Shown here: in pieces, positions 1-64,000 of the stretch
Numbering within the stretch: the stretch's first letter is position 1
Layout of the letters: the number at the start of each line of letters is the position of its first letter
Sequence record: LR756502.1
Strand: one strand, 5' to 3'
DNA length: 64,000 bases
Translations under genes and position numbers: made by a program
Notes under the pieces: generated by a model
Told to the model about the DNA's origin: nothing
The model's database searches: none
What the model saw: the letters and a program-made list of their open reading frames with translations, nothing else

Positions 1-330
1 TGCTCCTGCAGGACCTGTTGATCCTGTTGCACCTTGTATACCTTGACTTCCAGTTGCTCCTGCAGGACCTGTTGATCCTGTTGCACCTTGTATACCTTGA
101 CTTCCAGTTGCTCCTGCAGGACCTGTTGATCCTGTTGCACCTTGTATACCTTGACTTCCAGTTGCTCCTGTTGATCCGGTAGCACCTTGTATACCTTGAC
201 TTCCAGTTGCTCCGGTAGCACCTTGTATACCTTGACTCCCAGTTGCTCCTGTTATACCTTGTATACCTTGACTTCCGGTATCACCTTGTATACCTTGACT
301 TCCGGTTGCTCCAGTTGGTCCAGTGTTAAC
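1..330 (-). repeat. Collagen-coding tandem repeat; 54-bp unit ([18 protein letters not shown]) about 3 times, plus shorter degenerate units
   Basis: tgctcctgcaggacctgttgatcc... recurs at 1, 55 and 109. Confidence 0.95.
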
Positions 331-3300
331 TGGTGCTGTTTGCCAAGTAGCTGAGGTTGCTGAAGTGGCTATTAATGTCTGTCCAACACTTGGTCCAGTT
401 GATCCTGATACATAAACAGACAAACCATTTGTCCTAATAGCATTTGTCTCAATATAATTTGTTGATCCTATAATTGTTTTGTTTGTAAGTGATGCTGTTA
501 CTGACGGAAAACTAGATAAAATACTTGGTATATTATCTAAGTATATCTTATCAGCTACTGACATAAACCCAGCACTTGTTTGTGATGCTGTTGCATGTGT
601 TGTACCACCTCCTATTTGTCCGTGACTATGAACGTGATCTTGTCTAGCAAATGCATTTTGACTACCAATTTGATTTGTTGACCCAATTGTTGACGGTGTT
701 CCTGTTGTTAGTGGATCAGAACCGTTTGGTAGATGTCTGGACTGATGTGATTCTATTGTAATACCATTTACTTGACCAACTCCTGTTATTGAGTTACTAC
801 CCATAACTAAATTACCAGACATTGCTCTGCCTCCATTTGTTAGTAGGTATTGTGTGTGTGAATCGACTCCTAGATTTATTAAGGATGAGTGATCTGCTGC
901 CGCATTTATACCAGATGCTTTGAACCCTATAACCGGTCTTTGATCTCTTATCTCAACTATACTAGATGTTCCTTGTTGAACAATAATACCAGCTATTAAA
1001 GCAACTCCATCACTGAAATATGTTGGTGGTGTTGGTATATCAGCATTTTGAGCATCTAATAATAATGCATATTCTGCTTGGCCATAAACCATAAAGTATT
1101 TTTCTTGGCCATCGTCACCTAATACATAAAGTGAGTGTTTTGTATAATTTGATGCAGACAAACCGATTAATGAGTTTGTTCCTCCATAGTATGAGCTATC
1201 AACTGAATTGGTTATTGATATAACATGACCTCCTAATCCATCGCTATAATATGAACTAAATGTTATGCCAGTTCCTCCAGATGGTAGAAATTCATTGGCA
1301 CCGAAGTAGTAGACACCTGATGTTATATCTAGTTTATATGGTGTTATGCTAGTAGATACTATAGATCCAGATGAATAAACTGGTCCAAATCCTTTTCTGA
1401 ATAATTTAACAACTCTATTTGACCAATGTTCTGATGGTACAGGAGATCTCTCAACAAATTCCAATGATGCTGTTCCTGATCTAACTCTACCAAGTAATAT
1501 GTTTTCAGATGTTATTGGTATAGTTGAACTGTAGCTCAAAATTCCAGATGAGTTATAATAAATGTAACTTGTTGTGCTAGGTGGTACTGATAATGATGTG
1601 TTTATCCATGTCTTTTTATATAATACATCATCCACCTCATAGTATCCAAATCCTTCAGCTATACTAACTGTAAGTCCTCCTCCATCACCAATAACACCAC
1701 CTTGAACAACACCCATTGTGGATGTTTCTGTTATTAATGTTGAAACATCTGTAGTTGTAGTTGTATTGTATGTTATATTTAAACCACCATTTATTGTAAA
1801 ATCACCAACTTCTGTGTCTGTGAATACAATAGATAAATTATCTGAAGTTGATAATACCTTTGATGTCTCAAAAGATCCAAATATACTACCTGTTGATGTT
1901 GGGTTGTTAATTATAACATGATTGTTTGTATTCTCAACAACTGTTGAAATTACCCTGAGCTCACATGGATTTCCCGCATCATTTGGATTGTATATAGCAT
2001 AATCCCACCCAGTTACGTTCACTGCATTTAGCTTACATTTAGCTCCCTGTTCAATAAACAAGAAATAGGATCCTGTTTGAGGTATACTCTTTCCTGTATT
2101 TGCTTGAACAGAGTTCATAATAATCTCACAATTATTACCACTTGCCTTTGCGAAATATGTAGGTGATACATTAGCCATTCCATGTGAATAACTATGTAGT
2201 AAAAGAATTCTAGAAGAAGCTGTACTTGATCCAGATACATCATTTGTTGCTAGGAATCCTTTATCAAATTGATATGTACTTCCATATCCACATCCAACTA
2301 CCTGTACTGTACTTGATGATGTGTTTCCGTAACAAACAACATGTGTGTCGTTGCTACCAAATGTTATATCTTTTATAACAAATGCTGAATTTCCAGTAAT
2401 ATCTTGTTGTGAACTATGGAAGAATGCGGAATATGGTAGATCTACTCCAGGTAAAGAATAGGTTCCAGCTTGAACACCATCAACTAATAGACTTTCGACC
2501 ATTGAGAAATCAGATCCAAGGAATATGTTTTGGTTAGATGTTTTTGGTCTAATTATTGTATTTTGTCCTTCACCAATAACATTAATATATGGACGCATTG
2601 TAATCTCATCCTCGTAATATATACCTGGTCCAACTTTAACCATCCATCTATTTGATTCAGATGCTCCGACAACTGAGTTAATTGCATCTTTTATACTAGT
2701 AAAATCCCCATCTTTACTAAATACGGTTAATATTCTTGGGTCTTTATTAGTTATAAAGAATGGTGCACTTTCTGGTATAGATTGTTTAAGATGTTGAATA
2801 TATCCATCAATTTGACCAGTCCCATCAGGATGTTCAACTTTTATATCATAAACCAAATTAGTGTCAATCGATGATCCAACAATTTTAATATCTGAGAAGG
2901 TACCAACATTACCCATAAATATTCCATACTCCCAATTATGAACGTGCATACTACTTGCATCAATTACTGCACCATCTTCAGCATATAATGCAATTCCATT
3001 ATTCTCACCTAGGTTACCGGATGATATAATCTCAGCACTAGATCCAGTTCCGGAAACATATGTACCGACTGTATATGTACCACCAAATGGTAGATTGTAA
3101 TAGTTTTCTAAGTTTGCGTATGCCACAAACCCATTTTGAGAAATAACTTTTGTACCATATGTATATACTCCATTGTAGTCTATATACTCACCATAAAATA
3201 AGGTGTCTTGTGAATCAGAGTAAACACCAATACCTATATCACAATTATTAAATGATATTTTATGTGCTTGTGAGTAGTCTCCACTATCATATACCTTTAT

Positions 3301-5313
3301 ACCTTCTTTTCCTGGCCAAGTATTCTGAATTGTCATAAATGATAATTCATTGTAAATACCTATATTAAATACTGAGTGGTTTCCGGCTGGTTCAATAACA
3401 GTTGATTGTATAGAAGCCCCAATTATTGAAATATATTGCTTTCCTCCAACAGCTAGATTTATAGGTGGTTCTGTGTAAATACCCGGACTGATATTAATTA
3501 AATATCTGTTACTCTCACTTGCTGAATCTATACTAGCAACTGCTTCTGCGATTGATGTAAAATCACCACCTCTTTTAGCAACATTAATTATATTCAAGTC
3601 ATGATTATAGATATAGAAAGGTGCGTTGTTATTAAGAACGGTTTTTTGAGTGTTAATATCACCAAAGAAACTACCAATTGTGCCATCGTGATTTATTTGT
3701 ATATCTTCAATATATGAGTCAGTTATATTTACTGAGTCTAGTATTAAAGTTGGTGCCACTCCATAATCAAGTGATACAACACCATAATCAAATCCTCTTA
3801 TACTTGATGAGATTGCTCTTAACTCACCACCATTATCAGCAGCTAAACAGGTTGCTAAATTTGAGAATGCTCCACCAAAAACTCTCATTGTTGTATTTGT
3901 AAGTGTTAATAATGTATTTGGTCCACTTACATAGGCAAATGTTGTTACATATGTAGGTCCTGTTAAGTCTTTATAGGTACAGTTTGTTAGAACTATTTGA
4001 GATACGTAATCAGCGGTGTTATTTACAATTACTCCATTTGTTATATCACCAGTTATACTACATCTATCAATATAAACAATTGATGTATATGATGATGTAG
4101 ATCCGTAACATTGAACTTGAGTTGTATTGTTGTTGAAATTACAGTCTTTAATTAAGAATCCGGTACCACCAGTTCCTTCATGATAAACTGCTAATCCTCC
4201 AATACCATTAGCTCCATTCATTATAAGGTTAGTTATAGATGATCCATCATGTCCTATGAATATTGTGTTTGTTGAAAGTGTTGGTATAATAAGTACGCTA
4301 CCTAGAGTATTTGCAATAATTGAAATACCAGACTTCATAGTTATTGTATCTTCTATGTATATACCTGGTCCAACTTTAATAACAAATGGATTACCAGTTG
4401 ATGATGTTGTAATTGAATCAACCGCACTTTTAATTGAAGAGAATTGATTGGATGCTGTTACACCTTTCTTAACTTCTATTACTTTTATGTCAGTATTTAC
4501 GGAACCTGTTGCTCCCATTTCACCTGCTGGTCCTGTTGCTCCAGTACCTGCTGGTCCTGTTGCACCTGTTGCTCCCGCTGGTCCTGTAGCACCTGCTAGT
4601 CCTGGTAATGCATCAATTGTTGTATGTAAGTGACTAACTTGGTTACCTTCGTAATGTGTTGTTACTGTTTTTGTGTCTCCGATTGTATGAACATATGTTT
4701 TAAGTACAAGACGGTCTGTTAAATTTATTACTGTTTTTGGTAAGAAAAAGGAATTTTCATACAACTCCATTGTTTCTGAAGATATTAAAAGATCATCTGA
4801 TGTAGCTATTAGACTTTCTGTCCCACCTGGGTAAGTTCTAACATAAAGCTCTCCATAGAAGTATGTTGGTTGTGATATATTATATCCTGAAGAAACTCTA
4901 GCATATAAGTTTATATCCCATACACCGGATTGTAATAATGGTACGTTTGGAAGTCCAATTGGGTTTACAAATTCCTCTATAAGAACTGGAGTTGGGTTTG
5001 TACCAATATCCATTATACTATCTATAGATGATCCTGTGAGTCCATCAAATACAGCATACATCTCTTTGTACCCAGATATATCAGAATCTACTGAATTATT
5101 AAAGTATAATATCCTACCAGTTGTTATTCCTGGTATTCCTTGAGATCCTGTTGGTCCTTGAGATCCTGTTGGTCCTTCTGGTCCAGTTATTGAGACTCCA
5201 AGTGAAATCCATGCACCATCAGACGGAGCAGTTCCACTCCATTCCCATCTATTTCCGTTTGGGTCAGTGTATATCTCTCCAGTGTATGTGGGTATAGGCC
5301 AATTAATTGCCAT
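1..5313 (-). CDS. Giant tail fibre / receptor-binding protein with collagen-like segments and three pectin-lyase-like beta-helix modules (3' partial, >1770 aa)
   Basis: Manual translation from ATG at 5313 ([20 protein letters not shown]...) stays open to base 1. Gly-X-Y runs near 5130-5190, 4500-4610 and 1-330. Three repeats of (D/Q)F(T/S)SIxxA(V/I)xS...(V/I)xPGIYxE. Absent from the ORF track because no stop lies in the window. Confidence 0.85.
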
Positions 5314-5337
5314 AGTAATAATATAATTTTTATAGTC

Positions 5338-5346
5338 TATATATTA
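5338..5346 (-). promoter_or_regulatory. Putative phage late promoter motif TAATATATA (representative copy)
   Basis: Same 9-mer lies shortly upstream of ATGs. Minus: 5338, 6676, 33103, 42674, 45866. Plus: 11423, 15591, 22913, 26853, 33485, 34489, 42689, 45964, 62860. TGATATATA variants at 39494 and 39863. Analogy to T4 late promoter TATAAATA is inference. Confidence 0.65.
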
Positions 5347-5393
5347 AAAAATATTATTCAATAAGGATGTATTTAAGTAAATTATCTGAGTGA

Positions 5394-6008
5394 TTAGATA
5401 TTAATTATGTATTCTTTTATAGATTTTAGCTTAGTCTTATATTCCATTCCGTGCCAAGACTTAATAATAACATCACCCGCAATGTGTGAGTTGTTTTGCC
5501 AGCAGTTACATTCTACATCAAGACTAGCAATTCCCTTGCCATTTCCTATAGTCCATCTTCTAGACTTTAGTTCTTTATTTATTGATAATTCGTCAGTCTC
5601 ATCATTTCTGTCCCATACTCTTTTTAGAAATGCTCTAACATCTTTTGTATTTATCATTACAATCACACCAGCGTTAAACCATCCAGTAAGAGTATTACCC
5701 CCTAATCCACCTCTTAACTCAATCATGCCATATTCAAATCCATCGTGTAGAATATCTTTAATATCACCACCAACATTTAAGCTATCACAATCCTCATATA
5801 CAACTAAACTACCATCTTCTATTGTTGATAGAAATTCCATTAACCATGCTATTTTTTCCCACCAAACTTTTCTCTCAGGACACCTTTTGATATTGCTTGA
5901 GACATACTCAAGTCCATTAAGATAAGCATACTCCCTATTAATTGGGCTTGTTAGGTCGTATAATTCTGTATGTTCTATTGTGTAATGTTGTGTTAAATAA
6001 TATTTCAT
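5394..6008 (-). CDS. Glycosyltransferase (GT-A fold, GT34/MNN10-like)
   Basis: WEKIAWL, VYEDCDS (DxD-like) and FNAGVIVM motifs. Confidence 0.65.
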   Translation of the reverse strand: MKYYLTQHYTIEHTELYDLTSPINREYAYLNGLEYVSSNIKRCPERKVWWEKIAWLMEFLSTIEDGSLVVYEDCDSLNVGGDIKDILHDGFEYGMIELRGGLGGNTLTGWFNAGVIVMINTKDVRAFLKRVWDRNDETDELSINKELKSRRWTIGNGKGIASLDVECNCWQNNSHIAGDVIIKSWHGMEYKTKLKSIKEYIINI

Positions 6009-6021
6009 ATGGATTTTTATT

Positions 6022-6654
6022 TTAGTGTGATGTGTAATAGTTTATCTCTGATGTTGGCCACCAATATGTTCCATCACTAATTATTGTAACAGAATATCCA
6101 CGACCTGGTAGTGAATAATAACTGGCTGTTCCTGAATATCCATTAAAGGGAGCATATACATTTGTGTAGTTCTCTGACCCACTATCCACTCTTGTAAGTG
6201 ACATTTTCTTACCAGTCATTGTAGATACGTTAGGTAGATGTATGTGCATCTGATAATAGCTAGCTAGATCTATAAAAATATTTGAATCAGTTGTTGATAA
6301 TGTTAGTCCATATAGATATGTATCCTCCTGTATTCCATCTGCAATACTTATTGTTCTACTTGTCTCACTACTTGATACATAAACAACCGGGGTTACCCAT
6401 TGATAAGTACTACCATCATTAACATATACATATAAATTTCCTATATCCGAGTTATACCAAAATGAACCACTCTCTATTGTACTTGTACCGCTGCCGGTAG
6501 GTGCAGTATTTTGATAATAGAATACTCCCGCTCCAGAAGGACCAGTTGGTCCAGTAGCACCTCCACCAGATCCATTAATAGTTGTTATAGCGTTGTTTAT
6601 CTTTGTCCTTGCTAATAACCCACTATCTCCATTATTTACAATCTCTAAAGGCAT
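6022..6654 (-). CDS. Virion fibre-associated protein with short collagen-like segment
   Basis: GATGPTGPSGAG, then YYQNTAP...FWYNSDIGNLYVY as in phage fibre proteins; late-type motif upstream. Confidence 0.6.
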   Translation of the reverse strand: MPLEIVNNGDSGLLARTKINNAITTINGSGGGATGPTGPSGAGVFYYQNTAPTGSGTSTIESGSFWYNSDIGNLYVYVNDGSTYQWVTPVVYVSSSETSRTISIADGIQEDTYLYGLTLSTTDSNIFIDLASYYQMHIHLPNVSTMTGKKMSLTRVDSGSENYTNVYAPFNGYSGTASYYSLPGRGYSVTIISDGTYWWPTSEINYYTSH

Positions 6655-6754
6655 CCTTTTTGAATTAATTTACCTTATATATTAAATTATGATTTGCATT
6701 TTACAAACAAATACTGTCTATTTTGTTATAACTTTAAACTAAAACTAAAATAAT

Positions 6755-7219
6755 ATGAAAATTTACGCTGTAGACTTTGAAAAAGTTGTTAAAAATTATA
6801 AAAACTATGTTTCAAAAATGCTTGAGCAGGATCAAGTTAGAATGAATTACCAGGTTGAGATGGAGGTATTTAAAAAGGAGATGGAGTCAATAATCTCATC
6901 AGCAAACAGCTCTTTGATAGTTGATGATGCTACAAGAAATACTAATATACAACGATTTAAGGAAATTCAAATGGAGGCTGGTAAAAGAGAAGGTGAGTTT
7001 AAATCAAAGTTTACAGAATCTCAGAATGATATAATGGAAAGTAGCTTCGAGGAGATATCTAATATTATAAATGAGTATGCTGTTAATTCAGAAATTGATA
7101 TGATTGTTAGTAAGTCACAATTGGTATTTGTTAAAGATGCACTTGATATAACAGATATGATAATTATTGTCTTGAAAGATAGAGACCTTTATTACGAAGC
7201 AACATTAGAAACGGTATAA
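6755..7219 (+). CDS. skp: Skp/OmpH-family chaperone-like protein
   Basis: N-terminal KIYAVDFEKVV, long coiled coil, C-terminal IDMIVSKSQLVFVKDALDITDMII. No signal peptide visible. Confidence 0.7.
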   Translation: MKIYAVDFEKVVKNYKNYVSKMLEQDQVRMNYQVEMEVFKKEMESIISSANSSLIVDDATRNTNIQRFKEIQMEAGKREGEFKSKFTESQNDIMESSFEEISNIINEYAVNSEIDMIVSKSQLVFVKDALDITDMIIIVLKDRDLYYEATLETV

Positions 7220-7229
7220 AACAAAAAGG

Positions 7230-7258
7230 AAAAAGAGAGTTAAACTAACTCTCTTTTT
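7230..7258. terminator. Bidirectional intrinsic terminator
   Basis: AAAAAGAGAGTTA-aac-TAACTCTCTTTTT between convergent genes. Confidence 0.85.
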
Positions 7259-7263
7259 TATTT

Positions 7264-8013
7264 CTAGTCTTTTGGAAGATATCCATCTAGGAATACTTTT
7301 AACTTCTCTCTCATATCAATTATTGGTAGGATAGTAGCATCTTCATCATCTGGTCCAATATGAACTATATAAGCTCCTCCTATTTCAAATCCCCACTCTT
7401 CTAATAACAAAGAGTATAAGCATAGTTGTATAGAGTATTCATTATGATGGTTTTTGTAGTGTTCTTCTAGTGGTTGAAGCATCTTCTCATATCTTCCCTT
7501 TGGGTGATCGTCATGTGTAAAATCGCCATTTGTCTTCCAGTCTAGGATATATATCTTTCCTCTGTATAAGAAAAGAGAGTCTATTGTCCCCGCTATCTTC
7601 CACTTCTTTGAGAATATTCTAACCTCAAATTTTATTGGTTCAAGTTTATATAATTGCTTAGCATATACCTTATTGAACTTATTTATTCTATGTATTATGT
7701 CTGGATTTGTTGGTAGTGGTTGCCATTTCTGGTTGAAGTAGTCTTCTATCCATTGGTGAGTCTCATGTCCAACCTCATTTGCATAGTCATTTTTCCTTTT
7801 CCACTCTTTAAGAATTTCTTCCTGTGTTACTCCACCCTCTTCAGCCTTTTTGTTTGACCAATAATCTTGATCAAACGGCATGTGAAAATGATGGATAAAT
7901 CTTGTTACAGGCTCCATCGGAAAACCATCGTATGTGTATTTATGATATTTTGGATCGAACTTAAACTCTGGATCGTTGAAGCACTCTAGATTCTTTAATA
8001 TGATGCTCTTCAT
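7264..8013 (-). CDS. PD-(D/E)XK exonuclease (Cas4/RecB-like)
   Basis: GHETHQWIE, AGTIDSLF, ILDWKT and QLCLY motifs. Confidence 0.8.
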   Translation of the reverse strand: MKSIILKNLECFNDPEFKFDPKYHKYTYDGFPMEPVTRFIHHFHMPFDQDYWSNKKAEEGGVTQEEILKEWKRKNDYANEVGHETHQWIEDYFNQKWQPLPTNPDIIHRINKFNKVYAKQLYKLEPIKFEVRIFSKKWKIAGTIDSLFLYRGKIYILDWKTNGDFTHDDHPKGRYEKMLQPLEEHYKNHHNEYSIQLCLYSLLLEEWGFEIGGAYIVHIGPDDEDATILPIIDMREKLKVFLDGYLPKD

Positions 8014-8095
8014 TCATCTGCTTTAATTTTTTGGAAGCATCCTTCTATCTTCATATAAACATTATATGAAGATAGAATTAAAAGTTTCTAATGTG

Positions 8096-9520
8096 TTAAA
8101 AATATGTCGGTGTCGGTGTTTCTGGTCTAACTGCTGTCTCTGTGCTTGGAGTCTCCTCTGTGCTTGGAGTCTCCTCTGAAGTGGTTTGGCTATATCTCCT
8201 TGAGGATCTTCTTCCTGAAAAGTATCCTGATATGTCTGATAAATCTAGCTCACTAAGCATAGATCTAACGGTACTATTTGACTGTTGTTCTCTAGTCATT
8301 CTCCTCTTCAAATCCTCTTGCTCTTCCAACTTTCTTCGTTCTCTACGTTGGTGAATAAGTTCTCTTCTCTCGATAATTGCATTGAGATTGTTTAAATGGT
8401 TATGTTCCTCATTAAAAAGGTAGTCTCCTAAATCTTCATCAAAGATAGCATCTTTGCAAAGAATCCACTTATCATTTATATCAGAGTAGTTAATATTACC
8501 TTGGTATGTATAGATATTTAAGTAACTAACAAAGTTACATTCGTTTCTATAACGATGCATATTGTCAATACTATCAAGAATTATGTAGTCATAATCATAT
8601 CCAGATCCTTCAGATGAAGCAAGAGTCTTTATATCTCTTTTATTGGATACACTTGGTATATAGTTGTGTATAGTGTTTGTCTCAATGTTTATCCACTTGA
8701 ATGTATCAACATATGGAAAGTACTTAATGTCGATAGATTTTAGACTTATATCAATCTTAATATCCCTCTTCTTGCTACCAAGTGATTCAAAACTCATAGT
8801 ATTAAACCAGTTCTGCTCACTCTTATAAAGATATCCATTATCAGTTGCCCATTTCTTGAAATAGAATGCCAAATCCTCATCACAAGTAGTATAGATTCTA
8901 TCCATTATCTTATATGACTCGTATGTCCAAAGAAGTGCTCTGCCCATTAGACGACCATTATCATCTAACATAACAAGCATAGATACAATATCAGTATTCT
9001 TGGTATAGATATCAAAAAATTTCTGACAGCTCTCATGTTTCATACAAGAGTTACCAAGTGTTCCTCTCCCATCACCTGCATATATTTCATAGTAGTAATA
9101 GTCTTTGATTATGTCGCCACTAACAACCTCAAATTTGAATTTTGGTTTGCTTATATTAGCACGATAAAGGTTTGAGAACTTCTCAACCTCTTTTGGTGAT
9201 ATGTTATTAAATATTTTTGTGATAAATGATCCTGGTCTGGCGTGGAATCTTATTCCAGATGCCCATAAAACACCTTCTGTATTATACATCGGCTCTGGGA
9301 ATTCATTTTCAATTTTCTTTACCCTATCTGTTGATAGGTATGATATCCTAGATATATCCTGTTCAGATACTGAAATATAGTTAATAGGATTATCCACAAG
9401 TTGCCCAACCTCTTTGGATAAAAGTAGTCTAGCTACTTCTGATTCACTATCAAACTCTAAAAGAACTTCTCTTAATCGGTCTGAAATCTTGATTTCAAAT
9501 GGCTTTTTATCCTGTGTCAT
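8096..9520 (-). CDS. Conserved phage protein (SCM...GRALLW...MDRIY...PYxDT family), paralog of 42919..44322
   Basis: Shares GNSCM, GRLMGRALLW, MDRIY and FPYVDTF blocks with 42919..44322; 18-bp tandem duplication at 8138-8173. Confidence 0.7.
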   Translation of the reverse strand: MTQDKKPFEIKISDRLREVLLEFDSESEVARLLLSKEVGQLVDNPINYISVSEQDISRISYLSTDRVKKIENEFPEPMYNTEGVLWASGIRFHARPGSFITKIFNNISPKEVEKFSNLYRANISKPKFKFEVVSGDIIKDYYYYEIYAGDGRGTLGNSCMKHESCQKFFDIYTKNTDIVSMLVMLDDNGRLMGRALLWTYESYKIMDRIYTTCDEDLAFYFKKWATDNGYLYKSEQNWFNTMSFESLGSKKRDIKIDISLKSIDIKYFPYVDTFKWINIETNTIHNYIPSVSNKRDIKTLASSEGSGYDYDYIILDSIDNMHRYRNECNFVSYLNIYTYQGNINYSDINDKWILCKDAIFDEDLGDYLFNEEHNHLNNLNAIIERRELIHQRRERRKLEEQEDLKRRMTREQQSNSTVRSMLSELDLSDISGYFSGRRSSRRYSQTTSEETPSTEETPSTETAVRPETPTPTYF

Positions 9521-9540
9521 GTTTATGATTTGTTATTCTA

Positions 9541-9548
9541 CAAATATA
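9541..9548 (-). promoter_or_regulatory. Bacteroidota sigma-A -7 element TAnnTTTG (representative copy)
   Basis: Minus-strand TAnnTTTG, often with TTTG about 20 nt upstream, at 9541, 11389, 20267, 21199, 22848, 23819, 24101, 24608, 26781, 31974, 32082, 32931, 45896, 50087, 51771, 57409, 60303 and 62451. Matches the established Bacteroidota consensus TTTG-N19-21-TAnnTTTG. Confidence 0.8.
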
Positions 9549-9573
9549 CAAAAATTATTTCAAATTGACAAAT

Positions 9574-10002
9574 TTACTTGAATGGTTCAAATTTATCACT
9601 ATCCTTATTGTATATAATACAACCAGAATTAACCAATTCTTCATTCTCTGATATAATAAGATTTATACCAAATGTAGATTTGTATCTTTCTTTAGTTGTA
9701 TCTATTCTAGTATCTATTGTTATGAACTTAGGCTGACATCCATCGCTGTAGAATATTAATTTATAAATATGTCCGTAGATTAAATCACAGGTGAATCCTA
9801 TATTTGATTTAAACTCGATCTCTTTATTTAAATCATCTGTAATTTTTACAATAAAGTTATTTTCTAATACACATGTGTTATTCTTAAGGATAGTGCAATC
9901 AATAGATAATTGATCATTTTGACTTGTTGCTTTATTGACTATAAAAAACATAGCCATTAAAACCAACATAATGTATATAGACTGTTTGAATGATTTACTC
10001 AT
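9574..10002 (-). CDS. Hypothetical exported protein
   Basis: Hydrophobic N-terminal signal-like segment. Confidence 0.6.
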   Translation of the reverse strand: MSKSFKQSIYIMLVLMAMFFIVNKATSQNDQLSIDCTILKNNTCVLENNFIVKITDDLNKEIEFKSNIGFTCDLIYGHIYKLIFYSDGCQPKFITIDTRIDTTKERYKSTFGINLIISENEELVNSGCIIYNKDSDKFEPFK

Positions 10003-10004
10003 AT

Positions 10005-10502
10005 TTATATGTTATTAAATGTTAATATTCTTACTTCCTTTGTGTTGTGTAGTTTTTTTAAGCAGTAATAAAGTTTCTTACCCTCGTGAGTTAGGTCTCT
10101 AAATGATGCAAACCAAAATCCAATGTTGTCAACAAGCTCATGTGTGTGTTCTGACCATCCAATACACACACAAGATACCATTGGTATCGACATCAATTTC
10201 TCTAACCCTTCCTTTTTGAAGTGTGGGAAATATACACTATCATATCTATCATTATCAACTTGATTATCAATCAAATCATCAATAGTAATCTCCATTGATT
10301 TTATTGGAGGTCTTTGCATAATATCATCTGCTACAAATGATCCAGGCATGAATAAGTGATTTTTTGAAAGTTCGTATGGTGTATTTGTTAAATCCTTAGG
10401 ATCAAAGGCAATGATATAAACAAATGTCTTACCGCTGTCAATTACATTGACATGTCTGTTGTTTGGGAAATTTATAAACCCAGTGTTATCTTCTCTCATC
10501 AT
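10005..10502 (-). CDS. Hypothetical protein
   Basis: Fits minus-strand operon. Confidence 0.65.
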   Translation of the reverse strand: MMREDNTGFINFPNNRHVNVIDSGKTFVYIIAFDPKDLTNTPYELSKNHLFMPGSFVADDIMQRPPIKSMEITIDDLIDNQVDNDRYDSVYFPHFKKEGLEKLMSIPMVSCVCIGWSEHTHELVDNIGFWFASFRDLTHEGKKLYYCLKKLHNTKEVRILTFNNI

Positions 10503-11368
10503 ATTCCAAGTGATTCTAAAACGTTATTACGGACAGACCATTGTGTTATACCAAGAATTCTCTCGGTTTCGATTTTAATTATATGTGAGTCCTGTTTATT
10601 AAAAAGCGTTAGGTATAACTGAAAAGCGTAAAATGCGTCAATATAAAAATCAACAGATTTGTCAATTTGATTTAGTTTATCTGATTCAGTCATCAACATG
10701 ATTCTTTGATCGTTAGTTATTTTGATCTTATTATCAGATGCTGCAAATCTAACAGAGTTCTTAAAAGCATCAAACTTGCGATGATTTATTTGTGGAATCT
10801 CTGGCTTATCACCAAGTATAACCTCACGAACCTTTGATATTAGTACTCTATGACCAACAATCGATTTTATAGAATCAATTTGCTCATTGAATGTCTCATC
10901 ATTAATTCCTTTGGTGGCGTCTTCTGCAGCTTGTGTTACTCCTTTTAGATGTTTTTTTGTTAATCCAACATTACTAACACCACTAATGATGTAGAATTTG
11001 GATGTATCACAATACAAACCTACGTTGAAACTAAGTCTACGTGATTTATCTGTTGAGTTTAGAATATAGAATGATTTATAGAAGTCGATACCACCAATCT
11101 CCACTTTATCTGAGATAAGCTTTAGATATTGTTGACCTCTTGTTAATTTAAATTCGTATTTGGATATTTTGAAATTTTGTTCGATTAAATCGATTTTGTC
11201 TTTTAGATATTTAGCAATATCGAATATCTCATATCGATTTGATACCTCGGTGGTATTTATAACTCTACCATCATATTTTGTAACAACTTGTTCTCCCGCC
11301 TTTTCAATGGATATTTTACCAATCTTATCAAATAGCTCTTGTTTATCGTAGTCTCTGAAATTATTCAT
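10499..11368 (-). CDS. DUF932-like phage protein
   Basis: VSNRYEIFD and FYILNSTDKSRRLSFNVGLY...KKH resemble DUF932 motifs; sigma-A promoter upstream. Confidence 0.5.
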   Translation of the reverse strand: MNNFRDYDKQELFDKIGKISIEKAGEQVVTKYDGRVINTTEVSNRYEIFDIAKYLKDKIDLIEQNFKISKYEFKLTRGQQYLKLISDKVEIGGIDFYKSFYILNSTDKSRRLSFNVGLYCDTSKFYIISGVSNVGLTKKHLKGVTQAAEDATKGINDETFNEQIDSIKSIVGHRVLISKVREVILGDKPEIPQINHRKFDAFKNSVRFAASDNKIKITNDQRIMLMTESDKLNQIDKSVDFYIDAFYAFQLYLTLFNKQDSHIIKIETERILGITQWSVRNNVLESLGI

Positions 11369-11435
11369 TTATATAGTATTAGTTTTTACAAAAATACGAA
11401 ATATATTTCAAACTCCAAAATTTAATATATAATGA

Positions 11436-11657
11436 ATGAAATATCTAAGAAAATTTAATGAGAGAAGAGAAGAAGAAGATGAAGAATATGTTGTTCCTGA
11501 TAAAGGACCAAATAGTCAAGATGTTAGTCACTGGGAAGTAGTTAGAAAAGATGGATATACATACTTAAAAGTATCAACCGATGACGATACCTATTATACA
11601 AAGATGATAAATCAGGAAAAATTTGATAGACCTAGATATGATTCCGGTGAGCAGTAA
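11436..11657 (+). CDS. Small protein with N-terminal capsid-targeting-like peptide
   Basis: MKYLRKFNE; TAATATATA at 11423. Confidence 0.7.
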   Translation: MKYLRKFNERREEEDEEYVVPDKGPNSQDVSHWEVVRKDGYTYLKVSTDDDTYYTKMINQEKFDRPRYDSGEQ

Positions 11658-11672
11658 ACTATTAATAAGACT

Positions 11673-12628
11673 ATGAAATTCATAAAGCTATTTGAATCAT
11701 TTAATAAGAAGGGTATTAAGGAGACATGTGAAGATATTTTACTTGAGCTACGAGATGTTGGATTTGAATCCGTTGTTTATACAGATGTAATTGATTTTGA
11801 TCAAAAAATTATTCCTAATGCAATTGCTGTATCTATTGGATATGAAGCAACTCCATTTAATTATGATGATATAAAAGAAGTAGTGAATAGACTATTTGAC
11901 TATCTAGAAAATGAAGGATACTCTCTACAATATACCCAATAAGAGCATCAGCAAAGAGACTTGTTTATCCTGTTGGTGATATACAGAAACTTGATGGTAG
12001 AGAGATATTGGGTATATACTTTATATTTAATAAAACTGAAGGTATAAATGAAGAGTGGTCTAAAAATGATCCAATCCCTGAACTTAATAAGAAGGATAAG
12101 CTGGGTATAATATTGCTTGGTGCTCCTGGTATAGGTAAGAGTACATTTGTTGATAATTTTATTATACCAAGAAATATGAGTATAAAGAAGTTTTCTACTG
12201 ATGATGTATCTCTTAAATTCTCAAAGAATCCAAATATATATCATCAATCATCATCCGATATAAATATTAATAGACTTAGAAGATTTATTTCAAGCGGTCA
12301 ATCATTTATATATGATACTACCGGTACACAAGAAAATAATATTATAGATATAAATACTATTGCAAAGGACAATGGATATACTATAATATTTATACATTTA
12401 ATTGGTCCACTTGATGTTGCTATAAAACAAAACTTGGGTAGAGAAAGAAATGTACCAGAGGATTATATAAGACTTGCTTATGATAAGCAGTTTGGTAATA
12501 TGAGTAAGTATTCAAGTGAATTAAATCCAAATGCCTATTACATTGTTCAGAATAAGGATGGTAAGTACAAATTTAGTAAGTATGAATCAGGTAATATTCT
12601 TAAAAGAAAGGTTAGTAGATATATCTAA
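11673..12628 (+). pseudogene. Frameshifted gene: tag + paralogous domain (11673..11942) fused to a P-loop kinase (AAA_33/zeta-toxin-like, 12008..12628)
   Basis: Downstream frame is open from 11915. Adding one C at 11935-11937 gives QYTPIRASAKRLVYP...IYFIFNKTEGINEE, continuous into GAPGIGKST. Confidence 0.65.
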
Positions 12629-13146
12629 CAGAACTCAACACATCCATTATTCGATGCTATTTTAAAAGCTTTCAAGAAGTCTTCATATAAACTAAACCAA
12701 TCATTAGCTTTATGAGATATTGAGTATTCTTTAGCCATATCCTTATATAACAAGAAGTTTTGGTATAATTTATAGGACATTTCTGGACCTATAATACCCT
12801 CGCAATCTGAGAAACATATTAGTTCAATGAATGGTTCTGTTGATGTCTTATGATCAAGTATATTATTTATAGCTAAATCCCTTGTAGTGCTCTCAAATAA
12901 AATATCTAATGCAGGATACCCCATCATCTCACATAAAATTGATCTCCATCTACTATAACTTGAATAAGAACCAGCTCTAAATATAAAATATTCACCATTG
13001 TGTGTGTAATACCCATTGAGTCCAGATGATTGATTAAATAGGATATCATTTGGTAATAAGTTTACACAGTTGTGAATGTTGTAACACTCTTCTGTTTGTA
13101 TCTTACACTTTTCAAGTCCATTAAATGCTCTTATGTCTAATCCCAT
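12625..13146 (-). CDS. Hypothetical protein with internal RDLAINNIL motif
   Basis: FRAGSYSSYSRWR and FSDCEGIIGP blocks. Confidence 0.7.
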   Translation of the reverse strand: MGLDIRAFNGLEKCKIQTEECYNIHNCVNLLPNDILFNQSSGLNGYYTHNGEYFIFRAGSYSSYSRWRSILCEMMGYPALDILFESTTRDLAINNILDHKTSTEPFIELICFSDCEGIIGPEMSYKLYQNFLLYKDMAKEYSISHKANDWFSLYEDFLKAFKIASNNGCVEFC

Positions 13147-13255
13147 GTAGTATTTTATTAATTTTCCTTCTTCTCTTGACCGCCCTTCTTTCCCCAGCCA
13201 ATTTCCTTCGGATATACTTAATATTATCAGACAAATGAATTTTGTCGTTAATCAT
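13121..13255 (-). CDS. 44-aa basic protein with RRRKINKIL motif (not in ORF track)
   Basis: MINDKIHLSDNIKYIRRKLAGERRAVKRRRKINKILHGIRHKSI*; start overlaps the upstream stop. Confidence 0.45.
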   Translation of the reverse strand: MINDKIHLSDNIKYIRRKLAGERRAVKRRRKINKILHGIRHKSI

Positions 13256-13592
13256 ATAAGTATTTTTCGTATTTTTCTTCATCTGATAGATCTATCTCCA
13301 TTGTTACATTTTTACTTGGAGTAGTAAATGATACCTTTATTGTTGTCATATAATCAGAGTCTATGTTATCAAGTACTTTAGCAAGCATTATCTCTCTTTC
13401 TTCATCTTTATCAACTTCTATGCCAAAATCTATAGATAAGTTTACCTTCCACGGTAGTCTTCTTTTTATAAATGTATTAACTGATAGTGTGTATATGCCT
13501 TTTTGTCTAACCCTGCCTTTGAAGGTAAATAGTGCAAATATTATAACTCTTGTTATGTATTGGTGGTTTACTTCTGATATATCTAGTTTCAT
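13248..13592 (-). CDS. Hypothetical protein
   Basis: Operon position. Confidence 0.6.
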   Translation of the reverse strand: MKLDISEVNHQYITRVIIFALFTFKGRVRQKGIYTLSVNTFIKRRLPWKVNLSIDFGIEVDKDEEREIMLAKVLDNIDSDYMTTIKVSFTTPSKNVTMEIDLSDEEKYEKYLYD

Positions 13593-13600
13593 AAGATATA

Positions 13601-13807
13601 TTACTTGAGTATGTTGTTAATCTTATCTTCTCTTTCTTCTAGTCTTTTGTATTCATCCATTGTTAGTAGATCATTATCCGAGAATGTGTCTTGATTAACC
13701 TTATCTGTTACCCATATACACTCATGTTTTTCATTTACTGAGTTAAATATAGTCATTCTATTACCACCTGTATGCTTTATAACAATATCACCTGGTTTAA
13801 ATCTCAT
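13601..13807 (-). CDS. YodC/DUF2158-like small SH3-fold protein with C-terminal REDKINNIL tag
   Basis: FKPGDIVIKHTGGNRMTI...CIWV. Confidence 0.6.
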   Translation of the reverse strand: MRFKPGDIVIKHTGGNRMTIFNSVNEKHECIWVTDKVNQDTFSDNDLLTMDEYKRLEEREDKINNILK

Positions 13808-13853
13808 AGATAAGATATTTTTCTTATACCTATCTATTAATTTTTACAAAGTC

Positions 13854-14252
13854 CTAATCAACTATTTTTGATATCTTTTGATCTCTTATATAAATAGTAT
13901 CTTTATCAAATTCCTTTTTCAATATAAGATACCTATTATACCTATCTTCCTTTAACTTTTCTTCTAGACCACTATCTAAGTATCTCTGTATCTTTTCTGG
14001 TAGAAGTGATATTATACCAATATCAAGAGCAACCTCATCATCATGTATGATGTACCAACCATCAAAGACATCTTGTTGTTCTCCATTAACTAATACATAT
14101 TTATATTCACTCGATTCACTATTACCCCAACAGTCGTGCCCATTGGATTCATATCTAGTTCTAATGAACTTTGATCCAATCGCTTTCTCAATTATAATTC
14201 TACTTCTTTCCTTTGATTCATTCTTTTTAAATTCTCTTCCTTTGCTAGCCAT
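13854..14252 (-). CDS. Hypothetical protein, C-terminal RDQKISKIV tag
   Basis: ORF track plus motif. Confidence 0.7.
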   Translation of the reverse strand: MASKGREFKKNESKERSRIIIEKAIGSKFIRTRYESNGHDCWGNSESSEYKYVLVNGEQQDVFDGWYIIHDDEVALDIGIISLLPEKIQRYLDSGLEEKLKEDRYNRYLILKKEFDKDTIYIRDQKISKIVD

Positions 14253-14262
14253 TTCAATTTAT

Positions 14263-14667
14263 TTAAATTTCTTCACACATAATAGATGATATTTTCAAAT
14301 CCCTAATAATAACACCTATATTATCTTCCGTAAATATAAAGCGTCGAACATCTGAATATGTAGCACTTTTTATTATAGGCTTATCATCCGCCATACAGGC
14401 CAATGCTAAATCTGTAGTTCCTTTTCCTTTAGTAGGATATAATACAAGTAAATCGTCCAATGCCTTTTCATCCACGAAGTATTCTATATCAGTTGCCCAT
14501 AATCCAAATTCATCAGAAACTATACGACATTTCCCTATTTTAGTGGTATCTCCACTTAGATTTTGTAATAGTATATCAGATATATCATTTTCTATTTTCA
14601 TACATCCTTTCAAGTATGTTCTACCACTTATCTTTGCTGACTCATCCCACTTAACTATTAATTTCAT
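14263..14667 (-). CDS. Hypothetical protein, C-terminal RDLKISSIM tag
   Basis: ORF track plus motif. Confidence 0.65.
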   Translation of the reverse strand: MKLIVKWDESAKISGRTYLKGCMKIENDISDILLQNLSGDTTKIGKCRIVSDEFGLWATDIEYFVDEKALDDLLVLYPTKGKGTTDLALACMADDKPIIKSATYSDVRRFIFTEDNIGVIIRDLKISSIMCEEI

Positions 14668-15539
14668 TATATTTTAAATGTTTCTTCTGATGAATCAGAC
14701 ATCAGAGATACTAATGGCTTTTTATTAGACTTCATTATTAGTAATTCAACTCCTTTTGTTTGTGATTTTCCGGACTTAGCCATTGATGCCTTAGCAAATT
14801 CCCTAGACTTCCACTCATACTTATCCTTTGGAAACCATTCAGATAGTTGTTTGAAGTCATAGTAGCTTAGCGAGAACTGACCATCAATGCCTTTAAGTGT
14901 CTTTGCTAATCTTTCATGAGTTTCAATACCGAAGTCATGATTTGCATAGTACTTCTCTGTCTTATAGTATGGTGGATCACAATAGAAATAAGACTTTTCT
15001 CCATCATATTTTGTTACAATGTCTCCAAAGTCCATACATTCCACATTGGTTATCTTATCAAAGTAATTTTGCCATTTCGGATCAGTTAATTTTCCTTTGA
15101 ATGAGTCAAATTTTGATTTGTATTTGCCTTTTAAGTCAATAAACTTGCCTTTAGCTGGATTAGTCCCAGACCAAACTTGACTAAGAATATATGCGTATTT
15201 GTATCCTGTCTCATAGTCTGGCTTTGTTAAGTCAACTCTGAAGTTTGGATGAAATATCTCTTTTTGGAATTCGTCAAATAATTCTTTCTTCTGTGAAGGT
15301 ATCTTTTCTATTACCTTATAGAAGTCTTTGTATTTTCTAACACAGTTTATTAAATTGACATTTAGTGGGTTGAAGTCATTGTATACAACACTTTTAAGAT
15401 TTGGATAGCTTTTAAGATCCATTTTGAAGAATGTCCAGAACATTCCACCAAAAGGTTCTACATATACTTCAATGTCTTTTGGTATATAGTTTTTTATAAA
15501 ACTTGATATCCGGCTCTTGCCTCCAATATAACTTAGCAT
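14667..15539 (-). CDS. DNA adenine methyltransferase (Dam/D12 class)
   Basis: YIGGKS, YVEPFGG, YNDFN and YCDPPY motifs; likely start MLSYIGG at 15539. Confidence 0.9.
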   Translation of the reverse strand: MLSYIGGKSRISSFIKNYIPKDIEVYVEPFGGMFWTFFKMDLKSYPNLKSVVYNDFNPLNVNLINCVRKYKDFYKVIEKIPSQKKELFDEFQKEIFHPNFRVDLTKPDYETGYKYAYILSQVWSGTNPAKGKFIDLKGKYKSKFDSFKGKLTDPKWQNYFDKITNVECMDFGDIVTKYDGEKSYFYCDPPYYKTEKYYANHDFGIETHERLAKTLKGIDGQFSLSYYDFKQLSEWFPKDKYEWKSREFAKASMAKSGKSQTKGVELLIMKSNKKPLVSLMSDSSEETFKI

Positions 15540-15604
15540 AATTATTAATTGTTTTTCTATTATATGATAAAAAAATAACAAAGTTGCTTTTAATATATAC
15601 TTTT

Positions 15605-16009
15605 ATGAAACATATTAGATCAGTTAATGAGTTTTTTGACTTCCTAAGAGGCGATGATGAGCAAGATAAAATATCTTTAGAGTTTATTAAAAGACTTGAA
15701 AAGGTTAAGGATGAGAACCCATATGAGATAAATAAACTGAAAGGTGATAATATTCCTGAGTATATTTCTAAACATTATGACGATGTATATGAAGTTATAT
15801 TTGATGATGTTATATTAGTATCAACAAGGTGTATTGGTCATACTTTGTTTTTTTACTGTCTATACATTGATTCTGAGGAAGTTGATTGTAAAAAAAGATA
15901 TTCCGAAAAAATATTTAACCTAGTAGAAAGGATACATAAGTCTAATGTTAAAAGAATAAAATTAGATAAACTAAGATCTAATATAAATCCAGCAGCCGAT
16001 AGACTATGA
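15605..16009 (+). CDS. Tagged protein, NPAADxL family paralog 1
   Basis: MKHIRSVNEFF...NINPAADRL; TAATATATA at 15591. Confidence 0.75.
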   Translation: MKHIRSVNEFFDFLRGDDEQDKISLEFIKRLEKVKDENPYEINKLKGDNIPEYISKHYDDVYEVIFDDVILVSTRCIGHTLFFYCLYIDSEEVDCKKRYSEKIFNLVERIHKSNVKRIKLDKLRSNINPAADRL

Positions 16010-16464
16010 AACATATTAAATCAGTAAATGAATTCTTTAATTTCTTCAAAAAAGATGAAGAAGATGAGTTAGCTTTGGAGTTCATTAAAAGGATAAAGAA
16101 GGTTAAGGGAATATGTCCGTATGAGATAAGTAAGCTAACTCCAGAAGATGTACTATCACACTACAATACAAACGATTTAACGAATAATCAAGTTGACTAT
16201 GTTAGAAAATATAGTCAGTCATATAAAATAGTATTTGATGATGTTGTGTTAGTAACAACATTGATAGCTAGGAAGAGTGGTGGATTAGCGGGATTAGAGG
16301 AGGATATTTACTTTCTCAGAATAGATGGTGAGAAGATTAATTGTAGAGAGAGCTATAGAAAAAAAATATTTGAACTTACAAAGTCAATATTTGCTAATAC
16401 ACAAAGACTTAAGATAGTTAGTAAGGTTAGATCTAATATGAATACAGCAGCAGACTTATTATGA
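16006..16464 (+). CDS. Tagged protein, NPAADxL family paralog 2
   Basis: MKHIKSVNEFF...NMNTAADLL. Confidence 0.75.
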   Translation: MKHIKSVNEFFNFFKKDEEDELALEFIKRIKKVKGICPYEISKLTPEDVLSHYNTNDLTNNQVDYVRKYSQSYKIVFDDVVLVTTLIARKSGGLAGLEEDIYFLRIDGEKINCRESYRKKIFELTKSIFANTQRLKIVSKVRSNMNTAADLL

Positions 16465-16871
16465 AATACTTAAAAAAATTTGAGGGTTATGACAAATCAC
16501 TTGTTGAAAGATTTGGTATGTCAGATATAGTAGAGTATATCTTTGATATATGTCGTGATTTAGAAGATGATGGGTTTGTGGTTACTATTGGTGGGTTTTC
16601 TATGTATGATGCGGATGGGAAACTTAAATATCTTACAACCCATCGACCCGGAGGTGATCCAGTAAAAAAATTCTTTATGATTATATACAAGTTCAATTAT
16701 GGTGTTGGTGACTTTGTAGTTAACAAAGAATTAACATCTACTTTAAGAAGATTAAGAGATTATATGGATTCAGTTGGGTATTCAACTAACTTGGATTACC
16801 CTGACGGTAATCTGAATCTGGGAACAAAAGATGTGGGAACTAGTCAGATGGTTCATTTTATTAGGAAGTGA
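16461..16871 (+). CDS. Tagged protein, DLxDxG(F/Y)...RLxxY family
   Basis: MKYLKKFE; DICRDLEDDGF...RRLRDYMDSVGY. Confidence 0.7.
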   Translation: MKYLKKFEGYDKSLVERFGMSDIVEYIFDICRDLEDDGFVVTIGGFSMYDADGKLKYLTTHRPGGDPVKKFFMIIYKFNYGVGDFVVNKELTSTLRRLRDYMDSVGYSTNLDYPDGNLNLGTKDVGTSQMVHFIRK

Positions 16872-16933
16872 TTAACTGAGTCTATTAGCTAGTGAATTAC
16901 TAGCTATCGACACTGTTAGATCCACTGCCTTAC

Positions 16934-17113
16934 TCAACACCTTAGTAACTTTTGTATAATACGAAACACCTTGAATCCTATATTTGGAGTCCTTTCAGCA
17001 AACCTTGATAGGTTTGTCTCAGCCTCTTTCTTACTATTAAAGTGTGAAGTTCTATCAACGAAAAATTTTGTTTCGTCTTTGGCGTAATATGCTTGTTGTA
17101 AAAATAATGGCAT
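16934..17113 (-). CDS. 59-aa hypothetical protein (not in ORF track)
   Basis: MPLFLQQAYYAKDETKFFVDRTSHF...LRC*, starting 2 nt after the upstream stop. Confidence 0.5.
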   Translation of the reverse strand: MPLFLQQAYYAKDETKFFVDRTSHFNSKKEAETNLSRFAERTPNIGFKVFRIIQKLLRC

Positions 17114-17115
17114 AT

Positions 17116-17706
17116 TTATTTGGATTGTGATTGTCTTAATAACTTTATTCTATCTCTTAAACCAGCGGCAATTTCATACTCTTCATTCTGCTCAGCCTCT
17201 TTCATAAGTTGTTCCAAGTCTTCGATAGATACAACCTTTTTAGGCTCTTCGTATTTAACTGGTAATGTATCCTCTTCTTCAAGAGTAAGACCATTATCAT
17301 CCATAAGAATACCTGATGATCTTATTACTGACTCAGATACATAGATAGGACAATCAAATGTTATAGATAATGCTATACCATCACCAGCAGTACACTCAAT
17401 ACCAGATTCATCAATTCCATTAGATGCAACTAACCTTGTGTAAAATATACCCTCAGCAACATTATGTATGAAAACCTCTTGAACATCGATTCCAAAAGAT
17501 TCTGATAAACTCTTGAATAAATCATGTGTTAATGGTCTTGGTGATTTCATTCCCTCTACTTTAAGAGCAATCACTTGAGCCTCAGCTGGCTTAATTATAA
17601 TTGGAAGCTTCCTTTTACCATTAACTTCAGATAAAACGATAACGTATGATCCAACTTGTGTTTGGCTATAAGATAGTCCTAGTACTTTTAATTCAATTTT
17701 CTTCAT
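17116..17706 (-). CDS. Bifunctional nuclease family (DUF151/BFN) protein with C-terminal UVR domain
   Basis: RKLPIIIKPAEAQVIAL, PRPLTHDL, DGIAL; EQNEEYEIAAGLRDRI. Confidence 0.9.
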   Translation of the reverse strand: MKKIELKVLGLSYSQTQVGSYVIVLSEVNGKRKLPIIIKPAEAQVIALKVEGMKSPRPLTHDLFKSLSESFGIDVQEVFIHNVAEGIFYTRLVASNGIDESGIECTAGDGIALSITFDCPIYVSESVIRSSGILMDDNGLTLEEEDTLPVKYEEPKKVVSIEDLEQLMKEAEQNEEYEIAAGLRDRIKLLRQSQSK

Positions 17707-17897
17707 TTAAATATTTTGTTTATTGTGAAATGTCTTTGATACTCATTATTACAAGCTTTATACTTAATTATCAATTCAAATAACTCTTTATTTGAACCTA
17801 TTCCAATTATTGTAAAGTCTGGAATACCATCTTTGTCTATAATAGATGGGTTATAATCCATCCTGATAAACTTATATTGATTATTTGTTTTTTGTTT

Positions 17898-18080
17898 TTA
17901 CTTATCAGAAAATTCTTTTATTAGATAACAAATATAGTGATCTTTTATGTCAATAAAAAATCTAACTAAAGGATCATCCGCAAATGGAACATTCCCAGGG
18001 AAATTTACCCTTACTCCCCTGCTCATAGAGTAGGTAATCCACCCCATCTTACTAATAAGATATTTGTTGATCTCAAACAT
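17898..18080 (-). CDS. Hypothetical protein
   Basis: Operon position. Confidence 0.45.
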   Translation of the reverse strand: MFEINKYLISKMGWITYSMSRGVRVNFPGNVPFADDPLVRFFIDIKDHYICYLIKEFSDK

Positions 18081-18081
18081 T

Positions 18082-18732
18082 CTAGTCGTGTAATAATAAA
18101 TCCGCCGCTGAAGTTGCGCCCCATGCTAGTGGTTTTGCATATACTCTAAATCCTAAACCCCTCAGCCACGGTACATAACTCTTATAAGCAACATAAGATT
18201 TGTTTTTAGAAACTCCCCTTTCGTTTATAGTGCCTTCAAACGGATTGAAGTCAACATGTAAGTCAACCAATTTGTGTTCCATTCTGTCCGCACCTGTTAA
18301 TGTTATATTAGCAACAACTGCTTCTTCTTGGTGTATAGGCACATGTGAGTATTCACCATTACATTTAGCAATATGGTATTTATATTTCTTTAGTTCTATA
18401 TCAGTTAAGTCTTCTCTAACATAGAATGATGATAACTCATCATTCATCCATGTTCCTATATCGTGAACATACTGAGCTTCTTTATGAAGTCTCTCATAGT
18501 TATCTCTTATCTTATTACAAGATTCTCTGTAGAATACAACATGAGCACCTCGGCGAATGTCTGTGTTATACATCATAACTGTTATGGCGTAGACAGTCTT
18601 TCTCCTCTTTTGTATGGAGTCGCATCCAACTGATATTGTAACATTTGGTTCTCTTTTTATATAATCTTTTAGATATTCAATTATATCTGGAATATAGTCT
18701 CCACCAAAAGTTTTAAACTTTGTCTTATACAT
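18082..18732 (-). CDS. Ribonuclease H-like YkuK (DUF458) family protein
   Basis: ISVGCDSIQ, RLHKEA, VDLHVDFN and AKPLAWGATSAAD motifs. Confidence 0.85.
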   Translation of the reverse strand: MYKTKFKTFGGDYIPDIIEYLKDYIKREPNVTISVGCDSIQKRRKTVYAITVMMYNTDIRRGAHVVFYRESCNKIRDNYERLHKEAQYVHDIGTWMNDELSSFYVREDLTDIELKKYKYHIAKCNGEYSHVPIHQEEAVVANITLTGADRMEHKLVDLHVDFNPFEGTINERGVSKNKSYVAYKSYVPWLRGLGFRVYAKPLAWGATSAADLLLHD

Positions 18733-18772
18733 TTTATATTATTTTTTTTATGTTCTTTAATTGTCGAAAAAT

Positions 18773-18994
18773 CTATTCCACAATATTCTTCTCGACCAAT
18801 AGTATTGATCCTTTAACTACTTCTGGAGGTAGTACTAGAAAGCTTCCATCTTCCAACGTCATTTCAAAGCCTGCCAAATAAAACTCTTTTGAGAGACTCA
18901 CGATGTTTGAATATTGTTCTAGGTTAACTGTTACTTTTTCACCTCGGAACTCACCAAAACCGTTTCTAATTACTAATTGAACAATAAGTTTCAT
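18773..18994 (-). CDS. Hypothetical protein
   Basis: Operon position. Confidence 0.6.
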   Translation of the reverse strand: MKLIVQLVIRNGFGEFRGEKVTVNLEQYSNIVSLSKEFYLAGFEMTLEDGSFLVLPPEVVKGSILLVEKNIVE

Positions 18995-19041
18995 CTGATA
19001 TATATTCAGAATGTCTCCTTTGTTTTACTTTTTCACGCAAA

Positions 19042-19074
19042 AAAAGGGGAATCTCCTCACAAGATTCCCCTTTT
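19042..19074 (-). terminator. Intrinsic terminator after AAA+ gene
   Basis: AAAAGGGGAATCT-cctcaca-AGATTCCCCTTTT. Confidence 0.85.
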
Positions 19075-19091
19075 CTTATCGTAGGTGCTAA

Positions 19092-20225
19092 TTACTTAGC
19101 CCCTGGCTTATTGATTTTTTTGATGGTTCTCAAAACATCCTCAAAGCCTAAGAGGAAATCTTTAACCTTTTTACCACCAACATCAGGTACATTGTCAAGA
19201 ACGAATAGTAAATAAGCGGTCAACTCATCTTCTCCAACATTCTTTAAGAACTTAGTGACGTTACCAAGTTGCTTTTCAGTTAAGGTACTGATGCTGATTT
19301 CTTTAAGACTCTGAATTAACTCGGAGTTCTTATCTCGGTTATACTTCGCAAGGTCCTTTTTAACTCCGTCATAGTTATCAAGAACGTCTTGGATTGAGAT
19401 ATTCAACATGTCTTGACAATATTGAACAAATTTCATTGCTGAATTACCAACGTAGAATGACGCTACTTCTTGTAAAGTTGGTAGGAAGTCACGAGGGGAC
19501 GCATCTTTACCAAAGTTACTCACGATGAAGTCAGACATAAATGTCCAAGAACGTGGAGTTGCGTATGCTTTTGAGTTATCACTCGTTTTGTAAAGTTGCT
19601 CAGGGTGAGCCACGATATACGATGTGATAAGTTTGTGTACGTTTTCTTTCGCGAATCCATCAATCCACTCTTGTACGGCCAATACGTGAGGGAAGTGAAT
19701 TAAACGGTTATTCAACGCTGAATCAAACTCTTCTACATCAGCTCCATCTTCGTCACCTAAGTTACCAGATGACATCATCAACACGTTGTCGTTGAATTTG
19801 AAGTTGATACCAATACAACGCTCAAGTAACAACTGAAGAGCCGCGTTACGAACTTGCTGAGACGCACGATTCAACTCCTCGAAGTGAATGATTGTTGGTT
19901 GGTTGTTTGCTTCAATTGCCCAGCGAGGTACAACGAAGTCAAGACATTTTACGGAGTTACCATCCGACATTACTTCGGAGATACTTGGGTACAATCCTAC
20001 GTCAGTTTCGTCAACCATTGACAGACGTAAGTCCATATAACGGAAGCCCATTTTAGACGCGATTGAACGAGCAATAGCTGATTTAGCCACACCCGGTTTA
20101 GCTGTGATGTATAATACACCTGACTTAGCCCACATAACGGAGAAATATTGTCTCTCACGTTTTGTTAAGAGGTTCATTTTTTCCTTGAAAGCCTCTGGAA
20201 TTTGATTTGTTTTGTCTGTTGTCAT
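19092..20225 (-). CDS. MoxR-like AAA+ ATPase
   Basis: Walker A-like AKPGVAKS, Walker B IIHFEELNR, DSALNNRLIH, ATPRSW. Confidence 0.85.
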   Translation of the reverse strand: MTTDKTNQIPEAFKEKMNLLTKRERQYFSVMWAKSGVLYITAKPGVAKSAIARSIASKMGFRYMDLRLSMVDETDVGLYPSISEVMSDGNSVKCLDFVVPRWAIEANNQPTIIHFEELNRASQQVRNAALQLLLERCIGINFKFNDNVLMMSSGNLGDEDGADVEEFDSALNNRLIHFPHVLAVQEWIDGFAKENVHKLITSYIVAHPEQLYKTSDNSKAYATPRSWTFMSDFIVSNFGKDASPRDFLPTLQEVASFYVGNSAMKFVQYCQDMLNISIQDVLDNYDGVKKDLAKYNRDKNSELIQSLKEISISTLTEKQLGNVTKFLKNVGEDELTAYLLFVLDNVPDVGGKKVKDFLLGFEDVLRTIKKINKPGAK

Positions 20226-20309
20226 ATCAGATTTATAATTTATAATTTATTTAGTGATTTCTTTTACAAAGATACGGATAAATATTTATCCAATCCAAAT
20301 TTATTTTTA

Positions 20310-20894
20310 TTAAAATGAAAATTTCTCAAAGTGTTCTGTAAAACTACCAGCTTTTGAAGTTGGATCAGTTCCAAAAGAAACTTTCCTTTTTAATGTGCCT
20401 AGTCCACTATCTATATAAACCCAGTAGATAGGAGTCATATTATTTATTCTTTCCAAAATAATATTAAGAGATTCAGATGGATTTACATCTTTAAATCTAG
20501 ATAGATTAGCTTCTCGAACATCATCCTCTTTAACATAATAATTTTGGTCTGCTTTGATTCCATAAAGTGGAAAATCCTTAATACACTTATAAAGTGTTAG
20601 ATCCCCACTGTCAATATCCTTATTGCAATCAGCATCAACATCAATCGACATTTGTTCTTTAAGAAACTCTAGCTCTTGTCGGTATTCACTTAATGCTTCT
20701 TTTACAAGAGGATCAAGTACGTTAAGATTATCAATACCCTTCATTAAAATATCCTCCATTTGCTCTGGAGATGCTTTCTCCATATCAATTTCAAACTGTT
20801 CTAATGTATATGTTGAATCTAATCCAAATTCCAAATCAAATAAGTTATTCAGATTCTTCAAATCATCCAATTTTTCTTGTCTAGTCTTTTCCAT
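20310..20894 (-). CDS. Hypothetical protein; RQEKLDDL motif at N-terminus
   Basis: ORF track. Confidence 0.65.
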   Translation of the reverse strand: MEKTRQEKLDDLKNLNNLFDLEFGLDSTYTLEQFEIDMEKASPEQMEDILMKGIDNLNVLDPLVKEALSEYRQELEFLKEQMSIDVDADCNKDIDSGDLTLYKCIKDFPLYGIKADQNYYVKEDDVREANLSRFKDVNPSESLNIILERINNMTPIYWVYIDSGLGTLKRKVSFGTDPTSKAGSFTEHFEKFSF

Positions 20895-20908
20895 TTTATT
20901 TTTTAATT

Positions 20909-21177
20909 TTATTTTTTAATATTCGCTTTCATTCTAGAAACACGAGTTTTAATAGTAATGTATGTATCATCTGCTTCAATAACCTCAGCCTCACTACTAA
21001 TCTCACCACTAATATATACTTTATCACCAACCTTTATTAAACTTGAATTTTTAGCTTGTTTCCTCATAAGGAGTAAACATAGAAAAGTCATTAGAAATGA
21101 GAATCCTACTATACCTATTGCAACATATGCAGGGCTAGTATCTCGATACTCTAGGAAAGAAAAGAATCAAAATTCAT
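20909..21177 (-). pseudogene. Membrane protein with KOW/SH3-like C-terminus and an apparent 1-nt frameshift near 21154
   Basis: ATG at 21177 follows a sigma-A promoter. One extra T gives MNFDSFLFLEYRDTSPAYVAIGIVGFSFLMTFLCLLL..., continuous with 20909..21091. Confidence 0.55.
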
Positions 21178-21302
21178 AGTTGTTTGTTTTTGTTGATACA
21201 AATATACGTACTTATTTTGAATCTGCAAACAATTTCAAGATTATTTTTGTTAAAATGTGTAACTAATTGAAAGCCACGCAAAAAAGTAAAAAATAAACTG
21301 AT

Positions 21303-21370
21303 ACATAACAGCACCTAAATCGCAAATTTTGTGAAGAACAAAATCAGCGTTTAGCTGCGAACAGTTATGC
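21303..21370 (+). repeat. attC-like site 1
   Basis: R'' ACATAAC, arms GCACCTAAA/TTTAGCTGC and ATTTTGT/ACAAAAT, R' GTTATGC. Confidence 0.75.
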
Positions 21371-21433
21371 GCCATCTATCGTTTGGTTTCTATAATGGGT
21401 TGGTATGGGTAGTATTTGCATACATACAAAGTA
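21364..21433 (+). repeat. 70-bp ORF-less mini-cassette, copy 1 (copy 2 at 21759-21828, 68/70 identical)
   Basis: GTTATGCGCCAT...ACAAAGTA, followed each time by a new GTT; internal TTGGTATG/CATACAA arm with an extra G. Confidence 0.85.
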
Positions 21434-21446
21434 GTTACCTGCAAGG

Positions 21447-21632
21447 CTACTGAACATCCTTAACCAGACGTTTATCAATTAACCATTGCTTGTATTCTTG
21501 AAGTACATAAGGTAAATTCATTGTGCTTTTACCGTTTTTGCTTTCATAAATAAATTGACCGTGTTCGTTTTTTTCACAATCAATTTCTTTGCAAAATTCA
21601 ATCTCGTTTTTTACTAATTCTTGAATATCCAT
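21447..21632 (-). CDS. Cassette-borne hypothetical protein (61 aa)
   Basis: Lies between core GTTACCTGC (21434) and R'' GCAGGTAAC (21671). Confidence 0.7.
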   Translation of the reverse strand: MDIQELVKNEIEFCKEIDCEKNEHGQFIYESKNGKSTMNLPYVLQEYKQWLIDKRLVKDVQ

Positions 21633-21672
21633 TTCGTTATTTATTTAAGTTCCTACTGATAAACCGCCCAGC

Positions 21673-21765
21673 AGGTAACAGCGGTTTGGCAAAAGATGCC
21701 ATAAACATTGTGCGAACTTTGAAATTTCCGTTAGGCAGCCTTCGCCAAGCCTGATAACGTTATGC
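21673..21765 (+). repeat. attC-like site 2
   Basis: AGGTAAC-agcggTTTGGC...GCCAAGcctgataac-GTTATGC. Confidence 0.7.
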
Positions 21766-21839
21766 GCCATATATCGTTTGGTTTCTATAATGGGTTGGTA
21801 TGGGTGGTATTTGCATACATACAAAGTAGTTATAAAACG

Positions 21840-22001
21840 TTACTTTTTACTTTTTTTCCCACCCGCCTGTATGTGATTAAGGAGTATAGTTTCAATGTAA
21901 TTATTCAAATTGCGGTTGTCCTGCTTGGCAAGTTTCGCAAGTTGACCAAGGAGGGTTTTATTCTCCTTACTTGGTCTGAATGTTAATGTTTCGTGTGCCA
22001 T
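21840..22001 (-). CDS. Cassette-borne ribbon-helix-helix (Arc/CopG-like) protein, 53 aa (not in ORF track)
   Basis: MAHETLTFRPSKENKTLLGQLAKLAKQDNRNLNNYIETILLNHIQAGGKKSKK*. Confidence 0.7.
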   Translation of the reverse strand: MAHETLTFRPSKENKTLLGQLAKLAKQDNRNLNNYIETILLNHIQAGGKKSKK

Positions 22002-22109
22002 TATTTAATAAGTGTTACATTTTTTATTTTCATTATTCTTGTAACTTACTGATAATCAAAGAGAATAAAACAATAAAACCCTCCATAAAAAAGTAAAAAG
22101 TAACCGATT

Positions 22110-22177
22110 TTATAACATCACCTTTGCAAAATTGGCGTAAAAAACGCCAACTATCGCAAAGCTGGATGCCGTTATAA
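22110..22177 (+). repeat. attC-like site 3
   Basis: TTATAAC-atcacCTTTGC-aaaaTTGGCGT-aaaaa-ACGCCAA-ctatcGCAAAG-ctggatgcc-GTTATAA. Confidence 0.8.
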
Positions 22178-22390
22178 GCCATTTTTCAACTCACTAATAA
22201 CTTCGTCAATTTCGTAGCTATCAATGTAATCACCATTACAATCGTATTCTCGTTCAGTATCTATTCCAAATTCACCCTCTCTATAATTAGCTAAGTTAAA
22301 TCTACGAATTGATTTTAAACGGCTTATAATATCAGCTATAAGTAATGGCTGTTTCGGTGGGGTATTCGAGTTTTCTGCTTCTATTGACAT
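22172..22390 (-). CDS. Cassette-borne hypothetical protein whose N-terminus is encoded by the attC arm
   Basis: Core GTTATAAGCC (22171) vs GGCTTATAAT (22321); QPLLIADIIS is read through the left arm. Confidence 0.7.
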   Translation of the reverse strand: MSIEAENSNTPPKQPLLIADIISRLKSIRRFNLANYREGEFGIDTEREYDCNGDYIDSYEIDEVISELKNGL

Positions 22391-22448
22391 TTGTGCTTAA
22401 TTTAAAAGTAAGTAGTTCTAATCAGCCACTACTCATAGCTGTAACCTC
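22321..22448 (+). repeat. attC-like site 4, truncated at R'
   Basis: CAGCTATAAGTAATGGCTG vs CAGCCACTACTCATAGCTG inverted, 17/19; ends GCTGTAAC without a following GTT. Confidence 0.6.
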
Positions 22449-22925
22449 GCTTTTTCTTTACTCTCTGCAATTATTACCAACCCACCTCCTGAGTGGTAGT
22501 TATCCAGATTCACCTGGACTAAAAGGATTGTGCATCATTGAAACTTTCTTAGATGCTAACGTCGAAAGATTCGCAAGGGTTCGGCCTGTTCTAAGTCATT
22601 ACTCGATACATTGAACTCATATCGTTATATCTTCTCTATTAAAAAAGTTGGTTATGTAGGAACAGTTTATAACGATTCTCATACTGCAGTTATTCAAACA
22701 TCTGATTACGCTTATATCGAAAATAACAGAGTAATCGATAAGGCAATAAGATTGTTATACGCTAATTATTTACCTGACTTAAATAGTTTTAATCCTAAAT
22801 TTTTATCTGATTTATTTGGCATCTTTTTAGATATTTATGTTATTAAACAAATATATGGAACTTTTTTGATTCTGACAAACTTTTTCCCCGTGTAAATCTT
22901 ATTAGAATGTTTTAATATATAGTTT

Positions 22926-23384
22926 ATGAAAAACATCAAAACATACGAAGATTTCGTTAATGAAGAAATCAATTGGAAAGGAGTAGTAGCTGGTGCTATG
23001 TCTTTGCTTGCAACCGCATGTTCAAATGTTCAAATACATGATAAGTCAGGTAAAGAAATATCAACCGATAATTATAATGCTGATGGTATTGTACAAAGTA
23101 TCTACACCTCGAAAGGTACAACAAGATCGTATGGTCGTGGTTTAATGCGAAATTATCCAGATGAAATTACTGGATATAAATATACAATTCTTGATAATAA
23201 TGGTAATCAAATAGTTGTTGGTCTAAAAGATGATCTAATTTCTACCGGGGATAGTGTCACTGTTTCTATTGAAAATGGAAATATTGAACTAATTATGAAG
23301 GAAGAAGATTGTAAAGATCCAAGTAAATGTTCACCATTACCAAATGGGAAAGAAGGAGTCAATATAACTAAATATCATTTTTAA
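22926..23384 (+). CDS. Tagged protein with hydrophobic lipobox-like segment after the tag
   Basis: MKNIKTYEDFVNEE-INWKGVVAGAMSLLATAC; TAATATATA at 22913. Confidence 0.7.
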   Translation: MKNIKTYEDFVNEEINWKGVVAGAMSLLATACSNVQIHDKSGKEISTDNYNADGIVQSIYTSKGTTRSYGRGLMRNYPDEITGYKYTILDNNGNQIVVGLKDDLISTGDSVTVSIENGNIELIMKEEDCKDPSKCSPLPNGKEGVNITKYHF

Positions 23385-23637
23385 TATTTAAGCTATCTTC
23401 AATCCACTTGTCAAAGTCCTTTGCTGGAGTTTTATTTAGTCCTTCAAAGTAACATTTATTTAATAAAGACTTAACTTCTTCTCTACTATACATATTTGTA
23501 GAGAAGAATTCTATAATACTTAATAAATCCTCAACATCATCATAAGGTGCTGATCTTTCTTCGGTGTATAACTCCTCGGATACATTATCCTTTACGCTAT
23601 CAACGATATCTTGTATATCTTCCTTTGTGTAATTCAT
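23368..23637 (-). CDS. Hypothetical protein
   Basis: ORF track. Confidence 0.6.
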   Translation of the reverse strand: MNYTKEDIQDIVDSVKDNVSEELYTEERSAPYDDVEDLLSIIEFFSTNMYSREEVKSLLNKCYFEGLNKTPAKDFDKWIEDSLNIKNDI

Positions 23638-23651
23638 TATCTTATTATTTG

Positions 23652-23725
23652 TAGCCCCTGCCGGATTTGAACCGGCGACCCACAGATTATGAGTCTGTCG
23701 CTCTAACCAACTGAGCTAAGGGGCT
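23652..23725 (-). tRNA. tRNA with CAT anticodon, probably Ile2 rather than Met; no encoded CCA
   Basis: AGCCCCT/AGGGGCT acceptor stem, TAGCTCAGTTGGTTAGAGC, loop CTCATAA, GGTTCAAATCC; resembles bacterial tRNA-Ile2. Confidence 0.9.
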
Positions 23726-23826
23726 AAATTGGGAGGCGTCTCCTAACCACAGGATACTCCCACCAGTTAAGACATACAGAGTATGATCCTAACTGAGCAC
23801 ATTCACCACTAAAAGATCCAAATATA

Positions 23827-24081
23827 TTATTTAACTGTGATTACAATAGTTCCCGTAATTTCAACTAACTTGCCAGTTGCAGCATCTTCAAAGTACCACC
23901 CATCAGAATTATCTTCATTGGAAATACTTCCGGTTGATTCCCATCGGGAAATAACTGTACCAGTAGCTCCATAAAGAGTTACGATATGTGGTTTATTCAT
24001 TGCACTAAACTGTGCTCTTGTTGAATCTTTACAAGATGATAATCCAATAATAGCAATTGATAAGATAATAAATTTCTTCAT
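23827..24081 (-). CDS. Putative lipoprotein
   Basis: MKKFIILSIAIIGLSSC lipobox. Confidence 0.75.
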   Translation of the reverse strand: MKKFIILSIAIIGLSSCKDSTRAQFSAMNKPHIVTLYGATGTVISRWESTGSISNEDNSDGWYFEDAATGKLVEITGTIVITVK

Positions 24082-24201
24082 AGTTTTTTATTTATTTATA
24101 CAAATATAGTTAAAATTTAAATACAAACCAAATTATTTATTAAATATGATAGAAAACCTGCCTTTATTAATAATATAAATATAGTAAGGTTTTTCCTAAC
24201 T

Positions 24202-24285
24202 AATTTAGTTTGTGCTAATTGTCATAGGGAAATCCATGAGGAAATAAGTAGTTTATCTAAAAATAAAACACTCACTCATAACTGA
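24202..24285 (+). pseudogene. C-terminal remnant of an HNH endonuclease
   Basis: NLVCANCHREIH in a frame with no start codon. Confidence 0.55.
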
Positions 24286-24307
24286 GTGAGTGAGTGAGTG
24301 AGTGTAG

Positions 24308-24381
24308 TGATCCCGTCCGGGATCAAACCGGAAACCTTTGGTTTAGAAAACCAACGCTCTATTCAGTTGAGCTACGGAACC
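24308..24381 (-). tRNA. tRNA-Arg(TCT); no encoded CCA
   Basis: GGTTCCG/CGGGATC acceptor, TTGGT-TTTCTAA-ACCAA anticodon arm, slightly variant T loop. Confidence 0.9.
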
Positions 24382-24404
24382 ATTGTTTTTATTTATTCTC
24401 TTTA

Positions 24405-24578
24405 CTATTGATCCCAAGTCCAAGTATCTTTAAGACCTTCTGGTTTATCTGGTATGTTTATATAATAAAAGAATTTGAACCTATAATACTTTCTAAGGAA
24501 TCCAATAACAAGTAGATTGTTTGATACCTTATCAGCCTCGGTGTATTTCTTAATGTAAATATAGTCTTTTATTTTCAT
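24405..24578 (-). CDS. 57-aa hypothetical protein (not in ORF track)
   Basis: MKIKDYIYIKKYTEADKV...TWDQ*, after sigma-A motif at 24608. Confidence 0.45.
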   Translation of the reverse strand: MKIKDYIYIKKYTEADKVSNNLLVIGFLRKYYRFKFFYYINIPDKPEGLKDTWTWDQ

Positions 24579-24642
24579 ATTCCAAAATGATTTAAAATAA
24601 TATAACCCAAATATACAAAATATCTGGGTTATATTATAATTT

Positions 24643-26619
24643 TTATTCAGCTTTCTCGTAATGTGAGAAAACCATTGTGTAATCGCCTCGACCTGAGGTG
24701 ATAGTTCTAAGATCGGTCATATAACCAAACATCTTAGATATGGGAACATTAACCTGGATATACTTAAGGGCTCCTCGGTCACTAAGTTCGGATATTTCAC
24801 CATGTCTTTTACTTAGATCACTCACAACACCACCTGTATAAACTTCAGGTGTAATAACTCTTGCTGACATTATAGGCTCTAACAAGTAAGGCTTACAACT
24901 TTCAAGAACATTACGAAATGCTTCCTGTGCACATAATTCAAAAGAATAAGAGTCAGAATCCACAGAATGGAAGCTACCATCAATCAATCTTACTTTCATA
25001 GACTGAATAGGATAACCATGTGACCCATTATTGATAGAATTCTTAAATCCTTTCTCAATAGAAGGAATAAACTCTCTTGGAATTACACCACCACTTATCT
25101 CATTAATGAATTGTAGACCCTCAATTCCGTCATCCGCAGGTCCAATTTCAAACTGGATATCAGCGAATTTACCTCTACCTCCGGTCTGTTTACTTAATAC
25201 CTCACGATGTTTTATGGTATTTTGTAATCTTTCCTTATAGGCAACTTTAGGTATACCTTTATTAACTTCGACATTATAATCAGTTCTAAGAAGCTCTATC
25301 TTGACCTCAAGATGTAACTCTCCCATACCACTTATAATGGTTTGTCCTAACTCGGAGTCACTCCTCACAATGAAGGTAGGATCCTCGTCTGTTAGTTTAG
25401 ATAATGCAACACCAATCTTATCATAATCCAATTGAGTTTTTGGCTCGATGGCTATTGATATAACCGGATCTGGGAAGTTCATAGACTCTAACACGATAGG
25501 ATTATTAACATCACATAAAGTATGACCAGTCTTTGGGTTCTTCAAACCAACTATTGCTACTATATCACCAGCATATGCAATATCAACAGCTTTTTTAGAG
25601 TTTGCATGCATCTGGTAGATTCTGGATATTCGTTCCTTTTCTCCAGATACTGAGTTAAGTACAGTGTCTCCAGGTTCTAATTTACCATCATAAACTCTAA
25701 TAAAAGTAAGTTTACCATGTGTATCAGATACAACCTTGAAGATTAAACCAACGAATGGCTTATTCACATCACCGCCTCTATCCAACGGACTAGGGAGTAA
25801 GTTCACAATATGGTCTAATAAGGCTTGTACACCCTTATCTTTGAAGGCAGATCCACAAAGAACAGGAACAATTGTATTAGATATACATCCAGCTTGTAAT
25901 GCATTTATAATATCATCATAAGATATATCAACATTGTTCATATACTTATCTAAGATAATATCATTAACATCCGCTAGAGATTCAATCATAATATTTCTCA
26001 TGCTAGTTGCTAGTTCAATCATATCTGAAGGGATATCAGTAACTTCAATATTTATGCCTCTCTCACCACTTTGGTAGATAGCTTTCATACTGATAAGGTC
26101 AATAATACCTTCGAATTTATCCTCTGATCCAATCGGTATTTGAATAGCGATAGGGTTTGCTCCAAGCTTTTCTTTTATATCCTTAACAACGCTAAGGAAA
26201 TCAGATCCAGTTCTATCCATTTTATTAACAAATGCAATACGACTTACGTTGTAATCATTGGCTAATCTCCAATTTGTTTCAGATTGAGGTTCAACACCAT
26301 CAACTGCTGAGAATAGGAATACAAGACCATCCAATACACGGAGAGACCTATTCACTTCAACGGTAAAGTCAACGTGACCAGGAGTATCAATAATATTGAT
26401 TTGATTTTTATTCCACTCACAAGTAGTAGAGGCGGATGTGATAGTTATACCACGATCTCTCTCTTGTTTCATGTGATCCATAGTTGTATTTCCATCATGG
26501 ACTTCTCCAATCTTATGGTTTACACCTGTGTAATATAGTATGCGTTCTGTAAGCGTAGTTTTTCCGCTATCAATATGGGCAACAATGCCGATGTTTCTTA
26601 TGTTAGAAAGATTTTTCAT
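24643..26619 (-). CDS. fusA: Elongation factor G
   Basis: [72 protein letters not shown] and [20 protein letters not shown] all intact. Confidence 0.95.
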
Positions 26620-26709
26620 TTTTATAATATGTTTTTTAAATTATCTGTAATAGACAACAAAGCCATTCTTTGTAATGTATTCAGTAAAATTTAGGAAATA
26701 AAACTTCTA

Positions 26710-26774
26710 GCCAACCACCGTGGATTTGTGTGGTTGGGTTATACAACAGCGCGTATGTAGATTAAAGTTTTCAT
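26710..26774 (-). promoter_or_regulatory. fusA leader: uORF MKTLIYIRAVV* (26739-26774) plus hairpin (26710-26738)
   Basis: ATG just downstream of sigma-A motif at 26781; CCAACCAC/GTGGTTGG stem directly after the uORF stop. Confidence 0.65.
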
Positions 26775-26867
26775 ATTATTCAAATATAAGGATATATATT
26801 AGATTTTCCTACTTTGTTTTATCTTTTTTTATTTTTTGTGTAAATGGATAAGTAATATATAGTTGTA

Positions 26868-27362
26868 ATGAAACACTTAAAGTCATATAACGAAGGATTG
26901 CTAGATTATTTTAAGAAAAATACTCCAGATGATAAACTCACATTGAGTATGATTAATCGCCTTGAAAAAATTAAAGATAATAATCCTTATTATATTGGTG
27001 GGATAATGGATGGTGTTGGTGAATTGCCAACGTGGATAAGCTATTATAAGGGCGTAAATGATAGAGAATTTTATAGTATAATCTATTTGGTTAGATTTGA
27101 TGATGTTGATATTCTGGTAACCAATGATAGACATAACTTAGTTAATGAAACTGGGGAACATGTTAGGCAAGAGTTGTGTGAGCATCCTTGGAAGTTATTT
27201 ATTGGATCAAATTCAAATGAATTGTGTGAAAAGATAAAGTCTAGAGAGTCGTATCGTATTAAACTATTTAAATTAGTTGATAAAATCTACAAAAGTGATA
27301 TTGAGAGGGATAGAATTGAAAGAATATCTAATGAGATTAACCCAGCGGCTGATTTATTATAA
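26868..27362 (+). CDS. Tagged protein, NPAADxL family paralog 3
   Basis: MKHLKSYNE...NEINPAADLL; TAATATATA at 26853. Confidence 0.75.
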   Translation: MKHLKSYNEGLLDYFKKNTPDDKLTLSMINRLEKIKDNNPYYIGGIMDGVGELPTWISYYKGVNDREFYSIIYLVRFDDVDILVTNDRHNLVNETGEHVRQELCEHPWKLFIGSNSNELCEKIKSRESYRIKLFKLVDKIYKSDIERDRIERISNEINPAADLL

Positions 27363-27740
27363 CCCTAATTCATCTAATTTAATATCTCTTAGTAATGATT
27401 TTATCTTATCCGAGTCTACTCTCAGTGATCCAGCAGGAACAACATCGTGATGTGGTAGTGCATAAATTAATTTACCACCACCTACGGCCTTGAAGCCGGT
27501 AAAATCGTTTTGTGTATACCAAAAGTAATCTGCTAATGGTTCTTTGTGAAGGATATTTAGTATTTGTTGTAGGGATTCTTTTTCAGCCTTATCCATATCA
27601 ACCTTGTTATATATCTGCCATGCCAGGGTTGGATCAGGATTAGATCCTTTTGCATCACTATATTTTGTAGAAAAAAAAGGGTGATTGCTTTTCTTAAGCC
27701 AATTTGTAAAGTCTTCTTTGAAACAATATCTTGGGTCCAT
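27357..27740 (-). CDS. Hypothetical protein, C-terminal RDIKLDELGL tag
   Basis: ORF track plus motif. Confidence 0.7.
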   Translation of the reverse strand: MDPRYCFKEDFTNWLKKSNHPFFSTKYSDAKGSNPDPTLAWQIYNKVDMDKAEKESLQQILNILHKEPLADYFWYTQNDFTGFKAVGGGKLIYALPHHDVVPAGSLRVDSDKIKSLLRDIKLDELGL

Positions 27741-28000
27741 TACATTATTTTATTTAATTGTAGTTCTCTCCACTGGTCTTTACTTATTATTCTTTCCCAG
27801 ATTTCTGAATGAGCGAAATGTTTAGTACCATCTTCTAGGTTAGTTATTGATCCGGATTGCCAGTTACTGCCAAAGTTTTTATTTATAGCATCAATTTTAT
27901 ATCTATCACCTGGATTGAAATGATAATCATAAGATCCACCTTGTTTGCCATATCTAGCGGTGTAGACTGATTTGAAATAGACTATATCACCTACTTTCAT
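27740..28000 (-). CDS. SH3/KOW-like protein, C-terminal RELQLNKIM tag
   Basis: MKVGDIVYF start. Confidence 0.65.
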   Translation of the reverse strand: MKVGDIVYFKSVYTARYGKQGGSYDYHFNPGDRYKIDAINKNFGSNWQSGSITNLEDGTKHFAHSEIWERIISKDQWRELQLNKIM

Positions 28001-28003
28001 ATG

Positions 28004-28372
28004 TTACATGTTGTATAATTCAGCTTCCATTTCGGAACCTATCACATTTTTAATACCAAGTAAGTCGTTTATTCTTCTATCTCTAAGGTTTTGAATAATT
28101 TTCATTTTATCTTTTCTTAATATCTTTATCTCACGCATTACATATATTTTAAAAACAGTTGCAAAATAAGAGATACTGTTGCCCTTAGTAGGATCAAATT
28201 TGGACACATGTGAATAACAATAATCTAGACCACCCATCAAAATATCCATCTTCAAACAGGATATAGTATCTTGGTCAAGAATTACACCATTACTGCAAAG
28301 GCCATCAATATGCTTAGATAGACTATTGTTATATAGTTTAACTATACTTTGAATTTGTTTTTTGGTGATTAT
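28004..28372 (-). CDS. Hypothetical helical protein with RDRRINDLL motif; sigma-region-2-like segment
   Basis: KFDPTKGNSISYFATV resembles the sigma-factor xFDP motif (weak); probable start MNKIITKK. Confidence 0.5.
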   Translation of the reverse strand: MITKKQIQSIVKLYNNSLSKHIDGLCSNGVILDQDTISCLKMDILMGGLDYCYSHVSKFDPTKGNSISYFATVFKIYVMREIKILRKDKMKIIQNLRDRRINDLLGIKNVIGSEMEAELYNM

Positions 28373-28373
28373 T

Positions 28374-28688
28374 TTATTCATAATAGTAGACAGTCTTCTC
28401 TTTTCTAACACACTCTACCGCTGTTTGCTCAAGCATATCGGAACCATTATGACCAAATTGTGTATAGGTAAACTTAAAGAACTTACCATCTGATCGACGC
28501 ATTATTACTGTATCATAATCAACAAACCCTTTTTCAGCATCAAAGTCTTTTTCGATTGATTGTATGTGAACAAATCCATCCCAATCATCAGGCATAAGAT
28601 CTTCAAGGTCTGGATATTTATCGTTCTTAGCAATATCTTCTATTGCTAGTCTTTCTTTTGAGTCGTTTTGTTTTCTAATATGTTTCAT
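28374..28688 (-). CDS. Hypothetical protein
   Basis: ORF track. Confidence 0.65.
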   Translation of the reverse strand: MKHIRKQNDSKERLAIEDIAKNDKYPDLEDLMPDDWDGFVHIQSIEKDFDAEKGFVDYDTVIMRRSDGKFFKFTYTQFGHNGSDMLEQTAVECVRKEKTVYYYE

Positions 28689-28698
28689 AATAGTATTT

Positions 28699-28980
28699 TT
28701 ATATTCCTAATTCGTTTAATTTACCATCTCTTAGCTCTCTATAATCTGGAATCATCTGTGAATTGCCTAATCTTCTATCATCATTTGGTTCATCATCAAA
28801 GACAACTGAGTATATTTGAATTACAACAGGACCACCTTTATGATCTGATCCAATACGACCATCGAATACCTGTAATATAACTGTTCCCGATTTATCAGTT
28901 TTAGTATTTGTCTTTATATCGAAATAATAAAACCTATCTCCTGGTTTGAATTCATTAAACCCTCTTTTTTCTTCATTCAT
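28699..28980 (-). CDS. SH3/KOW-like protein, C-terminal RDGKLNELGI tag
   Basis: FKPGDRFYY. Confidence 0.7.
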   Translation of the reverse strand: MNEEKRGFNEFKPGDRFYYFDIKTNTKTDKSGTVILQVFDGRIGSDHKGGPVVIQIYSVVFDDEPNDDRRLGNSQMIPDYRELRDGKLNELGI

Positions 28981-28983
28981 AGA

Positions 28984-29199
28984 TTAGCTATTTTTAATAG
29001 CATTAATTACATCATCATAGTTTGATCCACCATTAAAAGAAAGATCTTCATCAAATCGAATGTTCAACTGGACATTATACTCTTTCTCGAACCATTCTAA
29101 TAGCTCATTAGCACCCCAAAATACTTCTGATGGAGTATCTGAACCCCACGAGAAGAATAATGTACCCAATGCTTTAATAAAAACTTCTTTCTCTTTCAT
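28984..29199 (-). CDS. Hypothetical protein
   Basis: ORF track. Confidence 0.65.
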   Translation of the reverse strand: MKEKEVFIKALGTLFFSWGSDTPSEVFWGANELLEWFEKEYNVQLNIRFDEDLSFNGGSNYDDVINAIKNS

Positions 29200-29208
29200 A
29201 TTTTTAAT

Positions 29209-29388
29209 TTATTTTCTTACATCCCATGTATTACCACATTCACAAGTATGTCTATCAAACTTATACCCATATGATATTCTAGCTTTTGGCATTAATATTG
29301 GTCTATTATTCTTAGGAGCAACGGTTCTTTGCCATTTCTCCTCGGAGGTTATATTTGTTGAGTTGCATATAGGACAATTAATTTTCAT
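29209..29388 (-). CDS. 59-aa zinc-ribbon protein (not in ORF track)
   Basis: MKINCPICNS...HTCECGNTWDVRK*. Confidence 0.7.
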   Translation of the reverse strand: MKINCPICNSTNITSEEKWQRTVAPKNNRPILMPKARISYGYKFDRHTCECGNTWDVRK

Positions 29389-29390
29389 CT

Positions 29391-29651
29391 TTATTTTTCA
29401 AAACGTTCCTCAATTTCTGCTAGGTCTGTTGTTATATCTTTAAGGTTCTTAAACCAACTACACCACATTAGTACAGTATATCTACCATCCCAATCAGGGA
29501 TATTTGATAAGCATTCTACGCTATTTACTTCGAAATCTATCATTCCATATTTCAAAATTGCCATTACTACCTCATTTAGGTACTTCTTGTTTTTACAAGT
29601 TACTTCAAGTTCCCAACTTTGAGCATTTGATCTTTCATCTACTTTTATCAT
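29391..29651 (-). CDS. Hypothetical protein
   Basis: ORF track. Confidence 0.65.
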   Translation of the reverse strand: MIKVDERSNAQSWELEVTCKNKKYLNEVVMAILKYGMIDFEVNSVECLSNIPDWDGRYTVLMWCSWFKNLKDITTDLAEIEERFEK

Positions 29652-29675
29652 ATCTTTATACTTTATTTAATCGAC

Positions 29676-29888
29676 TTAAAATTGATCCTCCAACGGACAC
29701 CATTTAGTTATTTTGAATTGTTTAAATTCTTCACCAGAATCTGATATTAAATCAGTCTTCATCCATATATATGAACTAGACATTAGATACCAAGCAACGT
29801 CATAATGCTTACCATCAGAAACGACTACATCATATCCTTCTTTTGGATATGTATCAATATCATTTTCTATTAAATTAATCCAATTCAT
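29676..29888 (-). CDS. DUF551-like small phage protein
   Basis: MNWINL...YPKEGYDVVVSDG...ITKWCPL pattern. Confidence 0.6.
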   Translation of the reverse strand: MNWINLIENDIDTYPKEGYDVVVSDGKHYDVAWYLMSSSYIWMKTDLISDSGEEFKQFKITKWCPLEDQF

Positions 29889-29891
29889 ATT

Positions 29892-30113
29892 TTATGAGTT
29901 ATATCTATATCTTATTTTCTCACCACCACACTTACCACAAACAACCTTACCTTTTCCATGACACCCAGCACATATATATTTTACTTTGTCTCTATCATCC
30001 ACATCCTTGCATCCAGGACAATCTATCATGCCATTACTACACGAACAAGATATAACATCAGATATATTCAATTGATCGTGTCTTTTAAATAAGTTTTTTA
30101 TAATTTTTTTCAT
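29892..30113 (-). CDS. DnaJ-type zinc-finger protein on a domesticated solitary cassette
   Basis: CPGC, CAGCHGKG, CGKCGG; flanked by GTTATATCT (29898) and AGATATAAC (30048). Confidence 0.65.
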   Translation of the reverse strand: MKKIIKNLFKRHDQLNISDVISCSCSNGMIDCPGCKDVDDRDKVKYICAGCHGKGKVVCGKCGGEKIRYRYNS

Positions 30114-30367
30114 ATTCCCAACTCTTCTAATTTCTTATTCCTTAATTCACCAATCTTTATAAAAGAATGCTTCTGATAGTTATGCCCCTCTCCCACATCA
30201 TCCAAAAGATTATAGTAAATACTCTCCCCTTTATGAAATATTTCAACAGCATCATAAACCTTACCTATTGTAAATGGCAATACACAACACTCTTCATTAC
30301 AACCATTTCGCCTATGGGTAACAGATTTATAGTAAGTGCCTTCATTAGATATACATTTAATCTTCAT
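30110..30367 (-). CDS. SH3-like protein, C-terminal RNKKLEELGI tag
   Basis: MKIKCI...FTIGKVY pattern. Confidence 0.7.
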   Translation of the reverse strand: MKIKCISNEGTYYKSVTHRRNGCNEECCVLPFTIGKVYDAVEIFHKGESIYYNLLDDVGEGHNYQKHSFIKIGELRNKKLEELGI

Positions 30368-30907
30368 TTAGTTACTTTTTAGTTCATATACCTTACCTAG
30401 TAAATCTTTGAATTTACTCTTGTCCAACTTCTGCCAAGTGGCGTTTCTATAACCTTTATATGTTTCTCCAAGCTTAACTTCATTAAAACTATCTAATGTG
30501 TCCTGGAAAACGTGTCCACAATCAATCACCTTATCACCTTCTATTTGAAGATAGATTTGCTTGAAAATAGCCCTTTTGTCTAGATTCTTAACAATTAACA
30601 AAGTACGCTTCTGTGTTCTACGATAAGTTACTCCTACTAACTTGTACTTATGAATGCCATTATCATCACCATGAAGATGATTAGGGTTATAAACATAAAG
30701 AGTATTCTTGTCATTATACTGACTTAACTGTTCTTTATCGATCTCTGCTAAATGTTTATAAATAGGATATTCACAATATCCTTTGAATATACTCCACTCA
30801 ATTTTGGTGTCTTTTAATACAGCATCTTTGCGTGGAATTACTGTTACTTCTTCGTTTGTATCATCCGCAGGTTCAACCCGTGGTTTAGATGATTTTATTA
30901 CTTTCAT
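30368..30907 (-). CDS. Hypothetical protein
   Basis: ORF track. Confidence 0.65.
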   Translation of the reverse strand: MKVIKSSKPRVEPADDTNEEVTVIPRKDAVLKDTKIEWSIFKGYCEYPIYKHLAEIDKEQLSQYNDKNTLYVYNPNHLHGDDNGIHKYKLVGVTYRRTQKRTLLIVKNLDKRAIFKQIYLQIEGDKVIDCGHVFQDTLDSFNEVKLGETYKGYRNATWQKLDKSKFKDLLGKVYELKSN

Positions 30908-30944
30908 ATTTAGTGGTTTGGTTGGTGTGGTTTAGTTGCTTAAA

Positions 30945-31199
30945 TTAAATCATTAAGTGTTGCGCACTGAACTTATAAGTCCACTCTTGTGCTTTATCAT
31001 AACTATCACAAGGTATTACTTGTTTAGTTTGTTGGTTAATTACATAGTGTTCTTTATTTATAAGAATATGAATAAACCCTTGGAATTTACTCATTGCATT
31101 AAATAATGTATCATATAAGTCATCTGTTTGGTTTATGATAACCTCTGCTTTGATACAGTGTTGTCCAAATGGACAATCATTATATTTTATATTTGCCAT
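30945..31199 (-). CDS. Hypothetical protein
   Basis: ORF track. Confidence 0.6.
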   Translation of the reverse strand: MANIKYNDCPFGQHCIKAEVIINQTDDLYDTLFNAMSKFQGFIHILINKEHYVINQQTKQVIPCDSYDKAQEWTYKFSAQHLMI

Positions 31200-31244
31200 G
31201 TCTTTAAGGTTTAGATGTTTGTTAGAATATGATTAAAACTTAAA

Positions 31245-31276
31245 AGAAGTTGTTAGGTTTTATCCTAACAACTTCT
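31245..31276 (-). terminator. Intrinsic terminator
   Basis: AGAAGTTGTTAGG/CCTAACAACTTCT 13-bp stem. Confidence 0.85.
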
Positions 31277-31293
31277 CAGTATCTTCTTTAAGA

Positions 31294-31926
31294 TTATCCT
31301 TTAATAACCTCGATGTTCTTTAACATTACTACTGGTTTAACAGCCTCCATCACTTCAGCAACATCACCAAAAGTCTTGAACACATCAATTGTTCCTTTTG
31401 CTACGGTGTAAACAGTAGCCGCTTTGATGATTTTCTCTTTGTCTCTTTCAGTGATTTCGTCACTTTCTTGAATAAGACGACTCAAAATTTCACCATATTT
31501 TTCAATCATTTCGTTATCAAAAGAGAAAGTAGTTTTCTCTTCAACAATTTCCTCACCAAATGTCTCACGTAAAGACTCAGCACGCTCAGCGTTGATTGTA
31601 ATATACTTATCTTGAGCGATAAACATCAATTGAGATACATCACCATCATCATTTACATGCTCTAACATAACAGACTCTGGGTTTTTACCAGTTTTTTGGT
31701 ATAATTTAGCCCACTCGGTCTTACCAAGGTCACGTAATTCATCAGTGATCATATCTAACTGAGCTTTCTCACGTTTCATATTATCTTGAAGTTTCTCAGC
31801 TTTTTCAACTTTTGTGAAAAATGAAGGGTCCTCAATTTTGATACGAGTTTTTTCGTCAGCTCCTTTAGCTACTTTTTTTGGTGCTGCTTTTTTAGCTGCT
31901 GAAAATAAATTTTTTGCTCCTGCCAT
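31294..31926 (-). CDS. Conserved phage protein, probably highly expressed early gene
   Basis: Own sigma-A promoter and terminator; codon usage resembles the AAA+ and VWA genes (many CGT/GCT). Confidence 0.75.
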   Translation of the reverse strand: MAGAKNLFSAAKKAAPKKVAKGADEKTRIKIEDPSFFTKVEKAEKLQDNMKREKAQLDMITDELRDLGKTEWAKLYQKTGKNPESVMLEHVNDDGDVSQLMFIAQDKYITINAERAESLRETFGEEIVEEKTTFSFDNEMIEKYGEILSRLIQESDEITERDKEKIIKAATVYTVAKGTIDVFKTFGDVAEVMEAVKPVVMLKNIEVIKG

Positions 31927-32142
31927 TGTCTTATAAGTTTTAGTAGTGGTTAGTATTAGTGATTAATTATATACAAATATACGGATAAATGTTTGATTTA
32001 CCAAAAAAGTAGTCAGATTATTATGTTTTACCTTCACAGGATGCGCCAACGCTAGTTCAAACTACTCTCTTTAATTATATACAAATATACGGATAAATAT
32101 TCGATTTACCAAACAAAATATCAACAAATTTATATATTAATT

Positions 32143-32517
32143 ATGGTATTAACAAGAGAGTGGCAAGACTATAGTGATTATAATTATCGATGGCCATCAA
32201 AACTGTATATATACCGGAGGAGAATATCAAAAATTGGTCGTAATTTCTCTTTACTTGAGAGTATTCGTATAGTACAGATTAATGATAATATTGATGTATA
32301 TTATGACCGTGTAGTTGGTATGTCAGAAGATAAGATGTTTAGTGCTAATGTATACTCTTTAATCTATAGATTCTGTAACATGATACTTAGTAAGTCAGTA
32401 AAAGAATCTGTTGTGGATATAAGACACTCTAAGTTATATAAGAATCATCCGTTCATTGGTGATAGGTTTAAGAATGTTGTTAGGGATAGTAAACTAGATA
32501 TCCTTGGTATTGATTAG
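32143..32517 (+). CDS. Hypothetical protein, C-terminal RDSKLDILGI tag
   Basis: Only plus-strand carrier of this motif. Confidence 0.6.
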   Translation: MVLTREWQDYSDYNYRWPSKLYIYRRRISKIGRNFSLLESIRIVQINDNIDVYYDRVVGMSEDKMFSANVYSLIYRFCNMILSKSVKESVVDIRHSKLYKNHPFIGDRFKNVVRDSKLDILGID

Positions 32518-32931
32518 TTACCAATCAATATTGATTGTATAACTTCCAGCCTCAATTAATCCTTTATTATATAAATCGTTTGCAACAGTTTGTAAATCTG
32601 GGTAAAAGTTTCTACGCCAAAATAAATCTAGATAGTTTTTATCTGATTTACTTCCATTCCATTCATTAGGATCTCTTTTCAACCAAACGTCAAATTTGAC
32701 TCCCATCTCATTCCCATTTATAACCTCTGGTATACTATCATTCATTTCCTCATCATCTGTCCATTCTTCGGGAATACTAATATGAACAACTCCTCTTGAT
32801 TGACAACCTCTTTGCTGTTGAAAACTATATGGTTTATTATAGGTTTCTCTTACTAATCTGTCCCAGTCTTGTACTTGAACAACTCTTTCAGTTTTGAATT
32901 TTAGCATTTCAAATGTTTTTAAGTGTTTCAC
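32518..32931 (-). CDS. Tagged protein (GTG start)
   Basis: MKHLKTFE. Confidence 0.7.
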   Translation of the reverse strand: MKHLKTFEMLKFKTERVVQVQDWDRLVRETYNKPYSFQQQRGCQSRGVVHISIPEEWTDDEEMNDSIPEVINGNEMGVKFDVWLKRDPNEWNGSKSDKNYLDLFWRRNFYPDLQTVANDLYNKGLIEAGSYTINIDW

Positions 32932-33119
32932 AAAAGTACGATTTTATTTTTAATATAAAAAATTTGAGTCATTGTTCTTTCTGTTTGTATTCTTCCCTAT
33001 TAAAGTGTGTACTTTATAAGAGTCCATTTGCCCTTCTTAGCCTCATTTAATTCCATATCTTGGAACCTAGATATCTTCATAATATTAAAAAAATATTTTC
33101 TTTATATATTAATTTTTAC

Positions 33120-33431
33120 TTACTTAGAATTTGTCATTTCTATTATATGTTCAACATACTTATCTCTTTGTTCAACAAGGTACTTTTCTCTTTCTAGGAG
33201 TCTTGCTCTTTCATCTTCAACGATTTTATCTGCATAAGATTGTTTTTGGTCAATTATTGTTTGTTTTTGGTCTACAATACTCTTGTAACTATTTAGTTGG
33301 TCTTCGAACATTTTGTTTTGGTAGTATAATCCACCAAGCATTAGTATGATTATAAAAGATTGTTCTTTTAATTTTGATAAGAATGTATCAAAAAACCCTC
33401 CTGTATTAGACACTTTTTTTATTTCTTCCAT
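33120..33431 (-). CDS. Single-TM coiled-coil protein
   Basis: Likely start MEEIKK; FIIILMLGGLYY TM segment then coiled coil. Confidence 0.6.
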   Translation of the reverse strand: MEEIKKVSNTGGFFDTFLSKLKEQSFIIILMLGGLYYQNKMFEDQLNSYKSIVDQKQTIIDQKQSYADKIVEDERARLLEREKYLVEQRDKYVEHIIEMTNSK

Positions 33432-33500
33432 AGCATTATATATAATTAAATGGTTATCATAATTTGATTGTTGGTTAAAACTTTTAATATATAAAGGACT

Positions 33501-34472
33501 ATGAAACACCTAATTAAGTTCGAGGGTATTGATGATGTTAGTAAACTAACTGGTTGGGTAAATGTCAAAATTGACCACCAGTTGTTTATTAGAATGTCAA
33601 GGTATGTATTAGCCTTAGATACACTATGTGATCGACCAAGTGATAAGTACAATCTATTTATTAAGATTGATATGTTGTCAAATATTGAATCCTATATTAA
33701 TAATGTAGATGTTGATATACAAACTAAGATATCTATTATTACCTTACTACAATACCTAAATGAGATAAAAACTAAATTTAACCCATCATCTGCTGGATTT
33801 TTATTAGAGAGCTTCTTAGCATGTCTAATACATGGTGAGGTAATTCCTGGATATGAAGAAGCTGATATAACCTCATCTTATAGTGAGCTTGATGCTGTTC
33901 AATTTAAAACATCATCATCCAGAGGAATTAAGAAGTTGAATTATCAGATAAAGCTATATAAAAGTGGTGGTAATATTAAAATAAAGTGGAAGGAACTTTG
34001 TGACTATTATGTTATATGCTTAAAAAATTCAAATAATACAATAGACGTGCATATTCTATCAAAAGATCCTAATGATGCTGATAGTTATATAGGTAAATTT
34101 GCTGTTAATATTATAAAATCCGTAAAACCTAATGATTTTATAAGAGATGCTGGTAGAGAAACTCAGTATATTCTATTAAACACTAAGAAGCTTTATACCG
34201 AAGGAAGGGCACATGAACATAAGAGAACATTGGATATAAAAGATGATACGATTAATGGTCTAATACTAGCTTGTGGTAATAGTGTTAAGAACTCAATAGA
34301 GAAGGTGTATAATAATCTTTCCGAACTTCATTACAATGTTGATTCACTTGTTAGTGGCCTTGATAAGAATAAGGTTAAGATTAGTCCGGATAGAGCTAAG
34401 AAGAATGCTGATATAACACTTAGGAAAATATCAAATGATGTATCAAATCTAAAAAGAGATATATCTAGATAG
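33501..34472 (+). CDS. Tagged protein, possibly PD-(D/E)XK-like fold
   Basis: MKHLIKFE; GFLLESFL...ADI...YQIKLY spacing weakly resembles E..D..(Q)xK. Confidence 0.55.
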   Translation: MKHLIKFEGIDDVSKLTGWVNVKIDHQLFIRMSRYVLALDTLCDRPSDKYNLFIKIDMLSNIESYINNVDVDIQTKISIITLLQYLNEIKTKFNPSSAGFLLESFLACLIHGEVIPGYEEADITSSYSELDAVQFKTSSSRGIKKLNYQIKLYKSGGNIKIKWKELCDYYVICLKNSNNTIDVHILSKDPNDADSYIGKFAVNIIKSVKPNDFIRDAGRETQYILLNTKKLYTEGRAHEHKRTLDIKDDTINGLILACGNSVKNSIEKVYNNLSELHYNVDSLVSGLDKNKVKISPDRAKKNADITLRKISNDVSNLKRDISR

Positions 34473-34502
34473 TGATGATTTTATAAATTAATATATAGTT
34501 CT

Positions 34503-35231
34503 ATGAAATACTTAAAGATATTTGAGGCCAAGGTCAAAAAAGACTGGGAAAAAATGGTTGTTAATATAGAAGATGACTTTAGAAATTTAATAAATGCTAG
34601 CACTGATATTACATTAGACTATATCAAAGACATATCGGCATCAGCTTTAGATGTATTCAGTGGGGAAAAAACTGAATATGACCAATATTTATGGCTTGAG
34701 TTTAATGAGGAGACATATGTTTTTATGAGTAAAGATGGTAAGGTTGATGATGCTGAATTTGGAGAGGCTGATAAATCTATGTATAAAGACGCTGTTAGTT
34801 TCTATAAAGATCTAATAACAACAAAAGAAGATGTTTGTTTGATAATTACAGTTGATGTCTATTTTAACCTTGGTGTATCTGAAGATGATCCTAAGGTCAT
34901 ATCATTAAAGGAAGAAATAAAGGATATAGAAAGTAGATGTGAGGGAGAGGGAATTTTATTTATACCACATTTGCGTATGTCCAAATCCGATACTCTTCAG
35001 CGCCCACATAAGGGTCGTGAGAAAGATGAAATAAGTCTTCTTTCTTTTGGATTTGAGTTTAGAATAAAGCTTGATACATCAAAAATGACATATGACTATC
35101 ATAATATAATATCATCAGATGTTATATCTGATTTTGATAAATTTATAAGTATGTATAAAATACCAAAAGAAGGAGAGGATGATCTAGTTAAATTGATAAG
35201 CAAATCCTTAATTGCCTCGAAGAAGAAATAA
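34503..35231 (+). CDS. Tagged protein
   Basis: MKYLKIFE; TAATATATA at 34489. Confidence 0.7.
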   Translation: MKYLKIFEAKVKKDWEKMVVNIEDDFRNLINASTDITLDYIKDISASALDVFSGEKTEYDQYLWLEFNEETYVFMSKDGKVDDAEFGEADKSMYKDAVSFYKDLITTKEDVCLIITVDVYFNLGVSEDDPKVISLKEEIKDIESRCEGEGILFIPHLRMSKSDTLQRPHKGREKDEISLLSFGFEFRIKLDTSKMTYDYHNIISSDVISDFDKFISMYKIPKEGEDDLVKLISKSLIASKKK

Positions 35232-35237
35232 TAATTT

Positions 35238-35777
35238 ATGAAGAACTTAGAAACATATGAATCGTTTTTCAAAAACTTAAAAAATCTTTTCAAAAAAGAT
35301 GCTACTCATTCGTTTGGAGCATTTTACAAAAACCTAAAATATGGTAAGGTAACTCCAGATGAACCACATCCTGTAGATGATGAGAGGTATATGACAAAAG
35401 AAAGAAAAAACGAAATAACAGATACAATTGTAGATTGTCTTCAAGATATATTTGATGAATATAGTATATATAACTCAAATGGTAAAAAATGGCACAACGT
35501 GATGATGTGGTCTTATATAAATTGTGAATCGTCTAGAGTGGGTATTGAAATATATAATATTAGACAAATGTCATATGATAATTTATTAGATGATATAACT
35601 GATAAAAAGGATATGTTGGAAAGTATGTGTGGTGTCAAAGTTAGAATAGATGATTGGGGTGGTGGATTTGAATATGGTGAAAAAGATTCAGATGCTACAA
35701 TACAAATAACTTTTCCTTTCCATGAACAATCCTCATATGATGTTCAGAAAGAAAGAGCAAAAATGGGATGGAAATGA
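35238..35777 (+). CDS. Tagged protein
   Basis: MKNLETYESFF. Confidence 0.7.
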   Translation: MKNLETYESFFKNLKNLFKKDATHSFGAFYKNLKYGKVTPDEPHPVDDERYMTKERKNEITDTIVDCLQDIFDEYSIYNSNGKKWHNVMMWSYINCESSRVGIEIYNIRQMSYDNLLDDITDKKDMLESMCGVKVRIDDWGGGFEYGEKDSDATIQITFPFHEQSSYDVQKERAKMGWK

Positions 35778-36265
35778 AATACATAAGAAAGTTTAATGAG
35801 TCTTTTAAACCAATGTTGGATAGTAATAGTATAGGTGATATATTATTGGATGTAATTGATATTGGATATAGATGTCATGTCGGGACAGATTGGTGGTGGG
35901 ATGGTAAGAATAGCATTAATATTACAATATATGGCATAGAAGAGTTCAATAAAGATATTCACTGCAATGTTGATTATATTTATATTGATGATGTTGTTGA
36001 ATCGGTGAATAGATTATTCAAATACTTGAAATCAGAAGGATATGAACCAAGTGAAATTAGTAGTAAAGTTGCGGAAGTAATTAATAAAGGTCCTGATGAT
36101 CTTGATCTCATTAAGAAAAATGGGCGAAACAGGGGAGAAATTAGAATATTAACTGGTGAGGTATATAGTGATGGATCCAAAAGTGGGTTAAATTTTAAAA
36201 AGGACAAGGAAAAGAATAAGTGGAAAACAGATGATTTACCCGCATTTCGATTCACTCAAAAATAG
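35774..36265 (+). CDS. Tagged protein, DLxDxG(F/Y)...RLxxY family
   Basis: MKYIRKFNES; DILLDVIDIGY...VNRLFKYLKSEGY. Confidence 0.7.
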   Translation: MKYIRKFNESFKPMLDSNSIGDILLDVIDIGYRCHVGTDWWWDGKNSINITIYGIEEFNKDIHCNVDYIYIDDVVESVNRLFKYLKSEGYEPSEISSKVAEVINKGPDDLDLIKKNGRNRGEIRILTGEVYSDGSKSGLNFKKDKEKNKWKTDDLPAFRFTQK

Positions 36266-36275
36266 TAAAATTAAA

Positions 36276-36734
36276 ATGAAATACTTAAAGGGATATAAAT
36301 TATTAAATGAAAGTGAATCTTTGGATGAGGTTGCTCAATCAATAACTGATAGACTAGTTGACCTAAAGGATCTTGGTGCTAATATATACATAGGTACTTG
36401 GCAATGGAATGATCTAAATGGGTATATTGAAATTATTAATAACGATAATGATATTGATAAAAGGGTATACTGTGTCCGTATTGATATAACCACTTATGAT
36501 AAATATTCAAAAGTACAATCAGCATATGTTTATGATGATGACTGTGATAGAGATGGTGATAAGGTGTCTGAGGTTAATGTTGAATCGATTCACAAGTCTG
36601 CTAAAGTGCTAGGTGAGGTGGCTAACTTCATTTCAATGGCTAAGGGAGAAGGTTGGCTATTATTTATGGATGATTCAGATATATCATCAAAAAGCATAAG
36701 AATTAATTTCTTTATTATACCAAATAAAAACTAA
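36276..36734 (+). CDS. Tagged protein
   Basis: Start at 36276, MKYLKGYKLLNES; DRLVDLKDLG. Confidence 0.7.
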   Translation: MKYLKGYKLLNESESLDEVAQSITDRLVDLKDLGANIYIGTWQWNDLNGYIEIINNDNDIDKRVYCVRIDITTYDKYSKVQSAYVYDDDCDRDGDKVSEVNVESIHKSAKVLGEVANFISMAKGEGWLLFMDDSDISSKSIRINFFIIPNKN

Positions 36735-37240
36735 TCAACCTTTCTAAATATCAATTTACAACTAAGATTATGTGCTAACTTTCTAATGAATGCGTCATTT
36801 GCCTTTGTGTTGTGTAATAGCTTAGGTTTCTTTATTATATCAAATGTTAGATCCTCATTCATATAAATTAGTCCAGCATACTCTGGTACCTCATCAATCG
36901 TTATTAAATCTCTAGGTGTTATATAGTTAAAGTAATTTGGTAAGAAGTATATCAACTCACCCTTTTTAATCTTAGTATAGTTCTCGTTTATTATATGAGT
37001 GTGTTTCTCTTTAACAAAGTCTTTCTTAAAGTCAGCACGGCTTATCTTTATTTCATACTCGTAGATATAATCTGACTTAGATATTGATATAACATCACAC
37101 TCTTGTAATCCCATTCCTGTAAATCTTGTAGTTATAGGCGAGTGTGATTTTTCATAGAGGTACATACAGATTGCTGCCTCAATGTTCTTGGATTTAGAGT
37201 TATCTCTCTTTATTTTATTAATACTTGATTTTCTTCCCAT
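36731..37240 (-). CDS. MmcB-like PD-(D/E)XK nuclease
   Basis: ECDVISI...YEYEIKISRADFKKD, YFNY, PEYAGLI. Confidence 0.7.
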   Translation of the reverse strand: MGRKSSINKIKRDNSKSKNIEAAICMYLYEKSHSPITTRFTGMGLQECDVISISKSDYIYEYEIKISRADFKKDFVKEKHTHIINENYTKIKKGELIYFLPNYFNYITPRDLITIDEVPEYAGLIYMNEDLTFDIIKKPKLLHNTKANDAFIRKLAHNLSCKLIFRKVD

Positions 37241-37286
37241 AAAGTATCTATAAAATAAATACAGATACCAATAAAATAATATAAAA

Positions 37287-37475
37287 CTACTTAGACTTTA
37301 ATCTAGCCTCTGGTACTATTGATATAGTGTGTCCTTTGCTTGACTTTAGTGAGTATTTTGCAACACCTTCTGGTGTTGTCCATGCTTTTGTTACTGTTGA
37401 GTTATCGAATCCATAACCTTTCCAATTCTTATTCTCTTTAACTAGTGATACTGAATCACCTACTTTGTATTTCAT
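37287..37475 (-). CDS. Small SH3/KOW-like protein
   Basis: MKYKVGDSV. Confidence 0.6.
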   Translation of the reverse strand: MKYKVGDSVSLVKENKNWKGYGFDNSTVTKAWTTPEGVAKYSLKSSKGHTISIVPEARLKSK

Positions 37476-37476
37476 T

Positions 37477-38082
37477 TTAGTTGTATTTTATAGTATTATT
37501 AATCTCGTTTACTTGTCTTTGAACATCATCCCCGTCATTGTTGAATATGGTATATTCAGACATTATCATTTTATCATTTGATGATATTTGTGACTTCATC
37601 CTACTTCTGTAATCATTCTCATCGAATCCACTTCTTTCAAATGCTCTTTTCATTCTAATATCCTCATTAGCAAATACATATATTACTTCATCAAGCCTAT
37701 CTTTTAATTCTGTCTCATAAAGTATGGCTGATTCTGCGATAATATACTTTTCATCCTTGTTTGTATCACAGAAATTTATGAACTCATCAAATACATATGG
37801 ATGTGCTAGCTCATTTAATCTTTGTAGCTTTGATTCACCACCCTTAACGAATATAATTCCTCTAATAACATCTGGTATCATTTTACCATTCTCATCATAT
37901 ACTTCACCAAATTCCTTAACAATCTGATCTTTAAGTGGTTGTTTATTATTTATAACATATCTAGCTACATCATCTGAATAGAATACTGGTACTCCTAATT
38001 GTTCAAATAGTTTTGCGCAGTAACTCTTTCCGCTGCCCATCTCTCCAGTTATACCTACTTTAATCATTTTTATAGTCATCAA
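37477..38082 (-). CDS. coaE: Dephospho-CoA kinase
   Basis: VGITGEMGSGKS, LNELAHP, AESAILYE, RMKSQ, IFNN. Confidence 0.9.
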   Translation of the reverse strand: MMTIKMIKVGITGEMGSGKSYCAKLFEQLGVPVFYSDDVARYVINNKQPLKDQIVKEFGEVYDENGKMIPDVIRGIIFVKGGESKLQRLNELAHPYVFDEFINFCDTNKDEKYIIAESAILYETELKDRLDEVIYVFANEDIRMKRAFERSGFDENDYRSRMKSQISSNDKMIMSEYTIFNNDGDDVQRQVNEINNTIKYN

Positions 38083-38287
38083 ATGTTTTGTATACTACTC
38101 TACCAACAAACCCCTCAGGATTACTCCAACTTTTTGTGATCCTTCCTTCGCCGTCCTTATGTATGTACGTGTACCCTAAACTAGCGTTTCTTCCAATAGT
38201 ACTATTAATACCAGATTTATTAACATTACTTTTATCTGTTAACCCAAGTGATATTAAATAATCTATCTCTTCAAATGTAAAATCCAT
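38060..38287 (-). CDS. Hypothetical protein
   Basis: ORF track. Confidence 0.55.
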   Translation of the reverse strand: MDFTFEEIDYLISLGLTDKSNVNKSGINSTIGRNASLGYTYIHKDGEGRITKSWSNPEGFVGRVVYKTFDDYKND

Positions 38288-38291
38288 ATTG

Positions 38292-38471
38292 TTATTTAAG
38301 CTTGTAATATAAGTGATTATACATTATTCTTAGGTTTACTTCACTTAGTTCTTTTGTCAAGAATTCTTTTTCTGGATACATCTCCAAGTAATAACTAACA
38401 AACATTTTCTTTGCTTCCTTATCCTTTAAAAGTACCCTACCCCATAATTCAAACACTTCCTCTTTTTCCAT
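38292..38471 (-). CDS. Hypothetical protein
   Basis: Likely start MEKEEV at 38471. Confidence 0.55.
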   Translation of the reverse strand: MEKEEVFELWGRVLLKDKEAKKMFVSYYLEMYPEKEFLTKELSEVNLRIMYNHLYYKLK

Positions 38472-38472
38472 C

Positions 38473-38745
38473 TTAATAGTCATCATTTTCATCATAGTCA
38501 TCATACCCATCATCATCGTCACCATCTTCGAAGTTATCTATGTAAGGAAATACATCTTCCGAGTCGAATAGTTTATTTAAATCTTCTATATCATCTTCTT
38601 CCAAATCAAGGTCTTCAATTCTAAAAAGGTCTGATCCATCCATCTCATAATCTATTTTACCATCTTCTTTAAGTTGGTCTAGCACACCAAATACTTTTTT
38701 TCTGTCTTTACATTCATCTACGCTGTAGTAATTAAATAATTCCAT
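38473..38745 (-). CDS. Acidic hypothetical protein
   Basis: Asp-rich C-terminus. Confidence 0.65.
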   Translation of the reverse strand: MELFNYYSVDECKDRKKVFGVLDQLKEDGKIDYEMDGSDLFRIEDLDLEEDDIEDLNKLFDSEDVFPYIDNFEDGDDDDGYDDYDENDDY

Positions 38746-38754
38746 AATTTATTA

Positions 38755-39489
38755 TTAGTTTTTGTTTAGTATTTTAGATATTTCTGTCTCTGGTAACCTT
38801 GGTGATTCCTTTTCATCCTTGAACTGACTAACTATGCTAAAGTTTTCATCATCAAGTATAGAAATATTCATAATGTATCCATCACATTTCACCTCTAGAT
38901 TGTTATCAGATATTGATATTGGTATTATTTCCTTTTCTGGATTAAGATCAAAGTTACTAATATTTTTTAAAAAGTTCCAATTTTCGTTTTTATAGTATTC
39001 TATCTTTAAAAGTTTTATGAATTTTGACTTCTTATTGATAACAACATTCTTAGGTACTCCAAATACATCTTTCCATTTGAATCCAATTGTTATATGTAAA
39101 TCTATTTTAGGTAATTCATATCTACTTCTTACTGCATTTAGCTTATCACTATTACAAACTATAAAGTATGTGCGGTTACCATTTCTCTCAGCTGTGCCAA
39201 CTCCCATCATTTTAAGATCATCAATATCATATTTTAGTATTTGGTCAATAGAATTAACTAGCTTATCAACACCTATCTTAGATAGTGCATTATATTCCAT
39301 TACATTTATTGTTGTGATGTGATATGATCCGTGGTCTCTTTCCTTTTGATTCTTTGTGTATAGTTCAAAGTCATCTCCTATTATATCTTTTAGTTCATTT
39401 AAAAATGGTTCAACAGCACCAGTTGGTATGTTTATACCAATGTAGTTACTCCCCGTGATGTCTTTTAAGTAAGTTAAATAATATATCAT
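38755..39489 (-). CDS. 2H phosphoesterase (cyclic phosphodiesterase / RNA-repair-type)
   Basis: Two HxT motifs, YHITT and LHITIGF. Confidence 0.75.
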   Translation of the reverse strand: MIYYLTYLKDITGSNYIGINIPTGAVEPFLNELKDIIGDDFELYTKNQKERDHGSYHITTINVMEYNALSKIGVDKLVNSIDQILKYDIDDLKMMGVGTAERNGNRTYFIVCNSDKLNAVRSRYELPKIDLHITIGFKWKDVFGVPKNVVINKKSKFIKLLKIEYYKNENWNFLKNISNFDLNPEKEIIPISISDNNLEVKCDGYIMNISILDDENFSIVSQFKDEKESPRLPETEISKILNKN

Positions 39490-39507
39490 AACCTATATAT
39501 CAAAAAT

Positions 39508-39858
39508 TTATTTGATTTTTAGTAAAGTGATTGTTGATGTATATTTTCTGGTTATATTTGGGAATTCTTTAACATATAGAAGACATATATAAACATCTTG
39601 TTCGCAAAGACGATTTTTATATGTTCCATCCCACGCAATATTTGAATTGGTGTGATATACTACTTCACTGTTTCTATTGTATATAAACATCTCTATTGAT
39701 GTTGATCCAGTAACTACTGGATAAAATGTGTCATTTATACCATCACCATCAGGTGTGAATGCGTTTGGTATAGTTACAATACTTTTTTGTGAATATCCAA
39801 TTGTGGTAACAAATAGTAAGATAGTTATAATTACTCTTTTTAAGTTTTTAATTTCCAT
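39508..39858 (-). CDS. Stand-alone T9SS type B C-terminal domain (gliding motility-associated CTD) with signal peptide
   Basis: Signal-like MEIKNLKRVIITILLFVTTIGYSQ, then IPNAFTPDGDGINDTF...IYNR...WDGTY...VY. Confidence 0.9.
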   Translation of the reverse strand: MEIKNLKRVIITILLFVTTIGYSQKSIVTIPNAFTPDGDGINDTFYPVVTGSTSIEMFIYNRNSEVVYHTNSNIAWDGTYKNRLCEQDVYICLLYVKEFPNITRKYTSTITLLKIK

Positions 39859-39868
39859 TCCGTATATA

Positions 39869-41053
39869 TCAATTTATTATTAGTTGTTTAAATTTTTCTA
39901 TTTCTAATCTCTTTATTTCATCACCCAAAGGCTTACCCTTTAATCCTTGATTCATTAATTCTTGAGCAGAAGTTGTTGGTCTGTATTTGACAAAAGAAAT
40001 ACATTCCTTACCCAAACCAGCAATTGATATCCACTCTTCAATAGACTCATCACTTATTCTGAATGAGTTTCTTTTTGCGTGGTACTCAGCAACCATTTCT
40101 GGTGTGAAATCTTTTAACCAAAGCATAAATGTCACCTCACGAGCAATCGGATGTGCTGCCGTATTTGGAATATTACATTCTTGTATCAATCTATCAACCA
40201 TATCTGAGAACTCAGTAACCTTCTCATCTATAAATAAATTGGATAAGTATAATATCAGTGAACTACACTTAACAATGTTATGATTTATCTTCATACCTGG
40301 AAAAATATATTCCCAAATATCAAATTTGTCAATATATTTCAAGTATAAACTAAAGTCTTTTACTTGTCCGTAAGCCTTGAAGAACTCTTCCCATATACGA
40401 TTCTTTACAATAATTTTCAATTGATCCTTGTTCTTATGAACAGACTTTAATGTTCCTTCTTCAATAGTGTAATCATATCTAGCGGTAAATCTTAAAAGTC
40501 TTAGAATTCTTAAAGGATCTTCCTTAATTCTCATATCTGGGTCACCTACAAATCTTGTTATACCGTTTCTAAGATCCTCCAGTCCATTTACTAAGTCAAT
40601 AATCTTTCTTTGTTCCAAGTCATAGAATAGAGCATTCCATGTTAAGTCACGTCTCTCAACGTCCTTCTCGATTGTGGAAAATTTAGTGGTAGGATTTCTT
40701 GATATACCTAACATATCACCATAAATATCCTCTCTAAAAGTAGCAACCTCCATACCTAATGGTTGATCTTCTGTATAAACAACAACAACGAAGAATGATT
40801 CTCCTTGTACAGTTGTTCTCCATTTCTTACCAATGATTGATAATACCTCATCTGGTGTGGCATCTGTGGCTAAGTCAAAATCTTTTGGCTTATCGTTGTT
40901 TAAAAAATCCCTTACAGAACCACCAACAACGAATAGTTTTTTACCAGCTGATTTAAAAAGAGTATGTAACTCCTTAACGGACTCTGGGATTATATCCCAC
41001 ATATCTTTTGTTTGAATTGATTCCAAGAATTTAGCGTATTTAGTTATTATCAT
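39869..41053 (-). CDS. cca: CCA tRNA nucleotidyltransferase / poly(A) polymerase family
   Basis: VGGSVRD, KDFDLATDA, EVATFRED, RRDLTWNAL, EDPLRILRLLRF. CCA versus poly(A) activity not resolved. Confidence 0.85.
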   Translation of the reverse strand: MIITKYAKFLESIQTKDMWDIIPESVKELHTLFKSAGKKLFVVGGSVRDFLNNDKPKDFDLATDATPDEVLSIIGKKWRTTVQGESFFVVVVYTEDQPLGMEVATFREDIYGDMLGISRNPTTKFSTIEKDVERRDLTWNALFYDLEQRKIIDLVNGLEDLRNGITRFVGDPDMRIKEDPLRILRLLRFTARYDYTIEEGTLKSVHKNKDQLKIIVKNRIWEEFFKAYGQVKDFSLYLKYIDKFDIWEYIFPGMKINHNIVKCSSLILYLSNLFIDEKVTEFSDMVDRLIQECNIPNTAAHPIAREVTFMLWLKDFTPEMVAEYHAKRNSFRISDESIEEWISIAGLGKECISFVKYRPTTSAQELMNQGLKGKPLGDEIKRLEIEKFKQLIIN

Positions 41054-41073
41054 GCTAATATATGGACTTTTTA

Positions 41074-41883
41074 TTATAAAATCTCTTTAAATAGGTGATT
41101 TGTTCGTGTTCTATTTACAGCTGAGGCAAAATGATCCATATCTAGTCCAAATTCACTTGACAGGCCAGATATATTACAAACCTCAGACTCTATCTGATCA
41201 TGCAGTGTGCCTCCGAGACCCGTTGGGTAATCACTTCCTTTAAAAATATCAAATAGCAATTTTTTAAATCTACCAGCTGAATTTCTATCGGCTATTGTAA
41301 CTCTTCCATATTCTTCATCTTGATCCATATCGATGCTACCGATAGTTATTTTATCACCGTCTGTACAAATTGGAAAGTATATCCAATTAGTATAGAATCC
41401 ACCATAGAAATCATCAAATCCAATATTATTTTCCTTAAACTTATTAAGGCAATTATTTAATGATTCCTCATTGACTGGTATAATACAAAGTGAGAAACTA
41501 AGATTTGTATCTATATTAGATTCTATATCGAATGACCCATCATTGTCTTTGTATTCATGTAAATTATCTAAAAACATACTAGGCTCGAAGTTTATCTTCA
41601 CATAGAATTCATCTGTTAGTATATTTAGTATATGTTGTCCATCCTTTGATTTTTTGGTTATATTAAATCTAAATTTACCATATTTTGAATAATTATTAAT
41701 ATTTTTTTTCCAACTACTAATGCCTTTTTCATGAGTATCTATCTTCTCTTGCTCCTCCTTCTTTATTATAAAATCATCAATATTCTTTGACCTTCTAACA
41801 TGACCGAGTGCCTTAAGCTTCGTAGATGCACTTTTATATGTATATTTATTTAATTCCTCGTTAAATCTTTTTAAGTGTTTCAT
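41074..41883 (-). CDS. Tagged protein, tandem paralog A
   Basis: MKHLKRFNEELN; similar along its length to 41895..42668. Confidence 0.75.
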   Translation of the reverse strand: MKHLKRFNEELNKYTYKSASTKLKALGHVRRSKNIDDFIIKKEEQEKIDTHEKGISSWKKNINNYSKYGKFRFNITKKSKDGQHILNILTDEFYVKINFEPSMFLDNLHEYKDNDGSFDIESNIDTNLSFSLCIIPVNEESLNNCLNKFKENNIGFDDFYGGFYTNWIYFPICTDGDKITIGSIDMDQDEEYGRVTIADRNSAGRFKKLLFDIFKGSDYPTGLGGTLHDQIESEVCNISGLSSEFGLDMDHFASAVNRTRTNHLFKEIL

Positions 41884-41894
41884 AATTATTTATA

Positions 41895-42668
41895 TTATTC
41901 TATATATCCTGGAAAGTCACCAACATGTGTTTTATTTATGTAGTCAGCAAGATCTTTTAATTCAAATCCATAATCACCAGACATTCCAGCCTCAGCAAGT
42001 ATAACACTTTCAAGATATTCATGCATATCAGGTATGTTTGTCATTGAGCTTGGGTATCTTACCTCATTCATTAATATTGATTTTAGTAAATTTCTAACCT
42101 TCATTGCACTTCTTCTATCTGCGAATTTACAGATACCAGTTAGATTTGGATCGTATTCATCATGACGTGATCCAGTGAACTCAATTCTACCATTTACTAT
42201 TTTGATACCAAATCCAAGAAAACCAGCCCAGTATGATCCATTACCAAACTCTGCACAAGGAAGTATTTCTTCAAGCTTAGCAATTTGTTCTTCACTTGTA
42301 GGTACTATTGTGTACATAAATGGGAAACTATTTGATACTTCAAAGTTATCTTTATCCTTTGCCTTTTGTTTCTCAAACAAAAAGTTATCCAAGAATCCAA
42401 GTTCTTCAAATATAAATTCAATATAGAAGTCGTCAGTAGTTAATACTTCACCATTTTCATCTGATATTTGTATTTTGAATGTTCCGAACTTCTTAACCTC
42501 TTCTACATTCTTTCTCCACTTTTCTAGATTCTCTTTGTTTTCAACCTTACCACTCCATTCAGATAAAGCACTTGCTCTTTTCTGCATCCCCTTCTTAGCC
42601 AATTTACGTGAGGCGCTCATATAAGTAGATGAGTCTAATTCCTCGTTAAATCTTTTTAAGTGTTTCAT
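41895..42668 (-). CDS. Tagged protein, tandem paralog B
   Basis: MKHLKRFNEELD; TAATATATA at 42674. Confidence 0.75.
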   Translation of the reverse strand: MKHLKRFNEELDSSTYMSASRKLAKKGMQKRASALSEWSGKVENKENLEKWRKNVEEVKKFGTFKIQISDENGEVLTTDDFYIEFIFEELGFLDNFLFEKQKAKDKDNFEVSNSFPFMYTIVPTSEEQIAKLEEILPCAEFGNGSYWAGFLGFGIKIVNGRIEFTGSRHDEYDPNLTGICKFADRRSAMKVRNLLKSILMNEVRYPSSMTNIPDMHEYLESVILAEAGMSGDYGFELKDLADYINKTHVGDFPGYIE

Positions 42669-42701
42669 GTCTTTATATATTAAAAAAATAATATATAACT
42701 G

Positions 42702-42941
42702 ATGAAATGGATAAAATTATTTGAGGACTTTAAGGTTAAAAATATAACACAGGAAGATATTATAAATTGTATAAAAAAGGGTGGAGTTATATATGCGACA
42801 ATTATTAAGAATCTACCTGATAATGATCCAAAAGAACCATTGAAACCAGTAAGTATAGATGAGGATGGTCTTGTAACAATTGAGTATGGTGGTAGAGAAT
42901 ACGAAATAGATATTAAAGATGTTGAAAAAGTTGAAGACTAA
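42702..42941 (+). CDS. Small tagged protein
   Basis: MKWIKLFEDF; TAATATATA at 42689. Confidence 0.7.
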   Translation: MKWIKLFEDFKVKNITQEDIINCIKKGGVIYATIIKNLPDNDPKEPLKPVSIDEDGLVTIEYGGREYEIDIKDVEKVED

Positions 42942-44322
42942 ATATATTGATTTCATAAGTGAGTCATTATATACAAAGGACATTGATTTACTATTAAAGG
43001 ATATTTCAAAAAATAGTCCAGTTGCTTCACTATTGTCTTTTCTTTCACATAGCGATATATACAAGGATGAGAATACGGTTAACTTCTTGTCGTTATCTAA
43101 TACGATTAATACACTTAATTATATCCCAACTAATAGAAGGGGTTTAACTAACAATACAATCTGGGACTCTACTGGTCTGGTTGAGATGAGAATAGGTAGG
43201 GTTGTTAAGAAGATACTATCAGATATTGATAAGTCTAAATTTACCTTTACCTACAAGGGTAAGATTTCATATGAAAATGGCACCTTTTGGAATGGCCGTA
43301 TTTCGAGTCCTGTAATATCATTCTCAAATAATTTAACCGGTGATGATTTTGCAAAAATGATTGAATCTGATGATAATCCTCCAATATCTAACGATGCTGT
43401 TGGTGTGAATACATATGTTAATATTAAATTAACTGGTGAGAATGTACTATCTGATGATGGATTTATAAAAACTCCGAATAGGTCATATAACTTAAAAATA
43501 GATAAATTCTATGATATGTGTTATAAAAATACTTGGTCTAGTTCTGATGTGTATTTTAAAATGACTTTATCTGATAAGCTAGAAATAGATGACGGTGTTT
43601 ACGAATGTGAGTTGGTATTTTCAACAAAATTCTGCGGAAAGGAAATAGATGAGATTAATGATGCTGAGATTGAAAAGTTTGTTAATACTATGTCTGCTGA
43701 GATAAAAATGCTTAGGTCTAGCGATGACTCTAAAATAGAAGTTGTTAATGGTGAAGATATTAGAAAGTGGTATAATTCCGAAAACTACCAATCTAAGTAC
43801 GGCCAACTTGGATCCTCTTGTATGTCATATGCAGATTGTCAAAATTTCTTTGATATTTATACCAATAATCCCGATGTTATATCACTCTTAATTCTTAAAA
43901 ATACAGAAGGTAAGTTGATTGGTAGAGCATTACTTTGGAAGCTAATTGGTGGTGAGTTTTTCATGGATAGAGTATATTGTGCGACTGAGTATGATGAGAT
44001 AATATTTACTAAGTACGCTAAAGAAAATGGGTATTATTACCGCAAAAATGGTGGTAACTCTGATATAAAGTTCTTATTTAATGATGTTGATGTTTCTGAG
44101 ACTTTTAGTTCAAAGTTAATTGCTAACCTATCAACTGGTGGTGTGGACTTTGATTATTATCCATATCTTGATACATTGAAAAGGTTGGATCTTAATAAGA
44201 AAATGCTTTTCTATAGAGGTAATACTAATCTTCGTGAAGATAAAGAGCTTACCGATACCGAGGGTAGATGGGCTAATTATGATGATGGTGATGATTATAA
44301 CGACTATGACGATGACTATTAG
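42919..44322 (+). CDS. SCM...GRALLW...MDRVY...YPYLDT family protein, paralog of 8096..9520, with tag-like KYIDFISES
   Basis: Shared motif blocks. Confidence 0.75.
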   Translation: MLKKLKTKYIDFISESLYTKDIDLLLKDISKNSPVASLLSFLSHSDIYKDENTVNFLSLSNTINTLNYIPTNRRGLTNNTIWDSTGLVEMRIGRVVKKILSDIDKSKFTFTYKGKISYENGTFWNGRISSPVISFSNNLTGDDFAKMIESDDNPPISNDAVGVNTYVNIKLTGENVLSDDGFIKTPNRSYNLKIDKFYDMCYKNTWSSSDVYFKMTLSDKLEIDDGVYECELVFSTKFCGKEIDEINDAEIEKFVNTMSAEIKMLRSSDDSKIEVVNGEDIRKWYNSENYQSKYGQLGSSCMSYADCQNFFDIYTNNPDVISLLILKNTEGKLIGRALLWKLIGGEFFMDRVYCATEYDEIIFTKYAKENGYYYRKNGGNSDIKFLFNDVDVSETFSSKLIANLSTGGVDFDYYPYLDTLKRLDLNKKMLFYRGNTNLREDKELTDTEGRWANYDDGDDYNDYDDDY

Positions 44323-44353
44323 GCCCATAGTGGATGACCATCTTTAAAATAGA

Positions 44354-44381
44354 AAAGACCCAGTAATTCTACTGGGTCTTT
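44354..44381. terminator. Bidirectional intrinsic terminator
   Basis: AAAGACCCAGTA-attc-TACTGGGTCTTT. Confidence 0.85.
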
Positions 44382-44401
44382 GTTTTATTTTTACAAACAG
44401 T

Positions 44402-45862
44402 TTACTCTGTTTTCTCGACCATAATTTGCTTAACCTTGCCATTTGATTTAGTAATTGGTACCTTAACTCCAATTGAAATCATAAGAACTCTCCCCTTTAT
44501 CTTAGATAAGTCAAGCGAATCGCAATATCCGTCAGTGAGGACAACAGTATTGAAATCATTAAACTGGTCAGCTACTAGGTTAATAGCTGGTTGAAGAATG
44601 GTACCACCCAACCCCTTAATTGGAATAGTCTCAAGCTTACGTTTGCTTTTGATTCGTTGAATCCACTTAACCTCTGTATCAGCTTCGATTAAGTTTACCT
44701 CAATGTCATTTCGGTAAATGTATGACAATACCTTTTCAAAAGTACCACCCATTGAACCAGATGTATCAAGAATAGCGTTAATGGTGGTCTTAACCTTTCG
44801 GTTACCTTTAAGGCCAGAAATCTGTCTACGATTTGGTTTAACAATAGTTTTCTGTTTTATAGTACCAAAAATCATATTTGATACTGCTCGTTTTATTTCA
44901 CGTAGGTAATCTTTACGCTTCTTACGAAGTTTGTTGATGGTTGTCTCAACATTACCAGCGGATAGACCACGAGCGGCTAAACGCTCCATAACGTCTTTAA
45001 CCATAGCTTCACGCATTTCTTCGGGAACTTCATCACCGATGTGCTTATCCATGTATTCACCAGTTCCATTCTCTATGTCTTGAAAGATTTGCTCTTTTGA
45101 CCAAGTATCCATAGACTCACCATCTTTAGATGGATTTTTACCATAAGGTCCGTATGATGGTTTACCACTTGAGTCATTAGCTCCTTCATTGCCTGTACCT
45201 TGACAATCTGGACAAGGATCCCCTTTACCTTCTCCTTTACCCTCGCCTTTACCTGGTTTGTCTCCAGGTTTGTCTCCAGGTTGGCCTTCGCCTTTACCAT
45301 CTTTTGGTTGACCTTTATCGTCTTTCTTACCAGACCCATTACAAGACTTACATTGTTTATTCTGCTTGTTTTGCTTATCCCACTTCTCTTTCTCGTCCTT
45401 CAACCACTCATAAAGCTCCTCGAAGATTAGCTTACCTGTGTAGTCTTTTGGAATGAATAGTGCCATATTCTTACCATTTTTATCCTTAGGAATTTCAACA
45501 AATAAATGCGGAATATCCTCCCAAATAACATGGTTGATAATCATGTCTTGTGCGATGTTAGACATTTTATGGTCATACTGACCACTAACAGTACGTTTTG
45601 GGTGATTGAATAGTAAGTGGAAATCCTCGTGAAGAGTGATAAAGTTTACTTCCTTCTGAGACATGTCAGCAAGGAATGTTGGTGAGTAGAAGAAATTCAT
45701 ACCCTTTGCAGTTACGTTAACTCCACAAGTTCCAATTGAGTCTTGCTCGTGGAAGTTTATATGAAGATTAAATTCTCCATAGTATGGGAGATTAACCTTC
45801 GTATCAATTAACATCGTCTGAATACCATTAAGTAATTTTTCGTGTACGTTCTTAACAATCAT
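44402..45862 (-). CDS. Metallopeptidase-like + VWA domain protein (DUF2201-like, MoxR partner)
   Basis: LHEDFHL (HExxH), ILDTSGSM (MIDAS), GGT, VLTDG; CKSC/CPDC around GDKPG repeats. Confidence 0.85.
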   Translation of the reverse strand: MIVKNVHEKLLNGIQTMLIDTKVNLPYYGEFNLHINFHEQDSIGTCGVNVTAKGMNFFYSPTFLADMSQKEVNFITLHEDFHLLFNHPKRTVSGQYDHKMSNIAQDMIINHVIWEDIPHLFVEIPKDKNGKNMALFIPKDYTGKLIFEELYEWLKDEKEKWDKQNKQNKQCKSCNGSGKKDDKGQPKDGKGEGQPGDKPGDKPGKGEGKGEGKGDPCPDCQGTGNEGANDSSGKPSYGPYGKNPSKDGESMDTWSKEQIFQDIENGTGEYMDKHIGDEVPEEMREAMVKDVMERLAARGLSAGNVETTINKLRKKRKDYLREIKRAVSNMIFGTIKQKTIVKPNRRQISGLKGNRKVKTTINAILDTSGSMGGTFEKVLSYIYRNDIEVNLIEADTEVKWIQRIKSKRKLETIPIKGLGGTILQPAINLVADQFNDFNTVVLTDGYCDSLDLSKIKGRVLMISIGVKVPITKSNGKVKQIMVEKTE

Positions 45863-45992
45863 GTTATATATATTAAGTATTTATTATATGTTTTACAAAT
45901 ATACATAAAAAAGTTTAATCTACAAAATTTATCTATTTCCCTTAATAGGGAGAGATTAACTTTTAATATATAAAACAAATATAACAATAATT

Positions 45993-47672
45993 ATGATATT
46001 GGACAAGCAAATTAAAATAAAAATAACAAAGAAAAATATAGACCACTACTCAACTAATTATGATAGTATAAATTTAAAAGACATTATCTTGGTTAGTGCA
46101 TCACATCTACAACCAAGTAGCAATATAAAAATTAATGTTTCCTGTGATATTTGTGATATACACAGATATATAAAATATCAGGCATATAATAAAAATATAA
46201 ACTCTTGTAAGGAGTATCCAATTTACACCTGTGATAAGTGTTCACATATTAAATTAAAATCCTACAATAGGGAGCATTATGGTGTTGAATATTATTCAAA
46301 AACTAATGAGTATAAGGAAAAAGTACTCACCACTAATAAAGATAAGTATGGAGCAGATCATTATTCAAAGACAATTGAATATAAAGAAAGGGTAGCGAGG
46401 ACAAATTTGGAAAAATTTGGAGTTGAGAATCCATTTATGGATAAGGAAAGGATAAAGAAGATTTTTAATGACAAGTATGGAGTAGATCACCCATCACAAG
46501 TTGAGGAGTTTAGAGAAAAGATAGACAAAACGAATCTTGAGAGGTATGGTCTTAAAAGTCCACTTGGATCAATACCTATAAGAGAAAAGATAGACAGAAC
46601 AAATGACATAAGATATGGTGGACATCCAATGAAAAATGATGAGGTTCGATATATTAATTCTATAATTGCTAGAGATAAAGATTGTGTATCATATGATGGT
46701 GATAATATATCAACATTTAAGTGTGATGCTGGTCATACCTTTAAAATATCATCTGAGACTTATCACAACAGAATTAGAGGATATCTACCACTATGTACAA
46801 TATGCTACCCAATTGGTGAGAATGTATCAATAAAAGAAATAGAACTTCTAAAGTTTGTAGAATCTATATATCATGATAATGTAATTAAATCATATAGAGA
46901 TGGATTGGAAATCGATATCTATCTACCAGATCTAAAAATCGGATTTGAATTTAACGGGTTGTATTGGCATTCTAGTCAATATAAAGGCAAGAATTATCAC
47001 ATAGATAAGACTAAATATTTTGCTGACAGAGGTATCCGAATAATACATATATGGGAAGATGATTGGTCATTAAAAAGTGATATCATTAAAAGTCAGATAA
47101 GTAACTGGGTCGGAGAGTCTGAAAATAAAATATACGCTAGAAAGTGTGAAATAAGAGAAATATCAGATAAAAAACAAGTAAGAGAATTCCTAAATGAGAA
47201 CCACATACAAGGGTATACCAATAGTGTTAAAAGGATAGGATTATTTCATAATAATGTATTAGTAAGCCTTATGACATTTGATAAATTTGAAGGAAGGAAA
47301 AAAATGGGAGAAAGTGAATGGAATTTGAATAGATTTTGTAATAAAATAAATACATCTGTTATTGGTGGTGCTAGTAGGTTATTTAGATATTTCATGAACT
47401 CTGAATTACCGGAAAGAATAGTTAGTTATGCTGATATGGATTGGTCAATTGGTGGTATATATGATACATTGGGATTTTCCAAAATATCAGAATCTAAACC
47501 AGATTATAAATATATTATTGATAATAAGAGAGTGCATAAATCAGGGTATAGAAAGTCAAAATTAAATACAAATCTTTCTGAGTCAAAATTTATGGAGTCA
47601 ATTGGAGTAAATAAAATCTATGATTGTGGTAAAATTAAATTTGAAATTAGACAAAATAAAAAATCCTCTTAA
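45993..47672 (+). CDS. Putative homing endonuclease (repeated N-terminal DNA-binding modules + PD-(D/E)XK/Vsr-like domain + C-terminal domain)
   Basis: KYGxxxxx repeats; EIDIYLPDLKIGFEFNGLYWHS, IHIWEDDW, IYARKC, YDCG. Confidence 0.7.
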   Translation: MILDKQIKIKITKKNIDHYSTNYDSINLKDIILVSASHLQPSSNIKINVSCDICDIHRYIKYQAYNKNINSCKEYPIYTCDKCSHIKLKSYNREHYGVEYYSKTNEYKEKVLTTNKDKYGADHYSKTIEYKERVARTNLEKFGVENPFMDKERIKKIFNDKYGVDHPSQVEEFREKIDKTNLERYGLKSPLGSIPIREKIDRTNDIRYGGHPMKNDEVRYINSIIARDKDCVSYDGDNISTFKCDAGHTFKISSETYHNRIRGYLPLCTICYPIGENVSIKEIELLKFVESIYHDNVIKSYRDGLEIDIYLPDLKIGFEFNGLYWHSSQYKGKNYHIDKTKYFADRGIRIIHIWEDDWSLKSDIIKSQISNWVGESENKIYARKCEIREISDKKQVREFLNENHIQGYTNSVKRIGLFHNNVLVSLMTFDKFEGRKKMGESEWNLNRFCNKINTSVIGGASRLFRYFMNSELPERIVSYADMDWSIGGIYDTLGFSKISESKPDYKYIIDNKRVHKSGYRKSKLNTNLSESKFMESIGVNKIYDCGKIKFEIRQNKKSS

Positions 47673-47685
47673 CTAAGAGGATTTT
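47660..47685. terminator. Bidirectional intrinsic terminator
   Basis: AAAATCCTCTTA-ac-TAAGAGGATTTT. Confidence 0.8.
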
Positions 47686-48178
47686 TGTTTTGTCTGGTTC
47701 TGTTTATGTTCAAGATACTTCTCCTCTGTCTATTTATCTCTCTAGTTTGTTCGTTTAATAATCTATCTAAATCATCACCTATCATAGACCTCTTAGCACT
47801 TTCTGTTTCTCTCATCCTTCTACCCAATTCTACATCAAAGTAGTCACAAACATCACTAGAATGCTTTATTGGTATGTGTATCTCAAATACGCTTTTCCTT
47901 TCAATTGTTATATCCATTATGGTCATAATGAAGTCATTACTACCACTTGGTTTGAATATTAGGAAAAGATTACCCTTTTCCAATTGTCTTATACCCATAC
48001 TATTATATGCTAGTTTGGTATCTTTATCCCTTAGACAGAGTTTCCATAGTCTGATAGCCTTCTCTTCAAATTGAGTTAGTTTATTGCCCTCTGGGCCTAT
48101 CTTACTATCGATTCTAGCTCTCCATCTTCGCCACTTTATAATGAATCTCTTTAGTCTATAATTTAGTTTATATGACAT
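47669..48178 (-). CDS. Hypothetical protein
   Basis: ORF track. Confidence 0.65.
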   Translation of the reverse strand: MSYKLNYRLKRFIIKWRRWRARIDSKIGPEGNKLTQFEEKAIRLWKLCLRDKDTKLAYNSMGIRQLEKGNLFLIFKPSGSNDFIMTIMDITIERKSVFEIHIPIKHSSDVCDYFDVELGRRMRETESAKRSMIGDDLDRLLNEQTREINRQRRSILNINRTRQNKNPLS

Positions 48179-48187
48179 CTAGGTAAA

Positions 48188-50056
48188 TTATTTTTTGTTT
48201 TCATCTAATATTGTTGATATCTTACCATCTCTTAATATAGAGGTTAAATCATCTTCACTATTAACTTCAATTGCATTTGATCCAACTGGTAAATCTAAAA
48301 TAACATTAAGGTAGCTTCCATCGAAACTATCAATCTGATGTTGTATATAGCTATTAGTATCAAATTCATAGTCTGATTTCCCATTATCATCCATAACACC
48401 TAATCTAATTTCACCTGAGAAATTCTTTAATATAACAAGTCCAGCAGACTCTCCTATCTCAAAATCATCATCCTCTTCCATCTTCTTCTTCATTTCCAAG
48501 AACTCTTGGATTCCAAGTATAGTAACAAACCCATCAGATTCAACACTAAATGATTTTTTACCACCAATGTTTATATCAAATCCGGTATAGTCATCTGTTA
48601 TTGAAAAAGAAAAAGGTCTTGATTCTAAAACTCCATGAAACAGTGCGGTAGTACCAATGATCACAATATCTTGTGGTGTATCAATTGTTTTAAGAAGTTT
48701 TGTCTTAAACTCATCTTTTTTGGTTTCGATAATTTCAATTCCATCCTCTCCAAATTTCACTCCTTCACCTAAACCTAATTCTTTAACCATTCCCTCAATC
48801 GCACTTTTATACTTATCTACCTCTTGATGTGAACAACCATCATCACAGACGTGTTCTTTAACCTCTTCTTTGCTTTCATAAGAGTTAGATCCAGAAATCT
48901 TATTGAATTCTGGGTCTTGTTCAAATCCTTTGCGGATCATCTTACCTGTTAATTGGTGCCAGTTAAGTTCACCACGATATTCAAATTCATTAGAATCTGT
49001 CATTGTTATTTTACCAATAGGATCAATTGAGTGAATCTTTTCCAAGATATCAGAATCCATAGAATCTAATTTCTTATCATTCTCTCCCTTCTTGCCAATT
49101 TTTATTTTATAAAACCCACCTGTTAAGTACTTAAACAAAACATCTTTCTTTAAGTTCATTAGGTCAGCTATTTTATCAGCAATTTCTTTTGTTGAATCAT
49201 CTACTCCTGTTTCATTCTTTTGTTCTTCTGTTACAAAGAAAACGTATCCATTTGCCTCATCACCAGGTGATAGTGATTCAAGTCTTGTATTTAGAACTTT
49301 CAATTCATCACTGGATGATTTTATCTTAGCCTCAGCGTGAGATATTTCAACTTTAGCTTTTCTAATCTCACTCTCTTTATCTTCTAGTCTGTCTTTTAAC
49401 TCGTTGATTTTATCATCATTCATTCTTTTGAATGATTCTTCCATCATTGTTTTTGCTGACTTTTCCTCTACTGTGGTTGATTCTCCCTCAAACTCACGCT
49501 TTAATTCCTCATCTGTCTCAGAGGAGAATAAAATATTTGCAACTGATTCTTCTTCTTTGTTGGAAAGAAGTTCATCAAGGAAACTAAGTCCTTTTTCTGA
49601 TATTTCTTTTGTATTATCCATTTCGTCAAATAATGATTTTAGTTTATCAATAGGTTTTTTTTCTTCAACTTCTAAGTAGCATCTACCACCATTTTTATCA
49701 GCAAACTCGAGATCATTTACAACGAATTTCTGAGCATATCCAGTAACATCCATTGATGTTATATCATCGATAAGACGTTTTCGGTATGCGTAATCAGTAA
49801 CGTTTGTATCAACCTCTTCAAATTTAATTGTTCCTTCATCACATATAGTTACCTTAAAGATAACATTATCTAAACCAAGTCCAGATAATTTCTCTCCTTT
49901 AATAAAGGCAATGTCTGATAGAATCCTAATTCTTTTCCCGTTAATAGCAGAAACAAAGTTTAAGAACTTTCTCTTAGGTTTAAAATCACCAATGATTAAT
50001 TCCTTAACTTCTACTTGATTTTGTTCTGTTGTGTTATCTAATGTATTATCTGTCAT
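48188..50056 (-). CDS. Large acidic coiled-coil protein, C-terminal RDGKISTIL tag
   Basis: 622 aa; sigma-A promoter at 50087. Confidence 0.75.
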   Translation of the reverse strand: MTDNTLDNTTEQNQVEVKELIIGDFKPKRKFLNFVSAINGKRIRILSDIAFIKGEKLSGLGLDNVIFKVTICDEGTIKFEEVDTNVTDYAYRKRLIDDITSMDVTGYAQKFVVNDLEFADKNGGRCYLEVEEKKPIDKLKSLFDEMDNTKEISEKGLSFLDELLSNKEEESVANILFSSETDEELKREFEGESTTVEEKSAKTMMEESFKRMNDDKINELKDRLEDKESEIRKAKVEISHAEAKIKSSSDELKVLNTRLESLSPGDEANGYVFFVTEEQKNETGVDDSTKEIADKIADLMNLKKDVLFKYLTGGFYKIKIGKKGENDKKLDSMDSDILEKIHSIDPIGKITMTDSNEFEYRGELNWHQLTGKMIRKGFEQDPEFNKISGSNSYESKEEVKEHVCDDGCSHQEVDKYKSAIEGMVKELGLGEGVKFGEDGIEIIETKKDEFKTKLLKTIDTPQDIVIIGTTALFHGVLESRPFSFSITDDYTGFDINIGGKKSFSVESDGFVTILGIQEFLEMKKKMEEDDDFEIGESAGLVILKNFSGEIRLGVMDDNGKSDYEFDTNSYIQHQIDSFDGSYLNVILDLPVGSNAIEVNSEDDLTSILRDGKISTILDENKK

Positions 50057-50100
50057 ATATTTTTCTATTAAAACTTGTTTATTTTACAAATATAGTGAAT

Positions 50101-50547
50101 TTATTTCATATTTTTCTTTACTTGTCGTCTAAGTTTATCTATTTCTGACTCCTCTAGTAAATTTTCAATCTTAGCATCTCTGACCTCTAACATATCAAGT
50201 GGATCAGCTAGCTTATTACCATCCATATCAACTATATTATCAATATTAATATATTTGTCACCTGTTTCTTCAACTAAACCCAATATTATATCATCATCAC
50301 TCTCTTTATCATCTTGAATGACAAGTATTTTGCTAATTTCATCTTTGAATGATTTATAGTTATTAATACAAACCGGATCCTCATCTGAATGGTAGTCTAA
50401 GCATATTAATAGCAATAAGTATAACTCCCTTTTTGTCAGAGCTCTCATTTGTTCCTCTTGTGAGCCAACATTGAAGTTAGCGTAGATACTTTTGAATTCA
50501 TCCGACACTTTTATTGGTGTTACAAATTCTTCCAATCCTTTTTCCAT
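50101..50547 (-). CDS. Hypothetical protein with RDAKIENLL motif
   Basis: ORF track. Confidence 0.65.
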   Translation of the reverse strand: MEKGLEEFVTPIKVSDEFKSIYANFNVGSQEEQMRALTKRELYLLLLICLDYHSDEDPVCINNYKSFKDEISKILVIQDDKESDDDIILGLVEETGDKYINIDNIVDMDGNKLADPLDMLEVRDAKIENLLEESEIDKLRRQVKKNMK

Positions 50548-50563
50548 TATGTTATTTTATATA

Positions 50564-50860
50564 TTATATTCCTAGCTTTGATAGTTTATAGTCTCGGTAT
50601 TCCTGTTTGTTTACTGATCCAAGTTCATACGCTTTCTGGAAGAAAACTTCAAATATATGCTCGTGATTCATATCTTTTGCAGCCATTGCTCTATTGATTG
50701 CCTTATACTCATCAGTAATTGCATTAGCCTGCTTTTGTGAGAGTCTTATTGCGTGTTCTTTATCACCAGCACTTTTTTCGACAATATCAGATACTCTTTT
50801 GTAGTTCTTATGATATTCTGCCTTTGTCTGTCCATTATATGTTTGTCCCGATAGCTTCAT
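50564..50860 (-). CDS. Hypothetical protein, C-terminal RDYKLSKLGI tag
   Basis: ORF track. Confidence 0.7.
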   Translation of the reverse strand: MKLSGQTYNGQTKAEYHKNYKRVSDIVEKSAGDKEHAIRLSQKQANAITDEYKAINRAMAAKDMNHEHIFEVFFQKAYELGSVNKQEYRDYKLSKLGI

Positions 50861-50980
50861 TTTATTTATTTTTTTCTGAATATATTGCGATAATTAATAT
50901 TAAAAAAATTGCCAAGAGAATGCTGGTTCCCTTGTAATCGTTTATAACCTCGAAAAACTCTCTCATATTAGTATGTATTT

Positions 50981-51241
50981 TTATTGTAATTTACCATCTA
51001 TAGCTAAGTAAGGACCATCATCACACCAGAATTCTAATGTGGAGTTTTGTAACTGTTTTGGATAGTCATGTCCGTATCTGTTAACGATACTGAACTCTTG
51101 ATCGAATTCTGCTTTAGTATCGAAGTGAACGATGTTGGCTCCTGGGTCAGCATCTTTTAATATACCAATTACAGTATATCCTTTATAATCTTTAACCTTA
51201 TCTAATACAAGACTAAATAAGTCAAATTGTTCCTCTATCAT
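50981..51241 (-). CDS. Hypothetical protein
   Basis: ORF track. Confidence 0.6.
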   Translation of the reverse strand: MIEEQFDLFSLVLDKVKDYKGYTVIGILKDADPGANIVHFDTKAEFDQEFSIVNRYGHDYPKQLQNSTLEFWCDDGPYLAIDGKLQ

Positions 51242-51249
51242 AATTGAAA

Positions 51250-51666
51250 TTAGTATCCGTTTGATTTTCTAAATGTCAATACTCCACCAGTCACCGTCAT
51301 ACCAACACCAACAACCATCATTATCTGTCTAGGTGTTTGACTCCAAAAGTTTGGAATAACATATGTTGATTTTGGGTTACCAATATTACCACCTTTCCAG
51401 GTTCCGTATCCGTATGATCCTTCAAGAATTGCAGCAGTTGTGAATGCGATACCACTTATAAAAAGTGTTAGAAATGCTTTGTCCTCATTAGACCTGCTAG
51501 AACTTTTCGATTTAAGTTTTAGGTCTATTCTATCTAACTGTAATGGATTGTAGATTTTTGTTGGTGATTTAATAACTAACATAGAACTTGTTTTGATTGA
51601 GTCTTTCGTTAGTCCAAATGACAATAGTGTTGTCATTATAAAAATAATAGTTGCTATTTTTTTCAT
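51250..51666 (-). CDS. Exported/membrane protein
   Basis: Likely start MKKIATIIFI at 51666 (signal peptide); two further hydrophobic segments. Confidence 0.7.
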   Translation of the reverse strand: MKKIATIIFIMTTLLSFGLTKDSIKTSSMLVIKSPTKIYNPLQLDRIDLKLKSKSSSRSNEDKAFLTLFISGIAFTTAAILEGSYGYGTWKGGNIGNPKSTYVIPNFWSQTPRQIMMVVGVGMTVTGGVLTFRKSNGY

Positions 51667-51681
51667 TTTATTGTTATTTAG

Positions 51682-51761
51682 TGCAGATGAGAGGATTCGA
51701 ACCCCTGTTCCAGTGGGGTTAGAATCCACCTCGTTCCCAGAACGAATTAGGTACCACCTGC
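51682..51761 (-). tRNA. Atypical tRNA, most parsimonious anticodon CTA (amber suppressor-like); no encoded CCA
   Basis: GCAGGTG/CATCTGC acceptor + A73; canonical AGGGG-TTCGAAT-CCTCT T arm; GTGGA-TTCTAAC-CCCAC; enlarged D region; sigma-A motif at 51771. Confidence 0.65.
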
Positions 51762-51802
51762 AGTTAAAAACAAATATAGGAATTTTTGTTGAAAGGAAAA
51801 AA

Positions 51803-52594
51803 TTAATTTAGAATAATATTCAGATTATTTGTTCTGCTTGGACAAATTTCATTTTCAGTAACTACATATGAGGCACCATACCTTATTATTGGTGACTTAA
51901 TATCATTTTCTATACAGACTATCTCATAGAGTATAGTAAATTCCTCATAGGAGGCATTAACATATGTAAATGGATATAGTTTATTTATAATGGTATTTGG
52001 CCTCCCGAATTCATATCCATTTATCATATAGTCAACATGTTTGTCGGTTATTTTACTAACAACGTTACCAATTGGATATTTAACAAGACACTTCTCTTCT
52101 CCATCCTCGGTATATCCCCACATTAATTCAAAAAATGCAATAGCATCCTCAATTATTGTTGAGACTACCATAGCGATAAGTGGATTATCCCAACTATATC
52201 GTATCTTAACCATTTCATTTTTGTAAACCTTATGTTCAACCTCTTCATTTCTATACACCTCTTCTCTTATATTAAAGAGTTTTGATATATCATATCCAAT
52301 CTCAAATCCATACTCAATTAACATATCAACTAGAATTAAAAAGTCCTTCTTTCTTTTCTTAATAACAGAGAAGGCGAAGTCATATTTAAATGTTGAGTAA
52401 TTTGGCTTCATGAATTCTTTAATTACTACATCATCGGCCCTACCAGCATGTATATCTGTTTTGGAATATCTGTCTAAGAATTTTAGCTTACTTTTAGGAT
52501 CTATTGGTGGTGCAATCATTCTACTGTGATTCCCTTTCACTAGAATATTGTTCCATTTATCAATCTCTTTATCCGAAAAATATCTCTTATCCAT
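51803..52594 (-). CDS. Hypothetical protein, C-terminal RTNNLNIIL tag variant
   Basis: ORF track. Confidence 0.65.
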   Translation of the reverse strand: MDKRYFSDKEIDKWNNILVKGNHSRMIAPPIDPKSKLKFLDRYSKTDIHAGRADDVVIKEFMKPNYSTFKYDFAFSVIKKRKKDFLILVDMLIEYGFEIGYDISKLFNIREEVYRNEEVEHKVYKNEMVKIRYSWDNPLIAMVVSTIIEDAIAFFELMWGYTEDGEEKCLVKYPIGNVVSKITDKHVDYMINGYEFGRPNTIINKLYPFTYVNASYEEFTILYEIVCIENDIKSPIIRYGASYVVTENEICPSRTNNLNIILN

Positions 52595-53240
52595 TTTTTA
52601 ATGTCTTTGCGTATCTAAAAATACTGTTAATCTTTCTATTTCTATTTTGATCCAAGGAGTAAGTTGGTTCAAATGTATCAAATTTATATTCCTTTCCACC
52701 CCAGCTTAAAAATGAGAAGTTAAATACAATTGATAGTCTAGTGAATAGTCTTTCAAATGCAATATAGTCCTTATTTACTCTTAAGTCATATAGATACATT
52801 ATCTTTATTAATCTCTTCTTTGATCTATTTGGTAACTTATTTATGAATATATGCATTCTATTGTTATAGTTAGGATTCTCTATTATTCTAGCTTTGACCT
52901 CCGAGCTAATACCACCACTCCAGTCATCATATTCTGATGTATCTTTCCTAGATATTGAGTATCCCCTTATATTATCTATTGTGTATTTACCGCCACCATT
53001 TAATACAATTGATGGTATAAGTGGGAATTGTTCAATTCCATTGTTTTGCCAACTTTTTGATTCTAATTTTGTTTCGTATTTAACTGTGCCGTATTTATTT
53101 CTACTATAAGTATTGCCGTTAACTTGATAGGACTCGGTACCTATCATTTCCCATTTTCTTTCAATGAGTGAGTAATTTTTGGAGTTTTTACTCAAGAAGT
53201 ACATCATTTCTGATATTGATGTACTAAGTTTATCTGCCAA
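52587..53240 (-). CDS. Hypothetical protein, C-terminal RNRKINSIF tag
   Basis: ORF track. Confidence 0.65.
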   Translation of the reverse strand: MADKLSTSISEMMYFLSKNSKNYSLIERKWEMIGTESYQVNGNTYSRNKYGTVKYETKLESKSWQNNGIEQFPLIPSIVLNGGGKYTIDNIRGYSISRKDTSEYDDWSGGISSEVKARIIENPNYNNRMHIFINKLPNRSKKRLIKIMYLYDLRVNKDYIAFERLFTRLSIVFNFSFLSWGGKEYKFDTFEPTYSLDQNRNRKINSIFRYAKTLKNG

Positions 53241-53315
53241 ATCTTTATTGGAGATGTCTTTTGTTCTGTAATTAATCTAATTGTTTTTCATAGTATTTAT
53301 TATTTTGTTTATATA

Positions 53316-54113
53316 TTAATTGTTTATTCTTTTGTTTGCCGCATCAATATAACTTTGCTGCATCTCAAGTCCGATGTAATTTCTATTCAATTCTTTCGCC
53401 GCCAATCCTGTAGTACCAACACCCATAAACGGGTCAAGTATTATATCTCCTGGTTTTGTTGATCCTTTTATAAAGTACTTTACAAATTCTAGTGGATATA
53501 CTGCCACATGGTCATTCGCTATTTTTTTTGATTCAGATGATATGTTTATCAAAGTTGATGGTAATGCTCCTTTTATATTTGGTGCCCAATCTTTGTACTC
53601 AGTGACCTCTTCTGATGTCCTTGCATATCTCTTTTTAAGGGAATTTTTCATTCTCTCTATTGACTTCTTAGCATACGTAACTCTCATTTCATCCAAGTTA
53701 AAATAGAAGTCTTTTGACTTTGTAAACCAAAATACATACTCAACTCTATCACCAAATCTACTTCTATTTGGAAGTCCTTTTAGTTTATTCCAGAATAACC
53801 TATCATACATCTTTAACCCAGTTTGCTTATGTAGTTCTGATATCAAATCAAAAACATATGGGTGTCTAAAACCATCTACGACTTTATCATTTATATTAAG
53901 TATAAATGATCCAGTTGGTTTAATGATCCTTTCAATTTCTTTACAATATGGAATAAACCACTCAACATATTTATCAGGATGAATGCCATCAAAGTCAATA
54001 TACTTCTTCATATTCGCGTATGGTGGGCTTGTTATTACCAAATCAACTGAATTGGAATCCATTTCTTTCATTAAATCTAGTGAGTCTCCTTGGTATATTT
54101 TATTTAATTCCAT
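53316..54113 (-). CDS. Site-specific DNA methyltransferase, beta class (probably N4-cytosine)
   Basis: VITSPPY, HVAVYP, ILDPFMGVGTT. Confidence 0.9.
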   Translation of the reverse strand: MELNKIYQGDSLDLMKEMDSNSVDLVITSPPYANMKKYIDFDGIHPDKYVEWFIPYCKEIERIIKPTGSFILNINDKVVDGFRHPYVFDLISELHKQTGLKMYDRLFWNKLKGLPNRSRFGDRVEYVFWFTKSKDFYFNLDEMRVTYAKKSIERMKNSLKKRYARTSEEVTEYKDWAPNIKGALPSTLINISSESKKIANDHVAVYPLEFVKYFIKGSTKPGDIILDPFMGVGTTGLAAKELNRNYIGLEMQQSYIDAANKRINN

Positions 54114-54302
54114 CGATTTCTATTCTATTTTTATTTTTTACTTCCATCCAAATGATCATATAAAAAAAGTAGGGCTTTATATGCGCTCAAATTATCTTCA
54201 TAGCACTTTCTAAAGTATTCTATATTATTAAATAGAATTTCATCACTATAAGTATATTCAAGACTTCTTATACCGACTACTATTAAATATTTTTCAAAAC
54301 TA

Positions 54303-54689
54303 TTATCCATTTACTATCTTTTCTAACTTTCTATCTCTTAGGACTTGCACTCTCTTGTATAGATTGTCTATTAGATCCTCCCCAAGTATTTCGAGAGTAC
54401 CGACCAAATGAACAATCTCATTGACTATATTTTGGTTATTAAGAAGGTCTGTGTAGTGGTTTATATCAAGTATGTCAATTGTTGTTATAATTCTGCCCGG
54501 CATGGACTCGGTAGTGACCATGAACATAGAGTTCTCTTCAACCTCATCCAAATTTAACCCAAATGGCTTCCTATCATTTGCTATATATTCAGTATGAAAA
54601 TGTCCCGAGTCATTAATTATCGAAACATATTCCTCTTTCCTCTTATTAACCAATATACATAATATTTCACTTCTCTCGATAGTCTCCAT
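54303..54689 (-). CDS. Hypothetical protein, C-terminal RDRKLEKIV tag
   Basis: ORF track. Confidence 0.65.
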   Translation of the reverse strand: METIERSEILCILVNKRKEEYVSIINDSGHFHTEYIANDRKPFGLNLDEVEENSMFMVTTESMPGRIITTIDILDINHYTDLLNNQNIVNEIVHLVGTLEILGEDLIDNLYKRVQVLRDRKLEKIVNG

Positions 54690-54690
54690 G

Positions 54691-55035
54691 TCAAGGCTTT
54701 TTTATTATGTGTTCTATATGAACCATTGTCATATCGTTATGTTCTAAACAAACCCTAATTATATCAGTTGAATCAATATTTTTATCTTCTAATAGATTTT
54801 CTATTTTTATATCTCTTCTATCTGCTTTTGCAAAAATTAAAACATCTACTTTATAATTTCTAATGAGTTTGTTGTCGTATAATCTTGAAACAATTTGATT
54901 ATTAAGAAGTCCTCTTAAAGTTTCTACTTTATCTTGATCAAATTCATATTTTAACATTTCACAATATTGCTCACAAAAGAATATTACAATATCATTACAA
55001 TATTTTTTTTGTATATCAGTTATACTTTTACCCAT
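54691..55035 (-). CDS. Hypothetical protein with RDIKIENLL motif
   Basis: ORF track. Confidence 0.65.
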   Translation of the reverse strand: MGKSITDIQKKYCNDIVIFFCEQYCEMLKYEFDQDKVETLRGLLNNQIVSRLYDNKLIRNYKVDVLIFAKADRRDIKIENLLEDKNIDSTDIIRVCLEHNDMTMVHIEHIIKKP

Positions 55036-55456
55036 TGAAGATTTTAGATATTATTTTTTCTCTGAAGCTTGATTTTGATATACTTTTGTATATTTGTGAT
55101 AGCTTATCTTCAACGAGATCTGATGATGGCTTAATACTAGAACAATATTTTCTATTTAGAATATCTCTTAGATTTATTATTGATGGATATGCATGTGATG
55201 TCACGTACATTGATCCTCCTGGTAGTTCTATGTTTCTAATCCAAAGTCCACATTGTGATTCGATTTCCCATCTATCGGATACCATCACATACTTAACACT
55301 TACTTCAAATTTAGAAAGTTCATCTTCTGATAAAGATGATAGTTTTGCTTCATTATTATATAATCCTTGTTGAGTTGCATGGGTCCATGATAACTCATCT
55401 GACTTTGTTGTATCTATTAACATAGATATAATTTCACTAACTTTATCGCTGATCAT
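55028..55456 (-). CDS. Hypothetical protein, C-terminal REKIISKIF tag
   Basis: ORF track. Confidence 0.65.
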   Translation of the reverse strand: MISDKVSEIISMLIDTTKSDELSWTHATQQGLYNNEAKLSSLSEDELSKFEVSVKYVMVSDRWEIESQCGLWIRNIELPGGSMYVTSHAYPSIINLRDILNRKYCSSIKPSSDLVEDKLSQIYKSISKSSFREKIISKIFNG

Positions 55457-55549
55457 TTAGCTTTTCTATTTTATATTTATAAATAGTGAGTGGTTTAGTG
55501 TTTCGATCATAAATATATTAATTATTTTATATTCCTGATGATTAACCTG

Positions 55550-56212
55550 TTATATCCCTATTCCTTTCAATTTACGATCCCTAATCCTCTGCTCAATGAT
55601 TGGCTTACTCGGTTCATACTTCAACTCATCTATATTCTTAATGTAGTATCTACACGCGCTATCATCATAGTACATACAATACTCACTATTATTTCTCTCT
55701 AAGCTACCTCTCATTGAACTACCAACCCTATTCTCAGACATATCAAGAATTATTAACAAATCAGAGTTGCTAGGTAATTCATACTTAACCACTCTAAAAT
55801 CATTAGTGCCCTTTGGCTTGTCCCACTCATCAAATGACTCATCACTGAAAACATCACCAGTTAAAAAGAATCGATAATAGAAACTATCATTATCACCTGA
55901 TATAAATTTATAGTATGGTCTATCAGAAAAATACTTCTTCTCAACCATCTTATAAATATCATTGTGCCATCCACCACCTACACCTGTATAATTAAATACA
56001 ACTATCTTACCAATCTCCTTATTAGACTTATTCGTAATAGGATGTTCAAAGATACCAACCACAGATAAACCATGCTCGTCATCTTCATCAATTCGATTGT
56101 TCTTATCCTTAACCCAGCTCAATAGAACTTCATCAGATTCAATCTTCTGATCCTTTGCATAATCTATAATAGACAACACATCATCAACTGTATATTCTTT
56201 AGTCTTACTCAT
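55550..56212 (-). CDS. Hypothetical protein, C-terminal RDRKLKGIGI tag
   Basis: ORF track. Confidence 0.7.
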   Translation of the reverse strand: MSKTKEYTVDDVLSIIDYAKDQKIESDEVLLSWVKDKNNRIDEDDEHGLSVVGIFEHPITNKSNKEIGKIVVFNYTGVGGGWHNDIYKMVEKKYFSDRPYYKFISGDNDSFYYRFFLTGDVFSDESFDEWDKPKGTNDFRVVKYELPSNSDLLIILDMSENRVGSSMRGSLERNNSEYCMYYDDSACRYYIKNIDELKYEPSKPIIEQRIRDRKLKGIGI

Positions 56213-56233
56213 TTATAATTTAGTTAAATTCAT

Positions 56234-56596
56234 TTATATACCTAGTTTCTTTAATTTATTATCTCTTATTATTCCAATCAATTCATATTCTATGAAATAT
56301 ATTAACTCCTTTATAACCGAATCACCAGCCTTATTTGATATAGGATTAACATATATCTGATCAGGTGATATACCAACCGTATTACTCAACATAGAGGAGA
56401 TCCTATTTGGAATATGCCTCGAAACAGAAGTTCGAGGTTCACTATAAATCTGAGTTTGAATAAGTATTGTGTCCTTTCTACGATCAATCGTAACCAATTT
56501 GTCACTTAACTCAATAACCTTCTTAGCTATCAAATGAACCCCTTCCTCAGTTGATGCCATTTCAATAACCATTTTATCCGATGTGTATAATGCCAT
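56234..56596 (-). CDS. Hypothetical protein, C-terminal RDNKLKKLGI tag
   Basis: ORF track. Confidence 0.7.
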   Translation of the reverse strand: MALYTSDKMVIEMASTEEGVHLIAKKVIELSDKLVTIDRRKDTILIQTQIYSEPRTSVSRHIPNRISSMLSNTVGISPDQIYVNPISNKAGDSVIKELIYFIEYELIGIIRDNKLKKLGI

Positions 56597-56634
56597 AATT
56601 ATTTAATTCCTATTTAAGTTTAATTAAGTTTAAT

Positions 56635-56846
56635 AAAGGACGGCAATCGTAGTCAACTTTCTGTTTAAAACATCATTTGTCTATTGGCCTCTACCTCGGC
56701 ATAATAACGCTTCTCACACGCTAGCCTGTTTTGAGTTGCACCCTCGCTAGTAATAACGACTGTTTAGGTCTCCTAACTTAAGAAGTGGTGTGTTGAACTT
56801 CCTCACATCCATTACTGGGTAGTGCGATGTAACATCCACCGTCTTT
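56635..56846 (-). ncRNA. rnpB: Minimal RNase P RNA
   Basis: P1 GACGGTGG/TTGCCGTC; P2 ACATC/GATGT; P3 with GTAA loop; GAGGAAGTTCAAC pairing with GTTGACT (P4 with bulged U); GGGTGCAAC; TAGACAAATGAT; AACAGAA. Order matches bacterial RNase P conserved regions I-V. Confidence 0.8.
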
Positions 56847-56848
56847 TA

Positions 56849-57403
56849 TTAAACTAATAAACTCAATTTATAATCTCTATTTATATTGGTTAATTCTAAC
56901 CATTCTTTTATTTCTCTTTCAACATTAGAATGTAAATGTCTATATGATTGAAAGTTTATTTTTTTTGGGTTACCAATCCACTCGGTGAATAATTCAACCA
57001 ATTGACTAGGTAACCAACATATCTCATCTGGATCCGTTGTGAATCCTTTAGAGTTTACTATTGTTATGAAGTATAATATCTCTTTAACTTCGTGATAGTT
57101 ACCCCATTTATTTGACCATTCTAATAGAGCTTCCATTCTACGAACATCTTCTCTACCAATTCCACAAGGGAGCGATCTCATCAAGTTCGAGGCGAATATA
57201 GATGATTTGGCTTTCCTAACATCAATCATATCTTCATTAAGAATGTCGATATTTAGTGAGTCATTTTTATATGGGTCAACCCCAATGTACTTGTGCCATT
57301 TTTCTAAGATATAGTCTGCACTACACCCATCCATATTAACACCCATTGTTTCATGGAAGTTAAAGCAAAAATCTATTAAATTATCTAGTTGGGATTTAGT
57401 CAT
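56849..57403 (-). CDS. Hypothetical protein, C-terminal RDYKLSLLV tag
   Basis: Sigma-A motif at 57409. Confidence 0.7.
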   Translation of the reverse strand: MTKSQLDNLIDFCFNFHETMGVNMDGCSADYILEKWHKYIGVDPYKNDSLNIDILNEDMIDVRKAKSSIFASNLMRSLPCGIGREDVRRMEALLEWSNKWGNYHEVKEILYFITIVNSKGFTTDPDEICWLPSQLVELFTEWIGNPKKINFQSYRHLHSNVEREIKEWLELTNINRDYKLSLLV

Positions 57404-57456
57404 AAGTACAAATATACGGAAAAAAGTCTATATTTTAAAATTATATATAATTATAT

Positions 57457-57606
57457 ATGAAAGATAAAGACAGAAAATATACATCACTGATGATTAAGAA
57501 GGATCTTAAAGAAATGATGGATAATAAAATAAAAGAGTTAGGTATTGAAATGTCATATTCAGCTCTTATTAAATTTTTAATTAAAAGTAGTAATGAAAAA
57601 GTGTAA
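57457..57606 (+). CDS. 49-aa ribbon-helix-helix-like protein (not in ORF track)
   Basis: MKDKDRKYTSLMIKKDLKEMMDNKIKELGIEMSYSALIKFLIKSSNEKV*. Confidence 0.6.
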   Translation: MKDKDRKYTSLMIKKDLKEMMDNKIKELGIEMSYSALIKFLIKSSNEKV

Positions 57607-58285
57607 TAGATGTAATATAGAAAAGGATATTACTGACTTTAATATAAGAAGAGCTAGTAAGGATGGATTGACACCAATTTGTAAAAGCTGCTCTAATGAA
57701 AAGGGTCGAAAATATAAATTGGAAAATAAGGAGAAAATTTCCAATTATAATAAAGAATACCGATATAATAACTACTATCCTTCTAAATATAAGGAAAAAA
57801 GTAGAGCTATATATCTAACTGATAAACGACAAAAATGGTGCAAATTATATGCGGAAAAAAATAAAGAAAAATTAAAAAGTTATAGGAGAAAATATTATTT
57901 AGATAATAAAGACTATTACCTTTCCTATCGAAGAGATAGATGTGAGAGTGATAAAGTATTTCACCTATCCATTATAATTAGGTCGATGATAGCAAATAGT
58001 ATTTCATCTAAAAAATTTACTAAAAAATCAAAAACATTTAAAATACTAGGGTGCTCTTTTGATGAATTCAAAATTCATCTTGAAAGTAAATTCGAGAATT
58101 GGATGAGCTGGGATAATTATGGTAGATATAATGGTGAATTTAATTATGGTTGGGATATAGATCATATTATACCTATATCATCTGCTATAAATGAGGATGA
58201 TATTATTAAACTAAATCACTATACCAACCTACAACCATTATGCTCATATACTAATAGACATATAAAAAAAGATAATATATTATGA
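57593..58285 (+). CDS. HNH homing endonuclease with N-terminal zinc finger
   Basis: MKKCNRC...CKSC; WDIDHIIPIS...LNHYTNLQPL...N. Confidence 0.85.
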   Translation: MKKCNRCNIEKDITDFNIRRASKDGLTPICKSCSNEKGRKYKLENKEKISNYNKEYRYNNYYPSKYKEKSRAIYLTDKRQKWCKLYAEKNKEKLKSYRRKYYLDNKDYYLSYRRDRCESDKVFHLSIIIRSMIANSISSKKFTKKSKTFKILGCSFDEFKIHLESKFENWMSWDNYGRYNGEFNYGWDIDHIIPISSAINEDDIIKLNHYTNLQPLCSYTNRHIKKDNIL

Positions 58286-59175
58286 TTCTTAAACATAAAG
58301 TTATACAAAACTTCCAATTCGTATCAAGTGATAAGAAGATTTTTGTATTAAAAATCGGGACAATTCTGGAAGAGTATAAGTATAAAATAAAGAACGAGAC
58401 AATAGATATTGACAAAGATATTGTTGATAATAACCCTGAGTTCTTTGAAACACTAGATTATAAATCAGAGCTACTTTCCTATTTAAAAACACAAAAAGTA
58501 CCACAACCTTCTCAGGTTCACAAGAAATTAGTACCATTCATTGAGGATATGATTTTATCATCTATGCAACAATCATCTGCGCCAGTTATGGATGAATTAA
58601 AGATAAAAGAGTTAAATAGGAAAGAAAGTGATATAAACTCAAGAGAGAAAAGAGTAAAAGATAAAGAGGAAGAGATTGATATTAGATTGAAAAGGGTTGA
58701 GAAAAGAGAAGAGTCATATAAGGATGATATTAAAGAGCTTGATAAGAAAGAAGACTCAGCTAGATTGAGATCTAAAGAATTGACTGAGAAACAATTAGAT
58801 ATAGAGGATAGACTACAAGATATAAAGGAAAGAGAAAGAAATCTCGATAGAAGTATATTAGAGTCATCAAAAGATATAGATGTTAAATATGGTGATTTGC
58901 AGTCTAAAATAGATAAGGACTTGAGAGCTCTATCTGAAAAGGAAAAGGACATTGAGGTATCATCAAGAGATCTTAAGAAGAAGGAGTCTATGATAGATGA
59001 GAGAGAGTCTGCCGTTGATGATAAGATAAGAAATTTTGAGATAAGTACAGAAGATTCAAGAAACCGTGAGGTTGAGATTATTAGAGTAGCTAGTGAAATA
59101 GAAGATTGGCTTGAAAAGCAAGGTCTTCATAGAGAAGCTCTTAGTTGGAATAAGAAGATACCTCCTACTAAATAA
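58282..59175 (+). CDS. Long coiled-coil protein
   Basis: K/E/R-rich heptads over about 180 aa. Confidence 0.7.
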   Translation: MILKHKVIQNFQFVSSDKKIFVLKIGTILEEYKYKIKNETIDIDKDIVDNNPEFFETLDYKSELLSYLKTQKVPQPSQVHKKLVPFIEDMILSSMQQSSAPVMDELKIKELNRKESDINSREKRVKDKEEEIDIRLKRVEKREESYKDDIKELDKKEDSARLRSKELTEKQLDIEDRLQDIKERERNLDRSILESSKDIDVKYGDLQSKIDKDLRALSEKEKDIEVSSRDLKKKESMIDERESAVDDKIRNFEISTEDSRNREVEIIRVASEIEDWLEKQGLHREALSWNKKIPPTK

Positions 59176-59545
59176 GTTCAAGTGCCTTCTCGAAGGCTTT
59201 ATTATAACTTAATAGTCCCTTTTCTCTTAAAGAATTTACCATTATTATTTCATCCTGGTTCTTCTTATTTTTAAAATTTATTTTAACAAACCAATTCTCG
59301 CCTTCGTCAATAAATTGATGGATATGTATTTTGTGATTCTTGGAAAACCAATCTACTACTTGCTGATATAATGGAAGTCCAACGATTTCAGTCTCTCTTG
59401 AGTTTATTATAGGACTTCTCTGTTCAGAATAGCAAAATCTAGTGTCACAATCTTCTATATGCCACCAGGCCCAACAAGGCTCATCAAATCCTTTTCCCTT
59501 TAGAATAATTCCCAATTCATATGGTACAAATAAACTCTCGCTCAT
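59168..59545 (-). CDS. Hypothetical phage protein
   Basis: FVPYELGIILKGKGFDEPC...PLYQQVVDWF pattern. Confidence 0.7.
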   Translation of the reverse strand: MSESLFVPYELGIILKGKGFDEPCWAWWHIEDCDTRFCYSEQRSPIINSRETEIVGLPLYQQVVDWFSKNHKIHIHQFIDEGENWFVKINFKNKKNQDEIIMVNSLREKGLLSYNKAFEKALELI

Positions 59546-60054
59546 TATAGTTTAATTATTGATGCATCTATTGTATCTGATAGTGTGTTGTATATCTTGC
59601 AATCTTGCCCATCGTCATTTTGAATCTTCTCCCACATTATATCAACATATCCAATTCGATATGCATCGTCTGGTCTACCGTAGATAACCTTAGACTTATG
59701 TTTGCCTATCCAGTAACCAAGTTCCCAATTTGTTGTTAACCCAATTAACTCTCTGGTTCTTGGTAACCAAAACATAACACAGTCAGCTCTTTTAAGTCCA
59801 TTAAATTCCCATAATGGTATCCATTTTTTATCTTTATCTGATTCTGTCTTGCTTGTGAATTCAGGAACTACAAGAGATCCATTGAATCCTTTTTGTTTAA
59901 ACATCTCAATAGCCTCAAATCGCCAAGATGTTAGGTGTGGTTGATTGCCACGAACGGTAGGACCTGCTAAAAATATTACTGGACCAGTTACTCCATTAAC
60001 TGATTCTGGTGAGTCTTCATATCTAAAGACTTTAAGGTTGTTATATACTTCCAT
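59545..60054 (-). CDS. Nucleoside 2-deoxyribosyltransferase-like protein
   Basis: IFLAGPT, WRFEA, WEFNGLKRADCVMFW, TNWELG. Confidence 0.8.
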   Translation of the reverse strand: MEVYNNLKVFRYEDSPESVNGVTGPVIFLAGPTVRGNQPHLTSWRFEAIEMFKQKGFNGSLVVPEFTSKTESDKDKKWIPLWEFNGLKRADCVMFWLPRTRELIGLTTNWELGYWIGKHKSKVIYGRPDDAYRIGYVDIMWEKIQNDDGQDCKIYNTLSDTIDASIIKL

Positions 60055-60071
60055 TTTATTAATTTTTTTTA

Positions 60072-60305
60072 TTATATAGTGAATAAGTAGTTGTTAATAT
60101 CGTCACCGATAGCCTCGTTAACCTTGTTATAGTCAACTTTATCAATGACAGTAAAGTGTTGGTAAACAGCGATTATATCATCACCATTTGACTTATTTTG
60201 AATGAAGTTAGAGATAGAGTCACAAAACTTAGTAAAGTCTGTAAGACCATCATACTTACTCAAAACTGACCATAATATAGATTGTTTCGTTTTTATCATA
60301 TACAA
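60072..60305 (-). CDS. Hypothetical protein
   Basis: ORF track. Confidence 0.55.
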   Translation of the reverse strand: MYMIKTKQSILWSVLSKYDGLTDFTKFCDSISNFIQNKSNGDDIIAVYQHFTVIDKVDYNKVNEAIGDDINNYLFTI

Positions 60306-60325
60306 ATATAAGGAAAATATCTGTA

Positions 60326-60937
60326 TTATACTAAAATTTTATCTAATTTAATTTGCCTATCATCTGCAATTATCTCACTCAATATATCGGATCCAAAGTA
60401 ATCAATAAGTATTTTTTTGTGTTTTAATATACTATTTTCTTCTATATGCTTATCTAGGTCTGGTTGATTAGATTTAATATACTCCAACCATTCTTCTTTA
60501 GAATTAATGTCAGCTACTGGTGGTGTCCAATGGTTTTTATCAACAAATGATTTATTCCAACTTGGATATCCAGAGTGGTGAAATCCATTAGTTTCAGTTT
60601 CCATGACAATATTTAGGTGAGTATTGCTTCTAATATTCAATACTTCTTTATTTTCATATATCATCTTATACAAAGTTCTACCAACACCAACTATATATAT
60701 CTCACCATTTATATAAATATTAAAGAAGTATCTAGTGACACAACTTAGTTTTGGGTGTTTTACGTTAATTTCACTGTTTAATATTCTCCTCAAATATTTT
60801 TTATTAGTATCATCATATATTCTATAATTACCACAGAAAGTAAAATCGTATTCCTTGCACCAGGTAATATTATTATTGTTATCAACAAATGGTAGTATCT
60901 TTATGATGTCTCCATTTTCTAATTTGTGTATTTTCAT
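60326..60937 (-). CDS. Hypothetical protein, possibly gp32-like ssDNA-binding fold; C-terminal RQIKLDKIL tag
   Basis: IKILPF...YFFNIYI...VGRTLYKMI...YPSWNKS loosely follows gp32-like motif order. Confidence 0.45.
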   Translation of the reverse strand: MKIHKLENGDIIKILPFVDNNNNITWCKEYDFTFCGNYRIYDDTNKKYLRRILNSEINVKHPKLSCVTRYFFNIYINGEIYIVGVGRTLYKMIYENKEVLNIRSNTHLNIVMETETNGFHHSGYPSWNKSFVDKNHWTPPVADINSKEEWLEYIKSNQPDLDKHIEENSILKHKKILIDYFGSDILSEIIADDRQIKLDKILV

Positions 60938-61842
60938 TAAAGTCCTAATTGATCTAACTTTTCATTTCTTTTAATATCGACCGTTTTAATCTCTATCTCA
61001 TTATTTGGATATGAAACTCCCTCTGATGATTCTATGGTTCTTGGTCCAGTCCTACTGACAGTACCTATTACTATACTGCCATACTTTGAGTTATAAACAA
61101 ATCTATCACCGACACTAGCAGTTGTTCCGCATTTGCATGGAATTGGAGATGGTGGTTTTAGTCTTTTATAAACCCACTTACCATCGATTATACCATTCGG
61201 TCCATTTTCAAATACTCTCAGTTTGCTTTTTAATTCAACTAATTTATCCTTGATTATCATTTCGCCTTTTGTTGTTATACTTGATGCGACAAGTAGGTAA
61301 TCAGCGATTCCTTTATAATTATCAATATTATTAGCAGATACGCCAGATGCAATCGCCATTGGATGGATGCCTAGATATTCTCGAATTAGTTTTATCTTTT
61401 CAACATCAGCCGCCTTTCCTGTACCAACTCCACTAGTTGTTGCTACATCTGTAGCTATTGATGCCTCTTCACAAGAAAACTTTAAATCTTTTGGTTGTGG
61501 TTGATATTTGAATGCTAATCCGCCAAAGAACATTCCTTTGAAGAATCTAACTTCTTTAGCTCTCTCAGGAGTTATTGTAGCATCACACCAAAGACCATCA
61601 AGTCCATTTATAGACTCTGTTGATAGTGCATGTTCAGTTGACTCACCAAGCATATTAACACCAACCCAAAGAGTTGGGAATTCAGATTTAACTCTAAATG
61701 CACAGTTTAGTAAATCAAACTTAGATACAGCGTGATTTATTAGAAATACCTTTTCAATTCCACACTCAATACAAGTTTTAACATTAGTTATAACTTGATT
61801 CTCATTAATCATGTGAATTACTGGAATAATTTCTGTCTTCAT
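60937..61842 (-). CDS. BtpA/SgcQ-family TIM-barrel protein with appended SH3-like domain and RNEKLDQLGL tag
   Basis: PVIHM, VGVNML, VATTSGVGTG, IASGVS, LLVASS. Confidence 0.7.
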   Translation of the reverse strand: MKTEIIPVIHMINENQVITNVKTCIECGIEKVFLINHAVSKFDLLNCAFRVKSEFPTLWVGVNMLGESTEHALSTESINGLDGLWCDATITPERAKEVRFFKGMFFGGLAFKYQPQPKDLKFSCEEASIATDVATTSGVGTGKAADVEKIKLIREYLGIHPMAIASGVSANNIDNYKGIADYLLVASSITTKGEMIIKDKLVELKSKLRVFENGPNGIIDGKWVYKRLKPPSPIPCKCGTTASVGDRFVYNSKYGSIVIGTVSRTGPRTIESSEGVSYPNNEIEIKTVDIKRNEKLDQLGL

Positions 61843-61970
61843 TATTTAGATTTTTTCTTATTTCTATCTTGCCAAATTACTAGTAATCCACTACCCACTA
61901 TTACAATGGGTACGAATATTGCGATTTTTAATTCAATTAAACTCATTTTTATTTATTTTTTAGTATATTT

Positions 61971-62423
61971 TTAATAGCAATCCTTACCAAAGCAATCATT
62001 ATCAATTGCTAATTGCTTTGTTCTGTATCTCCAAACTTCCTCAACTGTATCACCACAGATTGTTACCTTGTAGGTAACTATGAATGTTTTAGTTGATGAT
62101 TCACTTTTGTAATACTTGAAACCACCATCTATTCTTACTCCACCACCAACAAAAACTGAATCCACAGAAGACCACCTTACTTTACTCATAAATCCAAGTG
62201 GTATAGTATCTTTAATTTTGTACTTACCAGTTGAATCTCTAATTATATTTGTACAAATAAGTGAGTGTATTAGGTCAAACTCCTTTGTGTGATAGTCTGA
62301 AGTCCCATTTTCATAAGATGTTATTCCATCCACTACTTGTATGTGTGTGAAATCAATATTACTCGAATTATGACATGATGTGATAGATATAACAATAGCA
62401 ATAAATAATAATACTTTTTTCAT
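61971..62423 (-). CDS. Putative lipoprotein
   Basis: MKKVLLFIAIVISITSC lipobox. Confidence 0.75.
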   Translation of the reverse strand: MKKVLLFIAIVISITSCHNSSNIDFTHIQVVDGITSYENGTSDYHTKEFDLIHSLICTNIIRDSTGKYKIKDTIPLGFMSKVRWSSVDSVFVGGGVRIDGGFKYYKSESSTKTFIVTYKVTICGDTVEEVWRYRTKQLAIDNDCFGKDCY

Positions 62424-62469
62424 TAGTTATGTTTTAGGTTTTTATTTAAACAAAGGTATAAATATTTTA

Positions 62470-62823
62470 TCAATTATCCAAATTATTTATTATAGAGTCT
62501 ATTATATCACTTCGTCTCTTTTTTATTTTGTTTGGTAGAAATATCTCAATTCCAAGGTGTCCGTTGCTCCTGTTTGGGTACTCCCTCGTATGATCCATTC
62601 TCTGAAACTTAACCTTAACACATATAGTTACGGCATTTTCAATACTACATGGTCTTTTATCACGACCAATATAATTTAATATTATGTCAATAATTTCCAC
62701 ATCAAGTCCCTTATTATGCTTTGGTGAGGATATAACTCTCATTATATCCTCAACTATTAGAGACTTATACCTCTCAGGTATAGATGTATTACCAGTATTT
62801 AATATTTCTATTTTTATAGACAT
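62470..62823 (-). CDS. Hypothetical protein, C-terminal RSDIIDSII tag variant
   Basis: ORF track. Confidence 0.6.
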   Translation of the reverse strand: MSIKIEILNTGNTSIPERYKSLIVEDIMRVISSPKHNKGLDVEIIDIILNYIGRDKRPCSIENAVTICVKVKFQRMDHTREYPNRSNGHLGIEIFLPNKIKKRRSDIIDSIINNLDN

Positions 62824-62874
62824 TCACCGAATATAGTTAATTTATTTCAAATCACAAAATAATATATATAACTA

Positions 62875-63615
62875 ATGAAATATATCAAGAAATATAAAAT
62901 TTTTGAACTTGCTGGGGACTCTTCAGTAGCAGGTAATCCTTTATATAAAAATAGAATTGATGAATCAAAGTCAGATGTATCGGATGAGAATATAATAGAA
63001 GATGTAGTATTCATTATGCAGGATATTATTGATGATTATAGAAATATAAAATTTACTTCTATCAATAGTGACCCTATTAGTGTTGATGATATTTATAATA
63101 AATCAAGCAATCTTAATAATTATAAAACAACCATTAGGACCGGTGGTGTTCTTAGAAGTAAGTTTGGTGTGGACTTCGGATTTATTGAAGGCGGGTATGA
63201 GAAATATGTAAGCATTCTTAGTGATATGATATCAGTTATTAGAAGATTAAAAGATATTGGGTGGGACATTGATAGACTTGATGATGTGTTTAGGGCGGAT
63301 GGATTTCAAATCTACTACCAGTTTACAAAGCCAGATGTTATTGTTAATGAATATAAATTTGATAAAAATGAGAAGGAAAAGCTTGAACAAGCATTTGAGG
63401 ATAGATCTTTGAGTATTGAAGAAATTGACGAGGAAGAGGGTGATTATGAGAATTGGTTGAAGATTAGATTCTCTACTCACGCATACTCTGGTGAGTTGTC
63501 TAGTTATGATGTTATGAATCGTAAATTTGAGTGGATATGTGATGTTATGGGATTTGAGTCATATGCATATGATAATGAATATTATGTTGACTTCTCATTT
63601 ATAAAATCATCTTAG
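62875..63615 (+). CDS. Tagged protein
   Basis: MKYIKKYKIFE; TAATATATA at 62860. Confidence 0.7.
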   Translation: MKYIKKYKIFELAGDSSVAGNPLYKNRIDESKSDVSDENIIEDVVFIMQDIIDDYRNIKFTSINSDPISVDDIYNKSSNLNNYKTTIRTGGVLRSKFGVDFGFIEGGYEKYVSILSDMISVIRRLKDIGWDIDRLDDVFRADGFQIYYQFTKPDVIVNEYKFDKNEKEKLEQAFEDRSLSIEEIDEEEGDYENWLKIRFSTHAYSGELSSYDVMNRKFEWICDVMGFESYAYDNEYYVDFSFIKSS

Positions 63616-63984
63616 TATCTCGTCAATTGCAGAGGCCCTACCCATTTGCTTAGATTCTTTTATCATTGAGTATAGAGTATCACCATCCCAATAAAATAGG
63701 TGGTTAACATTGGCGGATACTCCTATAGGTACATTAACCACAAACCCAACATCTATAATACCAAAATCATTTACTCTTCTTAATAATTTTGCATCTTCTT
63801 TTAATCTTCTGTATACCTGGTCTTTAATATCCTCTAGTACATTATCTGAAATGTTGTATGGATATGTGTTGCTTGAAACCACGTATGAAGTCGCAAGTTT
63901 TATTTGTGGAGATTTATCCTTATCATACCCATGTAACACCTTATAAAACAGGGTTTGTAACTTATTAAATAATCTTATCATCAA
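63607..63984 (-). CDS. Hypothetical protein, C-terminal RASAIDEIL tag variant
   Basis: ORF track. Confidence 0.6.
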   Translation of the reverse strand: MMIRLFNKLQTLFYKVLHGYDKDKSPQIKLATSYVVSSNTYPYNISDNVLEDIKDQVYRRLKEDAKLLRRVNDFGIIDVGFVVNVPIGVSANVNHLFYWDGDTLYSMIKESKQMGRASAIDEILR

Positions 63985-64000
63985 TTGGAATTTTAGTCTT

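Follow-up and report, generated by a model that had tools for sequence, protein, structure and literature searches.

The 64,000-nt stretch of DNA analysed here (the window) corresponds to positions 558001-622000 of LR756502.1, a 642,428-bp uncultured huge phage genome from the study that placed genomes over 634 kb in the 'Mahaphage' clade with predicted Bacteroidetes hosts, a paper that never mentions RNase P. The gap between ORF 56849-57403 (-) and ORF 56234-56596 (-) contains, on the minus strand, a 205-nt sequence carrying the landmarks of an RNase P RNA. A sequence-only reading had proposed a stripped-down phage RNase P ribozyme at this place, and that observation was confirmed. The elements identified, in window coordinates, are as follows.

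56639-56843 (-), whole mini RNase P RNA, 205 nt, from the P1 5' end to the P1 3' end
56836-56843 (-), P1 5' strand, GACGGUGG, pairing with 56639-56646
56826-56830 (-), P2 5' strand, ACAUC, pairing at long range with 56670-56674
56804-56824 (-), P3 hairpin, with CAC/GUG outer pairs, a UAC/AU internal loop and CCA-GUAA-UGG at the tip
56792-56804 (-), CR-I GAGGAA plus the P4 5' strand AGU[U]CAAC, with the bulged U at 56796
56787-56790 (-), P5 5' strand, CACC, pairing with GGUG at 56739-56742
56781-56785 (-), J5/7 segment CUUCU, the 5' strand of pseudoknot P6, pairing with AGAAG at 56710-56714 in the P17 loop
56746-56777 (-), P7 (GUUAG/CUAGC) enclosing a single short hairpin (GAC-CUAAACA-GUC, 56758-56770), the stub that replaces P8-P14
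56735-56742 (-), P5 3' strand GGUG plus J5/15 CAA
56689-56735 (-), P15 (CUC/GAG), the L15 internal loop (AAAACAG and CGAGGUA), P16 (GGC/GCC) and the P17 hairpin (UAGCG/CGUUA), whose 9-nt loop carries the P6 3' strand
56693-56695 (-), GGU on the 3' side of L15, which reads CGAGGUA (56698-56692)
56674-56683 (-), CR-IV, UAGACAAAUG
56670-56674 (-), P2 3' strand, GAUGU
56649-56664 (-), CR-V ACAGAA plus the P4 3' strand GUUGACU, followed by AC
56639-56646 (-), P1 3' strand, UUGCCGUC

A whole-window Rfam scan at gathering thresholds reported only two tRNAs. However, a permissive scan of positions 56550-56920 gave a match to RF00373 RNaseP_arch at 56639-56843 (-), covering model positions 1-288 end to end at 32.4 bits (E 8.6e-08 for that search), with GAGGAA, GGUGCAA, AAUG and ACAGAA aligned and the specificity-domain positions deleted. 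This score is far below the gathering score of 84, and standard annotation would therefore miss the RNA. Minimum-free-energy folding was no better than shuffles (z -0.17 and -1.04) and selected a local ACAUC/GAUGU hairpin in place of the long-range P2.

To determine whether the sequence has relatives, we first compared it with other phages, and a 68%-identical stretch was found in the 595-kb phage LR756511.1, where P2 changes from ACAUC/GAUGU to CUAUC/GAUAG and P4 changes an A-U pair to G-C. A scan of IMG/VR with the 3' signature UAGANAAAUGAU...AAACAGAA found eight distinct viral loci, and a single metagenome scan added about 30 more. The same pattern in cellular genomes returned ordinary full-length rnpB, many from Bacteroidota, with GAGGAAAGUCC and 265-380 nt between CR-I and CR-V; none of those examined was a clear mini, but not all matches were examined, so that absence from cells is not proven. 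Two further patterns gave nothing, as all 57 hits of GATGTGAGGAAGTTC in viral contigs were chance matches and AAATGAT...AACAGAA...G..TAC added only chance coding hits. A second viral scan that forced neither CR-V nor P2 yielded 61 new loci, of which 50 were true members by profile search (E down to 6e-48), and a BLAST search with concatenated minis found copies in all five of the largest GenBank huge-phage records (595-735 kb). In total, about 72 non-redundant copies, as low as roughly 50% identical and of compact, uniform size, were collected. A mini is carried by 58 IMG/VR contigs with a median of 86 kb, of which 16 are at least 200 kb and the largest is 675,678 bp.

The membership of the window copy in this family was then tested with leave-one-out nhmmer profiles. 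A profile built from 29 relatives produced a single hit in the 64-kb window, at 56645-56833 (-), with E 5.3e-36, and one built from 71 relatives gave E 1.9e-35. Furthermore, when all 61 columns that the retrieval patterns had forced were blanked, the latter profile still gave E 3.8e-19. Thus, the window copy is a genuine member of the family.

To assess the fold, the RNase P topology was written onto MAFFT alignments and base pairs were counted; no covariance model was built, and R-scape with a phylogenetic null was not run. In an alignment of 30 sequences (A1), 88.2% of cells were paired, compared with 63.3% in shuffles and 32-42% in slid registers, with 383 doubly changed cells against 125. 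In an alignment of 72 non-redundant sequences (A3), 87.9% were paired, compared with 62.0% in shuffles (0 of 500 shuffles) and 32-45% in slid registers, with 951 doubly changed cells against 308 and a covariation score of 0.680 against 0.202. In A3, P2 was 96.7% paired with 5 of 6 pairs covarying, the P3 outer pairs 98.1% (2 of 3), P4 97.6% (6 of 7), P5 90-97% (all pairs), P7 89% (4 of 5), the stub hairpin 90%, P15 90% (3 of 3; 100% in A1), P16 92% and P17 82%. P1 was only 65% paired overall because its inner pairs are in a shifted register in many members, but all eight of its pairs show changes on both sides. RNAalifold, given no RNase P prior, recovered P1, P3, P4, P5, the stub hairpin, P15, P16 and P17, and 36 of its 41 pairs show compensatory changes. 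By contrast, the local hairpin favoured by energy minimisation was only 44% paired.

These data confirmed the P1, P2 and GUAA-capped P3 elements, the P4 pseudoknot AGU[U]CAAC/GUUGACU with its bulged U, and the CR-IV and CR-V motifs of the sequence-only reading, as well as its suggestion that P4 keeps pairing through compensatory changes. The nested P1 and P2 enclose P3, and P2 crosses P4. Of the universal core, CR-I (GAGGAAAGUC) and CR-V (ACANAA...G.CU.A) form the long-range P4 helix, GAGGAAGUUCAAC pairing with ACAGAAAGUUGACUAC around an invariant bulged U, and CR-IV (AGNNNNAU) lies just 5' of the P2 3' strand. Part of CR-IV was forced by the retrieval patterns, although the copies found by BLAST keep UAGAUA(A/G)AUG, and where CR-V was not forced it reads ACANAA. 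GAGGAA, the bulged U, the J5/15 A (the second A of CAA, invariant in all 72 sequences), the L15 GGU and an AC before the P7 3' strand are invariant or nearly so without having been forced in every retrieval route. Two departures from the universal core were observed: the two P4 pairs 5' of the bulge vary (G-C/U-A, C-G/U-G, A-U/C-G and others) instead of being the near-universal A-U and G-C, and the copy in LR745206.1 has GAGAAA and GCAAAA where GAGGAA and ACAGAA are expected, though its P4 still pairs, so that some members may be inactive or work differently. A reading in which P4 is one pair shorter than canonical was rejected, since the bulged U is in the canonical position and only the two neighbouring pairs differ.

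Although the best Rfam hit is to the archaeal model, the architecture is that of bacterial type A. Helix labels were taken from the Rfam structural alignment of L068, a larger copy on a 169-kb IMG/VR contig that passes RF00010 at 208 bits. Relative to it, the minis keep P5 plus a 5-bp P7, J5/15 GCAA, P15, the internal loop L15 (AAACAG and CGGGU), P16 and P17. This prompted a test of P6, the type-A pseudoknot between J5/7 and the P17 loop: 61 of 72 sequences are perfectly complementary over 5 bp, using more than 25 different sequence pairs (among them UUGCU/AGCAA, GAACC/GGUUC, CCACC/GGUGG, and CUUCU/AGAAG in the window), and P6 is 93.8% paired against 64.4% in shuffles with all five pairs covarying. 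The RNA is therefore a bacterial type-A catalytic domain with both pseudoknots. The specificity domain (P8-P14 with CR-II and CR-III) is replaced by about 20 nt with one 3-bp hairpin between the P7 strands. P18 with its GNRA loop is absent, P15 being linked to CR-IV by only five nucleotides (GCCAA), although a few relatives (loci L355, L183 and L158) carry small GAAA-capped hairpins at this position.

Other proposed elements did not hold. The CTAGC/GCTAG stem of the sequence-only reading performed no better than shuffles and is not conserved; CUAGC pairs instead with the upstream GUUAG to form P7. The putative P15 loop GTTATTAT, said to lack the GGU that binds pre-tRNA CCA, is not the L15 loop, and the GGU is present, invariant in A1 and at least 90% conserved in A3. 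This assignment rests on the position relative to P15/P16, as in the type-A model line CGGGU; in bacterial type-A RNase P this motif binds the tRNA 3'-CCA, a role that was not tested here. The idea that the 9-nt P17 loop (GGUGAGCAA) binds CCA was likewise rejected, as that loop forms P6.

The whole mini family escapes Rfam thresholds. At a permissive threshold, 13 of 20 compact minis gave only sub-threshold RNaseP_arch hits of 25-47 bits, seven insertion-bearing minis were invisible at gathering level, and the copies in the 735-kb and 635-kb phages gave nothing at E<=0.01. Conversely, several full-size versions that keep the specificity domain and P18 pass RF00010: L068 and L203, the latter on a metagenome contig not classed as viral (194 bits), both inside tRNA arrays; an unannotated gap in the isolated jumbo cyanophage MaAM05 of Microcystis (MW495066.1, about 115284-115683, 252 bits); and a faecal scaffold labelled 'unverified' (288 bits). 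BLAST of the L068-type RNA against GenBank phages found no match. The full-length phage copies look like the starting point from which the minis were reduced.

Regarding genomic context, 25 of 41 related loci and then 34 of 49 more (59 of 90) hold tRNA genes within the few kb fetched, almost all on the strand of the mini, in arrays reaching 23-24 tRNAs in 9-10 kb. The window phage has 46 tRNAs, two in the window and 44 in two same-strand arrays at about 373-391 and 401-435 kb of LR756502.1, with spacers often of 1-14 nt. In agreement with the sequence-only reading, both window tRNAs, and 41 of the other 44, lack an encoded CCA; no tRNA was detected at 51682, a third position it had named, by ARAGORN or Rfam. 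In this phage the RNA gene is not next to tRNAs, the nearest being 32 kb and the big arrays about 180 kb away. No second mini and no canonical RNase P RNA was found elsewhere in the 642-kb genome, no protein gene is conserved next to the minis (neighbours are homing endonucleases and unrelated ORFs), and a promoter and terminator scan gave nothing above the shuffle expectation.

To identify a possible protein partner, the rest of the genome was scanned for the RNR motif, which found one ORF at LR756502.1 525186-525491, outside the window. This 101-aa protein passes Pfam PF00825 (53.1 bits, cut-off 22.3) and TIGR00188 rnpA (52.5 bits, cut-off 38.35) and aligns with solved RnpA chains at E 4e-6; its own structure was not predicted. 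Thus, the claim that the phage borrows host RnpA was not supported. Homologues occur in LR745206.1, which also has a mini, and on six IMG/VR contigs, one of which, the 476-kb contig 3300032236_002285, also carries a mini, although the two genes are never adjacent. RnpA was not detected by tblastn at E<=1 in two other complete mini-bearing genomes, LR756511.1 and LR756501.1; those phages may use host RnpA or a more diverged protein.

Taken together, the earlier interpretation is partly supported: the element is a miniaturised RNase P RNA with the specificity domain almost gone, but the host-RnpA and missing-GGU claims were not upheld. The best explanation, to which we assign a probability of about 75%, is that the gap encodes the RNA subunit of a functional phage RNase P, reduced to the type-A catalytic domain (P1-P5, P7, P15-P17, with pseudoknots P4 and P6). 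In the most likely mechanism, the RNA would be transcribed with its flanking genes, fold into the usual P4-centred active site and bind the phage's own RnpA (in relatives lacking such a gene, the host's), and the complex would remove the 5' leaders of the densely packed, mostly CCA-less phage tRNAs, thereby also separating array neighbours. Our analysis establishes the homology to RNase P RNA, the conserved and covarying fold, the family membership of the window copy, the presence of an RnpA gene in the same genome and the link to tRNA arrays and large phages, whereas expression, RnpA binding, catalysis and the tRNA substrates are inferred, no expression or activity data having been available and neither pre-tRNA cleavage nor physical association with RnpA having been assayed. 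Without a specificity domain, T-loop recognition is lost. Catalysis by such an architecture has precedent, since C-domain-only E. coli RNA still cleaves (PMC5839562) and the natural type-T RNA, which has lost most of the specificity domain, is active (PMC7191817).

Among the alternatives, an RNase P-derived ribozyme repurposed to act mainly on other substrates (phage polycistronic mRNAs, tmRNA or suppressor-tRNA precursors, or host RNAs), with the lost specificity domain relaxing or changing specificity, is unlikely but the strongest rival. The specificity domain is gone, several relatives lie beside tmRNA and amber-suppressor tRNA genes, the window gene lies among ordinary ORFs, and bacterial RNase P processes tmRNA, 4.5S RNA, phage RNAs and some mRNAs (PMC11143913); yet the strongest and most general association is with ordinary same-strand tRNA arrays, and the L15 GGU and J5/15 A, which contact tRNA ends in the type-A enzyme, are retained. 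A non-catalytic decoy or regulator, sequestering host RnpA or pre-tRNAs to tilt tRNA maturation during infection, appears less likely still. The deviant P4 pairs, the altered LR745206.1 motifs and an orthopoxvirus RNase P-like RNA that was inactive in vitro and for which a decoy role was discussed (PMC3001073) could be cited in its favour, but a decoy would not need both pseudoknots, the bulged U, the J5/15 A, the L15 GGU, CR-IV and CR-V to be kept across about 70 diverged copies, and a phage-encoded RnpA fits assembly of an enzyme rather than titration of the host's. A functionless remnant of a captured host rnpB, or a chance resemblance, would be consistent with the sub-threshold score and unremarkable folding energy, but is effectively refuted by the covariation, and the leave-one-out E-values, the uniform size and the presence in all five of the largest huge-phage records also speak against it; it would require the alignments to be artefacts of the retrieval patterns, against which the masked profile argues.

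A bolder proposal, which we consider only slightly more likely than not, is that huge phages and many other large phages carry a self-sufficient, two-gene miniature bacterial-type RNase P (a ~205-nt RNA plus a ~100-aa RnpA), active on the phage's own dense, CCA-less tRNA arrays and derived by stepwise reduction of a captured host rnpB through full-length phage copies and intermediates. It would be the first active virus-encoded RNase P and the smallest natural bacterial-type RNase P RNA. RNase P is one of the two ribozymes found across cellular life, and until now the only known natural form lacking the specificity domain was in one archaeal family, a 2020 survey still listing the minimal T-type as confined to Thermoproteaceae. 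In the literature searched, no description of a phage RNase P RNA (full-length copies included) or phage rnpA was found, although subscription-only papers were not covered and a prior description is not fully excluded. A bacterial-type, phage-borne mini form with about 70 diverged natural variants would be a natural experiment on the minimum an RNase P needs and on how substrates are recognised without T-loop contacts. It would add tRNA 5' maturation to the translation-related functions that large phages bring (tRNAs, tmRNA, synthetases and release factors), and would reveal a blind spot in annotation, even full-length phage copies being unannotated in GenBank. A 205-nt RNA with a 101-aa protein is also an attractive size for structural work and engineering.

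Compared with bacterial type-A RNase P RNA (RF00010; E. coli M1 RNA, Thermotoga maritima P RNA), the phage RNA shares P1-P3, CR-I and P4 with the bulged U, P5, the 5-bp P7, J5/15 GCAA, P15 with the GGU-bearing L15, P16/P17, P6, CR-IV, CR-V and an RnpA-family protein in the same genome, but is about 205 nt instead of roughly 350-400 nt, lacks P8-P14 and P18, differs in the two P4 pairs next to the bulge, fails the RF00010 and RF00373 gathering scores and is encoded by phages, not cells. With the type-T RNA of Thermoproteaceae (RF02357; Pyrobaculum; Lai et al. 2010, as cited in PMC7191817), about 200 nt long and the only previously described natural class of this kind, it shares only the loss of the specificity domain; that RNA is archaeal, chromosomal and essential and works with archaeal proteins, whereas the phage RNA has the bacterial L15 internal loop with GGU, P6 and an RnpA partner and a phage context, the best clan hit here is RNaseP_arch rather than RNaseP-T, and the resemblance is best read as convergent reduction. 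The engineered C-domain-only RNAs (e.g. Eco CP RPR, PMC5839562) cleave with reduced efficiency, showing that the architecture can be catalytic, but are laboratory deletions rather than natural genes shaped by selection. The orthopoxvirus RNA (PMC3001073) is also virus-encoded, but comes from a eukaryotic virus and showed no pre-tRNA cleavage in vitro, and the text consulted offers no comparable covariation evidence, protein partner or tRNA context. Finally, theta (HDV-like) ribozymes next to phage tRNAs (PMC10879173) are likewise phage-encoded and tied to tRNA maturation, often in recoded phages with suppressor tRNAs, but they are small, self-cleaving, cis-acting ribozymes of unrelated fold at tRNA 3' ends and not trans-acting 5' processing enzymes.

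Outside the window, the same phage genome encodes a 101-aa RnpA (RNase P protein), whose gene is located 89 kb from the RNA gene at LR756502.1 525186-525491 (+), corresponding to positions 25186-25491 of the genome segment L343. Homologues of this protein occur in LR745206.1 and on six IMG/VR contigs of up to 476 kb. The genome also harbors, again outside the window, 44 further tRNA genes arranged in two same-strand arrays at about 373-391 kb (segment L340) and 401-435 kb (segment L341), where neighbouring genes are often separated by only 1-14 nt. Of these 44 tRNA genes, 41 lack an encoded CCA and typically continue with C-AAA after the discriminator base. Within the window, the sequence-only reading had listed a third pre-tRNA around position 51682. 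However, neither ARAGORN nor Rfam detected a tRNA anywhere in the window other than those at 23652-23725 and 24308-24381.

In the vicinity of the RNA gene, comparison of the predicted ORFs with the PHROG families revealed an endonuclease VII-like ORF (phrog_1035, E 8e-18) at window positions 57593-58285 (+) and a DNA methyltransferase (phrog_67, E 1e-61) at 53316-54113 (-), whereas the two ORFs directly flanking the RNA have no PHROG match. ORFs resembling HNH-type or homing endonucleases recur between tRNAs in the arrays that hold the minis, as observed within 5 kb of the minis at the related loci L071, L110, L185, L194, L060, L174 and L200. This reading relies on sequence appearance only; no family search was run on these ORFs.

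[quoted passage not shown] The isolated jumbo cyanophage Microcystis phage MaAM05 (274 kb) has one (RF00010, 251.8 bits) at MW495066.1 about 115284-115683 (positions 446-845 of the fetched segment L418), in an unannotated gap between two hypothetical proteins, and thus offers a cultured system for phage RNase P. In addition, a 33.5-kb faecal 'Bacteriophage sp.' scaffold labelled 'unverified' (MT835553.1) carries a full-length RNaseP_bact_a (288 bits) at positions 454-814 of segment L419, although this scaffold may be bacterial DNA or a prophage region.

The minis themselves display variation in both core and size. The mini of LR745206.1 (about 502057-502284; L356:399-626) has GAGAAA and GCAAAA where the near-universal GAGGAA and ACAGAA are expected, yet it keeps P4 paired and its phage encodes RnpA. 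It could represent a compensated core variant or an inactive copy. Some members, namely that of LR756501.1 (L355:382-612) and those at the loci L183, L158, L114 and L201, carry one or two small hairpins between P15 and CR-IV, where P18 would be, and one of these is capped by GAAA. Others (L178, L185 and L158) have 80-100-nt insertions in the stub hairpin, and the result is a size continuum from minis to full-length forms. The mini at L405:5283-5505 matches the profile only up to the P2 3' strand (model positions 3-174), and the expected CR-V and P4 3' strand are replaced by unrelated AT-rich sequence. This copy may be interrupted or truncated.

Many mini-bearing loci carry tRNA genes with a CUA anticodon (amber suppressors, designated 'Pyl' by ARAGORN), as found at L061, L155, L185, L371, L376, L378, L386, L392 (two genes), L405 and L408, and locus L059 has a UUA-anticodon 'stop' tRNA. 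These observations suggest that the corresponding phages are stop-codon-recoded. Moreover, tmRNA genes, one of them of the permuted type, lie in the same tRNA arrays as the RNase P RNAs, at L068:6297-6630, L108:1985-2291, L382:1263-1644 and L417:4710-5091, and L408:5069-5412. Finally, a sub-threshold match to the Y RNA-like family YrlA (40.7 bits, gathering score 69) was observed inside a phage tRNA array at L071:3688-3790.
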